DNA of 62,311 bases, the filler included, from Sphacelaria rigidula (taxonomy: Eukaryota), in assembly GCA_964200075.2 (NCBI GenBank). It is 4 parts of 4 records of this genome, joined end to end, with 100 filler letters (N's around TTAATTAATTAA, not from the genome) between each part and the next. Parts side by side here need not be neighbours in the genome. Positions count along the whole stretch, not along the records: positions 46,814 to 62,311 come from CAXNAA020001723.1; 3 more parts are not named here. One strand, written 5' to 3'. The notes beneath the pieces are model-generated. The model saw only the letters and a program-made list of their open reading frames with translations, was not told where the DNA came from and ran no database searches. Shown one piece after another: positions 1 to 62,311 of this stretch. Each line of letters begins with the position of its first letter. Positions within the stretch are counted from its first letter, which is position 1. Made by a program: the position numbers and the translations under genes.

Positions 1-119
1 GTGCATGATCATGAGTCCCCCCCCTCCCATTCCCCCTATGGTGAGACACCCATGAGGCAGTGTATAAGTCGCGGCTGTCTCTGGAAGTGACGATACCAGA
101 AAATTAAGCAGCTGATTGC

Positions 120-375
120 AGGCTGTTGTCCAAATGCAAGGTAATCAGTACGCTTCGGGCCGAACAATCTTGGTAGGATGCAGCTCATCCTTTATGCGAC
201 TCGCCGAACACACCACTGCGCTTCGCGCCTGGTGATGGAGTGCGAGCCTGGTCCGGCGAAAATCCGGCGTGCTTCGTCCCGGCTTTGTAGGGATGCGAGG
301 CCAATGGTCTGATGACTACGGCATGCATGATCATGAGTCCCCCCCCTCCCCTCCCCCCCCCATTCCCCCCCTCCT
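120..375 (+). mobile_element. 3' end of a related non-LTR family ending in a C-rich tail
   Basis: gagcctggt...tgactacggcatgcatgatcatgagt followed by a C-run. The same tail is at 1-38, with further copies at 49430-49626 (+) and 6355-6480 (-). Confidence 0.6.
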
Positions 376-498
376 CGAAAAATGACTAGATGCTCAAAAA
401 CGACGAGTAATACACCATGGAGAGTAGAGGTGGGAATTTACCCGCTTAAAACAAATAGAAACACAAAAACACTAAAATGACAATATAAGGTAAGGATC

Positions 499-1290
499 AT
501 GCCAAGAAAGATATTGCCAGCCATAGTTGATAGGGCCATTTGGGGCAAAGTGGCGGAACAGGGCGGGCTGAAAAAAGGGGGATGGCGCAGTCGAGGACGT
601 ATGGACGACATGGGAGGAAACCAAGACGAGATCATGTCCACAGGGGAATGTGACGGGTACAAGATCACAGTAAGAGACATGGTAGAAATGAGGGGGAAAG
701 AGGCGCTGAGAGGGAAAGTAGACGAGGAAGAGCACCTGAAGATATACGGGGGTTTGAGAGAGGGGATAGGGATAAAAACATATCTGCACGGCCCTATGGA
801 CTCCGCGAAAAAATCGAATTTGCGATTCCGGGTGGGGGGCCTGGACCTACCAGAAACAAGGAAGAGGTATACCAGTAGTCGAGTGGAGGAGGAAGTACAC
901 GCGCAGAATTGTTCATGTGGCAAAGCAGTATAGAGTAGAACTCACACAGTGGCCGAATGTGAACTATACAAGGAGAAGTGGGACGTGTTACAGTAGTGGG
1001 GAAAATGTGGGAAGTAAACGAATACGGCATGCACTCGTTTGGTACATTTATTATATGGTAGCGAGAACACGAGCGCTCTGCTAGGAAATAGACGGTGGCC
1101 ACAGACGGCGAAATAGGACGGGGATAAGATATGTTGAAGGTTTTTGTGTAAAGTACGGAAGAAACGTAATCAGCACTCAAGTATTGGAGGTGTCTCTAGT
1201 AGGAGTAGGAACGGTGGTCCGTCTCGAAAGGGATGCGTTGTCCATGGTCAATGATCAAACGACTAAGGCTAGCAACAAATGAGTACGTCC
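499..1290 (+). mobile_element. 3' portion of a decayed non-LTR retrotransposon (C-terminus of ORF2 with CCHC knuckle)
   Basis: ORF 499-933 reads through one stop into C-S-C-GKAV*SRT-H-TVAE-C, a CxCx8Hx4C knuckle typical of non-LTR ORF2. The degenerate frame continues to ...SRKGCVVHGQ. The 3' end (1187-1290) recurs at 38985-39065 and 44717-44830. Confidence 0.65.
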
Positions 1291-2711
1291 ATCCTCGGAA
1301 AGAGCCGGTAGATATCAAGGAACCAATCCATCTCTTCCCCGGCACCTACCTTGCGATCAAAGGTCGGGCAATGGATTAGGACGTCCGCCATCCATCGAAC
1401 CTTATCTGTAATTCCTGATCTTTCGCGTACTCACTGTTTCGACGACGGAAGCCAGTAAATTTCACCTCCTCTGTCGGGGTTCAAACCCACTACTCCGCCC
1501 AAACTGAGCGACTATATACCAAGTTAAAACTGCGGTGGGGCGGTGACTACTGTTCGCAATGGTGTAAGCCTAATGCCGGGTTACACCGGAGGCGTACTAC
1601 GGTTGAATATTTACTCAATGTGGTCCATGGAATGCAGGCATTGCCGCCCAACCCCCGGGGCAACTGGGAACGAATAGATTGTTACCCAAACAGACCTGAC
1701 CTACCCTACTAAATCTAGGACGTTCATCGAATGGACCAGAGAAACACTACCCAAAAGTACGCATTCCCGGAGGCACATTTCAGATTCATATCCATGTAAA
1801 TTACCTACTCTTCGTAAGACCGGAGGCATTGCAGTGAACATGGAGCCAAACGACGTGCAGCCCATTTATCTTCAGCTGTACTTGGCAGGACACAAGACTT
1901 CGACGTCGGCTCCTAAACTCCACACGAAGTCATGCTGAAATAGCTACAAGATGCTCTGAATTTAATCTCGCACATGTTTCGTGCGCCTGACAGCACACCA
2001 CGGAACGGATACAGCCTTACAAGCGCAGGAAGCGGTGGCGGCGGCGGCGGCGCCGGTTTTGTTCAAGGTAGCGCGACCCTCCTCAGCGCCACCAGCAAGG
2101 GCAGCCGACACCGCCCGAGCATAGTGGTGCCCTTGTTGCCGGCAGTAGGTTCTTGTGAAGAAAACAAATCTTCTCGGCTTCGCCCAGAACCGCTGACTCC
2201 AACGTTGGAGACTGGAGGGAGCAGGAGTAGCAGCAGAGGGAAACGCGGAATCACTGACTCTTCGTCTGGAACGTCGTGTTCTACAGTAGTGACTAGGGCG
2301 TTAGGGAAGGTAAGCATAGTCGTGAATTCAGGTTCTCGTCTTAATGGGGTCTCCCTGATGACACAATATGGCGCCAGGTCCCCATTCATTTCATCCGTCA
2401 TTGTAAACATAAATGTAGGGAGTAGCCAAGATAAAACTCAACCCTAAGGTAGTTTCAGATTTGTATGCTCGTGCAAGTAATTTTGCACGGGCAAAAGCAC
2501 ATAGCAGAAACAGGCCTTTCCACTTCTCTGCGTCATCATCTAAAGCGTGAACGTCCTGTAAAGTAGAGCACCTTGAGAGTTTTGACGTGCAGAGTGTCGA
2601 CTCATGATTCTACCTGGTGCCCTCTGATGCGGTTCCATCTTTATACTCCATTGAAGTGCAAATGAAATATGTCTCTATCTCCTTCGTGCTATGCTATATG
2701 CTATCATACAG

Positions 2712-3046
2712 GCCAAGGCGGTGTCCATACTTCAGGGGGGGCATATTAAACTTAGTCACCCAAGCCTGCGACCTAAGTTATACCTTAGTCCTGGAGATAA
2801 AGGTTACGTCAGCAGTACCGCCGCTTGTGCGGGAAGCGGAGAGAGAGAACCCTTGACAGAAGGCGAACGGCAGGTGAGATCTAGTCGTGTCAAAAACATG
2901 TCGCTCACGCTTCAAATAGGCGTAACTATATCCGGCTTCTTGTGCTGCAGACGGATTTGAGAACTCGAAATATGATATTTTCCGAAGTCCTCCATTCCGA
3001 AGAGATATACTTTGCACATAATTTGGGACGATTTTCGCTCCCAATT
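2712..3046 (+). CDS. Candidate exons (2712-2873, 2951-~3046) of an unidentified spliced gene, weakly cNMP-binding-like
   Basis: catacag|GCC...CAG|gtgaga and ctgcag|ACG splice in phase 0 to give AKAVSILQGGHIKL...LYLSPGDK...ERQ|TDLRTRNMIF. The resemblance to a cNMP domain (ILxGxV...LxPGD) is weak. Confidence 0.35.
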
Positions 3047-4088
3047 GGTTGTTCACTGATCCGAACAGAACATTGCTTCGTGCGGAATGAAATGGGCATG
3101 ATTCAGCTGCTATGTCAAAATACAAAAATTGCTTTTGACCCGCAACTATACTGTAACATGTCCGGTGTTAAAGAGCATGTATTCGATCTCGTAGGCGAAG
3201 AGAAATCGACTTTGAACGTAGAAAAAAGTGTGTGGTCGACGACTTCACTGGTTGATGTGTTATTCAGCGCATGATACATGGAAAATAGCGGTTCTCCGGC
3301 GAATGCAGAGAGTCTAGCACATTGTCGTAGGCAAGGTTTCGACCGAGAAACAGTCCCAAACCATACGCCCGCCCCCCGACCCCCTTTCACTGCCGCCCCC
3401 CTCCTGTTCCTGGCGTGCCCTTTGCTTGCTTCGACATCCTCCTTCCGGGTATGTCCTCCTCTCACTGCGTAGATCTCACACGAGCTGGCCCCCTTCGTGA
3501 GGAAAAAAGCCCCTGCCCTTGGTGAACCTCGCACGTCCTCAGGATTGAGCAAAGCTCGCACGGCCATGACGATGCGGTTGGTATCCAACACGTACGCCTT
3601 TACACGCGGGCAAGACGCACACACGGCGAGTTCAAATGGCGACTTCCCCAAACATTGTTGAAATGTCGAAGGGTGTAGAACATGAGCAGGGATAGAAGGA
3701 ATTTCCGGAAGATGCAGGATTCGTTCCGTGTTGATGATATTGATGGCATCGATGGTGTTGACGCTCTTGGGGGAGCACAGTATGTGAAAGCATGTGGTGT
3801 ATCGTCTTGACAGTCTAGGTGATCGGAAATTTCGACATGAATTTTGAATCCGTTTCCAATACCCCCAACCGGTGACAAGCACATGCCACGCCATTAGGGG
3901 CCTCTGAAAGCTCCTGCTGCACACGACCACGTGATGCCACGCATGTACACCACAGCTCATCGTGATGAAAACATTTCCCAAAACGTTGTTGGTCAGATAC
4001 AAACCTCTGCGCGGTTTCAGTCCTAACCTACGGTCCCAATGAAGATGTTTCCGTCTCCTACTTGGTCGGCGAGGTGATGTATCCAGGG

Positions 4089-4493
4089 TAGAGGTGTTCA
4101 CCGGAAAGGAAAATCGAAAAACCGGTTACCGGATAAGGAGGCGTTATTATGAAAAACAAAAAACCGGTTAAACCGTTTTTTTTCAGCCAGTTTGACCAGT
4201 TCACCGGAAAACCGGTTTAACCGTATAAGCAAGACAAAACGCCTCCAAATCATTGAAATGCAGGTGAATTCGGCGTTGTTGTCGTATGTTTCGTGTGTGA
4301 TGGGTGATGGATACTCTCGAACACACCCATTGCCGGTAACGGCAAGGTTCAATCTCACACCCCCGCACTCCGCACTCCGCACTCCGCACCCGTGCAACAC
4401 CTGTCGATTTTTACAGCACAGTGACTGAAGACTGGTGACAAAGAGTTTTATGCGTGATAGGAAATGGTCTTCGTGATTACGTGAACACTGCTG
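4089..4493. mobile_element. Possible non-autonomous hAT-like element with ACCGGTT subterminal motifs
   Basis: Left end tagaggtgttcacc; right end (reverse complement) cagcagtgttcacg; multiple aaccggtt motifs at 4120-4225. No TSD found. Confidence 0.4.
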
Positions 4494-4497
4494 AACA

Positions 4498-4930
4498 CTG
4501 CTGTTCAAATCTTGCACCTATCCCTACCAAACACAGCGTGTCAAAAATAGAAAATAAAACTATACTCAGGAGTAGTAGATAGTAGTGGGGACCTGAACCG
4601 TTTTTTTTCTAATTTATCGTCACCGGCGATTTTCTCAGGCTCTTCCGTTCGTCACCGCCCATCACATTGGGGATTTGAAGATATTTTTATCCGCTCCACA
4701 TTCAATGAAAACAAAAATCACCTGTACTCAACCGGATACAAGTGTCTTCGAATCCCCAATGTGATGGGCGGTGACAAGCGGAAGAGCCTGAGAAAATCGC
4801 TGGTGACGAAGAAATTATAAAAAGAACGGTTCAGGATCCCACTACTATCTACTACTCCGGAGTACAGTTTTTATTTTCTATTTTTGACACCCTGTGTTTG
4901 GTAGGGATAGGTGCAAGATTTGAACAGCAG
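4498..4930. mobile_element. Fold-back MITE with ~190-bp inverted arms
   Basis: 4498-~4686 (ctgctgttcaaatcttgcacctatccctaccaaacacag...) is the near-perfect reverse complement of ~4740-4930, separated by a ~55-bp spacer. Confidence 0.9.
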
Positions 4931-5599
4931 GACACTGTGCATGCGCATTACACATAGAAAACCAACTCCTGCGCCCCTAACCGGTTGCCCCCCGCATTGT
5001 TGCGTCCCGTACGAAATCGGAAAACTGTAATAGGCGTGGAAGGCAAAAGGTCGAAAAGTGACTTCTACTGGGCCCACCGCTCTGATCGCAGACGACCCCA
5101 ACCCTCCCTCCGGTGACAACAAAGGGGGGGAGAGCAGTTGCGCATTTGATGATGAACTACCAACAACAGGGAAGAGCTGGCGGGCAGCCCCTCCGAGGAT
5201 GCCCGAGCCTGACGAGCCCATCAACCCCTTGTTCCAGAGACAAGTTCTAGGAGCCACTGGCACTGCAGGTAACAATGAGGAATCGTGCAAAGACTTGTAG
5301 CTCGACTGGGTGTACGCGTGGCTTCCGTTATCTCAACGCCTCGATACAGGACCGGTTGTCCTCTCTAATAAACTCGTCCCGCGGACCGGCTGGCATTCGG
5401 TTCCATCATCTCCTAGCGGATCGTCAGTCCTTGAATTCCTGTGAGAGTTGTGCAGGTCATAGCTCATGCGGGTAGCGTTGAAAAAACGTGATACAATAGG
5501 ATGGCCAAATGGCATCCTGGAGTCGGGGAAGGGGCGGAAGAGTTCGAGGAGACGAGGAGACGCGAAGACAAACGCGAATTGGGCTTCCTCCACAGACAA

Positions 5600-6060
5600 G
5601 AGGCTCCTGCGTCGAGAGCCGCCAATCCAAGAGCTGCCACCGCTATTAATAACACAATAGCAGCAACAGCTCGCGAGGAATCCAAGATGGAAATGGCGGA
5701 GAGAGAGTGGAGAATTGCCCGCTTTGTACTCGACTAGGGATGAATGCGGGGAGTTGCGCTAAGACGGAAACTGACGTGCCCCTGTCTTCTCCGATCAGTC
5801 GCGGATATTGTTCATGGTCGGCGATCTTGCGGTGTTCCCTGGAGTGCGTTCACACCCGCTCTACTGTCGTACTGTGTCCTTTGGATTCCATCACTTTTGC
5901 AGCACCCTTCTTCTCTGCCCTCCCTTTCTTTCCCCACCACTCTCGCTCTCCCGGTGTATGCAAGTCGCAGTCTGGTGCCTCGTTCCCGTAAGATTCATGG
6001 TTGAAAGCTCATACCCAAAATAGTGTGGTCGAAATAGATGAGCCGCAATCAGTTCTCACG
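5600..6060. repeat. Dispersed repeat, copy 1 (copy 2 at ~35131-35640)
   Basis: Shared blocks ctcgcgaggaatccaagatggaaat and gagctcatacc...gaaatag.tgagccgcaatc occur in two different contigs. Confidence 0.8.
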
Positions 6061-7739
6061 TCTTCTTGAGTTTTCGATTGGGTACGTGTGCATGTACTTC
6101 TGCGCAAGATCTTTTCCACCTGGAGCCATGTTTTAGCGACCGACTATTTCTAGGCTTTTGCTTTTGTTTTTGTTTTCAGTCTTCTCAGTTCATGTTCTCC
6201 ATCTTTCTGTTTCCTTCATCTTCATCCAGCCAGTGTTTCTGTTTTGGTTTTCTGGAGTACGTTTACCATGAGACCACAGCTGGATCCCTGGGGAATCATT
6301 TGTTCTGCGGTAATTAGTCAATCAAGCAATCGATCAATCAATCAGTCGCTTCTCTAGGGGGGTGGGTGGGGTTGGTTTCATGATCATGCATGCCATACAG
6401 TAGTCATGGGACCGTTGACCTTGCATTCCTACAGAGCACGCCGGGTTCTCGACCGACCAGGCTTAGGGGGGGGGAGGGGGTGCGACATCGAAGTCGATTA
6501 GTGGATGCACTGCATGCTGTTGGCATTGTGTCGTGTTGCTTGAGAAATGATCAACTTCACTTACGGATAATATGATAGGTTACGGCGCTTCGGCACCATC
6601 CTCTTGAGCGGCAGGGGCCCAAGCACTCGGCTTAACTACCCTGACGGGGGCATTGAATCCAGAGACTGATGTGGGATCTGATGGGCTGAGGTCACACTGC
6701 CTTTAACGCCCTCATCGTGCCTGCTACCACAGGTCGGGCTTCCCCATGAGCAATCTCAGACTAAGCGTGTCACTAATGAAAAAACACATGTTTTTTTTTG
6801 TTATTCTATACGCGCGGAATGGCCCATCCGTGTTGCTCAAGCGACTGAAGCAATCGACGCTCTATAGCAAAAAGAACCGTCATTTACACACGTTGCGAGG
6901 CATGCGATAGCAATCACGCTTATTCCATACTACACCCTCACCAACACGAACCACACATCTTCTACAAGCAGGACATATTTCAGAACAAATCCACATTGAC
7001 GTTTGCATACCCGTGCAGGTCGGCGGGCAGCCACTCGAGCTGGAATGATGGACATGATAACCCGTGGGGGAAGTAGCGAAAGAAATCCGACTGGAACGGC
7101 CAGCACCGCCTGTTTGAGCGACGCATTGGGCGTGCGAGCAATGGGAGAAACTGCAGCTCGCTCCGTGATATCGAGGTGGATTAAAAATCGGGAGCAGCGT
7201 CGGCTACGGGACACCAGTGGCAGACCAGATCAACAAGCCCACGGACCCTCAAAGCGGGAGAAAACGACCGGTCGGACGAAATCACCTGCCAAGAGAGGGA
7301 TAGAAATTCGCGCCAAAGGGTCACGGTGAGGAACAGGTTTCGGTGGGAACTTTGGTGCCTTCGTTAGATCAGTGTTTATCATCACATCGCATCTCAGACA
7401 CCATCAGAAGGTCGAAGTCGTTCTCGTCTTGGAGAGAGGCGATTGAAACGCCAGCGGTGTGCGCGTTGGACAGACGTTAGCTTCTCGTATAATTGTTTTG
7501 GGGTCACCCAGCTGGAAGGTTCTGCATGCCTTGCATGCCTACCGCGGCATGGGCGGTGCTCGTTCCCTGTGCGTCGCTTGTGATTGCAGTTGTTTAACCT
7601 GCGAAAAATGGAGGGCTTACATACACACCACGCTTGGCCGCGGTACATCCGAATCGCCATAGACAGGGAAAAATGTGGCCACGGTCTTGCACTATCGTGA
7701 AAAACCCAACTGCGACAAGCATATTCTTCCACGACGTCA

Positions 7740-8430
7740 TCTTGAATTTCCTGTGGACGTCCATCGAGAATATCGGCCTGGGGCGTGGGAATTGTTCGGG
7801 GGCATCCATGTAGGGTCTGAGGCCTGTCCGAGATGTCTATCTGGGCGACGTATATCAACCTGTGATCAACAGAGGGAATATTTATTAGAGACGGTCGCAT
7901 CCATCTGGGATATCTATTTAGGAGCTTCATATCGCTCTGAGATGTCCATGTGGCACTCTCATCCGGGGCTTCTATCTAAAATAGCCATTTCTGCCCACAC
8001 AGGATAACGCCCTTTCACTGCATGCTGACCCAGATGCATAATCGCCAGCGCTTTTGTCAGGGTTCGGTCAGCGTTATAGTTGCGGCTGGAGCCTGGGCAA
8101 GAGCTTTGGTGAGGATTTGCATCCAGGGAAAAATGAGCGACAGGGTATACTAGTTCCAGCAACTGACATGTTCCAGGTGGACTTTCGCGTCTCGACATAT
8201 ATTCCCAGGTCGACGCACATACCCCAGATGTACGTCCCAGACGAATATCTATGTCCCAGATGCAGATCCTCCTCACTGGGCATCCTAGAGAGATTTTTGG
8301 ATATCTTCCAGGCGGATATTCATGTTCCAGAAGCGCCCATGTTCCAGATTGATGCCCACGTCCCAGAGCTCTAGATGGATATCCCACATGACCTGTCCAC
8401 GCCCTCGAGGGATAATCATCTGGGACATTC
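7740..8430. repeat. Degenerate array of short CTGGGATAT/ATCCCAG motifs in both orientations (likely MITE body)
   Basis: Recurring catctggga, tcccaga and ggatatc motifs across the interval. Confidence 0.45.
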
Positions 8431-8438
8431 CAACATCA

Positions 8439-8680
8439 AACACTTTCTACGATAGCCCCCCCCCCCAAAAGCAACCCAGCCAAAAGCTCTCGCGAAGAAA
8501 ATGGTCATACAGCGCCTGGTGTTTGGTTTCAAGCTGCATCAAGCGCCCCCTATGGGCGACATTGGTGGAAACGAACCCAAGCGTGGGAATTCCCAGCTGC
8601 TTGTTGTGCTCACGTTCGATATTGAGGTGCTCACGTCGCAATGACTTGACGCGTGAGGGCTTATGGACAAGAAACATGGT
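8439..8680. mobile_element. Partial copy of the GACACTTTCTACGATAG-TIR MITE
   Basis: Left TIR and ~200 bp of body match 11599-11800. The right TIR is missing. Confidence 0.75.
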
Positions 8681-9214
8681 TTTGTCATGTTCCTCATTTT
8701 CGTGGCTGACTATATTCTTTGGCTTTGTTCGTTTTTCATATTACATATTTGTCGCATTCCCTTTGACGAGCGAATTCCTTTTAATGAGCGAATTCCCTTT
8801 AACGAGCGTTTCCGTTCTGCGTAGCTTGGGTTTATTTGGCAATCTTGAGACCGTGGCTGGATTCCTCTTGTAGACAGTGATCACTTAATGTGCGAGCATT
8901 AATTTATCAATCAATCACGCCATTGCGGCTTGAACGGAGCTTACGGGGAATCGGTCGCCCACCATTTCGAGTAGAGGGTCACTTCGCTCGCAACAAGATA
9001 ACGCAAAAATAATGACTCAGCCCCTGGCTCCCGCACCATTGTAGAGCCATTCGTTAGTGCCTGGTCACCATTCGACAGTACTACGTATTCATTTTTAGTA
9101 TCTTCTGTTTGAACGAGTGCTTAGTCCTCTGAATATCGCTGTGGGTAATTCCCCTTATGTATACGTAATCTCCATATCAGTCTCCCCTTTTACTATGAGA
9201 CTCTTTCCCAATAG

Positions 9215-12200
9215 CTGTACCCAGAGAAGGTCTCGATGAGAAGCAGCTTGATTTGCCGGTTAGCGGTGAATATAGTTGGCATCATTGTTCACCTATTCTT
9301 CGCGTGTGTTGCATGACCAGCGCGTGTTGAATGACCAGCCCGTCAGGTTCCGCAGAAGAATAGCAAATAAGTTTGTCGACAAAGATGTCTTGCTTCCAAT
9401 ACATCTGCTGCAGGTAGTTTCTGCAGTACATACTCTTCAGTATGTTACAATGCATTGACGAGTATACAGAAAAACGCTCGCTGCCGAGTATCATTGCTTC
9501 GAGTAGGCAGGGTAACTTCTGTACAACATCAAAACAACACAGCGGACGAAGCTCCATCTTTCGTTGCTCATCGAAAAACATGATATCGGATGTCCTGTGA
9601 TTGCGCCCGGTTCCCATAAATATGACAGGTTGACCGGAACGGGCAGCGAAGAGGTGGCTAGCAATACGATTTTCAAAACCGTACTGTCGTCTATGGCGAA
9701 ACAAAGGCGAGAGAGCTAAGACGTGCGTCTTCATAATCTGTATATCTGAGTGCATCATTTGTTTTCTTCCAGAAACACTGTCATTTTCACCCATCGCCAG
9801 GTCGTCGTCCTCTCGCCATCGCTCCACCATCTTGGAAAGGCTTGCAAACTGCACACCTAATACCTGTGGCATGCGAAACATTAGTAACCTTCCCCTGTCG
9901 TTGAATGATGCAGACTCAAGGCGGGGCTCAAGGAGATCTCGTCAAATCCGCATGACTTGCTACGTGAAGGGTTCTTAGAGATAGAGCCTGCCAAGCATGG
10001 CAGCACAAGTCTGGGGTGTCACCTCATGAACGGATGGGCCGCGCAGACGGCTGGAAACAGAAGACGGGTGAGTTTCCGGGGTGCACAAAGCAACCAAAGT
10101 GCACCATGACAATGCAATGCTTGGGCGGGCAAACGGAGACTGTCTTAACAATTAAGATGTTACCAACCGTGAGGAAAATGCGTGTCAACCCAAAGATGTC
10201 CGCGATACCGACAGTACTGTCAAATTTACCCGGTTCCTGTTCTTAGTCTACTCTGTTCGTTTTACCCTTCTCTGTTTTCTTCAATTTTCTTCAGCGAGTG
10301 TGTCAGTTTTTTTTTGTCTCGGGTACCTCTATCATATGGATACTGACATAATTACCACGATTGGATCATGACTCCTGGGCGATCAGTGGAAGTAAGACAG
10401 TTATATAAAAATAGAGATCATTCTGTCGTCGAATAGCTATTTGACAAAATTCGCACTTTATGGGACGAAAGTCGGCAGGCGGCAGGAGTGCTGATCATAT
10501 ACTCAATGATAGACGGTCAGGCAAGTACCGGAGAAGATATCGCTCGGTTCCTCGCGAGTACGGACTCGTCTCGAGGAGGGGGGGGATCGAAAGTGTTAGA
10601 AAACAGAGGACATTCGTCACTGTGCACTCCCGCCGGTTCATCGTCGACACAATTGTAAATGTGGAAGACATACAGAGCAAGAAACAAGAGTACATGAAGA
10701 ACTCTAGTCTAGGGTGCTGGGACGTTCACCGTTTTGTCGCTTAGCTTGCGCCCACAAATAGCTCTTGGTCTGCTCTGTTCATCTCCGATTCCTCGGCACA
10801 TGTCAAGTGTACGGGGGGGCGAGGCATTAACATCTGTATACAGTAGTCAGCTAATGATAGTCTCGGGAAAACATTGTTTTCGGTACTGCTGCTCATGAAA
10901 CGTCTCTTGTACCATGCTTCAAATCATTATACAATCAGACTTGCAATTTCATATTGTACTTTACTAAGGTAATGCCAGTAAAATGAAACGAGCCCAAAAT
11001 ATTTTCCTGACGCAAACCCAGCAAGGGTAGTTTATACCGAAATATTACACTGACAGGATAACGACAACGACATTTGATGAACGTTTAGTACCCTCACGAG
11101 CCCCGTCAAGCCTTCCAGAAGCATTCTCCGACCGTCTTGTCCGTCTCATGTGTATACTCGTGTCGCAGTAGTACTCGACGTCTTGCCGCATGTTTTGAAC
11201 GAACTATCTTCCCTAGGCCCTAGGTCACTACCGGACGGCAGTAGCTTCAGAACCTGAGAACGTGAGCGCACTCTTCTGCAAGGCTGTATTGAGCGCACAA
11301 TCTGGCGAATACTTCGATGCCCTCAAGGTGATACTTCCAGATTCCCGCACAAAAACTATGTTTCTGCTTTGGCAGTGACAAAAATAAGGTATGCCTGACG
11401 ATGGTAGATGACTGTGCGATACACTGGTTGCCAAGGCGTTTCGCGATCCGAAAACAGCACAAATTTGAGTCTCGGTTCCCCCCGTTTTGTTTCGCCGAGA
11501 TATCAACACACAGTGCAGCTTTCTTTCTACACATGTACTACCAGAAATGAAAGAAAACTAATGTAGAATCGTGCCGCAAAGCTTCGGGTTCCCCCAGGGA
11601 CACTTTCTACGATAGCCCCCCCCCCAAACCAGCCAAAAAGTGTCACGAAAAAAATGGCCATACAGCGCCTCATGTTTGGGTTCAGACCGCATGAAGCGCG
11701 TCATATTGGCAACATGAGCGAGAACGAACCCAAGCGTGGGAATTCCCACCTGCTCGCTGTGCTCAGCTTTTCCCATTTCGATTTACGCGAAGATTTTGCG
11801 TCCCAAAACCATGCACTTTTTTGGGGGGGGCTATCGTAGAAAGTGTCCAGGGCTGTCTGCTTCCCCGGGAACGATCCAAAAAGGACGGGAAAAAAATGCT
11901 TGTCCTTATCTGCTGTATTTTTTCATCAAACCTTTCTCCCTACAATAACCGGTTGTGGCCACTTCTAAGCAAAGTTTCGGACACTGCCTTACCCTTTCGT
12001 GTCGACTATCGATATGGCCGAGCGGTTTAGCGGTAATAGTCGATGGCGGCATCGTTGCTGTGATTCGGATACGTTCTCGAAACGTGAAGTTTTGCCATCA
12101 TGTCACGGAGGACCGGTCGCCATGTCGATGACGAAACATCAATAAGGAGTAGGTGCCGCTGAATTCACAACGAACGAGTCCCCTGACTACTTCTATTTAT

Positions 12201-14448
12201 CTGAAGTAGGCAGCATTCAGCAGGTACAACCTTACACGGCGAGTTGTCATTCTGTTTTTTCCGAGGGTGAAGCACAATCTTTTCTTCAAAATAATCGGAA
12301 TGACGCTGTGGTGTAAAACATACACTTGTTTACATCCTGTGTATAGACTACGCATTTCTGTCATCGTTTTTCTTGTCTTTCCTCTTTCCATTTCTTTCCA
12401 TTTCCCCCCTTTTTGCTGTTCTTCTTTATCTCTCATTTTCAGTTTACCTTGTTCTTTGTTCGTGCTTTCACTCTCTCGAGTTTTCTCAAGTGGTTGTCTG
12501 TGTTTTGTTCACTTTGGATATGCCCATCTTGTGACTGGGGGTAGATTCCTCATGCTCTGGAAGATCTGAGGCATGCTGTCACTCAATAAATTCATCAGTC
12601 GACCAGAAGTACCCTGGTTTTCGTCGAAAAATCATCATATTTTGAGCCGCGGAATTTCGCGGAAGGTTACAAGGGCGTGCTCACGTTGTCGTATCGAAAA
12701 CGCCTCTCTATTTTTCTCAGCATGTGCGTATATATGTGGATAACATTCGGGGAAACGTGGGCACAAATTGAGATTTAACCCTTAGACCGCGAGATCAGTC
12801 TTTCTGGATCATGCATACATCTGTTTCACTTGAAATTGATGCCGATTCAACAGAAGACTGACCTCGCGCTCTAAGGGTTAAGGGCGTCTCCACCCTTTTG
12901 CGCGAATGTCTTTCCACCTTTTCTCCGCGACTGCTACAGTTGTATCTTAAGCAAGGGTCACGTACCAAGCCGCCCAATGGAAAACATATATCGTTTCCCG
13001 TGGGAATAGAAGTAACATGGTCGAGGACACACGGCGGTGGTCATCAAACACGACTTGCGCCGTGTCTTCTCTACCAGCCTGAGCCTGGCGCGCTCGCTCT
13101 CCGACCTCTACTTGTTACTATTGACGCCATTAGTCGGCCTTCAAACTGCCCTTGCCAAAATGCTTCGTGTGGCTGTGTGACCACTATAATAGATTTTCGA
13201 TGTACATGAGGCTCGTAAATCAACTATAATGTATAAATATTTTGATGCATAGTGCTAGAAACATCTCGGTACTACATGAGTACTTTCAGGCGCCGATTAA
13301 TCCGTCGGTGTGTCCTTCAACATATTTGTACTTTCATGTTTAATGTACATGCTTGGAGTGGCCAAAACCCTTACTATCTTTCTCAACAGGACTTTTCTGC
13401 GGCTATCAATTTCTATCACGCGGAGGCATCTCGCCGTGTCAATCCTAGTGGGGTGGACCAGAAGGAGGATACCTACAGGAAAAGGCAAACCGGTGAGTTG
13501 ATGCTGAATTTCCGAGGCCATTTCTTGGTAGAGGTCAGCTGAACTCGCCTATTTCAGAGCAAAACACATCCACTACTCAGCGGCCGTTTGGTCTGCACAG
13601 AATTGTCATACTTGACCTTCACGACATGTCCAGAAGCTCAAAACCACCACTTTACGTATGCACAGTGTTAATACATGACTCACGTAAAAACTGTTACTGG
13701 TGAGAACTGTATCCGAGAAGCATCTTCGGTGGCGTATGCAGGCGTCGGTACCGGAAGCATTAACTTCGTCTAAACCCCCGCAACGCTTCCGTGCGCCGGT
13801 ACTCCTCCTACGAGAAGACTTCTACCGTACTACAGTACCGGCACGTGATCGGCCGTAGACTTTCTGACTTCCGGTTTCATCAGCACTGTAATCTATGTAA
13901 TAAGATGCCACTCAAACGGTGGTTCACTGAAACAGGTATGCCGAGTTCTTACCGCTGTCGGTGAAAACCCCGGCTCGCCGGAAAATCACTGACTGGGGCC
14001 AATACAACAGAGTACCGCAACACCACACTGCACTAACCACTGCCGGTAGTACTAGGCCATTTCCTCAGGGTTTTCATGTTCCACTCCTTTACTATTATAG
14101 ATCAAGTTACGTGCGCTGAACGGGGTTGAGCATACCGGGAAACGCAAGGAAGGAGGGAAAGAGGAGGAACTGATGGAAACAGGAAGAGAATGGGTGGGAC
14201 CAACAGATCACACTCATGTTCTTTTAGCCTATGTCTCACAACGCTGATCCCTCGCGTTTACGGAATCACCGATACTCGATAAATGTAGTTGGCGGCAGAA
14301 GCGGCGGCGAAAATCGTGCTCGTGTTGGGGAGCTTGATTTAGGACCGATATACTTCAACCGTGCCTTGGTCCATGTGTGTCTGGGGGACGATGGCAGTGC
14401 GCTGGATGATTTGGACAGGGCTGTGGCTCGAGAAACTCGAAATATCAT
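9215..14448 (+). CDS. Spliced TPR-repeat protein gene, partial. Exons ~9215-9258, 9347-9413, 9543-9628, 9914-10067, 11217-11327, 13390-13492, 14289-14448
   Basis: All junctions are GT-AG and phase-consistent. The spliced product contains TPR-like helices: CHLMNGWAAQTAGNRRR|ALGHYRTAVASEPENVSALFCKAVLSAQSGEYFDALK|DFSAAINFY and IYFNRALVHVCLGDDGSALDDLDRAVARE. The first three exons are less certain. Confidence 0.7.
11599..11847. mobile_element. Complete intronic MITE, TIR GACACTTTCTACGATAGCCCCCCCC, 4-bp TSD CAGG
   Basis: Perfect terminal inverted repeats; cagg at 11595-11598 and 11848-11851. Confidence 0.85.
12779..12877. mobile_element. 99-bp piggyBac-type MITE
   Basis: TTAA|cccttagaccgcgagatcagtctt ... 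aagactgacctcgcgctctaaggg|TTAA. CCC/GGG termini with TTAA duplication. Confidence 0.85.
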
Positions 14449-15436
14449 GTATGTATGACGCCTTCGGATGAACCCGTCGACCGAGAAATTATGTGTGTTT
14501 GCAGCGCGTGTTTCAATTTGTCAATGGAGGGGGGAAAACATCAATAAACGCCATGCGAACGCAAAGTGCAGATTACCCCCCTTAATGGACGACTTTGTTT
14601 TGTGATCTGTGATCCCGTGGATCATTCCGATGGCCACGATTGGTATAGTCGATCAGAGTGCCGATCCGGATGGGGTAGAAGTGTAGCATTGTATAGCCAG
14701 GCAAAACAAAAGAGATTGACGTCAACGGGTGGGGGCGGAGCATCATGGTCGACCATCGAGACTGTACCCACGCCTTAAAACACGCCAACGATAGTCAACA
14801 ACGTTTTCATGAGGTTGGGAGTAGAGCGCTGATTGAGAGTGGCTTTGATCACTCGCTTTAAATTAGTCAACTTTTCATTCAGTGTGTGCTTTTTTTTGCC
14901 TCCACCACTAGCGTGTGCATACAACTACACATCGATATCCTACTCAGGGATATCAAGGGCCTCAGTGGCAAAAGCTACTACAGAAAGCATATTGGGCCTC
15001 GTCGAGGGGCATTTCGGAACTGAAACAATTCATTCACTAATTGAATGCTTTTCACTCTCAATCATATCCTCTACTCTCAATTTTTCAAAAACACTGTCAG
15101 TCGTAGATCCCACCACATGTAACGGTCAAACCATAGAACGCAAATACCTCACTGCTGTATCATAAATCCAGCACCGTAAAACTTACTGATGACGCTGTCC
15201 ACAGGAACATTCTCCCTTAACTGATGTATCAGTAGGTAGGGTCGAAAAAAGCACTTCAAAGGAAAAACTCAGTCATTTGAGCAGAATCCCCCTCGGCGCT
15301 ACGCGTCATCGAACGGGTGCTTAAAAAAGATGACATCTGTTTCCGTCCAGAGACATTCCAAGAAATTTTCATGCTGCGGGTGCGCCCCGTTTTCAATCGT
15401 CACACCAGCATCCATTACCGGAACATTATTCGAAAG

Positions 15437-15508
15437 AGTCATCCTACGATAGGGGGGGGGGTATTTGGTTGCACGAAAAAAGAGGCTCAAAAGTGTGTCA
15501 GACATCCT
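15437..15508. mobile_element. Left end of a GAGTCATCCTACGATAG-TIR MITE, truncated by the contig end
   Basis: Matches 52546-52620. Confidence 0.75.
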
Positions 15509-15608
15509 NNNNNNNNNNNNNNNNNNNNNNNNNNNNNNNNNNNNNNNNNNNNTTAATTAATTAANNNNNNNNNNNNNNNNNNNNNNNNNNNNNNNNNNNN
15601 NNNNNNNN
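15509..15608. other. Artificial contig-joining linker
   Basis: N44-TTAATTAATTAA-N44; the insert has stop codons in all six frames. Confidence 0.97.
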
Positions 15609-15621
15609 CATTGCGGTCAGT

Positions 15622-15935
15622 ATGATACCATATATGCGACTATTGGGTGCGTATTGCGGAAGGCATTTGCTGATGACACAATTTTGGGTGATCACCGTGA
15701 ACCAGCCTGTAGCGGCAACCGACGTCGATGCTGAATACAACCTATTGACGCTTTGGAGGGACAACAGGAGCTGTCTGCCGGCTTGGCACAGCATGGCAAT
15801 GAACCTGGCGCTGATCCACCCATCGTCAAGCTTCATAGAGCGAGTTTTCTCCATCCTCCGGGCGTGACTGGATAGTCAACGGAGCAAACTCTTAGTTATC
15901 GCATTGCCGCAGTAATGCTCCTCAAATACGACAGA
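15622..15935 (+). pseudogene. hAT transposase C-terminal dimerisation domain remnant
   Basis: LLTLWRDNRSCLPAWHSMAMNLALIHPSSSFIERVFSIL matches the hAT W...LP...LA...PxSS..ERVFS signature. An in-frame stop follows. Confidence 0.85.
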
Positions 15936-16046
15936 GGTCGAGGTCGTCAGAGTTCATACTGTACAGTACATTGTACGCGTGTTTGTTTTGTGTCGTGCGC
16001 TTTCATGAAAACGTTTTTCAGACCTGCGATCGATCAGACTGGAAAT

Positions 16047-16672
16047 TGTGGTGAGCCCAGTTTTCAGGCGAGAAACTAGATTGGGAAACAGTGTGTAAAT
16101 ACAGGGAATGGATGTAAAAGGGGTGGTATCGGAGTATGGATGGAGTATGATCCCAGTACCGCATTAGGCGAGGACGGCAGTTCAAGGAGAATCGACAACA
16201 GAGAGTCTTGTTTTGGAGTGGTAAAGTACCGAGGGCCCAGCCCATCGCCAGGTGTGACTTATTGTTTGAACCGGGAACCTGGGTGTGCAAATAGCGCACC
16301 AAGTAACTGCCAAGGTAGCGGTTAGGCTTTGAGCACTCAGAGTGCGGGGCATCTTTTGTACGTGGTTGGGGGCAAATTTCTGAGTTTGGCACGCCCCACC
16401 TCTGTCAGTTCTTACCAATCCCTCAACATCTTGGGTTTAGACCAGCAGGAATATGGCGAGTGCAGTGCAGGTAAGGGTAAAAATCGATTCAACACCAACT
16501 TTCATCATCGCTTCTTCAGCCAACACCCACACCTCCATGAGGAAACATCTTCCTTGACAGACTCAGCAGCTTGCCTCAGCTTTGGGTAGCTTACAACCAA
16601 GCGCCACAGCACCAAGAGCTTACTGGTGAAAAGCAGGTCTCAGTGTCTCGTGGGCGAAAATCAGGTTCCTCA
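16047..16672 (+). repeat. 5' LTR of Gypsy element A (TG...CA, 626 bp)
   Basis: Starts tgtggtgagcccag and ends ggttcctca. Homologous to 26457-26980 plus 28463-28574. Confidence 0.9.
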
Positions 16673-16675
16673 GAG

Positions 16676-16695
16676 TGGCGTCGTCGACTGGTTTG
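16676..16695 (+). promoter_or_regulatory. Primer-binding site of element A (tRNA 3'-end complement, possibly tRNA-Ser)
   Basis: TGGCGTCGTCGACTGG lies 3 nt after the LTR and is the complement of ...CCAGTCGACGACG-CCA (discriminator base G). The tRNA identity is inference. Confidence 0.65.
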
Positions 16696-19539
16696 CTGCG
16701 CTGCTGCTTGAAGGGTTGCGGTTTCTGCTCGGGTGCTTTGATCATGTCAGGTGCGACGGGTACTCGTGGTGAGGGTGGGGGGAGAGGTCCGTTCACGCGG
16801 TCCCAGCTTTCTGCTGTGGCCCCATGCCGGGCTGCATCCTCGCGTCGGGTTGCGGCGCGCGCGGGTAGAGCGGTGCGTGGTGATTCTGGGTCGGATTCTT
16901 CGATGCATCGTGTACGTTCTGCTAGCTTGTCGGGCCGTTCAGAACGTTCGTCTCACGAGTTGGATTGTAAACCCGCACATGTTGGTGAGAACTCCCCTCC
17001 GTCGCCGGAGGGTGAGGCGGGTTCGACCGGGTCGACCCCGCCGGGGAGTGTTGTGGAGCGTAGGGAGGGTTTGGTACGTGACGTTGATCCCGGTTCCCCT
17101 CATGAGGGCTTGCCGGTAGCCGGTGGTGGGATTTCTGGTTTGTGTTTTAGTAAAGACACGATCGCCGACCGACGGCGACGGTTTAATCCCAAAATCTTGG
17201 CACAGTAAGATGGGGAATCTAGCTCCGTCTATTCGGGGGATAAAGGTCAAGCGGCGGTGGCACTTCCGCCGGTGCGTAGGTTGAGTGCGACCTCGATATT
17301 CGGCGAGGTCGTCCAGTGTGATGCATGTGAGGGTGGAGGTACCTGTTGCCGGGATAGTGGCGACAGGGCTGAGTGTGACGGTGTTGAGAGACCGTGATGG
17401 GCGGTCACGGCTGGGCAACGACCCTCACAGTATGTCGGTGACCCCCGCGTGAATTGTGTTTGGCTATTTCCGCAGACGCTGCGAGACGGCGCACCCGTTC
17501 GGCACGGCATACTGCCGATGCTGTCGAGGTACGTATACCGGCTGCGGCTGGGGCGGGGGATTCTGTTTGGGGCTGCGGGGAACCTCCGCAGGTGGTGGTG
17601 CCGTTGGCACGGTTGTCGGAGCCGGTTAGTGTTTTCTGCCGGGAACAGTGCCCGTAGGTGCGGTCCACGCGCGTGTTCATGCGCACGCTTCACGCGCTAA
17701 GAGCGAGTAGCCGGCCGGGATGTGTACAAGATGGGCTTTCGTGGCGCTATCATGAAAGGTGCGTAGAGTCCGACGTTCTAAAAGTGCTGAGTGTTGTTAT
17801 GCGATTGGCGGATTTGATGTCAACTGTGATTTGTTTACTGGCAGAGGGTGCCTTGGGGTCGGATACCCTGGCGTGCTTGGTGTAGGTAATTAGTACGGAA
17901 CTTGGTAGCCTTCCTCCGGGGGCCGTTTACGAGAGTTGATTAATATCTGAGCGTCCGAGAGGACGAGGTTTGCGGACTATTTGCGAAATCACCGCATGTT
18001 GGTGATAATGGTTGAATGGTTGCGTACTGAGATGGTCCCAGATCAAGAGACGTACAGTCGGTCATGGAAACGGCCATTCGCGACCAATCCCCTTGGGTTT
18101 GTACTCATGTTCCTGCGGGTCAAGACGAGTGTGCCACGTCTTTTGATTCACAGGTAAGGTCGATGGCGAACTGAGATGGTTTCTGGTCACACGAAATATG
18201 GACGCAGGGGCCACGTCTTGTGTCGGAGCCTGCGAGTCAGGGTCGGTCTTTCGGCGGGGGCGTGATAAGCATCACGGAGATGCGCGGTTTTGTCGGAGAG
18301 GACCGCGAGATAGAGTATGTGTACATGGTGAGGCGGGGTAATTCGGACAAGTTCGGCAAGAGCAAGGGCCCTCCATTTTACGAACCCTTTCCCACCCGGG
18401 AGTTGAAGAACAAGCGCGGGAAGCATTCGAGCCGTATCGTCTCAACTGTGGTAGCGCCGACCACACTTTGGCTCGCGAGTGTCTGGAAGGATAAATATAC
18501 AAGTAGGGTTTGATTCATCACTCGATGGGTGTGAGTACGCCGGATGAGGTTCGCCAAAAGTGGGCGCGGTGGCAGCGCCGCCTTCGCTCTTACTTCACCG
18601 AAAATTACCCTCAGAAGAAATGAGGATTCGACGGTGAAGATCTGGCCGCTTTACCGGCAGCACAGGGGTCAGTGCAAAATGATGCTCGTCGACCTCGAAA
18701 AGGTCGATCGCCTGTGTCACTGGTTCCACTGCAGGCTGAGCCTACCGTATGTGGCGATTTTTTCTGTCATCTTCCACTGGTACAGTGTGAACTAGGGCAA
18801 GGAAGCAGAGTACATTCTGCCTGGGGGCGTCGGTAAAAGTGAGGGGGTTGTTCTGTTTAGGAGGCTGCTGCGGGGTCTGACCAACCTTAGGGAGTCACTG
18901 GCGAGGCGGAAGCAGTTTCACTATGCTCTGTAAATCTACAGCGCGTAAGCCTCGCGGGGTGGAGATTGACCGACGGGGAGGAGACATATTTCGGGGGAGC
19001 GCCCTGAATGGTCTCTCTGCCCGCAGTGCCGTAGGTGCGCGGGCACAGGAGTCACTGGTGGACGCCAGCTGTCGCGGTGGGCGTTGCTCATGTCCGACAG
19101 ACGCTAGGGATAAGGACAGGACGGTCTTCATGTGATGATATTGTCACATGGTACAGAGAGCCCAGCAGGTAAATGCGTCCAGGGTGAGGTAAGCATATCG
19201 CGCCAGGGCGCACGAGGTTTTCGTTGTACTCGGCGTCGTCACCCTGAGAAGGGGGCGGCTTCATGCGCTACCACGGGGGGTTTGCTCTCTCTGGCTCCGG
19301 GTCAGACTTGAGTGGGCCACGCTTTGACCAACTTTCCTTGGGGAGGATCTCGGTGGACAGGCCAGCCAAGCTCAACACACTTTCGGGAGAGGTCACTTCG
19401 GGGACCACCTTCGGCTCTGTGCCACGCAGTGTGGTTGATGTACCCGACCACGCGAAACCGTACGGTTCCTCTCGAGGCACGGGAGCATCCGAGGTTGTTC
19501 GCCCCGCACGATCTGTGGCTGGTAATCTCGAGGAAGGTA

Positions 19540-20088
19540 CAGTAGTGGGCGGTCTCACTCTTCAGCGGGGCTGTGGGGTTTTCCTCGCGTACTACTCTTC
19601 GATGGAACTCGAAATTGCTAGCGTCCGTAGGTTTTGGTACAATAAACAGATCATCCCCGAAACGTTGTGCCCAAATCAGTGCCAGTTGGTGTTATCGGGC
19701 GAAGCGAGTAAATAGCCCGTTCATCAGGAGGGTGTTTTTGACCGTGGGATATAGTTTTTCGGCTCTAGTGCAATGAGTAGGCAGTAAATCGAAAAAATAG
19801 AATTGTACATTTTTTTAGAAATATGATCGGGACAGGATCAATCGACCGAAAATACCGAAGAGTAAGAATCTGGGCTAAAACATCGCGAGACCCCCGATGA
19901 CCGGTCAGCCCGTAAGTCGCTCAATATTGAGTGTAGATGACTTTTTTTCTTACGATGTGGAGAGGATAGAAATATCATCAGACCCCCTATGTGATAAGTG
20001 GTGGCAAGCGAAAAGAGCCCAAGAAAACCGCTAATTACGAAGAAATCACAAAATGCCTCAAAATGAATAGTTAGACCGCCCACTACTG
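19540..20088. mobile_element. Tc1/pogo-type non-autonomous element nested in Gypsy A
   Basis: TA|cagtagtgggcggtctcact ... agttagaccgcccactactg|TA. Confidence 0.9.
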
Positions 20089-23000
20089 TAGTCCGATTTG
20101 CACGAAGGAGCATATTTATGCTCTGGATCCGTCGAGGAATCGTTTGAAAATTGTGGATCCCTCTCGTACCCCCGATCTCATTTCCTGTCAGGTTCCGCGC
20201 GGGCGGCAACGCCCGTTCCTCCAGGAAATAGCGGAGGTTTCTGGCGAGTATGTGTCGGTAAATCGCGCATGAAACACGGCAGGGGTTAGGGTGTTTGGTG
20301 GGCCTAAGGCGACTCGCATGTGGGATTGCTCGGCTTTGCCAAATAGGGGAAGTCCTGCGACGTTCATCCTAGCAAAGGTATGGATGTCTGCGGTCGCGTA
20401 TGGGGCTGAATTTGGGGCCGCGATGCGGGATATTATTCCTGTATCGTGGGGCGGGTTCAATGGTGATCTGAAAACTTTTATGGACGGCTCACGCAAAGGT
20501 CGAAATTCGGGCACGAGTGCCTGTTTCGCGATCTACGCACATATTGTCCCGGAGGATACTATTTTGTCTGATTTGCTGCTGGGTTGCGATAGGTTAGCTC
20601 AGTGTCCGGTGCGCTCGTATCGCGATGTTAGTGATATCAAAACTACCATGTCGCTCACGGGGCCCGCTCGGGCTGTTGGACCCACCTCGTTCGATCGCTG
20701 AGTTCAAAACGCCGTGGGCATGATTGAACAACCGACGACGTCTGATGGGGAGGTGGTCGTGGTTTTTTCCTGGGAAACTGAGCTGGCTTTGACGCACGAG
20801 TTGCCTTGGGTTCCCGTCACACTGTGCACGCCTGGGGGGGTCCTGCCCCGGACGGTCAGTAATATGTGTATTTCGACGCGGGCTGGTCCCCTTCGGAAAT
20901 GGTTGTGGAGGCGGGGGATTCAACTATTTCTTCGCGCTTCACGGATGTGGAGTGTGCGGTGGCTTTGCCTGGGATGAAATTGGGGTCAGCTGGGTCACCG
21001 CTGACGCCTTGCTCGCACAACGATGCTAAAACTTCCAGGTTGCCGGACTCGGCATCAACTGCCGCTTTTGCACCTGAGACGGTGCAACCGGAGCCGCCGT
21101 AGGCCATGTGTTGTGATTCATGTGCGGAGAAACGTTCCGCTTTTCGTCAGTTAGGGGATCGCATTCCGCTAGACTTGCAAAGTATTAATTTCGGGGGACA
21201 AGACAAATACTGGCAGGTTGAGGACGTTGACAAGTTGGCTGAGGTGCTGTGCAAACTCTCTTACCGGTTTTCGATGGATAAAATGGATTTGGGGTACTGT
21301 ACGGTGGATCCGTTCAAAATCAAGCTGAAGGCGGGGGCTACTCCCATCAAACAACGGCCGTACCGTCACAACCCGGCCACGCAACAGAAGGTGCAGGTCG
21401 CAATTGACCGTTTGTGGCGGGGCTCCTTCGCCGTTCTTACTGCAATTGGAGCTCCCCGTTGGTGGTAGTTAACGAGAAAGATGGGGGCGTACGTTTGACG
21501 TGTAAGTATCGGAAACTTAATGAGGCCACCATCATACCCGTTCTGCCCATTCCTACCATCGGTGAGTTGTTGGACGAGCTCGGAGATGCCAAGGTGTTCA
21601 CCTGCCTGGGTATTCTGTCTGGTTATTTCAACATCTCTATCCACTCTTATACCACTCCTCCTACCGCGGTGTGTACGCAAACTGGTCTGAACCAGTGGTT
21701 GGTGATGCCAATTGGATGTGGTGGGAGCCCGGGGTGGTTTCAATCCATCATGGCTCGAGTGTTAAAAGGTCTGGTGCATTGCCGGTCGTACATCGATGAT
21801 ATTTGTACGTTCAGCAACAATGGGGCCGAACGTGTGAACGATATGACTACCTTTCTGGAGCGTCTCACCAAATTAAACCTGAAATTGGCGCCGAAGAGTG
21901 TTCACTTTGGGGCTGGTGAAAACGCCGAAGAAGACTCACTTTCCTTGGACACCGTATCTCGGCGAAGAAGGTGGACGCCCTGTGCCTCGTGCCGATGCCT
22001 ACTAATGTGAGCGAATTGCGTTCGCTCATGGGGTGTTTGAGTTACTATTGAAATGTATCCCCAAATATTTCGGTCCGTACCAAGGCCATCAACAGGTTGT
22101 TGAAAAAGGGTGCCGATTTCCATTTCACGTCGGACCATGAGAAAACGGTACGCGGATTTCTGGGGGAGTTATCTGGCTCGAAAGTTCCTCCTTTTTCTGA
22201 TTACGATGATGCGGTGTCGGGTGGTTGTCCGTTTATGTCGGTCACGGATGCTAGCAAAGAGGGGCTGGGTGCGGTGGTCGAGCAACGCCATTTGGACGGT
22301 GATGTGCGGCCGCTGTGTTTTTTTAGCCGCAGCACATTGCCTAACGAGTGCAATTGGACTACCACCGAGCTGGAAGCTGGTGTCATTGTGTGGGCAGTTC
22401 AAAAACCGGCCGCTGTTCTGTGGAATACCTTTTCAAATTTACAGCGATCATCAACCTTAGCGAAATTTGTTCAGCCTTGCGGAGAAAGTGACTACGGTCA
22501 AGCGCTGACAAAAAATTCTCAGTGCCTACACCTCTCAGATCTTTTACAAACCCGAGGTGTCGAATTCGAAGGTCGACATGCTATCGCGGCTTCCTCAATT
22601 GCATAGCGAGGACAATGTCATGGATCGGTTTCAAATCTCCGACCCGGCTAATGTGGATGTCTATTTTTTCGGTGCCAGTTTTGTGGTGCCGCGATATTTT
22701 GGCACCCGCCATGAGTCCAGCTTGGATGGGCTTTCGTCCGGGTTGTCTTATCATCGTGCTTCCAGCCTGGATGGGCTTCCTCTCCGAGGATATTTTCACA
22801 GGGGGGGACAGGGCGGATTCGGTCGCACCATTGACAACTTCCGAGGTGACGGACGTTAAATGGAAACGTATTCAAGAGATATTGAAGTCAAAAAGATCTC
22901 AACTGGACTGGAAGTGACCTGAAGTAGTGAAGGATGGTTCGCGGCTTCTCTCCCGGAGTGTTTCCGATGTGGTGTGTGGACACTGGGAACCGGGTGTGTG

Positions 23001-24034
23001 GTAACATGTCTGCCCTGTTACTCAAGTGGAGAAAATGTGTATTACACGAGTCAGCGGGCCCGGAATGTGTTGTAATCACGGAGGGTGATGCCGGGTCGGA
23101 TCATGAGGACGTTTCGGATAATCCCGCGCCCACTGTAGACGCGGTAGAAGCGTGTAATTTTGGGGAGTGATTGTGTGCCAGGCCAGCAGGTGACTGGGCG
23201 CAAATCGAACATACTGACTTGACCTCTCGAACGACTACCCAGTATATCTCACAGGGGAAGACAGTACTCTCGAAAGGAGAGGAAAAATCAGTGAATAGCG
23301 CGATTGACGTGAAATAATTGAGGGCTCTGTTAAGACAAGGAGGATTGTTGGAACTGGCGGACGGTGGCAAACCTTGAGTGAAAAGTTGACCACCCCGCCC
23401 GTGGTGTCGGAGAATCGTAATCCAGGTGTTTTTGAGCGATACCTCGGGAAGAACCGGTGAGAACCTATTCCCCATCGATGCTGAGACCCTGTGTAATGGA
23501 CCTAACACACAACGGAGCAGTGCACCTGAGAGAAAAAGCGACTCTCTTCTGCAACGATATTGTAGGTTGATAGGCATCAAGGAAAGTGTGAAATTCTGGA
23601 TTCGACGCTGCTACTCGTGTCAGACCAAGAAATCTGATCGGTATACTGCGCGGGGGCCTTTGGTCTCGCTACCACTACCCAGTCGGCCAGGGCAAATGGT
23701 AGCTTTTGATTTTCTGGGTAATCTACCTCAAAAGAAGAGAGGTAATAGGCATATGTTTCTCATGATGGAATTTTTCAGTAGACACGCGGAAGCTTACGAT
23801 ATCACTCCCAAAGAGCATCCGGCAACCGGCTGTGCTACGATCATCGCGGGGGATGATGTGCCACGATGGGGTTGCCCGCACAATGTCTTGTCAGATCGGG
23901 GATCGAAGTTCACATCCGCTGTGTGTAGGTCGGTGTACGAAATAATCGGTGCTGTAAAACGATTCACGAGCTCGTATCATCCTCAGACGAATGGGATGGC
24001 GGAGCGGTTGAACCATACTCCATGTCAAATGCTG

Positions 24035-24292
24035 CACGCTTCGGACGAATCATCGCCGGTTTGAGTCACCAAATCCACGATTTTTCAGGCCTGATTGCTC
24101 GAAAGAGAGGAAAACGTCGACCAGTGGTAAAAAAAGTCTCCACGCATTGTTTGCGTCATACTACGTGCCTGGGCTGCGCGTACCTGGGTTGCAACGCTGG
24201 AAACAAAGCCCAAGGATTGATTCGTGCGGTACGAATCAATTGCACTAAAATCAAGTAATTTCCAGACGAACCATCAATTCGTCCGACCCTTG
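24035..24292. mobile_element. 258-bp MITE with 8-bp TSD (hAT/P-type) inserted in the integrase of Gypsy A
   Basis: TSD aaatgctg at 24027-24034 and 24293-24300. TIRs cacgcttcggacgaat / (reverse complement) caagggtcggacgaat. Removal restores NHTPCQML-SCLVVDDRSN...RGTGVSPNEVHIGR. Confidence 0.9.
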
Positions 24293-26456
24293 AAATGCTG
24301 TCTTGTTTGGTGGTGGACGATCGAAGTAACTCGGATGAGTCTGTGATGCATGCGATCTCAGCGCACAGTAACAATATCAGTAGGGGTACCGGGGTGTCTC
24401 CAAATGAAGTTCATATCGGACGCTAGTCGCGTATGCCTATGGCCACTCTGGAGGGTCGTGGGATGCGGGGGCACCACGGTTTGAAGGCCGATCAGTTGGG
24501 TTATCTCCAGCTGATGAGAGAACGGCAGGTGAAGGCGTATGAACTGGTAATAGATGAAGATTTTCTATTTAGAGCAAAATACGAAGCCAAAAACCAGGAA
24601 GTTGAGGAAATGGCCAACCGCCGACCCAAATGGGAGGCGGGCCAGCGGGTGCTTATGCACGACGATAACAGCACCATCGCCGCGGGGGGTAAGGCGGTGC
24701 AGGTGGCGGCGAGCACAGCCCGGACGTCTTCGGCTTTGTCAGCGAAGCTGGCACAGTATTAACCGGGGCCTTACAAAATCTTATTTGTGGGACCGGGGGT
24801 AACACCTTCGGGAGAACAAGTGGGTAAAACGTTACTGTTGTTGGAGATTCGCCAAAACGAGCCAGGTGTTAAGATGAACTCCAGGGTGTTCGTGGCGAGG
24901 TGCAAGAGATGTTACAATCCCCACGAGGGGCCGGATATACCGCGATTTCTACCTCGGGGGCTTAGTCAGTACGTGATGAACAAATATTCCGAAGTGTTGC
25001 CCTCTCTACATTTGACCGGGGAGAATGTCACGAGGGAGTTGGACACACACCGGATATTGCCCGAAAAATTGGTGAAGCACAGGTTGTCCCGGGGTGTGGG
25101 TGGTGAGCTGGCGGTAAAATACCTCACGTGTTGGGGGCGGTTTGGATGTCTCTAGGTGCAAGCATGAAACCGATCTTGAGCAGTACGGCCGGCAGGTGAT
25201 ATTGCAATATTGATTGGGCGAACCGGTACAGGTCAAAGGTGATAATGCCCAGTACCGAAAACATTGCATCGAATTGTCGAGGCGCATAACGGCGCACGAA
25301 AGTAGTGGGTATTACGTGGCGCCTGGGTATAAGGTGTCGAGACGAAGGGAGTATGGGCCAGACGTGTACAACCCTGATATTGTCGTTTCTTATATGTATT
25401 TCACAACGGCCTTCGCAGGTTGGCAGTTGTCCCGAGGTGTTGGGGCTGGAGGAGGACCCGGGTCAGCAGGAGGGTCCACACACCCTCCGGATGATGGACT
25501 TGGGTCGGAAATACGCGGTGCACCTCAAGTGGGCAGCCCTCGATGAGAGCCGGGGTCGACCGGGGGACTGGTGCTGGCACCTCCACGTGCTGCGAAAAAC
25601 CGTCAACTATTTCGCGCATGGCTGGTGAAAGGGCGGGGCGTTTCGAAGTGGGTATCGGTTATGGTGGTGGAGGACTGGTGCGCGCACATCCACATGTTGC
25701 GAAACACCGTCAAATATTTCGCACATGTTTAGTGACAGGGCAGGTTGGATCGAGGTGGAACTAGACGTGGTGGACGGGTGAGCTTGATTTTTGGAATCTG
25801 GCAATCGTGAGGGGGGGGGGGGGGGTATCCTGGGCGCCGCGAAGGGAGCTGGTCGGATCACCAGGAATTTGCGAGCAAGGACGAGCAGGAGGACGAGGCA
25901 AGCGATAGATGTATTGACTGGAGCTCGGAGACGACTTCACTAATTTCCATTTTCTTGCTTTCTTCTGGACTTCTCCTGGTGGAGTGAAATCTGGAGCTGG
26001 AGTTACCGCCTCCATCGATTTCCCCACTCCTTGTGAGGCGGATGTATCGGGCGGTGATGAGTCTGGAAATTTAGTGGCCACATCAATGCGTTTTCTGTTT
26101 TCGGAGTTGCATCATTTGATTTCCTTTCGTGTCCTGTTTTTTTTTCCTTTTGCCTCAGGTAGGTTTTGGACAGCGGACCGTACTCTGGTCGAATGTTTTT
26201 TGTGGTTTCATTTCGTCGTAGTTGGATATCGGAGCCGGAGCCGTCGCCTCCTTCGATTTTCCCCACTCCTTGGAGGCGCACGGATCAGGAGTCAGTCGAG
26301 TTTCGGAGTCGGGATTGTGTATGTTAGCTACGGAAAATAAAGAACAAACAGGCAGGGGGCCGGGGGGTTACCAAGTGAGCTAACATTCAGGCTATGTTGT
26401 TCGCACAAAGTTAGGCCAGTCCATTCGCCAAGATATATGTTCACCGGATGGGCTGA

Positions 26457-28574
26457 TGTGGTGAGCCCAGTTCTCAGTCGAGAAACTGGACTAGGACACA
26501 GTGTGTAAAAACAGGGAATGAGCGTAAAAGGGGTGGTATCGGAGTATGGGTGGAGTATGATCCCAGTACCGCATTGGGCGAGGAAGACGGTTCCAGGAGA
26601 GTCGACAACAGACAGTCTTGATTTGGAGTGGTGAAGTACCGAGGGCCAAGCCCATCGCCGAGTGTGACTCATTGTTTGGACCAGGGACCTTGGTGTGCAA
26701 ATAACATAGCGCATCAAGTAAATGCCAAGGTAGCCGTTAGGCTATGAGCATTCAGAGAGCGAGACATCTTTTGTGCGCTTTTGGGGGCGAATTGCTGAGT
26801 TTGGCACGCCCCACCTTTGTCAGTTCTCACCAATCCCTCAACAGTTTGGGTTTGGATCAGCAGGAATCTGGTGAGTGCAGTAAAAGCAGTGATAAAAGTC
26901 AATTCAACGTCAACTTTCATCATCGCTTCTTCAGCCAACACCCACACCTCCACGAGGAAACATCTTCCTTGACAGACTCATACGGGGTTTTAACGGAAGT
27001 GATTGTCCCTTTTCAAAAAATCACTTTTGGAGGAGTGATTGCCCCCACAACGACCAGTGCTGCGTCTTATCGACAAGCAGTTTTGTCTAGATCGAAGCCA
27101 AGATCTGCACACAGATAAAAAATGCGGCGCTTCTGGAAGTGGCCATTAGTCCAATATCTCTGTACTGCTGCGGACAAGACGCCACGAGGTGAAATAGCGC
27201 CGACACACCAAGCCACGAAAACCGACGTGTAGACACTCACCACTCACGCGCATTACGGAGCTGGGCCGGCCAAGATTAGGTGTGAATCTCGGTCAGGCGA
27301 CGCACGGCGCGACATGAGGAGTTGAAAGCTGAAATTTTGACAGCAGCTTTTTATGATCGAAATGCAGAAGATCACGTCAGCAGCAAAGAAGAGGAAGAAA
27401 AAAGAAGTCACAGGCAGTTGAAATTTCAGCAAAAACAAGACAATGTCATGAGTCCAGGAAAAAAGAGGAGAGCCTGCAGCTGCTCACGTTAGGTATCAGT
27501 CCCTTGGGTGCAGAAGGTCTACGTGAAATTTCAGCTTGAGAATCGTCAAACTGGGCCGTGCGTCCAACATTTTCCGTGACGCTGCTGCACACCTATAAAT
27601 CGAGTGATGGGAGACTCCAATTATGGAGGTTATGAGTTTGAATCCCGACAGGTTCTCTTTTTTTTCGTTCGTCATTAAGATCATAGATCATGCAGTACAT
27701 TTTCCTTCCATTTTTTTCTTCATTCAGCGGCAGTGGCGTGTGGTACCAGATTGGTCTACACTTCACAGTGATATGCTCACATCGGGTTCATTCGGGAAAC
27801 TGGGAAAGCTGTGGTGTGAGCAACTTTTAGCCGCTTTTAAGCTGGCCCAGCGCGTAGCTCAAGCGCTAGATCTTCATAAACTACACACGACGGCCTTTGT
27901 TTGATGGAAATCCGCCCAGTATTGGATGAGAGGCGGCCGCGTGCGTGACAAACAGCAACCGGAAAAGTGCTGTTGCTGACAGTTTTGAGCGTGTGCTATG
28001 CGCGCGTCTCACGCAAATCATCATTTCTCACCGGATTCTGAACCGATTTGAGCAAGGTCACGCACAGCATGCTCAGCTGATGAGCAGCAATGAATGGAGC
28101 GGTGTGTTTTGGTTTGCGAGGGCGATACGATCCTCAGTTTCACGTTTGATGGTTTTGACTTGTCTGTCGAGACTACGGTTACGCCCCTGTCAACGGGATG
28201 TTTTATTTTCCCGTTCGAGGTGTCACAAAATCATTTTTGCAAGAGTGATTTTTTGGCACTTCTTTCTGTTTGCTTGGGGGGGGGGGGGGGGGACCACAAC
28301 AAACATCGGGGTTTTTTCCANNNNNNNNTTTTTGTTTTGTGTTTTTTGTTTTTTTGTTGTGTGTGGGGGGGGGGGGGGGGGGGGGGAACGCAACCAATCA
28401 TCGGTCGTTTTCACAAAAGTGATTTCTTGCAACGTGCTAATCCCTTCTGATACGACCCCGCCTCAGCAGCGTGCCTCAGCTCTGGGTAACTCACCACCAA
28501 GCGCCACAGGACCAAGAACGTTTTAGTGAGAACTAGGAATCTCAGTGTGTCGTGAGCGAAAACCAGGTTTCTCA
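26457..28574 (+). repeat. 3' LTR of Gypsy element A, split by a DNA transposon
   Basis: 26457-26980 and 28463-28574 are collinear with the 5' LTR (roughly 85-90% identity by eye). Confidence 0.9.
26981..28462. mobile_element. Non-autonomous PIF/Harbinger-like element inserted in the 3' LTR
   Basis: 3-bp TSD tca (26978-26980, 28463-28465), which is single in the 5' LTR. TIRs tacggggttttaacggaagtgatt vs reverse complement ggcggggtcgtatcagaagggatt. Confidence 0.75.
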
Positions 28575-28773
28575 TACAGTTTGAATGATTAGTTCCAGAG
28601 CATACCCATATTTCAGACCCGCTGTCGATGATAGCAGCTTTTTCGCCTAAAGTATCACAGCAGGGCAGCAATTCAACCAGTCTTTTCACGCTGGCATCAC
28701 AAGTAGAAGTCTAGCCTCGGCACAGGTGCGACCACCTGGTGGCGTGTTCATTATTCCTCCGCGTTGTTGTTCA

Positions 28774-29543
28774 CTCCCTCTGGCCGGGAATATTAGGCCG
28801 ATAAGCACAAAAAGCGGTTTATCTTGGGCCCATAATATTCTTTGCCAGAACGGTTTTTTCTATTGGCTTTTCCGAACCGACACGGAGCGGCCGAACCGAC
28901 ACGGAGCGGCCAGAACCGGCGTTTTTCAAAACCTTCGACAAAACACGTTGCCCTACCTCAGCAGAAATTTCTCGAAATCACCACCCCGACTTTGAACACC
29001 CGGTCAAAAGCCTTCCCATCTTCTGGTGAGGTATGTCCGCTGCTGGGAGTGCCTCCCAGGTGCCACAACGCAACAATCTCAACGATTTGGAAAAATCTGC
29101 GGTGATTCGGTACCTCCTCGCCGGTAGCGAGGACGGGGTTCTGAAGCGAGGTGCGTACAAGGGAGCAGCGAAGGAGCTCGGCTGCGGATGGAAGTCGATC
29201 AACAGGTTGTGGAAGAACTACGATCAGCAGCATAAAGCAGACGTCGCGCACCCACAGCTGGCGGGGGTGCACATTCAGCGTCCGCACTTCGTTTCTCCCG
29301 TGGTCGGGTGCATCTGAGCTGGATTTTCCCCGATTTTCACCTATTCGGGGATACTAACCAACCATCCCCCCCCTATTGAGCGGATACATTTTTTTTATCC
29401 AATTTGATATTCGATCATACACCAAACTTATCCGACGTCCCGCGTGACTGAATTACCCGATATGGATGATACAGGACATATCGGACATATTGGCCTTATA
29501 TTCCGGATATCCGGATCGGCCTTATATTCCCGGCCAGAGGGAG
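28774..29543 (+). mobile_element. Internally deleted Stowaway/DD39D-mariner element retaining the transposase N-terminal HTH (ORF 29033-29317)
   Basis: TIRs ctccctctggccgggaatat(t/a)aggccgat, flanked by CA / TA. ORF LNDLEKSAVIRYLLAGSEDGVLKRGAYKGAAKELGCGWKSINRLW resembles the N-terminus of plant-type mariner transposases. Confidence 0.85.
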
Positions 29544-30069
29544 TATCATTTTTAGTTTGTTGTCGAGTTTTGGTCCTTAGGCTTCCGTTTTCCATCCATA
29601 ACTGTACTGTACTGTACTGCTATTTATGTGGAATCTTAGGATATGGGAGGATTTAGAAGTGTTACTGGCGTTCTTGTAACGGTCACTGTTATTGGTGACT
29701 TTAGTCAAGGCAATCGCCGACTGCTCTAATTCACTCTGACCTTTGATCTTTCTGCTGCGCCTGCTCCAACTACTGCTGTTGATACATAGAGCTGCCTTGG
29801 GTTATATCGCATTATCCTCTAGTACAGCAGTCCTGTCACGTTGACTATGAAATTTCAGCACGATGTACGTGAGATATGTGCAAAGCCCCTACTATCATCC
29901 CTTCACCTTTTTTTTCCTTTCTCGTGTGTGATCGGTACACCAAAATTCGGGACAGCTGTTTGTCGGGACAAAATCCTTGACAACTCTTATGCAAACGAAA
30001 AAAGTCACAGGAGGGGGGCGTGGAGAATATGGTCTTTGAAAGTACCTCATGCGCATCGTGTCAAAGTTT

Positions 30070-30922
30070 GGCACAGGACCTATACATAGGGATGATATTG
30101 TAGTGAAATAAACTATTTGCGGGAATTGCGATTATGGCCAGGTGTTCAAGATCGGCACCCGGCAAACACTGAGGACCCGTTTAAAATCACCCGAAGAATC
30201 GAAACATGGGACATGTCCCTTTTCACTATACTGCAGCACAGACAAACCCTCACGCCACCCCTCATGTGTTGTAGCTATCACTGTTCTGTGGTGCGTTTAC
30301 ACCTGGGGAAGACGGTTTGGTCTCCACGGAGATCGTCTGAGCTGCTGCGTTGTTCGTGTTCGTCTCCCTCGAAAATCAAAATATCAGTCGTGGCGCACTG
30401 CTGTCTACACACTGACTGTTGAAATGTTGATGCTGCGTTGACTTTTTCGTCTTTCATAAAACGAACATGGTGCTGCCCAGATCCATCATTTGCGCGATAC
30501 CGAACATGGCTCGATACAGATACACAACCAGCGCCGGTATACGCCGCTTGACCGGCGGGGCCAGACCCCGTGCTCCGATGAAACAAGCAGCGCACAGCAT
30601 AATGCGGATATACTGCACCGCAAGGTTGCTGAATGCACCCGGCAGCGTGGCGGCCGCTGCTGCTGGCATTGGCGCCAGCGCTCGCGGCCACGGGAAGACA
30701 CAAGCAGCCATACTAAGATGGGGATATACCGATACACGAGCATCGCAATGACCCCCTGCGGCGGCAATGTACCACTCGCAGCCTGCTTGTCTGTTTGAAG
30801 CTTCGTTTATCTGCTGCTGCTCTATCCGTCCCGGCGCGACTGCAGCATGTGCTGCACAGGTGTGCGTCAAGTTTCGAGCCAATGACAGACATTTTTTACT
30901 ACATAACTCACTACGAACGTCA
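30070..30922. repeat. Dispersed repeat, copy 1 (shorter copy at ~37137-37724)
   Basis: Shared cacccggcaaacactgaggacccgtt...gaaacatgggacatgtcc, ctgtctacacactgactgttgaaat and the same end ctacataa.tc.ctacgaa.gtca. Confidence 0.85.
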
Positions 30923-30929
30923 GCGGGTC

Positions 30930-31071
30930 GCCCCGGTGGCTCAGTTGGTAACCTCGCAACCTTCTGACGGTTGAGTAGGGGGGTTCGATTCCCGGAGCGA
31001 TCTGGGATTTTTCTTACGTCATGCCCAACAACAGTGGAGAGCGACTCTGTCGTGGGTACACAAAATTCGAC
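30930..31071 (+). mobile_element. tRNA-derived SINE head
   Basis: A box TGGCTCAGTTGG and B box GGTTCGATTCC with tRNA-like spacing. The cloverleaf and acceptor stem are not intact, and a non-tRNA body follows. Confidence 0.6.
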
Positions 31072-31075
31072 TTAA

Positions 31076-31112
31076 CCCTTAGACCGCGAGAGAAGTCTTT
31101 TTGGATCATGCA
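31076..31112. mobile_element. Left end of a second copy of the piggyBac-type MITE
   Basis: TTAA|cccttagaccgcgaga...ggatcatgca matches 12779-12815 and is cut by the contig end. Confidence 0.8.
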
Positions 31113-31212
31113 NNNNNNNNNNNNNNNNNNNNNNNNNNNNNNNNNNNNNNNNNNNNTTAATTAATTAANNNNNNNNNNNNNNNNNNNNNNNNNNNNNNNN
31201 NNNNNNNNNNNN
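31113..31212. other. Artificial contig-joining linker
   Basis: N44-TTAATTAATTAA-N44. Confidence 0.97.
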
Positions 31213-34200
31213 TTTTTCCTCCCTTTCTGGCAATCAGGCAGAAGAAATCGTGAACTTGGTGATTTTGAGTCGTGATGATTTGTCCTTACCGTGAATTGGT
31301 TTCAGTAGCGCTATCTAGACAACCGGGGCGCCGCGGCCTGTGACTCATAACAAAATTGACCAGCGAAAATAAACGGCGGAAAAGCGAGAACCCGATCTGA
31401 CAGGTTCATGACCTTTACCGTATGTTCCTGTTTTTTTCTTCTCTTATTTTCCCCTCACAGATTCTTTATTTGCTCATCAGTAAGGATCGATAACGCAGAA
31501 AAAAAAATATTTTTCCAGCAAGAGGGCGGCTCGACAAAACATGGTGCGACAATCAGGAGAAAGTGCCATGGTTGTGATGTGCCGTCATAGGAAATGTGTG
31601 CTCGACACTTGAAAGCACGGCCCCGACCCCTTGAGATGAGTCATGCTCGAAGCGTTACACCTTCAGAGGTGGCGCCGTAGTTTACCGCATTACAACGGCG
31701 AGGAGAAGCCAACTGCGTGAGAGTTTCATGACAAAACATTTCTGGAAAATAACTCAGTTTTGAACGGAGGTATCCGCCGGAAAACAGACGTCGTTGCTCC
31801 AGTTCCTCGTGCCTGATGAACACATTATCAAGAAGTTCGTTAGGGACAACAGCCTGGGCTGCTACCGGGCGCTGTGTCGGAAGCCGTCGTGTGACCTCAT
31901 CGATTTTGTGGGCTGATTACTTTGTACGGGTACATACGTATCACGGTAGCACGGCTAGACCCCTGAGGGATCAGATGAAGTGCGACAACCAATCAAAATT
32001 GATCAATCAAATATACCCACTCACGCAGTGAACTCACCTACACCATGTTCGGCTCCTCCGCATATCACTTCACGATATGAGACCATTTCACCACGTAGGT
32101 TTCAAACCCAGGTTGTAGCAAACCCTAGCCCTATCTTTCCCTCATCCCCAGGTACACCCCCCCCTAATCCCCAACCCCCGAAGCTCGCTGTCGGCAAAGA
32201 CAGCACGAATCTGCCGAAACCACCACGGATGATCATCTGATAAATCGGCATCACTTTTACTCGAAACGTGACACTGACGACCTGGATCATCCACCCTCGC
32301 GGTCGAGGGATCAATGGTTGGATACAGTAATGCTCCATCTGTCAAACCAGCATTAGTCCCACATGCAAAACGAGAGTCAGGCTCAGGCGATCATCTGTGG
32401 GCACTCAAGGGATGGAGCTACGGTTTCGCCCTCTACCCTTTACCGGTCGTCTGGAGCATGGTATCCCTTCGTGCAAAGCTCGAACACTTTGAAAATATCC
32501 TCACCATCTCTTCCTTCGCAGCCTCCCGAGTCTTCTGTTTCTTCGGGAGCAGGTTCCAGGCTGCAAACCAAAGCCCGGCCAAAATCGCAACGGAGGAGGG
32601 CGCGGCAAGTTCTTGGAGATTAGAAAAACACTTGCAAATCCAAACCTCGTGGAAAGGCGCCGGTAGCATTGGAAAATTGCCGCGGATTCAGAAAAACGAT
32701 TCCAACCTCCGACGACGGCTGAGAGGCTAGTAGCTATCCGGAGGCATGTACTGAGAGTGGTGGGCATGAGCAGTCCGCGGATACGGCTCAAAGTGCCGTC
32801 GTGTGACTTGCACCCCGTGTTGCACCGCATACAAGTGGAAAAAAAAAATGACCGCGGGTCAGAATCTTCAATTTTTCTCCGAGAAATGCCACTATTTCAC
32901 CATGGCGCGCCCACGTTCACCGAGGTGATATTTTGAGGAGACCATCACCAGACGCCGCAGAGATGTCCTGCCTACTTGTCGGAGCTCAGGAGAATATCAG
33001 TTCGCTCGAGATGGGGGGGCTCACAACGTGCAACAAAGCTCACTAAAAAGTTGTGTTCTGTAGAGTATGTGTACCCCGAAGTGCAGGATTTTTGGTTCGC
33101 ACACTGAACCATACCGAAATGTGTACCGAGCATGCCGATATGGTTCGGAACAGGGTGTCGAGCCTTGTTCCGAAAACTCCGGTTATGGTCCGGAAGGGTA
33201 TTTCCTGATAAAACGCCTCTTTTCATACCAAGATAAATACTGCACCCGAATTTCACCTGGTATACCTTACAGAACACCATTGTTCTGAAATACAGTAAGA
33301 CAGGATAATGACGGATGCTCGAAAATACATGGCCGCCTTTGCCAACCGTGATGTCAACCTGCTGCACCCAACCTGTCTCCTGCACCGGTAGATGGACTAA
33401 ACACCTCGAGCGAAGTCCGGAAACGCGCAGGGATAGCTGGGTCCAAATCCTACTTGGACCCGACTTTCAATCCGAAACACGAGCACTGTGCCTGTGCAGC
33501 TATATTCTGGATGCCGCTGTGCTGGCGTCAAATACAGAAATATCCTGCGCTACACTTCGTAGTCTATTAAAACAAAACACATGTGTGGACGTTGTTATGC
33601 GGATTCTGATGAATAAACTGCAGAGGGTTTGCCGGGATTTCGTCGACACCGCAGGTGAAACAATGCGACAGGAGGTGGCCAACCTCCAACTTTACAAACA
33701 TGGGGACGCCAAAGCATAGGTGACTTATTTGTAGCTCTAGTGCACAACCCGTATCCAACACCGACTGTGTAGTGTTCTGCTGGAAATCAAACACGAAGAA
33801 AGGGCTGGTCGACAGGATTCAAACCTCAAACAAGTAGACAGATTACGTAATATCTTTCTTAACCCTTGTGTAACCGTTGATGGAAAAGTGACGATGTACA
33901 ATTGATGTTTTCTCGGGCAAGATATGGTTGATCTTCTGCCACTGTTAATGTAGCCCATCACGACGGTGCACCACTCTCAGCTCAAGTATGCCAATGTGAC
34001 AGATCCATGCACCGAACTCGAAGTGACGTTTCCCGGTGACGAAAGCTCACATATGGGAGCTTGTAAATCGTCACTTTTATGTCAACGGCTCCAATCGGGT
34101 CAAGTTCAACATACAGCGAAGCTGTTTACAACGAGTGTCGCACGAGGCCCAGAGACCTTGTAACCGCCAGCAAGAGCTACGTGCGGCGAAATCGACTTAC

Positions 34201-34271
34201 TTTTATTACATTGCTTTTAGCTATCGTTTCGGCCACATTTTCAATGCTCAAACCCCATGATAGAGGTAAAC

Positions 34272-34402
34272 ACCCTGGACGACAAATTGTTTTGTAAAAA
34301 ATGTACTGCGTACAGTATGGAATCTATCGTCTATTGCAATAGGCGCAATATTCGATACTGTACGCAGTACAAATTTTGACGATATACTCTGTTATCCAGG
34401 GT
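34272..34402. mobile_element. Small fold-back MITE
   Basis: accctgga...tccagggt termini, inner arms tgtactgcgtacagtat / atactgtacgcagtaca and a palindromic centre ctattgcaatag. Confidence 0.7.
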
Positions 34403-35130
34403 ATGTAGAGTTTACAGTATCTCGACTCTCACAAAGCCAACCGAGACCTTCCAACTAGCGCTGTATCGCTGAGACATATTGCTGCTACCAATGCCGTCGA
34501 GTGCTGTTGTGCTGAAAAATTGACGTGAAATTGACAGTAGGAGGTAAAACCGAAAGCATCGCCAGCAAATATCGTACTGGTTACCCAGGTGATGAGGATA
34601 AGGCTGGCCTAAAACGGCGGCTTCGAGCTCGTGCTGTTCCCGCGTGCAAGCGTTGCGCTGGGTTTCGTACAGCGTGAGTTATCAGCGACTGGGTCTTGGC
34701 AGGGAAGAATGGAGGATGACTTTCGAGCTTGTACCAATACCGATATCTGGTGTTGGTGATTCCGAAGGATATACATCGACAACTTGTACGCTACACTACA
34801 GTATAGTCGATGGAATGGAGTCATAGCGGGACCCATTTTCAATGGGTGCGTTATACCCCACAACTGGGTTAACTCTTGAGTGTCCCGACGTGTCAACATG
34901 TATCCCAATGCGCCGGAGGGCTCATAGTCCGTGTTTCATTGGGGTTGGGGTTCATAGTGGAATGGTTGGGATGGTGTGACGATCAACAACTGCACAAGGG
35001 ACCACTTTGCAGACAAGTAGTAACACTTCGGTGGATCCAATCGGGTCCAAATAGTGATTTTGCCAAGTGATCGATGCTGGACGATTTGTACGAGAACTCT
35101 GTGGACCATCCCACCACCTTCGCCAGAAAC

Positions 35131-35640
35131 GAGAGGCTGCTGCGTCGAGACCCGACAATCGGAGAGCTGCCACCGCTAACATAACAACGGCAACAACTCG
35201 CGAGGAATCCAAGATGGAAATTGTCGAGAGAATGCCTCGCTTTGTATCCGACAAGGGATGAGTGGGGGAAGCTGGGTCAGCAAGGAAACTGATGTACCCC
35301 TGTCTAATCCTACCGGTTGTTGGCTTCGTCCTCGGTCGGTGGTCGTACGATGTTCCCTGTTTGTGCGTTTGTTTCCGTGGTTACCCAGCTTCACTGCACT
35401 GCATCCTAAGTCTTCATCGCTTCCGTCGTTTCCTTCTTCTGTGTTCTTCCTCCTTTTCCTCATCTCTCTGTCTCTGTCTCTGTCTCTGTCTGTCTGTCTT
35501 CTCTCTCTCTCCCCCTTTGTATGTGTATTCCTTTCCTCCCGATGTGGCAGTTTGATGCCTTACTTCCTTAGGGTTCATGGGTGAGAGCTCATACCAAAAA
35601 TCGTATGGCCGAAATAGCTGAGCCGCAATCTCCTCCCACG
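35131..35640. repeat. Dispersed repeat, copy 2 (see 5600-6060), containing a (TCTCTG)n tract
   Basis: Collinear similarity to 5600-6060. Confidence 0.8.
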
Positions 35641-37136
35641 GCTTTCGCACTGTCGTTCAGATATAAAGGCTGGGTCAGGGTGAATGCCCAGATTTTTTTC
35701 TCACCAACACACAAGAACGCAAAACTGGCCTGATAAAAACATATTTGAAATCACAGCGATCCACACGAGCAAGCGAACAACAGTGTGGCATAGCCAGAAT
35801 TGTATCTTGCATCCTTTGCGGTAGCGCCAGAGGTGAAAAAGTTTCTCATTGGTCTTCAAAATGTTCTGAAACTAAGACTGCGAACTCTCGAAACAAATTT
35901 CACCTAGTCTCATCATGAACCAAATCTTGTTAACCCCCTTCAGCTAGGGAATCTAAGGCAAAAAACATTCTTGAAAACAGTTCGAATGGGATCGAATTAT
36001 ATCCCAAACCTTAGTATTTCGGTCATGTGAGGTTTTGGCATTGTTGAATTTCCACTGATGGTATAGATCAGGACTCAACAAGCCTCGTGAAGGTTTTCCT
36101 TATGCCTGTTATAAAAAAAGTCTGATCACCCTCAAACTTCGCAGTTCAGTAGATGTGGGTGCTCCGAATGGAAACGAAAAAAAATCATTGTAGAGCGTTT
36201 CGCAGGTCATCTGCTGTCTGCTGGCTTCCGGGGGTCCAAACGTGAATACCCCCCAGAAGCCGGTGAAAAAATGCCTCAAAATTAGAAAAGAAAAAAAAAG
36301 TCTACTCGTTCCACAAGAGTCCAAGGAACGTATGAACAAAGTTTCGTTGCCAAAGTAAAAAAACTGATCCCACATGGTCGATGCAAGCTTGAACGCACAA
36401 GAAGAACTCGGAAGCAATCCTATACTCAAGTAATTAGGCGGCTCAGCGTACACGCGTACATTCCACCGCACGCACCCGCGATTTCTCATGCAGGTTTTTC
36501 GAGTTAGACCCTGAAAATTTGCACACGTGCGCTCTGGGAAATTGCAGAAAATTTCTGAAATGTTTTTCGTTTCTTCGCCGGGGATCCGGGGTCCCTGGGG
36601 TCCCGTATATATTTTTTAGAAATATCCCAGAGCACACATGTGCAACATTTTGAGGGTCTGAATCGAAATCCCGCGGGAGAAATCCCTGGGGAGTGAATTC
36701 TGGGCATTCAACCCAAACCAGTCTGTCAGTACATCTGCTTTGGCGCAAGACCTTTTTCACCTGAAGCCATGATGTAGAGGTCGGCATTCTCTCTCTGTTT
36801 TTTTTCTTCTTTTTTTCACACCCTTAACAATAGAAGCCAATAGTTGCAACAGGCCTATACTTCACGCAATACATTTTTTCAACTATTGCTACTATTGGCC
36901 AAATATTGTGTAGAATGTGCTTTTTTCTTCCGTCCACTCTGTGTGTCCGTTCTATCTCTCTGTTTTCTTCACTTCTCTTCAGCGAGAGTTCCCATTTCGT
37001 TCACCTTGGATATGTCTACAACACAGTATCTTGTGACCACTGCTGTGTTTCTTGGGGATCAGTCATGTGCGACAAATAATATAAAAAAACTATAATTCAG
37101 AACCATCAAAATGGGCACTCCACCCATTTGTAGGCA

Positions 37137-37724
37137 GCACAGGACCCATACACGAGGACGATTTTGTAATGAAGTAAATCATTTGCGGGAAGCGCGAGTA
37201 TGGCCGAGCGTTCAAGATCGACACCCGGCAAACACTGAGGACCCGTTGAAAATCAGGCGAAGAATTGAAACATGGGACATGTCCTGTTTCACTGCACTGC
37301 AGCACAAACGCACTCACGTCCTCTCTCATGTGGTGCAGCTATCACTGTCCTGTGGTGTGTCCAGAACTTGCGAAGACGGTTTGGTCTCCGCTGAGATTGC
37401 CTGAACTGCTGTATTGTTGTGTTCGTCCCTCGGCAAAATATAGTATCAGTCGGGACGCAGTTCTGTCTACACACTGACTGTTGAAATACTCATGGTGTGT
37501 TGACGGTTTCGTCTTCCGTAAAACGAACAAGGTACTGACCAGACCCATCATTTTTGCGCTACCGAACATAGCTGGGTAAAGACGCACAACCAGCGCCGGT
37601 ATACACTGCTCTATCCGTCCCGGCGCGACTGTTCACTCATGTACTGTAGTACGTACACTACAGGTTTGAGTGTGTGCGAGCCAATCACGAGCATTCTTCA
37701 CTACATAATTCTCTACGAAGGTCA
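37137..37724. repeat. Dispersed repeat, copy 2 (see 30070-30922) with internal deletion
   Basis: Collinear similarity; lacks the ~30545-30815 equivalent. Confidence 0.85.
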
Positions 37725-37815
37725 CGCTTCATTGGCGCTACATTCCGCCGATTTCTCACTTATGAACCTCTGATTCGATTTCACATTTCACCACGTACAA
37801 AAATCTACCCTCATG

Positions 37816-38858
37816 CAGGGGCGTCCAGAAAAAAAAATCCTGGACCCACACTCACATTTTTGCACTTGGGGCCGGATGGGTAGTGGGTGGGTGGGGGGGG
37901 TATTGCCGTTTCTATTCTAAATCCTATACGATAACAACTCAATGACAAGTTACTTGGCTTTAGACAGGAACCTAGTCAGTGACTGACTGTGTTAACCGGG
38001 CATAAGAGTCACTTAATTAATCAGTTGCAGAGCACAGAGCCAAGCAGAAGCAGCGTTACAGCTAATAAACAGCTGTCTGCGCTGTGTAGGTGAACATAAA
38101 CTGCCTGGCCCATTGCCTGATCTGCAATCTACTCATGAAACCTGGAAGACAATAGACAACGTAACCGAGGCTGAAGTGAGTCTGGTGACTGGAGCTCAGC
38201 AGTACCCGAACACCCGAACCAACTTGCAACGAAAAATGCGGCGAGATTGAGCGAGACCGGAAAATTTGAAACCGTCGAAAAAGCAATTGAATCAGAAGTG
38301 CGCGGCGTCGTGCTTTTGTCAAGAACGCGAGGCCTTGTACTTGTAACCTATTTGTGCGCCTTGCCTTCGTTCACAACAAGTTCTCTCAAGTTGGCACGCA
38401 CAAATTTGCGCAGAGTTCGTTCTGCACCTCGAGCTCTGTAACGGACTCAGAAGTGTCCAACTCATCTTTGCACTCATCCAAATCATCGTACTCTCCAACA
38501 CTTCGTTTTGTTTGCCATCGAACGTGTGCCCTCCAGCCTTTTTAACCCTATTGCCACCATTGCCACTATTGCCAACAATTTGCAGATAGATCGCATCAAC
38601 TAATCTCCCAACACACCTCCAAAACTGCCAACACTGCTCATCCCACCGAGTATTTTCATGAAACACACAAACAGCACACGTATACGGCTCGTGCGCATTG
38701 TTTCGACCACGTCTTGCTGAGCAAATGACTCCCTAAAGCCTGAAAAATAAGTGTCTAGGTTGACAAAGTTTGAGGAAAAAAAAAGAAAAGAAATCAGGAT
38801 GTGTTGGGGCGGGGGGGGGGGGGGGGGGGTCTACGATTTTTTTTTCTGGACGCCCCTG
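37816..38858. mobile_element. Non-autonomous TIR element (hAT/P-like), TIR CAGGGGCGTCCAGAAAAAAAAATC
   Basis: Matching terminal inverted repeats; flanking direct repeat cctcatg (37809-37815, 38859-38865). Confidence 0.85.
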
Positions 38859-39446
38859 CCTCATGTATGGGATCTGTGCCTTTCAAGCCTGTTGCCCGAC
38901 CTAGATATTTGCTGGAAAGTCGTGTTTGATCTGGGAAGTATTTGCTGACAATCAGGGAATATGTACACCCCCCCCCCCGTCAAGCGGTGCTTTGTCTCGG
39001 AAGGGATGCGTGATCAATGGTCAAACGACCGAGGCAAGCAACAAACGAGTACGCAGCCCGCCGTCAAAAACATTAAAACGTGCTGACTGTCAGGTGGTGA
39101 AATTGTTCCGAAACGATACTGATAGATCTGTAGGGGTGGAAGTAGGGATTCTGGCCGAACGAAGTCCAAGATCACCGGTGCGACTGTTGACGACGAAAAC
39201 AGTTCGAGATGTGGTCAAAGATGGCTATAAAGCAGTACTAAGTGAACTCATGTATTTCAATGTGCAGCTGTGGCTTGTACAAAAGTGTTTTCAGGCGATC
39301 ACGAGGTGCGGTGGAATACGACGCTGAAAAAAATGCGAACACTGTGTACGGCACTGACTGTACCGTGGCCGCAAAAACAACGTAGAATCACAAGCGCCGA
39401 CACGAACACTCAAGTCCTCAACAGGATAGAAGCCACACTGTTCTAC

Positions 39447-39714
39447 CTGGCGAAGCTCCCGCTGCGATGAGTACACCTCGACTGTTGGCGGAACGCTCGC
39501 GCGAGTAAAAAAAAAACGGCATCAAATACGTATGAGACCGGAGTATGGACAGTCTGTGTGTAGTACTCGACAAAACGATGCACTTACAGCCCTTCTTGAC
39601 CGCTGTCTTCCCCTTGTTGACCGTTCTTCGAGATGCCGCCACAGCCTTTCCTTTCCCTCCCTTTCCCTTTACCTTTATTGCCCCTGCACTCTTCTTAAAA
39701 CTTCCCTGTGCCAT
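39447..39714 (-). CDS. Small basic protein, DUF2462/UPF0390 (Leydig-cell-tumour 10 kDa-like) candidate. Exon 1 39714-39588, exon 2 39481-39447, later exons not located
   Basis: MAQGSFKKSAGAIKVKGKGGKGKAVAASRRTVNKGKTAVKKG, donor gtaagt, acceptor ccaacag, in-phase FEVYSSQRELRQ, donor gtagaa. The family call rests on the MAQG start and Lys-rich composition. Confidence 0.65.
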
Positions 39715-40055
39715 GATATCTTCTGTCCACTAAACCTCGTCCCCCGCCCCAAATGTCTTAGACCCTCCTATCTGTGTGTGATACAACAGTACAATACACT
39801 GGCGGGACTGTCGGCTAAGCACAAGAAATGAAAAGGTACACCCTTTCCCATTACAGTGATGACTGATCAATAGAAGAAGGGGATAGAAAGGCGGAGACAG
39901 TCGAGAGTACAGTACCCGGTACAGACAAACAGTGTAATATCGTTTGTACTGAGTGTGCCGTATATCTGCTTGTACTCTGTCGTTGTGTTGTGGGTTGATG
40001 CTTGACGGGGCCAGAACCTTGAGACAGGACCTGTGGTACCCCCTTTTCATACCAC
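39715..40055. promoter_or_regulatory. Putative bidirectional promoter
   Basis: 341 bp between two divergent ATGs. Confidence 0.5.
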
Positions 40056-40352
40056 ATGCGGGACAGCGACGCTCGTGTTATGGCAGACCCAAGGAGCAGT
40101 GCTCCTGACAATGGAAGTTCGCTCGAGATAAGTAGAAACCCAATAAGCGAGCGCCCCCCCTCAGCGGTGGAAAATGCCTTGGGTGTGCGGGGATCAGGAC
40201 GCTACGAAGCGGATATTTGCGATATTGATGATATCGATGATGGACAGCCGAGATACGCTAGCGGAACATCCTCTGCCATGGGCGCCGTTGCTAACTTCAT
40301 GAATTCGATTGTCGGGGCTGGAATCGTTGGCCTACCCTATGCGTTGGCACAG
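40056..40352 (+). CDS. First coding exon of an amino-acid transporter (AAAP/SLC38 family, SLC38A11-like)
   Basis: SSAMGAVANFMNSIVGAGIVGLPYALAQ is the TM1 signature; donor CAG|gtgtgt. Confidence 0.9.
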
Positions 40353-41391
40353 GTGTGTGTGGCTGTGTAGTGTCTTTATTCGGCCTTACTGCTTCCGAAA
40401 CGCTGTTGATACTTGTTACAACTGTTATGTTACTGCAGGGTCAACAGTCAACAGTGAGGGAAATATCTGCGAACAGTAATTTGAGCTTGCCTTGTTCAAC
40501 TTCGCGTATGTTCCAGGCGCCCCCGGTTGTAGGCCGTCGATGGGGCAGAGAGGCATCATGAGCGCGCTAATTGATTGCAGCGGCTGTTTTTGTAATTACT
40601 GCGTTTTCCACTCGCAGCTCGTGCTTGTGTCGGATTTCTCCGTGAGTCGAGTGCCGCATCATGTCCCCACAAGGGGGCGTGTTCCGAAATTTCTCCGCGA
40701 GGCAACTGACCAACACAGCACAGAACAGACAACACAGCCAGTGTGCCACTCCCATCAGTGGGTTCACGTTAGTAAAGCAGCGACGTGTGCTTGGCATGCT
40801 TGGTGTATAGCAAGCATGCTTCACGTGTTCAAATTGTCCATCGCGTCTGCTGCCTGCCGGTCACAAGGGCCCGAACGGGTGCGGATGGGCATGTCTGCCG
40901 GAAAACGTGGAAAAGATTCCGCCTCTGAGAAAACAAGAGTACGTAGAAGTGCGTACAACAGTCGGACTATGTTGCGCCGACCCCACACGGCGAGATAGGG
41001 TCGAACTAATTTTGGTTAACGCCGTCCTGTCATCGCCAAGCTTTGCTTTCTTACGAGGAATGTGATTGTTGGAATATGTGTGTTTGAATGTTGTATATCG
41101 GTACAATTTATAAATATAATAATTGTCCCGGCAGTTCGGCGCAGCCGTTATGCCAATCAATGTTATCCTCCAAGCGCGTTGAATTACTGTAAAGTCCAAC
41201 GGCGGTTTAAATAACGGTAGTCTCCATGCCACAACAGTAGTACTGCTCATGCTACTGCTGCTGCTTTTGCCGCTAGCTGGTAATGTTTTGCCTGTACATG
41301 TGTGCGTGTAAGCGATGCCGCTGTAGGTGTGCGTGCCGTACTATGTGCTTGGCGTGCCCGTGCGCCGTGTGTCGGCTTTCTTGTTCGCGTG

Positions 41392-41743
41392 CACACGCGG
41401 CCATTTGGTTACCCCCAAAATTCCTCCAGGTCGGTCAACTTTTTGAACCTCCAGAGGAATTGAATGCCTTCGGAAGGGTGCGCGGCCCTCCAGAGGATTT
41501 TTTTGGTTTCCTCCAGAGGGATTAAACGCCTCCGGAGGCTTGTTTTTGCCTCAGGAGGACCGCGCATCTTTCCAAAGGCAATTCGCCCCCCCCAAATTCC
41601 TCCGGAAGGGTGCGCGGCCCTCGAGGTCGGTAGTGATTGGTTTCCTCTAAAGGGATTGAAGACCTCCGCAGACTTGTTTTGCCTCTGGAGGGCCGCGCAT
41701 CCCTCCGGAGGCATTTTGGGGGGTAGTCAAATGGCCGCGTGTG
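41392..41743. mobile_element. CACAC-terminated MITE with internal CCTCC(A/G)GAGG repeats (CMC/EnSpm-like)
   Basis: TIR cacacgcggccatttg..tacccccaaaat at both ends; 2-bp TG flanks. Confidence 0.8.
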
Positions 41744-42845
41744 TGTGGTTCAAAACTGGTGTCGATTGGACCGGCGGGTCTGTGCACAAACGCCACAGCG
41801 ATATACCGACCTTTTTATAGGCCGTTTCTCATCGAAAACGATTCAATCGTTTTTCTCGAGACCTGTTTTGCAAGGCAGATCTCGTGCCCAAGACGATCAG
41901 TTCGAGTCTTGTCGAGGACACTTTTTTTTGTCCAGATTCGATCTTTGTCTAGGTTCAAGAATGCGGTGGCTTTGCCTTTGGTCGTTGATTCAACGTCTCT
42001 GTGCTGTTGAGGCTAGTTTACCACTGGGGAGGGTGATAAATTTCTCGGAAATTTCTGATTTCGAACAAACTATAATACTAACCCCAACGAAGGAACACCG
42101 AGAACCCTCGGGGAAGAGGGTGCAGGGTGTCCCCGGGGCGAAGTGTGCGTTGCCAGACCTCAAATTGGCGCCCCAGGCGCGGATTTCGACAAGAACGCGT
42201 TCTACGCACGCTAGGAGCACAGCCCATTGAAAGATCCGGATTTCGGTGTCGACACTGAAATTAAGTCGAACTGAAAATCAACGATAGCACCCTCCCAAAC
42301 AGTCAATACTGGTGGTGTTTCCAAAAAGGAGCTCAGTTCACAGGTCCGTAGAATGACTCTCCGAACAACGCTACGAGTATTGGGAATTCATGGTTTTGAA
42401 ATAACCCTAACCCTGAACTTGACCCAAGGCACACGTAAGCCCTCGGGCAAGGGGGGTGCGAAGGTTGCTCTAGGCAAAGTGTGCGTAGGCAGACCTCAAA
42501 TCGGCGCCTTAGAGCGTGTTTCAGCACATTTTTTTTCGATCGAAAAAAAGGGGCGGTGGGATTTATATAAGCGAAATTCGCTCATTTTTATCGAGTTGGG
42601 TCCAGACGAATTTTTAAGCTTTCGATCCAAAAAAGACAACGGAATTCGTGAAACGGTACTTGGTCCCTTGTGTACAGTGCAGACAGTACAGAGTGTCTAC
42701 ACTGTTTGAATGCAGTGTCCGGGTTTGTGTTCGTGTTTCGTACAGTAGGATGTGAAAGAGAAGCGGGCAACGTGCAGTACAGACTGCGCAAGACTATCTG
42801 TTCTCTCTGCTTACGATGCGACGTGAGAAGGGCCTGTACAATGTG

Positions 42846-44100
42846 AAGCTTTCACACGTCCGACAGATGAGCTCCCTATAGCTCGAGCTAGCTCTTTTTA
42901 AGCGTAGCTCCCTAGTGAGCTATCGGAGCTACATGAGCTACGCATGTTTTCCCTGAGGTGAGCTATGAGAGCTGTATGAGCTACGCATGTTTACCGTACG
43001 TGAGCTACCAACCCATAGCTAATCAGCTCAGATTCGTCCTGGGTGAGCTATGGGAGCTGTATGAGCTACGCATGTTTCCCCTGGACGAGCTACCAACCCA
43101 TAGCTCATCAGCTCAGATTCGTCCTGGGTGAGTTATGAGAGCTGCATGAGCCACGCATGTTTCCCCTGGATAAGCTACCAACTTGTAGCTCATCAGCTCA
43201 TATTCGCCCTGGGTGAGCTATGAGAGCTGTGAAAGCTACGATTGCTTATTCCTTTGATCGCGAGGGCCGGAGGTCTCTGAACCGGCATCATTCACACCCG
43301 AAAAATCAAGTGAACTATGCTGACTTATCAGATCGCCAACCCTCGCGGTTAAAGGTCTACCCCCTTGACGGCGAGCATGAGTAATCTGTTGAATCGGCTC
43401 CAATTTCACTTGAAAAACGTATGCATGACCAGATGGACTCGTACCCTCGCGGCCAACCGATCAAAAGAAATGAATCGGTCGATGATTGTAGACACTGAAT
43501 ATTAATACTTTTTCCAACCATCCGATCAAGCGAACGAGGATATGTGTTGGCTTATTTTCTTCCCATCGCGAAGAGTGAGGCAAAACATCACAACCTCATG
43601 ATGTGTGGCGTTATCCGTTCGAACAAGAATATTACATAATAAGCGGCACGGGGTTGCGGCGAGCTAGGCATATGACGTGAGTGAGCCACGACCATGTGTC
43701 CCTGGGGTGAACTACCGGACGTAGCTCATCCGCTCATGTTCTCCCCGGGTGAGCTACAAGAGCTGCGTGAGCTACGCATGTTTGCCTTGGGTGAGCTATC
43801 GAGCGTAGCTCATCCGCATATGTTTTCTCTGGGCGATCTGTGAAAGCTACATGAGCTGCACATGTTTGCCCTGAGTGAGCTATGGGATTTGTATGAGCTA
43901 CGCACGTTTGCGATAGGTGAGCTACCGACCCGTAGCTCATCAGCTCAGATTGGTCCTGGGTGAGCTATGAGAGCTGCATGAGCTACTCATGTTTCCCCTG
44001 GATGAGCTACCAACTTGTAGCTCACATGTACGTGTTTGGCTAGAAGTGAGCTACTACCCGCAAATGAGCTAGCTCATGAGCTGTCCTACGTGTGGAGGCT
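42846..44100. repeat. TIR-bounded AGCT-rich minisatellite (~85-bp units), interrupted at ~43240-43670
   Basis: Units gggtgagctatgagagctg.atgagctacgcatgtttcccctgga.gagctaccaac...tagctcatcagctcagattcgtcct. Ends agctttcacacgtccgacag / (reverse complement) agcctccacacgtaggacag. Confidence 0.85.
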
Positions 44101-45171
44101 TTGTACTGCCTGCACTGTCCATGAGCGTGTACGCAAGCCAGTTGCCCACTTTACCACGCTGTTCCGTCGCGGATCCCCACCATGAAAGATGCTCAAGCCT
44201 TCGCCAACAAAAAACAATGAAGACATCCACAATTACTACGTTATATCTATCCCTGTCCTCACTCGCGCTCTATGCTGCAGGGTTGTGGTATCTGGCGTGG
44301 TGGTCTGTAAGAAAGGAGTCAAGTGCCGCTTTGTGCCTTTCGACCGCATGTTTTCGACAAAAAAAAAACACTTAGCTTTATTGTTTTTAATTTCTTATCC
44401 GTGCGCCACTAATTATGAAAACGAGTTGAAGCCTTCTAGGAACAGAAATGCGATCGACCCATCAGATCGAAAGAAAAAAAAATGACCACACTTATTCGAT
44501 TTAAAAACAAATGTGCTAAAAGACACGCCTTTACAACAACACGTTCTGGGCAAGCTAGGAGCACTTGGGACTGTCAGTCCTCTTTCAAGATTGAAATATC
44601 AATGTTCAAGTAATCGACCATTTTTACGACCAATGCGTAAGCTCTACTGGTTCTCTGTTTGCCTTCGGTTGGGATTAGGGATGGGGTTAGAAGGCACCAA
44701 CCGCTCCTAATGTGTTAGAGGTGTCTCGATTAGGAGGAGGAGCGGTGCTCCGTCTCGAAAGGGATACGTCGTCAATGGTCAATTGACTACGGCAAGCAGA
44801 AAGTGAGTCCCCCCCTCCCCCTCGCCCCCCAAATCTGGGCGTGGGTAACGGCCTGCAGTGCGCAGAGGCCCTTGTGTGTTGCTGGTCATGGCCCATGCAC
44901 GAATAAATACGACGGATGGCATTTGCGTGGCAGCAACTTTTCTCTATGTAGCCATCGTGTTTCTGCTAAAAACACCTGGTTCTGAGCCCTCTAATTTCCG
45001 TCTGTGTAGTGCCCAACCAAGGGTCCGGGCGATGAACGAACGCGTTAATACTTGTTGAGTATGGACGCATGGACGTTTTTTGTTTGTTTGAATGAGGTGC
45101 CAAACAATTTGTCCTTTCGATCTTTTGCGCTTGACGAAAACGACCAGACGGACGTATCGTGGCAAGAGTAA

Positions 45172-45367
45172 TGACGAGATAGCCCCCCCTCAAAAAGTGC
45201 GCCGGAGACCGTCCGACAAACCGGCTGCGATCTCACTATTAGGCTCGTTTGCAGCAATTTCGCCCACATGAGTCACGTCGTGAAGCACGAAACCAGCTCT
45301 AACGGCATCTGTGATCATCGCCTCCGTGCACCTTTTTGGCCGGTTCGGGAGGGGGGCTATCTCGGCA
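45172..45367. mobile_element. Short MITE, TIR TG(A/C)CGAGATAGCCCCCC
   Basis: Inverted termini share the GATAG+C-run core with the 11599 family. Confidence 0.65.
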
Positions 45368-46713
45368 GCAGTCGCAAACTCGAAGGAACTGACGAGGTTT
45401 GCTGTCGAGACTTTCATAAACGATTGTGACGAGTTTTGGAACACGAGCGGACTCGCGCAGTTAGTTCAAGTCTGTGCCGAGAAACAGCTGCATTCAGACC
45501 AGGGAATCCTTCAAGATGTAGAGTTTTTGTTGATTTCGGTCACGTTCCGAAGGTTGTGAAAAATAGCGAGAAAAATCCGACCCAACCAAGGTCAGAAGGC
45601 TGCGTACACTGAAAATTGCCGAAGTGTGTTCGGGAGATGCGTGATGAGCAGTGACCATTTTGAAAGCCGTGATTGGTCAGAATGGTCACTCCGCGCCTCT
45701 CGGACCTCGTTCCTGGCTGATAATTATCTGTGGGAAATTTCCAAGCTCACATGCTTGACTTGGTGAACTTTTCGGCTGTTCTGCAAACAGGACCCCACCA
45801 CCCTGTCAAAAATCACCTCTCGCGCCCTGGGAACTCCGGAACGTCCCTGGACTGTCAGCCTGTAAAACTGTTCCAAGGCGATGCTTGCTGTCTGAGGGTT
45901 TACGGGACTTGTTTTTCACGCGAAATCTCGAGACAGTTTCCGACAGTTTTTACTTTTTCCCAAAAATGGGAGAGCAGGTTTTTTATCCAGGTCAAGCAAT
46001 GGATGAATTTAAGAGTGATGACAGCTTTGCTCCGAAGATTCACGTCTATTTCTTTTCTCAGCATTTTCTTTTGGGGAATATACAAAAAAGGGTGGCGCAT
46101 TTTTTGCTTTGGGGCGCGGCGCTGCACGCTGGCCGAACACCTCGAAAACATCTCATGGCTCAAGCGACGTTGTGCTCTCACAGCTCCGGGTATTCTGAGT
46201 TGTGGTCGAAGGGTGCGTGTTTTGCGATTAGAGGAAGACAGCTGATTGTACAGTCTACGGCGTTGGATTTAGGTGCTTTTGCTCCAATCCGAAATCCGGT
46301 CGGTGTCCATCTCCGTTTCCGAGTTGCAAATTGCAGATCCGGCAAAGGTCTGACGTTGCCGCCCCCGCCTGGTGCCGTACGGGCTGGTGTGCCGGCAAGA
46401 TGTTCACCCGTGTTCGTTGGATCTTCGTGAGGTCCGGCACACAAGGGACCTGTATGCATCGTTGGATCTTCCCGATCTTCGGGCCGACCAACAGGGGGCC
46501 ACACTCTTCTGGTCGTTGTGTCTCGGCCTTTTTTGGCGGGGTGTGGTTTTACCGAAAATCGCTATGGTTGTGACTGCTCGGCGTAACTTGCGCTGAGATG
46601 GCGGTACGGTTACCACTTCACAAAAACGGGTCATCACTTGACAAAAAAGGGACAACAGTATACCAAAAAAGGGTAGGTATACATTTTTAGCAGAGGGCAG
46701 GGTGTACCCTCCT

Positions 46714-46813
46714 NNNNNNNNNNNNNNNNNNNNNNNNNNNNNNNNNNNNNNNNNNNNTTAATTAATTAANNNNNNNNNNNNNNNNNNNNNNNNNNNNNNN
46801 NNNNNNNNNNNNN
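46714..46813. other. Artificial contig-joining linker
   Basis: N44-TTAATTAATTAA-N44. Confidence 0.97.
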
Positions 46814-47168
46814 TCTCCCCCCCTCTCCCCTCCCCCCCCCCCCGCGCGCGCTGTCCCCGCATCCCCGAATAGAACATCGACTTATCAATCAACTAATCGT
46901 TGTTTTGCATCCATTTGTATTTACCAGATGATGTTACCATTCTCTCTGTCTCTCTGTCTCCCTCTACTCCCTGCCCCCCGATTCCCCCGAAAAGTACCTA
47001 TTTACTTCCAAAAGGAAGTGTATCACCGAAACGGATGGACTTATCCTATCTCAAATATAATCGATCAATTTCGACAGCGAGTTAAAACCAACAGTTACAA
47101 ACGTTGATATAGGTTCATTTGTAATCGCCAAAAAATATCACCCTTCTTTTTCTCTGAACTATCGATAG

Positions 47169-50596
<3,428 letters not shown>

Positions 50597-52334
50597 AGGT
50601 CATACTCCAGCCAGCCAGGAGCATATTTAACGAGCATAATAAGAACGGGATTATTCCAATCCTTGCTATTCGGAACAGTTTCTGGGTCCTCGCTGTGTGC
50701 TTTCGGTTGCACGAGGTACTACGTATGTGTTTCGGCTCTGTCAAGTTCGCTTCGGGAGGGTAGAGCGATAGAGAAGACGTTTTCCCTTCCCTCGTGTCGC
50801 TTGCTTCGTGTCTTTCGTTTTTTCATGTTTTGTTCTTAAAGGCCCGATGATGTGTATCTGTTTGTTTGAAACCTTCTGTTTTCCTCCCTGCTCTTTGCCC
50901 GTGTTCCTGTGTCTGTTTTGAAGAGGGGTTTCGCGTGAAGAACCGCCTCCAGACCTTTTGAGTGATCACCATCTCTGTGCAGCTTGTACAGTCCGCTTAT
51001 ACCTGTAGATCGTGCTTGTTCATTGGAGTTTTGTGCTCTGTAAGTGATGAGAGCTCCGGAACGTTCGTCTCGTCTGTTGATGGGTGTGGGGATGTATGCC
51101 CCCTCACCAGAGGGAAGGAATTAAAATGTCCAACAACGAACGAGATAAGCACACAACATTGCCGAAGGGGAAATCGCCGTTTTTCGTCAGTCGAAAGTAA
51201 CTGGTGTTTTGAAAATGTGATGCGTAGTTTGTGTTTTCAGCCATGAAACCCGAGCGGAGAAATAAGATGTGCTTTTCACCTTATTTACGGGGTCTCGTCA
51301 AATCAAACAAGTGGCGCAAAAAATACTCGAGAGGGGAAATAACATGTTCGGGGGATCAGGAACGATTTTCGTTTTCGGAACGGGTTCGAAGTTGATTTGG
51401 GGCATTTGGCTACCGATCGATTTTAGGCAGGTAACTTGAAGACGTGTTTTTTTCTTTAAAAGCTTGCCAGCAGAAGAGGCAGAGATCACCATGTTCCAAC
51501 GGCGGTGGGGATTAGCGGCGATGCCAAACCGAGAGAGAAGCAGTGACTTTGTTTCTCCTTGTATCCTCCATTGAAGATCTCTGGAGACGTCTGTGTGGTG
51601 TCATCAGTCGGCATTGGGGCATGAAACACAAGGAGTAGGCTACTAGCACGACATATATGTCCTGCACAACCGCAGGTAAATGTGCCCCAACCATCCGTAC
51701 CCCACTCCACCATGCACAACAACCCGCAGAGGTTGGAATACCGAGTTCGTATCATGGAGTACGCACCCTTGAAATTCGTTAGATATTTCGCAAAAGGGCT
51801 TCGATCTGTCGATTCGATTCTTCGCGGGAGAGCTTTCATAAGGCATTCGAAACTTAATTGAAGAATTGTCACGAAGAAAGGTACTGCTTTACTGTTCTCG
51901 CACACTGTTCTCGCAATACGGACTGTAACATCATGTATTACCGCTTGGCATCATTGTCTACTGTGATGGGTGCGTGTTCTGCACCGTATTATACCCTACA
52001 GTACTACGGTTAGACAATTTTCTTGATGGATAACTCACTGTCTGCCTGTTCCTCGGCTTCAGTTTCTTCATGCGATACCACACTCCCGCAGAAGATGAGC
52101 CTCGGTGTACAGAAATAACCATTTCGACACATCTGTGAAACCATAATAAAGCCCTGCAATCCGATTTTCACAAATTTTGGTCACCCCGATTTTGCACAGA
52201 TTGGGATCTTCGCAGATTCGGGAATTGTCCCCATAATGACAGTTCTCACGGCTGGTTGACGGATTTTGGATCTGCGTTCCATCTCGTTTGTTTGAAGCTG
52301 TACTCTCTCCTTGAGAGAGGCTGGGATGCTGCTC

Positions 52335-53060
52335 TCTGATATAAAACACGGGGCTTGACAATCGGGGATGGATTTTGTAATGAGGAGGAGGAACCGTAGA
52401 ATTGAAATCTTCGTACCCACACCAAATCTTCGAAATATAGTTCCACTCCTTCACCTACTGGTAGCTGTTGACAACTACTACACACCATACGAATTTGTAT
52501 CCTAACAGCCGATATGTTGGGGTCCTAGTTCAAGAAACGACTTCGGAGTCATCCTACGATAGGGGGGGTGGTAACCGTTTTTTGCACGAAAAAAAAGGCT
52601 CATGGGTGTGTCAGATGACCTGCCACACTCGCGGCGCGTTTGTATTTGGTTAAAAATGTTATCAAACAGTATGAACGAGCGTTATACGCGTTATATATCT
52701 ATACCAAGCTCGTTGGAACAATGATTGTTGCTTTTAACAACGATTTGACTTGGAATTACGTGCAAGAAGTGGCCCGAAATACCCCACCCATCTATCGTAG
52801 GATGACTCTCCGGGGAATTGACATGATCCGATCAGATCGCCGAAATTCCCAAATGTTGGATTTTTTATCTAGGACCCCAACATTTCGGTTTTCGAAGTCC
52901 AAATTTGTATGTCGTGTAGTAGTTGTCAATAGCTACCAGCAAGTGAAGAAATAGAACCATATTTCGAAGATTTGGTGTGGGTGCGAAGATTTTAATTCTC
53001 TGGATTTCTCATCCTCGATAAAACATCCATTCCCAGTTTGGAAAATCCCGTGTTATACTC
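52335..53060. mobile_element. Fold-back element (~200-bp arms) with a MITE nested in its spacer
   Basis: cccacaccaaatcttcgaaatat...tgacaactactacac (52416-52484) is inverted at ~52914-52981. The inner arms (tgttggggtcctag) and outer arms also pair. Confidence 0.8.
52546..52808. mobile_element. Complete MITE, TIR GAGTCATCCTACGATAG, ~4-bp TSD (ttcg/tccg), Sola-like
   Basis: Perfect 17-bp TIRs with GAG...CTC termini. Confidence 0.85.
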
Positions 53061-53509
53061 CAATGCCCGTCTAAGGATTCATATGTGGAAAAACTGAATT
53101 CGAAGTCTATGCACCAATGATGGAAGGGGTTCACCACGTAGCTGTCTGGTCTTGAGTGCAGAACTCTACCTGTCGCATTCCATTGACGTAGCACGGGTTT
53201 CGTGTTCCGATTTGATTTGGAATATACCATCGCTGTTAAAAACAAACCCACACCCAGCTAGGAGAATCTCATTAAAGAACCCATCAGCCCTCTACTTGGA
53301 GAGATCCCGCTTGTTCAAGACCCCTTCACTGCGCGCGCACGTGAGTCTACGTTTGAAACAGTACTACATGGGACTTCCTGGTCCTTTGTCTTGTGTGCTA
53401 GGCGTATGTAGACGCACCCATTACAAGGTAGCTGGACGGTTGCACGTTTCAACCCCTCGCTGGTGTGCTTGTGTGGACTATCCGTGCACTCAGACACTCG
53501 ACCATTCCA

Positions 53510-53535
53510 TGGTGTCTAATCCGAGAGTCGAACTC
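53510..53535 (+). promoter_or_regulatory. Primer-binding site of element B
   Basis: TGGTGTCTAATCCGAGAGTCGAACTC is the complement of GAGTTCGACTCTCGGATTAGACA-CCA (tRNA T-arm plus acceptor strand). Confidence 0.8.
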
Positions 53536-56500
53536 CGATTCCCACAGAAGGATAGGGTTTGGCATGATTGTGCTGCAGCATCGCTGTGCGGGCTGTGAGG
53601 GCGACTGTAGCAAGTGCTTCACTTCAAGGGAGAATAGCCTGTTGGGATTGAGTATTCACCGCCGGGAAGAGGTGGCGAAGGGTTCGTACACTGGTGTTTT
53701 GCGATTCCTGAGGACACGTCACACTGGATACGGCGGCAAATCACGCAATCATACACGAAATGTTCACCGCGGCGGGGGACCCGACAGGCTATTTTTGAAG
53801 AAGAGAAGAACTGGCCACAGTCGCCCTCACAGCCCGCAGCAATGCTGCGGCACAATCTTGCCGAACCCTACCCTTCCCCCGAAGCTCCCCCCCGCCCGGG
53901 TAGCCCCCACAATGCCCTTCTATCCCCAAGTGCCCGCCGTCTCCCGCGCTACAGCACCTACCGTCGCCGCGTTCAGCAACCAGCTAGCGACTCGGACTTA
54001 CACGACATCCCGTTCGTGAAGCAAGAGCTAAAACCCGACCGGCCCATGCACCACGACTTAGCCCCGGGGCGTGCTGTCGATCACCCGGTAGTTGGTACGC
54101 AAGCGAAACCCTCGGTACCCCAGTCCAGTGCACTTCTTCACTGCCAGCAGGCGCCGCCGCATCTGCTCAAGTGACTCAATCCACTGAGCCGTCCATGCGC
54201 CCGGCCGGTCTCGACCGGAATAGCAGCAGTCATGGAGTTCCTGCGCGAGCACATATTGTGCGTCGGTCACGCGTTCACCGGTTCATGCTGTCAACGGGGC
54301 AATACCCCTTGCCCATGAACGAGCGACATTATTCCGACATTCCTCTGAAGCGTGTTGCGTGCCCGCCGCAAAGCCTTCATTCCCCAACGCCGGCCTGAAG
54401 CATGAACAGAGGTCGGATACTTGCCCGCTCTAGACATGGGCCCCATCGGAGAAGACTATATAGCGATCTTGTGGAGGTGCTGACTGTACCATCAGGAGCA
54501 GTCGCCGACAGTATCGATTTCTCGCCCGACGCATGAACGTGCGCCTTAGGTACGACTGACCTGGGGAACCGACGACGGCCAACTCCTGCAATGGCTACCA
54601 AGCGCCACGGAAGCCGACTCTGGGTAACGGGTGACGTATGGCATCGTCGGCGTCTCCGCCGCCCGCGGAGAGGTTTTGGTAGACATCAGAGTAAGTGGGG
54701 GTAACTCTATATCGGGAATGTTGTTGCGTAGCCTGCACAAGGCTAGCATGTCAGACGGTGCTCTCAACCGAGGCGTTCACTGTGTCGCCAGCCCTCCTCA
54801 GGGAAATGTCCCTACGATGCCTATATTTGGATCCGTAACGGTTCCCCTGCTCCTGACCTCCGACTCACGGGCCCGTCCCATAGTCGTGAAAAAGTGGAGG
54901 ATATACAGCATAACTTTGGTTGAGGATGGAGTACCGTAGGTCCAATGAGAGTGGCTTAGACTTCGGCCCACGCAAAGGGTCCCACCCATCGCCATCGGCC
55001 CCATGGATCCCGTTTCTGATTAATGACAGCCCCCGCCACCACACACAAAACATATCAGTAGCCTTGAATGCGACGCCCGAGTCCTTTACCCGCCCACCCG
55101 TGCCCTCAACCTCACTGGCCCACAACCCTCTCAGCTACCACATCACTTGGGGAGATGGCAGCACCCTAGAGTGGAAGCTCCACCTGGTTGATCCAGCTTT
55201 TGTGATGAGTGGACTCGTCAGCATCGCCGTGGAAATGACTGCTGTCGGACCTCAGCCGCAAGATCGGCAGGTCATTCTCGTACTTCCCCAGGCTGAGTTT
55301 GGTTTGGATGGGTAGGCAGTAGTATGGGTAGCCAAGGGAGTGTTGTGGTGACTGCCGGGGTCGTCGGTGCACCGTGAATATGGAAATAAGAGTAAGGATC
55401 AGGTAGCGGTAAAGACTGGCGGTACCATCGTGCGTATGATAGCACTAGCTGCAAGTGATCCCGTCCGGTTACCACAACTTTTCGACCCAAGTCCATCCAC
55501 GGTAGACCCCCGTCGCAACCCTGTTCCCGTGCCACACACCCCGACAATGTATGCTGGATCTCACCGCCTCTCAAGCATATCAGACGCAAACACAAGACAG
55601 TTAGATTGGGTAAAGAAAATTGTGTACGTCCTGCTGGGCCCCTATACACGCTGGACTATTCCCCACAAACCCCAAGAGGCTTCGGGCTTGCATCAACGGT
55701 GAGCTAGAACTCCCCATTCACCCGTCTTGTACACAATTTATTTGCAGCAAAATAGCGCCGATTTTCTCCCGAAGAACGTCACAAGATTCGCGAGAAAGTA
55801 CACAAGCTTCTTGGCAGAGAGATCATCCGATCTTCAGTCTCTTCGTGCGCTGCCTAGTGTTTTTGCGTTGAGTAAAAGAATAGTACCCTAACTTTGTGTA
55901 CCGATTGGCGTGAACTCAACAAAGTCTTGGTGTGAGACATTTGGGACTCGGGAGATATGCAATCGATGTTCGACGGTCTCAAAGGCAAGCGTTATTTCAT
56001 GCGACTCGACCTTGCGTCAAAATTCCGCCAAATCAAAATCGCAGAAAAGGGCCATCACAAAACGGCATTCTGAGATGCGGAAGACCTACTCTACGAGTTC
56101 ACCCGGACCTGCTTTGGTCTAACGGTTTGCCCACAGCTTTCACCCGTAGAGTGAAATCATCGGCACGTCATTTAGATGGAGTATTTAGCTGGTTTGACGA
56201 CGTCTTTTTCGCCGGTGCATTATGAGACGAGCACCTAGCTTTGCTCGTGATCGTTCTGCAGCGGTTGCTAGTCGCGGGATTCGCTGTAAACTTAGTCAAA
56301 CTCAATTTCGCATCCACATCACAGGAGATTTTGTGCATGCTGATCAAAAGCAATGGTCTCTAACTTGCCCCTTCTCAGATTGCAGCTATCGCTGAGATGC
56401 CCAGACCGTCCTCCATCGAGGAACTGCGTACTTTTTAGAAGTGACAGTTTATCTGCGACAGTTCACGAAGAAGTACAGCATGGTCGCCACTCTGCTAGTC

Positions 56501-56573
56501 GGTCTGCTCCGCAACAAAGATTTCGTATCCAAGAGAGAGCGGGAATTACCCATACACTATGGTGCTGAGAAGG

Positions 56574-57162
56574 TGTGATGGTATATGACCGCGTGCGAGA
56601 ATTAAACTAGCTCCTTGGAGTATAACGGTCATTTTCACAAACTACCGGCAAGTAAGAGAAGAGGATCCTAGTCGAATGTGTGCTTGTGTAAAGTGGAAAT
56701 TGGATTATTGCATGGTTGATTTGGCGTTTTGATGAGCTGGTATTCGGACATGTCTGTCCAGCGTGAGTCATATAGGGCACACGCTTGCCAACGCTTGATT
56801 GGCCGGAGGCACGCGCCGGGATGATTTTGTCATACGACTGTTGTGCGCGAGGCAGGGTAAAGGTTGAGCCGCGATCTTGCACCTCTTTCCCTCTCAGTCT
56901 CACTTGTGCTCACGGACTAAAACTTTCGACATCTTTTATATAAGAGCCTTCAAACATCGCCTACCTGCCGATCTCTCCAACGATACTGGTCTTCAAGTCC
57001 ACGTCCGACCGATGTAAGTTGTGAAGCTGCTGTGTTTGTATTATAACCCCCCTTCCTCCGCCTCGCCAATCGATAGTAATTATCTGAAAGGCTTGGTGTG
57101 TAGTTCCCCAAAACAGCGGCAATTTGAGTGCCTAAGCAGAGAGTCTTCGGCCGCGTATCACA
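56574..57162 (+). mobile_element. Candidate solo LTR inserted between RT and RNase H of element B
   Basis: tgtgat...atcaca inverted termini and a TATA-like tttatataag at ~56935. It interrupts pol homology. No clean TSD. Confidence 0.45.
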
Positions 57163-60100
57163 AGCTGAACACAGGACTAGCTTGTCTGGATCCCTTCCTT
57201 GGGGTGCGGCTTGCTCTGCTACTGTTGATACTCTAGCACAGGAGCAAGTGTTCCAGGCGCTCAAAGTCGCACCATCTGCTTCGGCGGTACTAGCCTTCTC
57301 CGACCTCAACAACTCGTTTGTGCTTCAGACGGACGCGACCGAGATCGGAGGGGGGGAGTATCTCGACGGCCAGTCGGACTCGAAACTCGTATCGTATCCT
57401 TCGCTACCACATATTATTTCGTACTGACTCGCGCACGGCGTCCACAGAACTAGAGTGCATGGTCGTACTATGGGGTGCACAACGGTTCAGGTCATACTTA
57501 GCCGGTAAGAGGTTCAAGTTAATCGCCAATTGCTTGGCACTCATATGGCAGTTGCGCATTCCCGATCACCACCCCAAGCTACACAGGTGGGCGCCCAGGT
57601 TAAAGGAGTTCGATATCCAGCTCCAGCGGCGAGAGGGACCGCGGTATGTGCTACCGAATACCTTGTCCCGCCTTCCGCAAGCGAGTGAAATACAAGCCGA
57701 CATCGATGACTCATTCCCAGATGATTTCACGTCGGGTTCATTATCCGATTTTGCGGGTCACCGGGGGCCACAACTTGCGGGACAGCGATTGTCGGAATTG
57801 TCGCCGGGTGGTACAGATAGATCTGCGAACACCAACACAACTCTGTTACCGCTACCCAACCCCAACATACCTGCTGATCTTGCTTCCCTGAAGTTATCGC
57901 AGATTGCGCAGCAATCGACGACCGCCAATCTGTCCGCCGATCGGTCCAGATCCGCAGACCGACCATACGGTTGAAACTCCCGACGTCGCGCGCATATCTC
58001 CTCTGCCACCCGGTCTCCACGCGGCAGACCCGAGACTGCCGGCAGTGCCGTCACTGATCGAAGTTCCGTCATAGGTGCCATCATCTGTCACTCCGCCGAC
58101 AGTCAGCAAGCGCACGGAGATAGGCGAGGTCCTCTACGGAAGAGAAGACGTGCCTAGTTCACTCGCAGAATTCCGCCTGATGGACACAGCGGCAATTGAT
58201 CGTGCCTTGCTGACCCTTACCAACTCAACTAACCTGAACCGCCACCAACAAGAAGATCCCCTTTGGAATACGTGCGATCGGAACTGGGGGGCAACGGGAC
58301 GGCCGAAGTAGTACGAGAGAGGCGGTTGAAGCACAAGATAGACGGGCAAGGCATACTGCGATATACGATAGTCGAAAACAAGCAGTTGCTGGCTGCCACG
58401 AAAAACAATGATGGCCGACCTGTCCGCGCTCGTTCACATAGTTCATGGATATGTCAGAGCAGGTGTAACTCAAGCCTTGATGCGTGACCGCTTGCATTGG
58501 CCACCGAGGACGAAAGACATCAGGTAGTACGTGCTGCCATGAGGTTGCGAGAGGCGCAAGAGGGCGAGCAGTCGCTAAATGGCAATAAGGCCAGCGTGTG
58601 CGGTAGACCCATGGTGCGAGCTAGAGATCGACGTGTTCGCGAATGATATAACATCGCATTCACACAAGCACCTCCCCCCCCCCCCCCATATTCGATCGGG
58701 TTTCCAAGTTTCCATTTGGGTTTCCTTTGCCATCGCAACAAGCCGCCGCGGTAGCCCGTATCCTTGCGGAATCGTGCTTAATCTTCGGTGTCCCCAACAA
58801 AATCCGCTGTGGCAGAGGCGAGGAGTTTCGGACCGAGGTGGTCACCCGTCTGTGCAGGTGGATCAAAGCTATCATCGCCTTCGGACCGTCAAATCATACA
58901 CGGAACCAGGGCGCAGTCGAGAGACTGGGGGGATGGCTGTTCAATATGCTGTCAGAGCTTCGCAGGTCATCATGGTCTCAGAGGTGGGATGAATACGTCT
59001 CACCCGCTTTTTGAATCAAGCGCACATTCCCTGACACATTACTTCCCTCTGGCATGTAGGCCTTCGAATTAATATGTGGCCGTATGCCGCGCACATCGCT
59101 AGGTTTGCTCGTGCCTCTTTCGGAGGAAGCATAATTGAGCAAAGGACGGCACGATTACGTCGAACAGCGCAAACAGAACCTGCTCGAGATGAGACTGGCG
59201 TGAGGGCAAAGCAAGGCAGCAAAAGCAACGGCACGAGCGAGCTGTAACTCTACCGTCTCTAAGCTGTCAGCAGGTGTCAGTCAAGGAAGGAGACCTGGTA
59301 ATGGTTCGGGAGAGTGAGAGTCCAATGTATCGGATTGGTACTCGTAGACGAAGGAAACTGCAACATGAAAAGTATACGGGACCTTGGGGGGTAAAATAAG
59401 TGCTGATGGTGGAGCTCGGTGTGGAGGCAGTGACGCAAGAACGCAAACCACGTACTCGCAAGGTAGCTCCGTCAGTCGTTAAGCCGTATCACGTATGCCC
59501 GTAACACCTGAGACATTCAACCGCTGGCGAGTCCGCCCCATTCCTCTGGGGACCAGACTTCAATGCGGTGTCAACCTCCAATCCAAAACCCCACATCCTT
59601 CCCCAATGGGGCGTCGCGAGTCCAGATTCCCGACGGGAACTACAGGTTTGGAATGGCGAGAAAAGGCGCAGGATGGAGCCGTGTCGGAATGACTGCCGGA
59701 GAGCAAAATACTCGAGAGCTTTACACCCTTGAAGCTCAACACGTTCTATGCCCTCTGCCCTTCGTATCGCCCCGCCAAGGCATCTGACACACCGTTCCGC
59801 CCTGATGCACCTCATGCCCCCTTGTCGCACGGTGATGCTCTCAGTCTGTTCCTCCATAGATTTCACATATAGGAAAGATTTCGGTGGGAGTAAGCAGAGG
59901 GGACAGATTTTTCGACTTCGGCAAACGATTCTGGAGAGTGAGATGCGACGACGGAGAATGGGAGGAGTTGTAAGGTACAGACCTCCAATAACTGGCCAGG
60001 AATCCGAGCAAGCCCACGGCAACGACCGCTGTAAACTGGAAGACGGTAAAATGCGAAAGGAGCAGAGAAGAGCACTAGACGGAGCAAAGCGGAGAATAAT

Positions 60101-60574
60101 CATGTCTTGTTCTGTACTATAGGAGCAAACGGCAGCTCGTTTTTTTAATTTCGTTTGTTGTGGTGGTTTGCTTTTCTTCTTGCTCTTTTGCTCCTTGGTT
60201 TTGTTGTGTTTTTTCTGTGCATGATTCTTGATTGGCCTGGTGCTGTCCAACTATGTTTGTCTTGGTGGTGTAGTTCATTTGGTTTTTGTTCCTTCAAGTT
60301 ATTGGCTGTTCTAGGTCCGTTCATCACTATTTTTCGTTCCTCGGGGAACGTGAGCTCGACCTTAGGGCGCCTAGCCCTTCTCTCGAAAAAGTGCAGACGT
60401 AGTCCTGCGCTTTATCGGCATTGTATAGAAGGGTAGGCGTCAAATACCTGCTTGGACACTGCGTAGTGATGAAGTAATCTACTAGCCTATGGTGTAGGAG
60501 TCCCCCAGTGTCCGGTAGAATGGCAGTCACGGGTCGATGAGATGGTTGCCGCTCAAAATGAACCTTCTCATTAA

Positions 60575-60719
60575 CCCTTTGGGAACTCAAGTGCTGATTC
60601 TTGTTTTGTGAATCTTTGTGAATCGGCATCATTTTGACTNNNNNNNNNNAATGACTGAACATGATGCCGATTCACCAAAACAAAAATCAGCACTCCCTGG
60701 GGGTCTAGTTCCCAAAGGG
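60575..60719. mobile_element. piggyBac-type fold-back MITE in the 3' region of element B
   Basis: TTAA|ccctttgggaact ... agttcccaaaggg|TTAA; inner arms gtgaatcggcatcat / atgatgccgattcac. Confidence 0.85.
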
Positions 60720-62240
60720 TTAACTTGTAAGCGATTTCTTGGGTATTTTCAGTGTCGGTGCGAGCTCTATACTACCCACGGTCGGTGTAACTGACCGGAA
60801 GTGTCCAAGCGCAGATACCGTGTGTTTTCAGTAGCAACTGATCTCCAATGTAACTGAGATTCCGAGCGGACGCATAGGACGCGCGAAAGCGGTTGCTATA
60901 ATCGGAAGGAGCATGAGGGACTTCCCCCTAAGAGATGACGCTTTTCCCTGAACATCAATTCTTGCCCGTTACCTGAAATTCATGACGGGTGTTTCCCGCG
61001 ACCAATTCTAGCTCCAAATTTTGCGGGTTTCTCGTCCTTGTCATGACGGAAGGCTGGTGGCATACAGATGTGGGTGAATTACCCCCGGAGTCATGTCGAT
61101 ATCGCGATGGTTCTTGTTTCGTATCGGAAACACGCATAAGGCGAGAGGGGGGGATGTCACGACTGATATCAGCCGCGTGGGTAAGAGGCGTTCCGGAGTA
61201 CGCATGCTATGTACAGTAGGTCGTATTCGACTTGTGTAGTACGGGTGTTGTGTTCCGGCCTCATTTTGAGTATACCCTTGCTGTTGAGATAAAACCTACA
61301 CCCGGGTAGAAAATTTTGATAGAAGAACCCATCAGCCCTCCCCTCCACTTCGAGAGACCCCGCTTGCATTCAAGACTCCTTCACTGAACCCGCACGTGAG
61401 TCTAGGTTTGAAACAGTACTGCATGGGACTTCCTGGTCTGATGCCTTGTGTGCTGGGCGCATAAAGACGTACCTATTACAAACTAGCTGGTCGCTTGCAC
61501 TTTGAGGTGGTCGCTTGCACGTTGCAATCCCCAGCTCGTGTGCTTTTATGCAATATCTGTGCACTTTTGAGCACTCAACCATTTCAGATGTAATGACTGG
61601 TGTTAGAAACCAGGCCTAAGCGCCTCACATGTAGATTCACCTCGGTCGCCCATCAGACGTTTCTGAGGGGATCTTTCGAGGCATCACTCGATGCGCGATT
61701 ATGTTCGTTGACAGCGGGGATCATGTTATTGCGGGCGGTACGAGTTCAATCATGATTGTTGTTAATATCTTTGAGAAATAATGGATCTTCGAACCGCTCT
61801 CCGTCTGGACACACCGTTCTGGCGGAACCTAGGACGCAACTCCTCATCCTCTTGAACCAATTGTTCAAATGGCGACATTATTTTCTCGAAATTGAGTCAG
61901 CTTCCATAACAGGTACCAATGAGTCCTTTCTCGTTAGACATGCACAGTACACGAAACACCCCTGTACATACACCCCCATTCAGTGACTCACGATTCACGG
62001 CGATTCGTATTCTCGACGGTCGCGTCTTAACGAGACAAGAAATCTGAGAACGTAACGATGACAAGGATGATGATATAACGATTCACAACTTTAACATAAT
62101 GAGAAAGCGCCCCCTTTCCTATCGAAAGCGAAAAATAAGTGGTCAAAATGCAATGGCGATGACAACACGCAAACAGACCATGAATTCCCAGCAGGCCGGC
62201 ATTGTCGCATGGTCAAAACGCGGACCGCCTCAAGTACGAT

Positions 62241-62311
62241 CAGTGTTGTGAACCGAAAACCGAAAATTCGGTTTTCGGTCTGTTTTTCGGTAGGTTTTTG
62301 CCAACCGAAAC
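62241..62311. mobile_element. Left end of a hAT-like element, cut by the window end
   Basis: cagtgttgtgaaccg followed by repeated AACCGA/TTCGGT subterminal motifs. Confidence 0.55.

Follow-up and report, generated by a model that had tools for sequence, protein, structure and literature searches.

A decayed Ty3/Gypsy element in Sphacelaria rigidula and the predicted chromodomain-fold and Tudor-like modules of its integrase tail

The element in the window

Between about 53.2 and 61.6 kb of the window, by which we mean the whole stretch of Sphacelaria rigidula DNA that was analysed (62,311 nucleotides, filler included), lies what is best explained as a long-dead Ty3/Gypsy LTR retrotransposon of a stramenopile, brown-algal lineage, whose integrase would have carried a tail of about 170 amino acids. 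All features described here are on the plus strand. The putative 5' LTR remnant (53172..53515) and the putative 3' LTR remnant (61220..61591) are 80% identical, with 275 of 342 aligned bases the same in a local alignment, and the pair was also recovered by blastn (78% over 284 nt) and by a repeat search. The pol remnant between them (54670..60009) covers a protease-like region, reverse transcriptase, RNase H, integrase and the tail, and is broken into many frame pieces. It runs colinear with two intact relatives, P0008 and P0005, which tblastn aligned to it in 13 and 12 pieces respectively with alternating frames, leaving an unmatched gap at 56570-57190. About 1.2 kb, including a run of Ns at 60640-60649, separates the end of pol from the 3' LTR remnant.

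The reverse transcriptase region (55735..56569) shares 52-63% identity with P0008 and P0005 over their PF00078 residues, and the window ORF 55936-56070 within it matches RVT_1 with an E-value of 0.053. The RNase H region (57230..57941) is colinear with residues 592-828 of P0008, and ORF 57294-57971 matches RT_RNaseH (Pfam: PF17917, E 5.8e-9). The integrase catalytic core and the start of the integrase C-terminal region (58652..59293) are 57% identical to residues 1085-1285 of P0008. Here ORF 58652-59011 matches rve (Pfam: PF00665, E 0.0039) and retrieves 31 longer proteins at E <= 1e-5, which are up to 68% identical. The SH3-like C-terminal region of the integrase follows, together with the tail-opening motif 'LRH..DEFA..W..DF' (59262..59579; 50% identity to residues 1276-1374 of P0008).

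Both the order of reverse transcriptase, RNase H and integrase and the direct repeats flanking gag-pol are those of Ty3/Gypsy elements, and in six full-length intact relatives the Pfam domains of Pol run in the order RVT_1, RT_RNaseH, Integrase_H2C2 and rve. The first-pass annotation had considered a brown-algal host, which fits the named relatives of the element, from the brown algae Ectocarpus and Nemacystus (Nemacystus decipiens). Seven sequencing-run entries contain the stretch or part of it, as contigs; one of them is labelled as an algae metagenome, and no RNA entry is among those listed.

The integrase tail in the window and in intact relatives

A profile HMM was built from the tails that follow the integrase in seven intact relatives, and the window was searched with it over its entire length in all six frames, stops being written as X. 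The profile matched 59499-60000 in pieces lying in three frames, namely at nucleotides 59615-59866 (E 2.3e-15), 59878-60000 (E 1.2e-7) and 59499-59579 (E 0.017). Elsewhere in the six frames of the window the best E-values were 0.13 and then 0.3. No second copy of the tail was found inside the window by the HMM in six frames or by tblastn of the pieces, which returned self-matches only. Single ORF pieces of the window gave no Pfam match to the tail, only weak matches to rve, RNase H and RVT, and the Tudor family PF21743 was not matched by the window fragments alone.

The proposed layout of the tail is a conserved lead-in motif, a chromodomain-fold module of about 60 amino acids, a flexible proline-rich linker of about 20 amino acids and, at the end, a PTM/DIR17-type Tudor barrel of about 55 amino acids with a short C-terminal helix and then the stop. 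In the window the lead-in corresponds to profile positions 3-29 (the E 0.017 match at 59499-59579) and has an in-frame stop at 59502-59504. The decayed module with the predicted chromodomain fold (59594..59770) holds profile positions 42-93, inside the strongest of the three matches, its fold being taken from the relative P0008. A chromo-like stretch ahead of the Tudor-like piece had been proposed before and is indeed present, as 'RVQIPDGNYRF' followed by 'LEWREKAQDGAVSE*LPESKIL', with a further frame change at about 59640-59650 and a stop at 59690-59692. This stop replaces a column that is Trp in 29 of 30 relatives. The proline-rich linker (59771..59818) is the least conserved part of the tail in intact relatives (mean pairwise identity 0.27) and has a pLDDT of 67-68 in the two-domain model.

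The decayed PTM/DIR17-type Tudor-like module occupies 59819..60000, with profile positions 130-170 at 59878-60000. The peptide first read here had been obtained by correcting frameshifts at about 59852 and 59910. We located the frame changes at about 59848-59856 and 59905-59912, and all the quoted pieces are in the window: '...SHGDALSLF' in frame 2 (59693-59869), 'IDFTYRKDFGGSKQRGQIF' in frame 3, and 'FDFGKRFWRVRCDDGEWEEL' followed by TAA in frame 1 (59860-59973). Stops lie at 59971-59973 and 59989-59991. The match continues for a few residues beyond the TAA at 59971 (window 'EEL*GTDLQ*LAR' versus 'EELSRRELERLSR' in the relatives), and therefore the Tudor-like domain ends at about 60000, slightly past the peptide of the first-pass annotation. 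With at least four frame changes and four stops between 59400 and 60000, the window copy is a dead relic which is unable to make protein and is without functional consequence.

In all seven intact relatives (P0003-P0008 and P0014), whose integrase cores share 59-68% identity with that of the window, the tail of about 170 amino acids is in frame with the integrase and the protein then ends, the stop codon lying 2-10 residues after the Tudor helix. None of the seven ends before the segment, which bears out its assignment to the integrase polyprotein. Averaged over the pairs of six intact Pols, identity reaches 0.55 in the chromo-like module and 0.62 in the Tudor-like one, compared with 0.38 in the spacer between RNase H and integrase and 0.65 in the integrase zinc domain. 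Searched against 1.84 billion representative proteins, the tail profile found 462 at E <= 1e-3 and 199 at E <= 1e-10, and those that were checked and long enough have reverse transcriptase and/or integrase domains. One of the matches is P0197, a named Ectocarpus protein of 1881 amino acids that ends in the complete tail with both modules (E 1.8e-82), and the Ectocarpus proteins P0195-P0202 cluster at 90% or more with the tail-bearing P0007.

Folds of the two tail modules

The structure models support a chromodomain fold for the stretch before the Tudor, one that would be too diverged for sequence models. The Chromo family (Pfam: PF00385) was matched by none of the seven whole proteins at E <= 1 and, at E <= 10, by none of 30 chromo-like segments taken on their own, and a profile of these 30 segments found no chromodomain among the PDB sequences at E <= 10. 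The nanobody match of this chromo-only profile (PDB sequences, E 0.055) was judged spurious. The chromo-like domain claimed earlier is thus borne out by its fold and not by the Chromo sequence model. AF2 modelled the chromo-like part of P0008 alone with a pLDDT of 90.5 and a pTM of 0.75, with strands at residues 8-17 and 20-28, a short third strand and a helix at 49-62. Among the best 50 VIA matches to this model, chromo or chromoshadow domains take every place from rank 1 to rank 35, with Z 6.5-3.6 and alignments over 49-64 of the 66 residues, and the next, unrelated fold follows at Z 3.4. The top match is Oxpecker (Z 6.5, rmsd 2.8, 59 residues aligned), and further ones are Chp1 (6.0), SUV39H1 (6.0), Chd1 CD2 (5.8) and HP1 (5.7). 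VIA grades Z-scores of 5-7, such as those obtained for both modules of the tail, as middling. In Foldseek the top rows with TM > 0.5 are likewise chromo or chromoshadow domains, yet with E-values of 0.2-1.1. As a lead only, 26 of the 30 nearest ESM-Atlas clusters are Chromo, with a top score of 0.91.

Chromodomains of the HP1 type bind through an aromatic cage of three residues (Y24/W45/Y48), and those of chromoviruses and other Gypsy elements are classified by their cage into groups I and II. Position 29 of the chromo-like module, mapped by eye to the cage Trp via P0145, a relative of more canonical sequence ('YQVKW'), holds an aromatic residue in 18 of the 30 members. A classical methyl-lysine cage is doubtful, because in the window's own subfamily this position, inferred from the alignment, is aromatic in only two of nine members. 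The two-reader tail put forward in the first-pass annotation is supported as a two-module architecture, with the classical chromo cage in doubt.

The low count at the inferred cage position also bears on a different reading, which is possible but on the unlikely side. The Tudor would be the sole chromatin reader, and the chromo-fold module would be a structural or dimerisation element of the chromoshadow kind, or a contact to nucleic acid or protein in the intasome, making a one-reader tail with an adaptor. Chromoshadow domains are indeed among the best structural matches of the module (Chp2 CSD with Z 5.5 and HP1alpha CSD with Z 5.2 in VIA, Swi6 CSD with TM 0.53-0.60 in Foldseek), and the absence of a Chromo sequence match points the same way. 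However, the highest Z-scores belong to chromodomains that bind histones and whose structures include H3K9me3 (Oxpecker, Chp1, Rhino), the conservation of the module is close to that of the Tudor, and three other positions, W23 (30 of 30 members), Y/F25 (30 of 30) and W37 (29 of 30), are aromatic and could form a non-canonical pocket.

The last module of the tail is supported as a Tudor of the PTM/DIR17 type, as had been proposed. PF21743 (PTM/DIR17-like Tudor) matches the last 55 or so amino acids in all seven intact relatives with E-values from 7.7e-6 to 0.036, the scores of 14.3-26.0 bits all lying below the gathering cut-off of 27.2 bits. It is the only Pfam family on the C-terminal stretch in the seven, and it recurs in seven of 14 more distant proteins scanned. 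In the reverse direction, the tail profile retrieves two cellular-type proteins through its Tudor part alone. One is P0150, with three PF21743 repeats (149.2 bits; whole-library E 2.5e-15), and the other is P0162 of the diatom Corethron pennatum, with a bromodomain and four PF21743 repeats (173.5 bits; whole-library E 2.2e-14). The motif 'G..V.K.F.....G.V......YW.V.Y.D.D.EEL...E' is common to the tail and these two proteins. A literature search on PF21743 or DIR17 returned, in the accessible parts of the sources, only an ECOD classification paper.

In the AF2 model of the whole tail (pLDDT 85) two compact domains are joined by a linker of low confidence, and residues 111-170 form a small beta-barrel with a pLDDT of 96-97. 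For residues 107-171, VIA matched the Tudors of BAHCC1 (TTD, Z 6.2), Spindlin-4 (6.1), RDM15 (6.1) and SMN (5.8), and further those of PHF20L1, PHF19, MTF2, SETDB1 and LBR, with a Z range of 5.0-6.2 for the Tudors. Ranked above all of these is a small barrel unrelated to Tudors, a VapXD chain with Z 6.9. Foldseek aligned the tail model to the PHF1 Tudor (TMt 0.60, rmsd 2.6). The combined AlphaFold and Foldseek check suggested earlier gave a confident two-domain fold and no Foldseek match in the PDB at E <= 0.001, the best E-values for the two models being 9.3e-3 and 0.21. We relied on the VIA ranking because neither model passed this Foldseek threshold. The whole-tail profile had no matches among the PDB sequences at E <= 10. 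Candidates for an aromatic cage in the Tudor module are its conserved aromatic residues, a Y/F before the beta3 turn, W147, Y151 and W156 (tail numbering).

Could the C-terminal barrel be a diverged duplicate of the SH3-like domain of the integrase, or a generic barrel of the SH3/KOW type whose Pfam matches reflect convergence at the level of a motif? The PF21743 scores under the cut-off would agree with this, as would the top VIA rows, where barrels of the SH3, KOW, CarD and UvrD types reach the same Z as Tudors, and the weak appearance of a retroviral three-domain integrase in Foldseek (4fw2, E 0.13). Such an origin is nevertheless improbable. No Pfam family other than PF21743 is found on the stretch, the proteins retrieved by the whole-library search are bona fide PF21743 proteins with three to four repeats and the shared motif, and the integrase's own SH3 domain (PF24626) is separately present upstream in the relatives. 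The PF21743 matches and the structural matches of the chromo-fold module together thus support the two-module tail. Two further readings, a resemblance arising by chance in decayed non-coding sequence and a Tudor-like piece from a neighbouring host gene, are ruled out despite the frame changes and stop read-throughs that the window peptide requires, by the in-frame tail of the relatives, by profile matches confined to the tail locus and by colinearity with intact Pol all the way from its protease-like N-terminal region to its final residue.

Proposed role and relation to known elements

The analysis shows the architecture of the tail, how well it is conserved, that intact relatives carry it in frame, and its two folds. 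Going beyond this, we propose that the tail may tether the integrase-cDNA complex to chromatin and so would bias insertion sites, by analogy with the chromodomains of chromoviruses. We put the probability of the explanation as a whole, a Gypsy relic with a two-module tail and the proposed tethering, at roughly 75%. Of the two modules, the Tudor would more probably be the one that reads a modified histone tail directly, and the chromo-fold module may be a second reader or a contact to protein or nucleic acid. A host chromatin protein belonging to the PF21743 family is the probable origin of the captured Tudor module. P0162 and P0150, which share its motif, would represent the likely source family. 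They differ from the tail in having repeated Tudors and other chromatin domains, without an adjoining chromo-like module, whereas the transposon copies score below the gathering cut-off.

A more specific version holds that the tail is a bivalent chromatin reader, in which the cryptic chromodomain and the Tudor, on a flexible linker, recognise a combination of brown-algal marks, for example H3K79me2 and H4K20me3 on repeats, and steer insertions into silenced, repeat-rich regions. We regard this as speculative and rather unlikely to hold in full.

HIV-1 integrase is tethered through the PWWP domain of LEDGF/p75, a separate host reader which the integrase binds. The logic is the same, in that the intasome is connected to marked nucleosomes by a reader of the royal family. 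While the retroviral reader is a host protein of its own, the reader folds of the window's lineage would be built into the integrase polypeptide. Gao and colleagues are said to have described Gypsy elements with C-terminal chromodomains in 2008. The available part of a preprint cites MAGGY for such elements (bioRxiv 10.1101/2021.11.30.470311). As in the chromoviruses, the predicted chromo-fold module of the window's lineage sits behind the SH3-like domain of the integrase, with tethering of integration to marked chromatin as its presumed role. Unlike theirs, it is missed by the Chromo model and is followed by a second royal-family module.

The closest described element is Gypsy-10_Ec32 of Ectocarpus, published in 2025 in Genome Biol (PMC12477816), which is of the same kind, a brown-algal Ty3/Gypsy with a C-terminal Tudor on Pol. 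In the accessible text it is presented as the first transposable element reported with a Tudor domain, with a homolog in Tribonema minus, and chromatin-targeted insertion is suggested for it. It is there the single Tudor-bearing lineage reported in Ectocarpus. Chromodomains are assigned to three other Ectocarpus Gypsy lineages, which are described as unrelated to chromoviruses or Chronos, and Gypsy-10_Ec32 is given a Tudor only. Its description, as far as accessible, has no chromodomain-fold module upstream of the Tudor, whereas one is predicted for the window's lineage. Gypsy-10_Ec32 is 11,528 bp long with LTRs of 636 bp, compared with about 8.4 kb and LTR remnants of about 340-370 bp for the window copy. 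On indirect evidence the window element probably belongs to the same lineage, because the Ectocarpus protein P0197 has the same tail as the relatives of the window element, the Ectocarpus proteins P0195-P0202 cluster with the tail-bearing P0007, and a single Tudor-bearing lineage is reported in Ectocarpus.

The novelty of the tail is weakened because this Tudor-tailed Ectocarpus element is already in print. It was the only relevant report found in the literature on a combined chromo and Tudor integrase tail and, in its accessible part, describes the Tudor alone. The Tudor part of the brown-algal lineage thus appears to be published already, and the chromodomain fold before it appears to be new. 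New here are this predicted fold, invisible to sequence models, directly before the Tudor across the whole lineage, the wide spread of the tail over 462 representative proteins, and the homology of its Tudor to the repeats of cellular bromodomain-Tudor proteins of stramenopiles.

According to the accessible part of the same article (PMC12477816), brown algae are without the heterochromatin marks H3K9me and H3K27me3 and without DNA methylation. In the absence of these classical marks, the ligands of transposon-borne readers could therefore reveal which marks act as heterochromatin. Readers fused to integrases would be natural reporters of the chromatin marks that define safe landing sites.

In a divergent subgroup (P0154, P0124, P0177, P0102, P0163 and P0116), a third conserved barrel-like module follows the Tudor, with no Pfam family at E <= 5 in that stretch. 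If bivalent reading is true, this module would widen the idea to a 'reader cassette' on integrases that is modular and evolvable.

The integrase tail in the window and in intact relatives

The first-pass annotation had proposed that the integrase at 59610..59995 ends in a chromo-like and a Tudor-like domain, and the peptides it quoted are found at the places it gave. The reading across 59400-60000 runs through frames 3, 1, 2, 3 and 1, with frame changes in the tail region near 59580-59600, 59640-59650, 59848-59856 and 59905-59912, and crosses in-frame stops at 59502-59504, 59690-59692, 59971-59973 and 59989-59991. We searched the full length of the window in all six frames, with stops read as X, using A1, a profile HMM made by aligning seven intact relatives over their tails. 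The matches were confined to the tail locus, at 59615-59866 (E 2.3e-15), 59878-60000 (E 1.2e-7) and 59499-59579 (E 0.017), and the next best frames elsewhere in the window reached E 0.13 and 0.3. The match of A1 to this one locus over six frames shows that the proposed tail is not a chance pattern. Both the reconstruction and the domain calls of the first-pass annotation were right.

Of 658 candidates compared with the integrase-core ORF at 58652-59011, 31 longer proteins reached E<=1e-5, with 59-68% identity in the best. Eleven of the 31 were retrieved, seven of which have the full tail to the C-terminus: P0003, P0004, P0005, P0006, P0008 and P0014 (1521-1592 aa) and P0007 (558 aa). The tail alignment excludes the remaining four: P0002, P0013 and P0015 end before the tail, and P0011 is a chimeric gene model from Ectocarpus. 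In all seven the same ~170 residues follow the integrase C-terminal region in frame, and a stop is found 2-10 residues past the last helix. Thus none of them ends before the segment or carries it out of frame with the integrase, the finding that had been set beforehand as contrary to the proposal.

The relatives with a species name belong to Ectocarpus sp. CCAP 1310/34, namely P0011 and eight members of P0007's 90% cluster, and to Nemacystus decipiens, namely P0065 and P0051, and make a host among brown algae or their close relatives likely. The full two-module tail forms residues 1711-1881 of the Ectocarpus protein P0197 (1881 aa; E 1.8e-82). P0011 and another gene model, P0107, fuse a Copia-type reverse transcriptase (RT; PF07727) with the integrase or Tudor piece of this Gypsy lineage; each is probably one transposon inserted into another and annotated as if it were one gene.

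The Tudor-like module

The PTM/DIR17-like Tudor family (Pfam: PF21743) matches the extreme C-terminus of all seven relatives with E 7.7e-6 to 0.036, at 14.3-26.0 bits and so always below the gathering cut-off of 27.2. Of 1.84 billion representatives searched with A1, 462 proteins matched at E<=1e-3, of which 199 reach E<=1e-10 and 21 reach E<=1e-30; the best 150 of the 462 are mostly short fragments. Among 14 longer matches scanned with Pfam, PF21743 was found at E<=0.01 in seven, and RT and/or integrase domains are present in most of the 14. Two matches are non-transposon proteins, P0150 with three PF21743 repeats (149.2 bits) and P0162 of the diatom Corethron pennatum with a bromodomain and four PF21743 repeats (173.5 bits). 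In both, the profile matches solely with its Tudor part, whose motif they share.

The AF2 model of the P0008 tail, from a 35-sequence alignment, has a mean pLDDT of 85, rising to 96-97 across the last 60 residues. By VIA against 48,161 PDB representatives, the structures aligning with tail residues 107-171, at Z 5-6.9, are small beta-barrels. Tudor domains feature strongly among them (BAHCC1 6.2, Spindlin-4 6.1, RDM15 6.1, SMN 5.8, further PHF20L1, PHF19, MTF2, SETDB1 and LBR), SH3, KOW and CarD-type barrels occur at equal Z, and the top row is an unrelated VapXD chain at Z 6.9. Foldseek gave no match to the tail model at E<=0.001; it aligned the SETDB1 Tudor at E 9.3e-3 and the PHF1 Tudor with a TMt of 0.60. 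We accept the predicted Tudor assignment on the sequence and fold evidence combined, with the curated Pfam threshold narrowly missed.

The integrase-tail family also includes a divergent subgroup outside the window (P0154, P0124, P0177/P0213, P0102, P0163 and P0116), with 120-170 more residues behind the Tudor-like module. The common pattern of this stretch, 'FG..(Y/F)(V/I)G..(L/V)RY.F.TGW.RG.L ... F.V.F ... SW.(I/V)L', looks like a third small barrel; Pfam gave no family for it at E<=5.

The chromo-like module and possible chromatin reading

The chromo-like module is invisible by sequence: Pfam Chromo was found in none of the seven whole proteins at E<=1 and in none of 30 isolated segments at E<=10, and whole-tail and chromo-only profiles found no chromodomain among PDB sequences. 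By predicted structure it is clear. Folded alone (AF2, 45 sequences; pLDDT 90.5, pTM 0.75), it is modelled with three strands, two of them long and the third short, and a C-terminal helix of 14 residues. Among the best 50 VIA rows, ranks 1-35 are exclusively chromo or chromoshadow domains, covering 49-64 of the 66 residues: Oxpecker with Z 6.5 (rmsd 2.8, 59 aligned), Chp1 6.0, SUV39H1 6.0, Chd1 CD2 5.8, Rhino 5.8 and HP1 5.7, with the next unrelated fold at Z 3.4. The tool's guidance rates Z values of this size as middling, and the fold call follows from the exclusive ranking and the coverage of the full domain, not from the size of Z. The same families make up the Foldseek rows with TM>0.5, but at E 0.2-1.1. 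As an independent lead, 26 of the 30 nearest ESM-Atlas clusters are Chromo (top score 0.91).

Aromatic residues are found at W23, Y/F25 and F55 in 30 of 30 family members, at W37 in 29 and at W59 in 28. Position 29 of the module, mapped via P0145, a more canonical relative ('YQVKW'), presumably corresponds to the canonical tryptophan of the HP1 cage. It is aromatic in 18 of the 30 members, but in just two of nine in the subfamily of the window element, and therefore a chromoshadow-like or other non-reader role of the chromo fold stays a live rival to chromatin reading. Conservation of the two modules clearly exceeds that of the sequence around them: mean pairwise identity among six intact Pols is 0.55 for the chromo-like and 0.62 for the Tudor-like module, 0.27 for the linker and 0.38 for the RNase H-integrase spacer (integrase zinc domain 0.65, core 0.73). 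The two-domain AF2 model has a pTM of 0.51 and a low-confidence linker, and the modules are probably independently mobile. By analogy, we infer that the tail would tether integration to chromatin.

Published precedent and the element in the window

The window element is dead, and its kind is known and recently published. In the portions available, PMC12477816 (Genome Biol 2025) assigns chromatin-reader domains to four Gypsy lineages of Ectocarpus. Three of them have a chromodomain at the C-terminus; the fourth, Gypsy-10_Ec32, has a Tudor domain there, is by that account the first reported TE with one, and has a homolog in Tribonema minus. Those portions of its text mention no chromodomain-like module for the Tudor lineage; its Fig. 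1C may draw one. We found no other relevant paper on a combined chromo and Tudor integrase tail; the available part of bioRxiv 10.1101/2021.11.30.470311 reviews reader capture by TEs as a general idea. Added here is the cryptic chromodomain fold, predicted directly upstream of the Tudor and conserved across the lineage.

The decayed Ty3/Gypsy element spans 53.2-61.6 kb, where direct repeats at 53172-53515 and 61220-61591 (80% identity over 342 aligned bases) flank a gag-pol remnant. By tblastn with the intact relatives P0008 and P0005, the pol remnant at 54670-60009 is colinear with both, its frame constantly changing. Searched singly against Pfam, the window's ORF pieces gave solely RNase H (E 5.8e-9), rve (E 0.0039) and RVT_1 (E 0.053). 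Homology search and the six-frame tail profile found no further copy of the family inside the window.

Another Gypsy pol remnant, only distantly related, lies at 21420-24034 (+). Its RT and integrase pieces share 23-28% identity with P0008/P0005, and the tail profile gave no match to it. Within the element, the ~650 bases that separate the RT pieces from the RNase H pieces (56570-57190) have no tblastn counterpart in P0008/P0005; they may have been inserted, or may have decayed strongly. About 1.2 kb separate the pol end from the 3' LTR remnant (60010-61219), a distance that may be unreliable because N runs are assembly gaps and one lies at 60640-60649; other parts of the window contain paired runs of 44 N, and T-rich low-complexity sequence is found at about 60130-60300. 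Of two inverted-repeat pairs, one, 52342-52536 / 52861-53057 (80% identity), lies shortly upstream of the element's 5' end, and the other, 53547-53646 / 53780-53876 (82%), shortly inside it.
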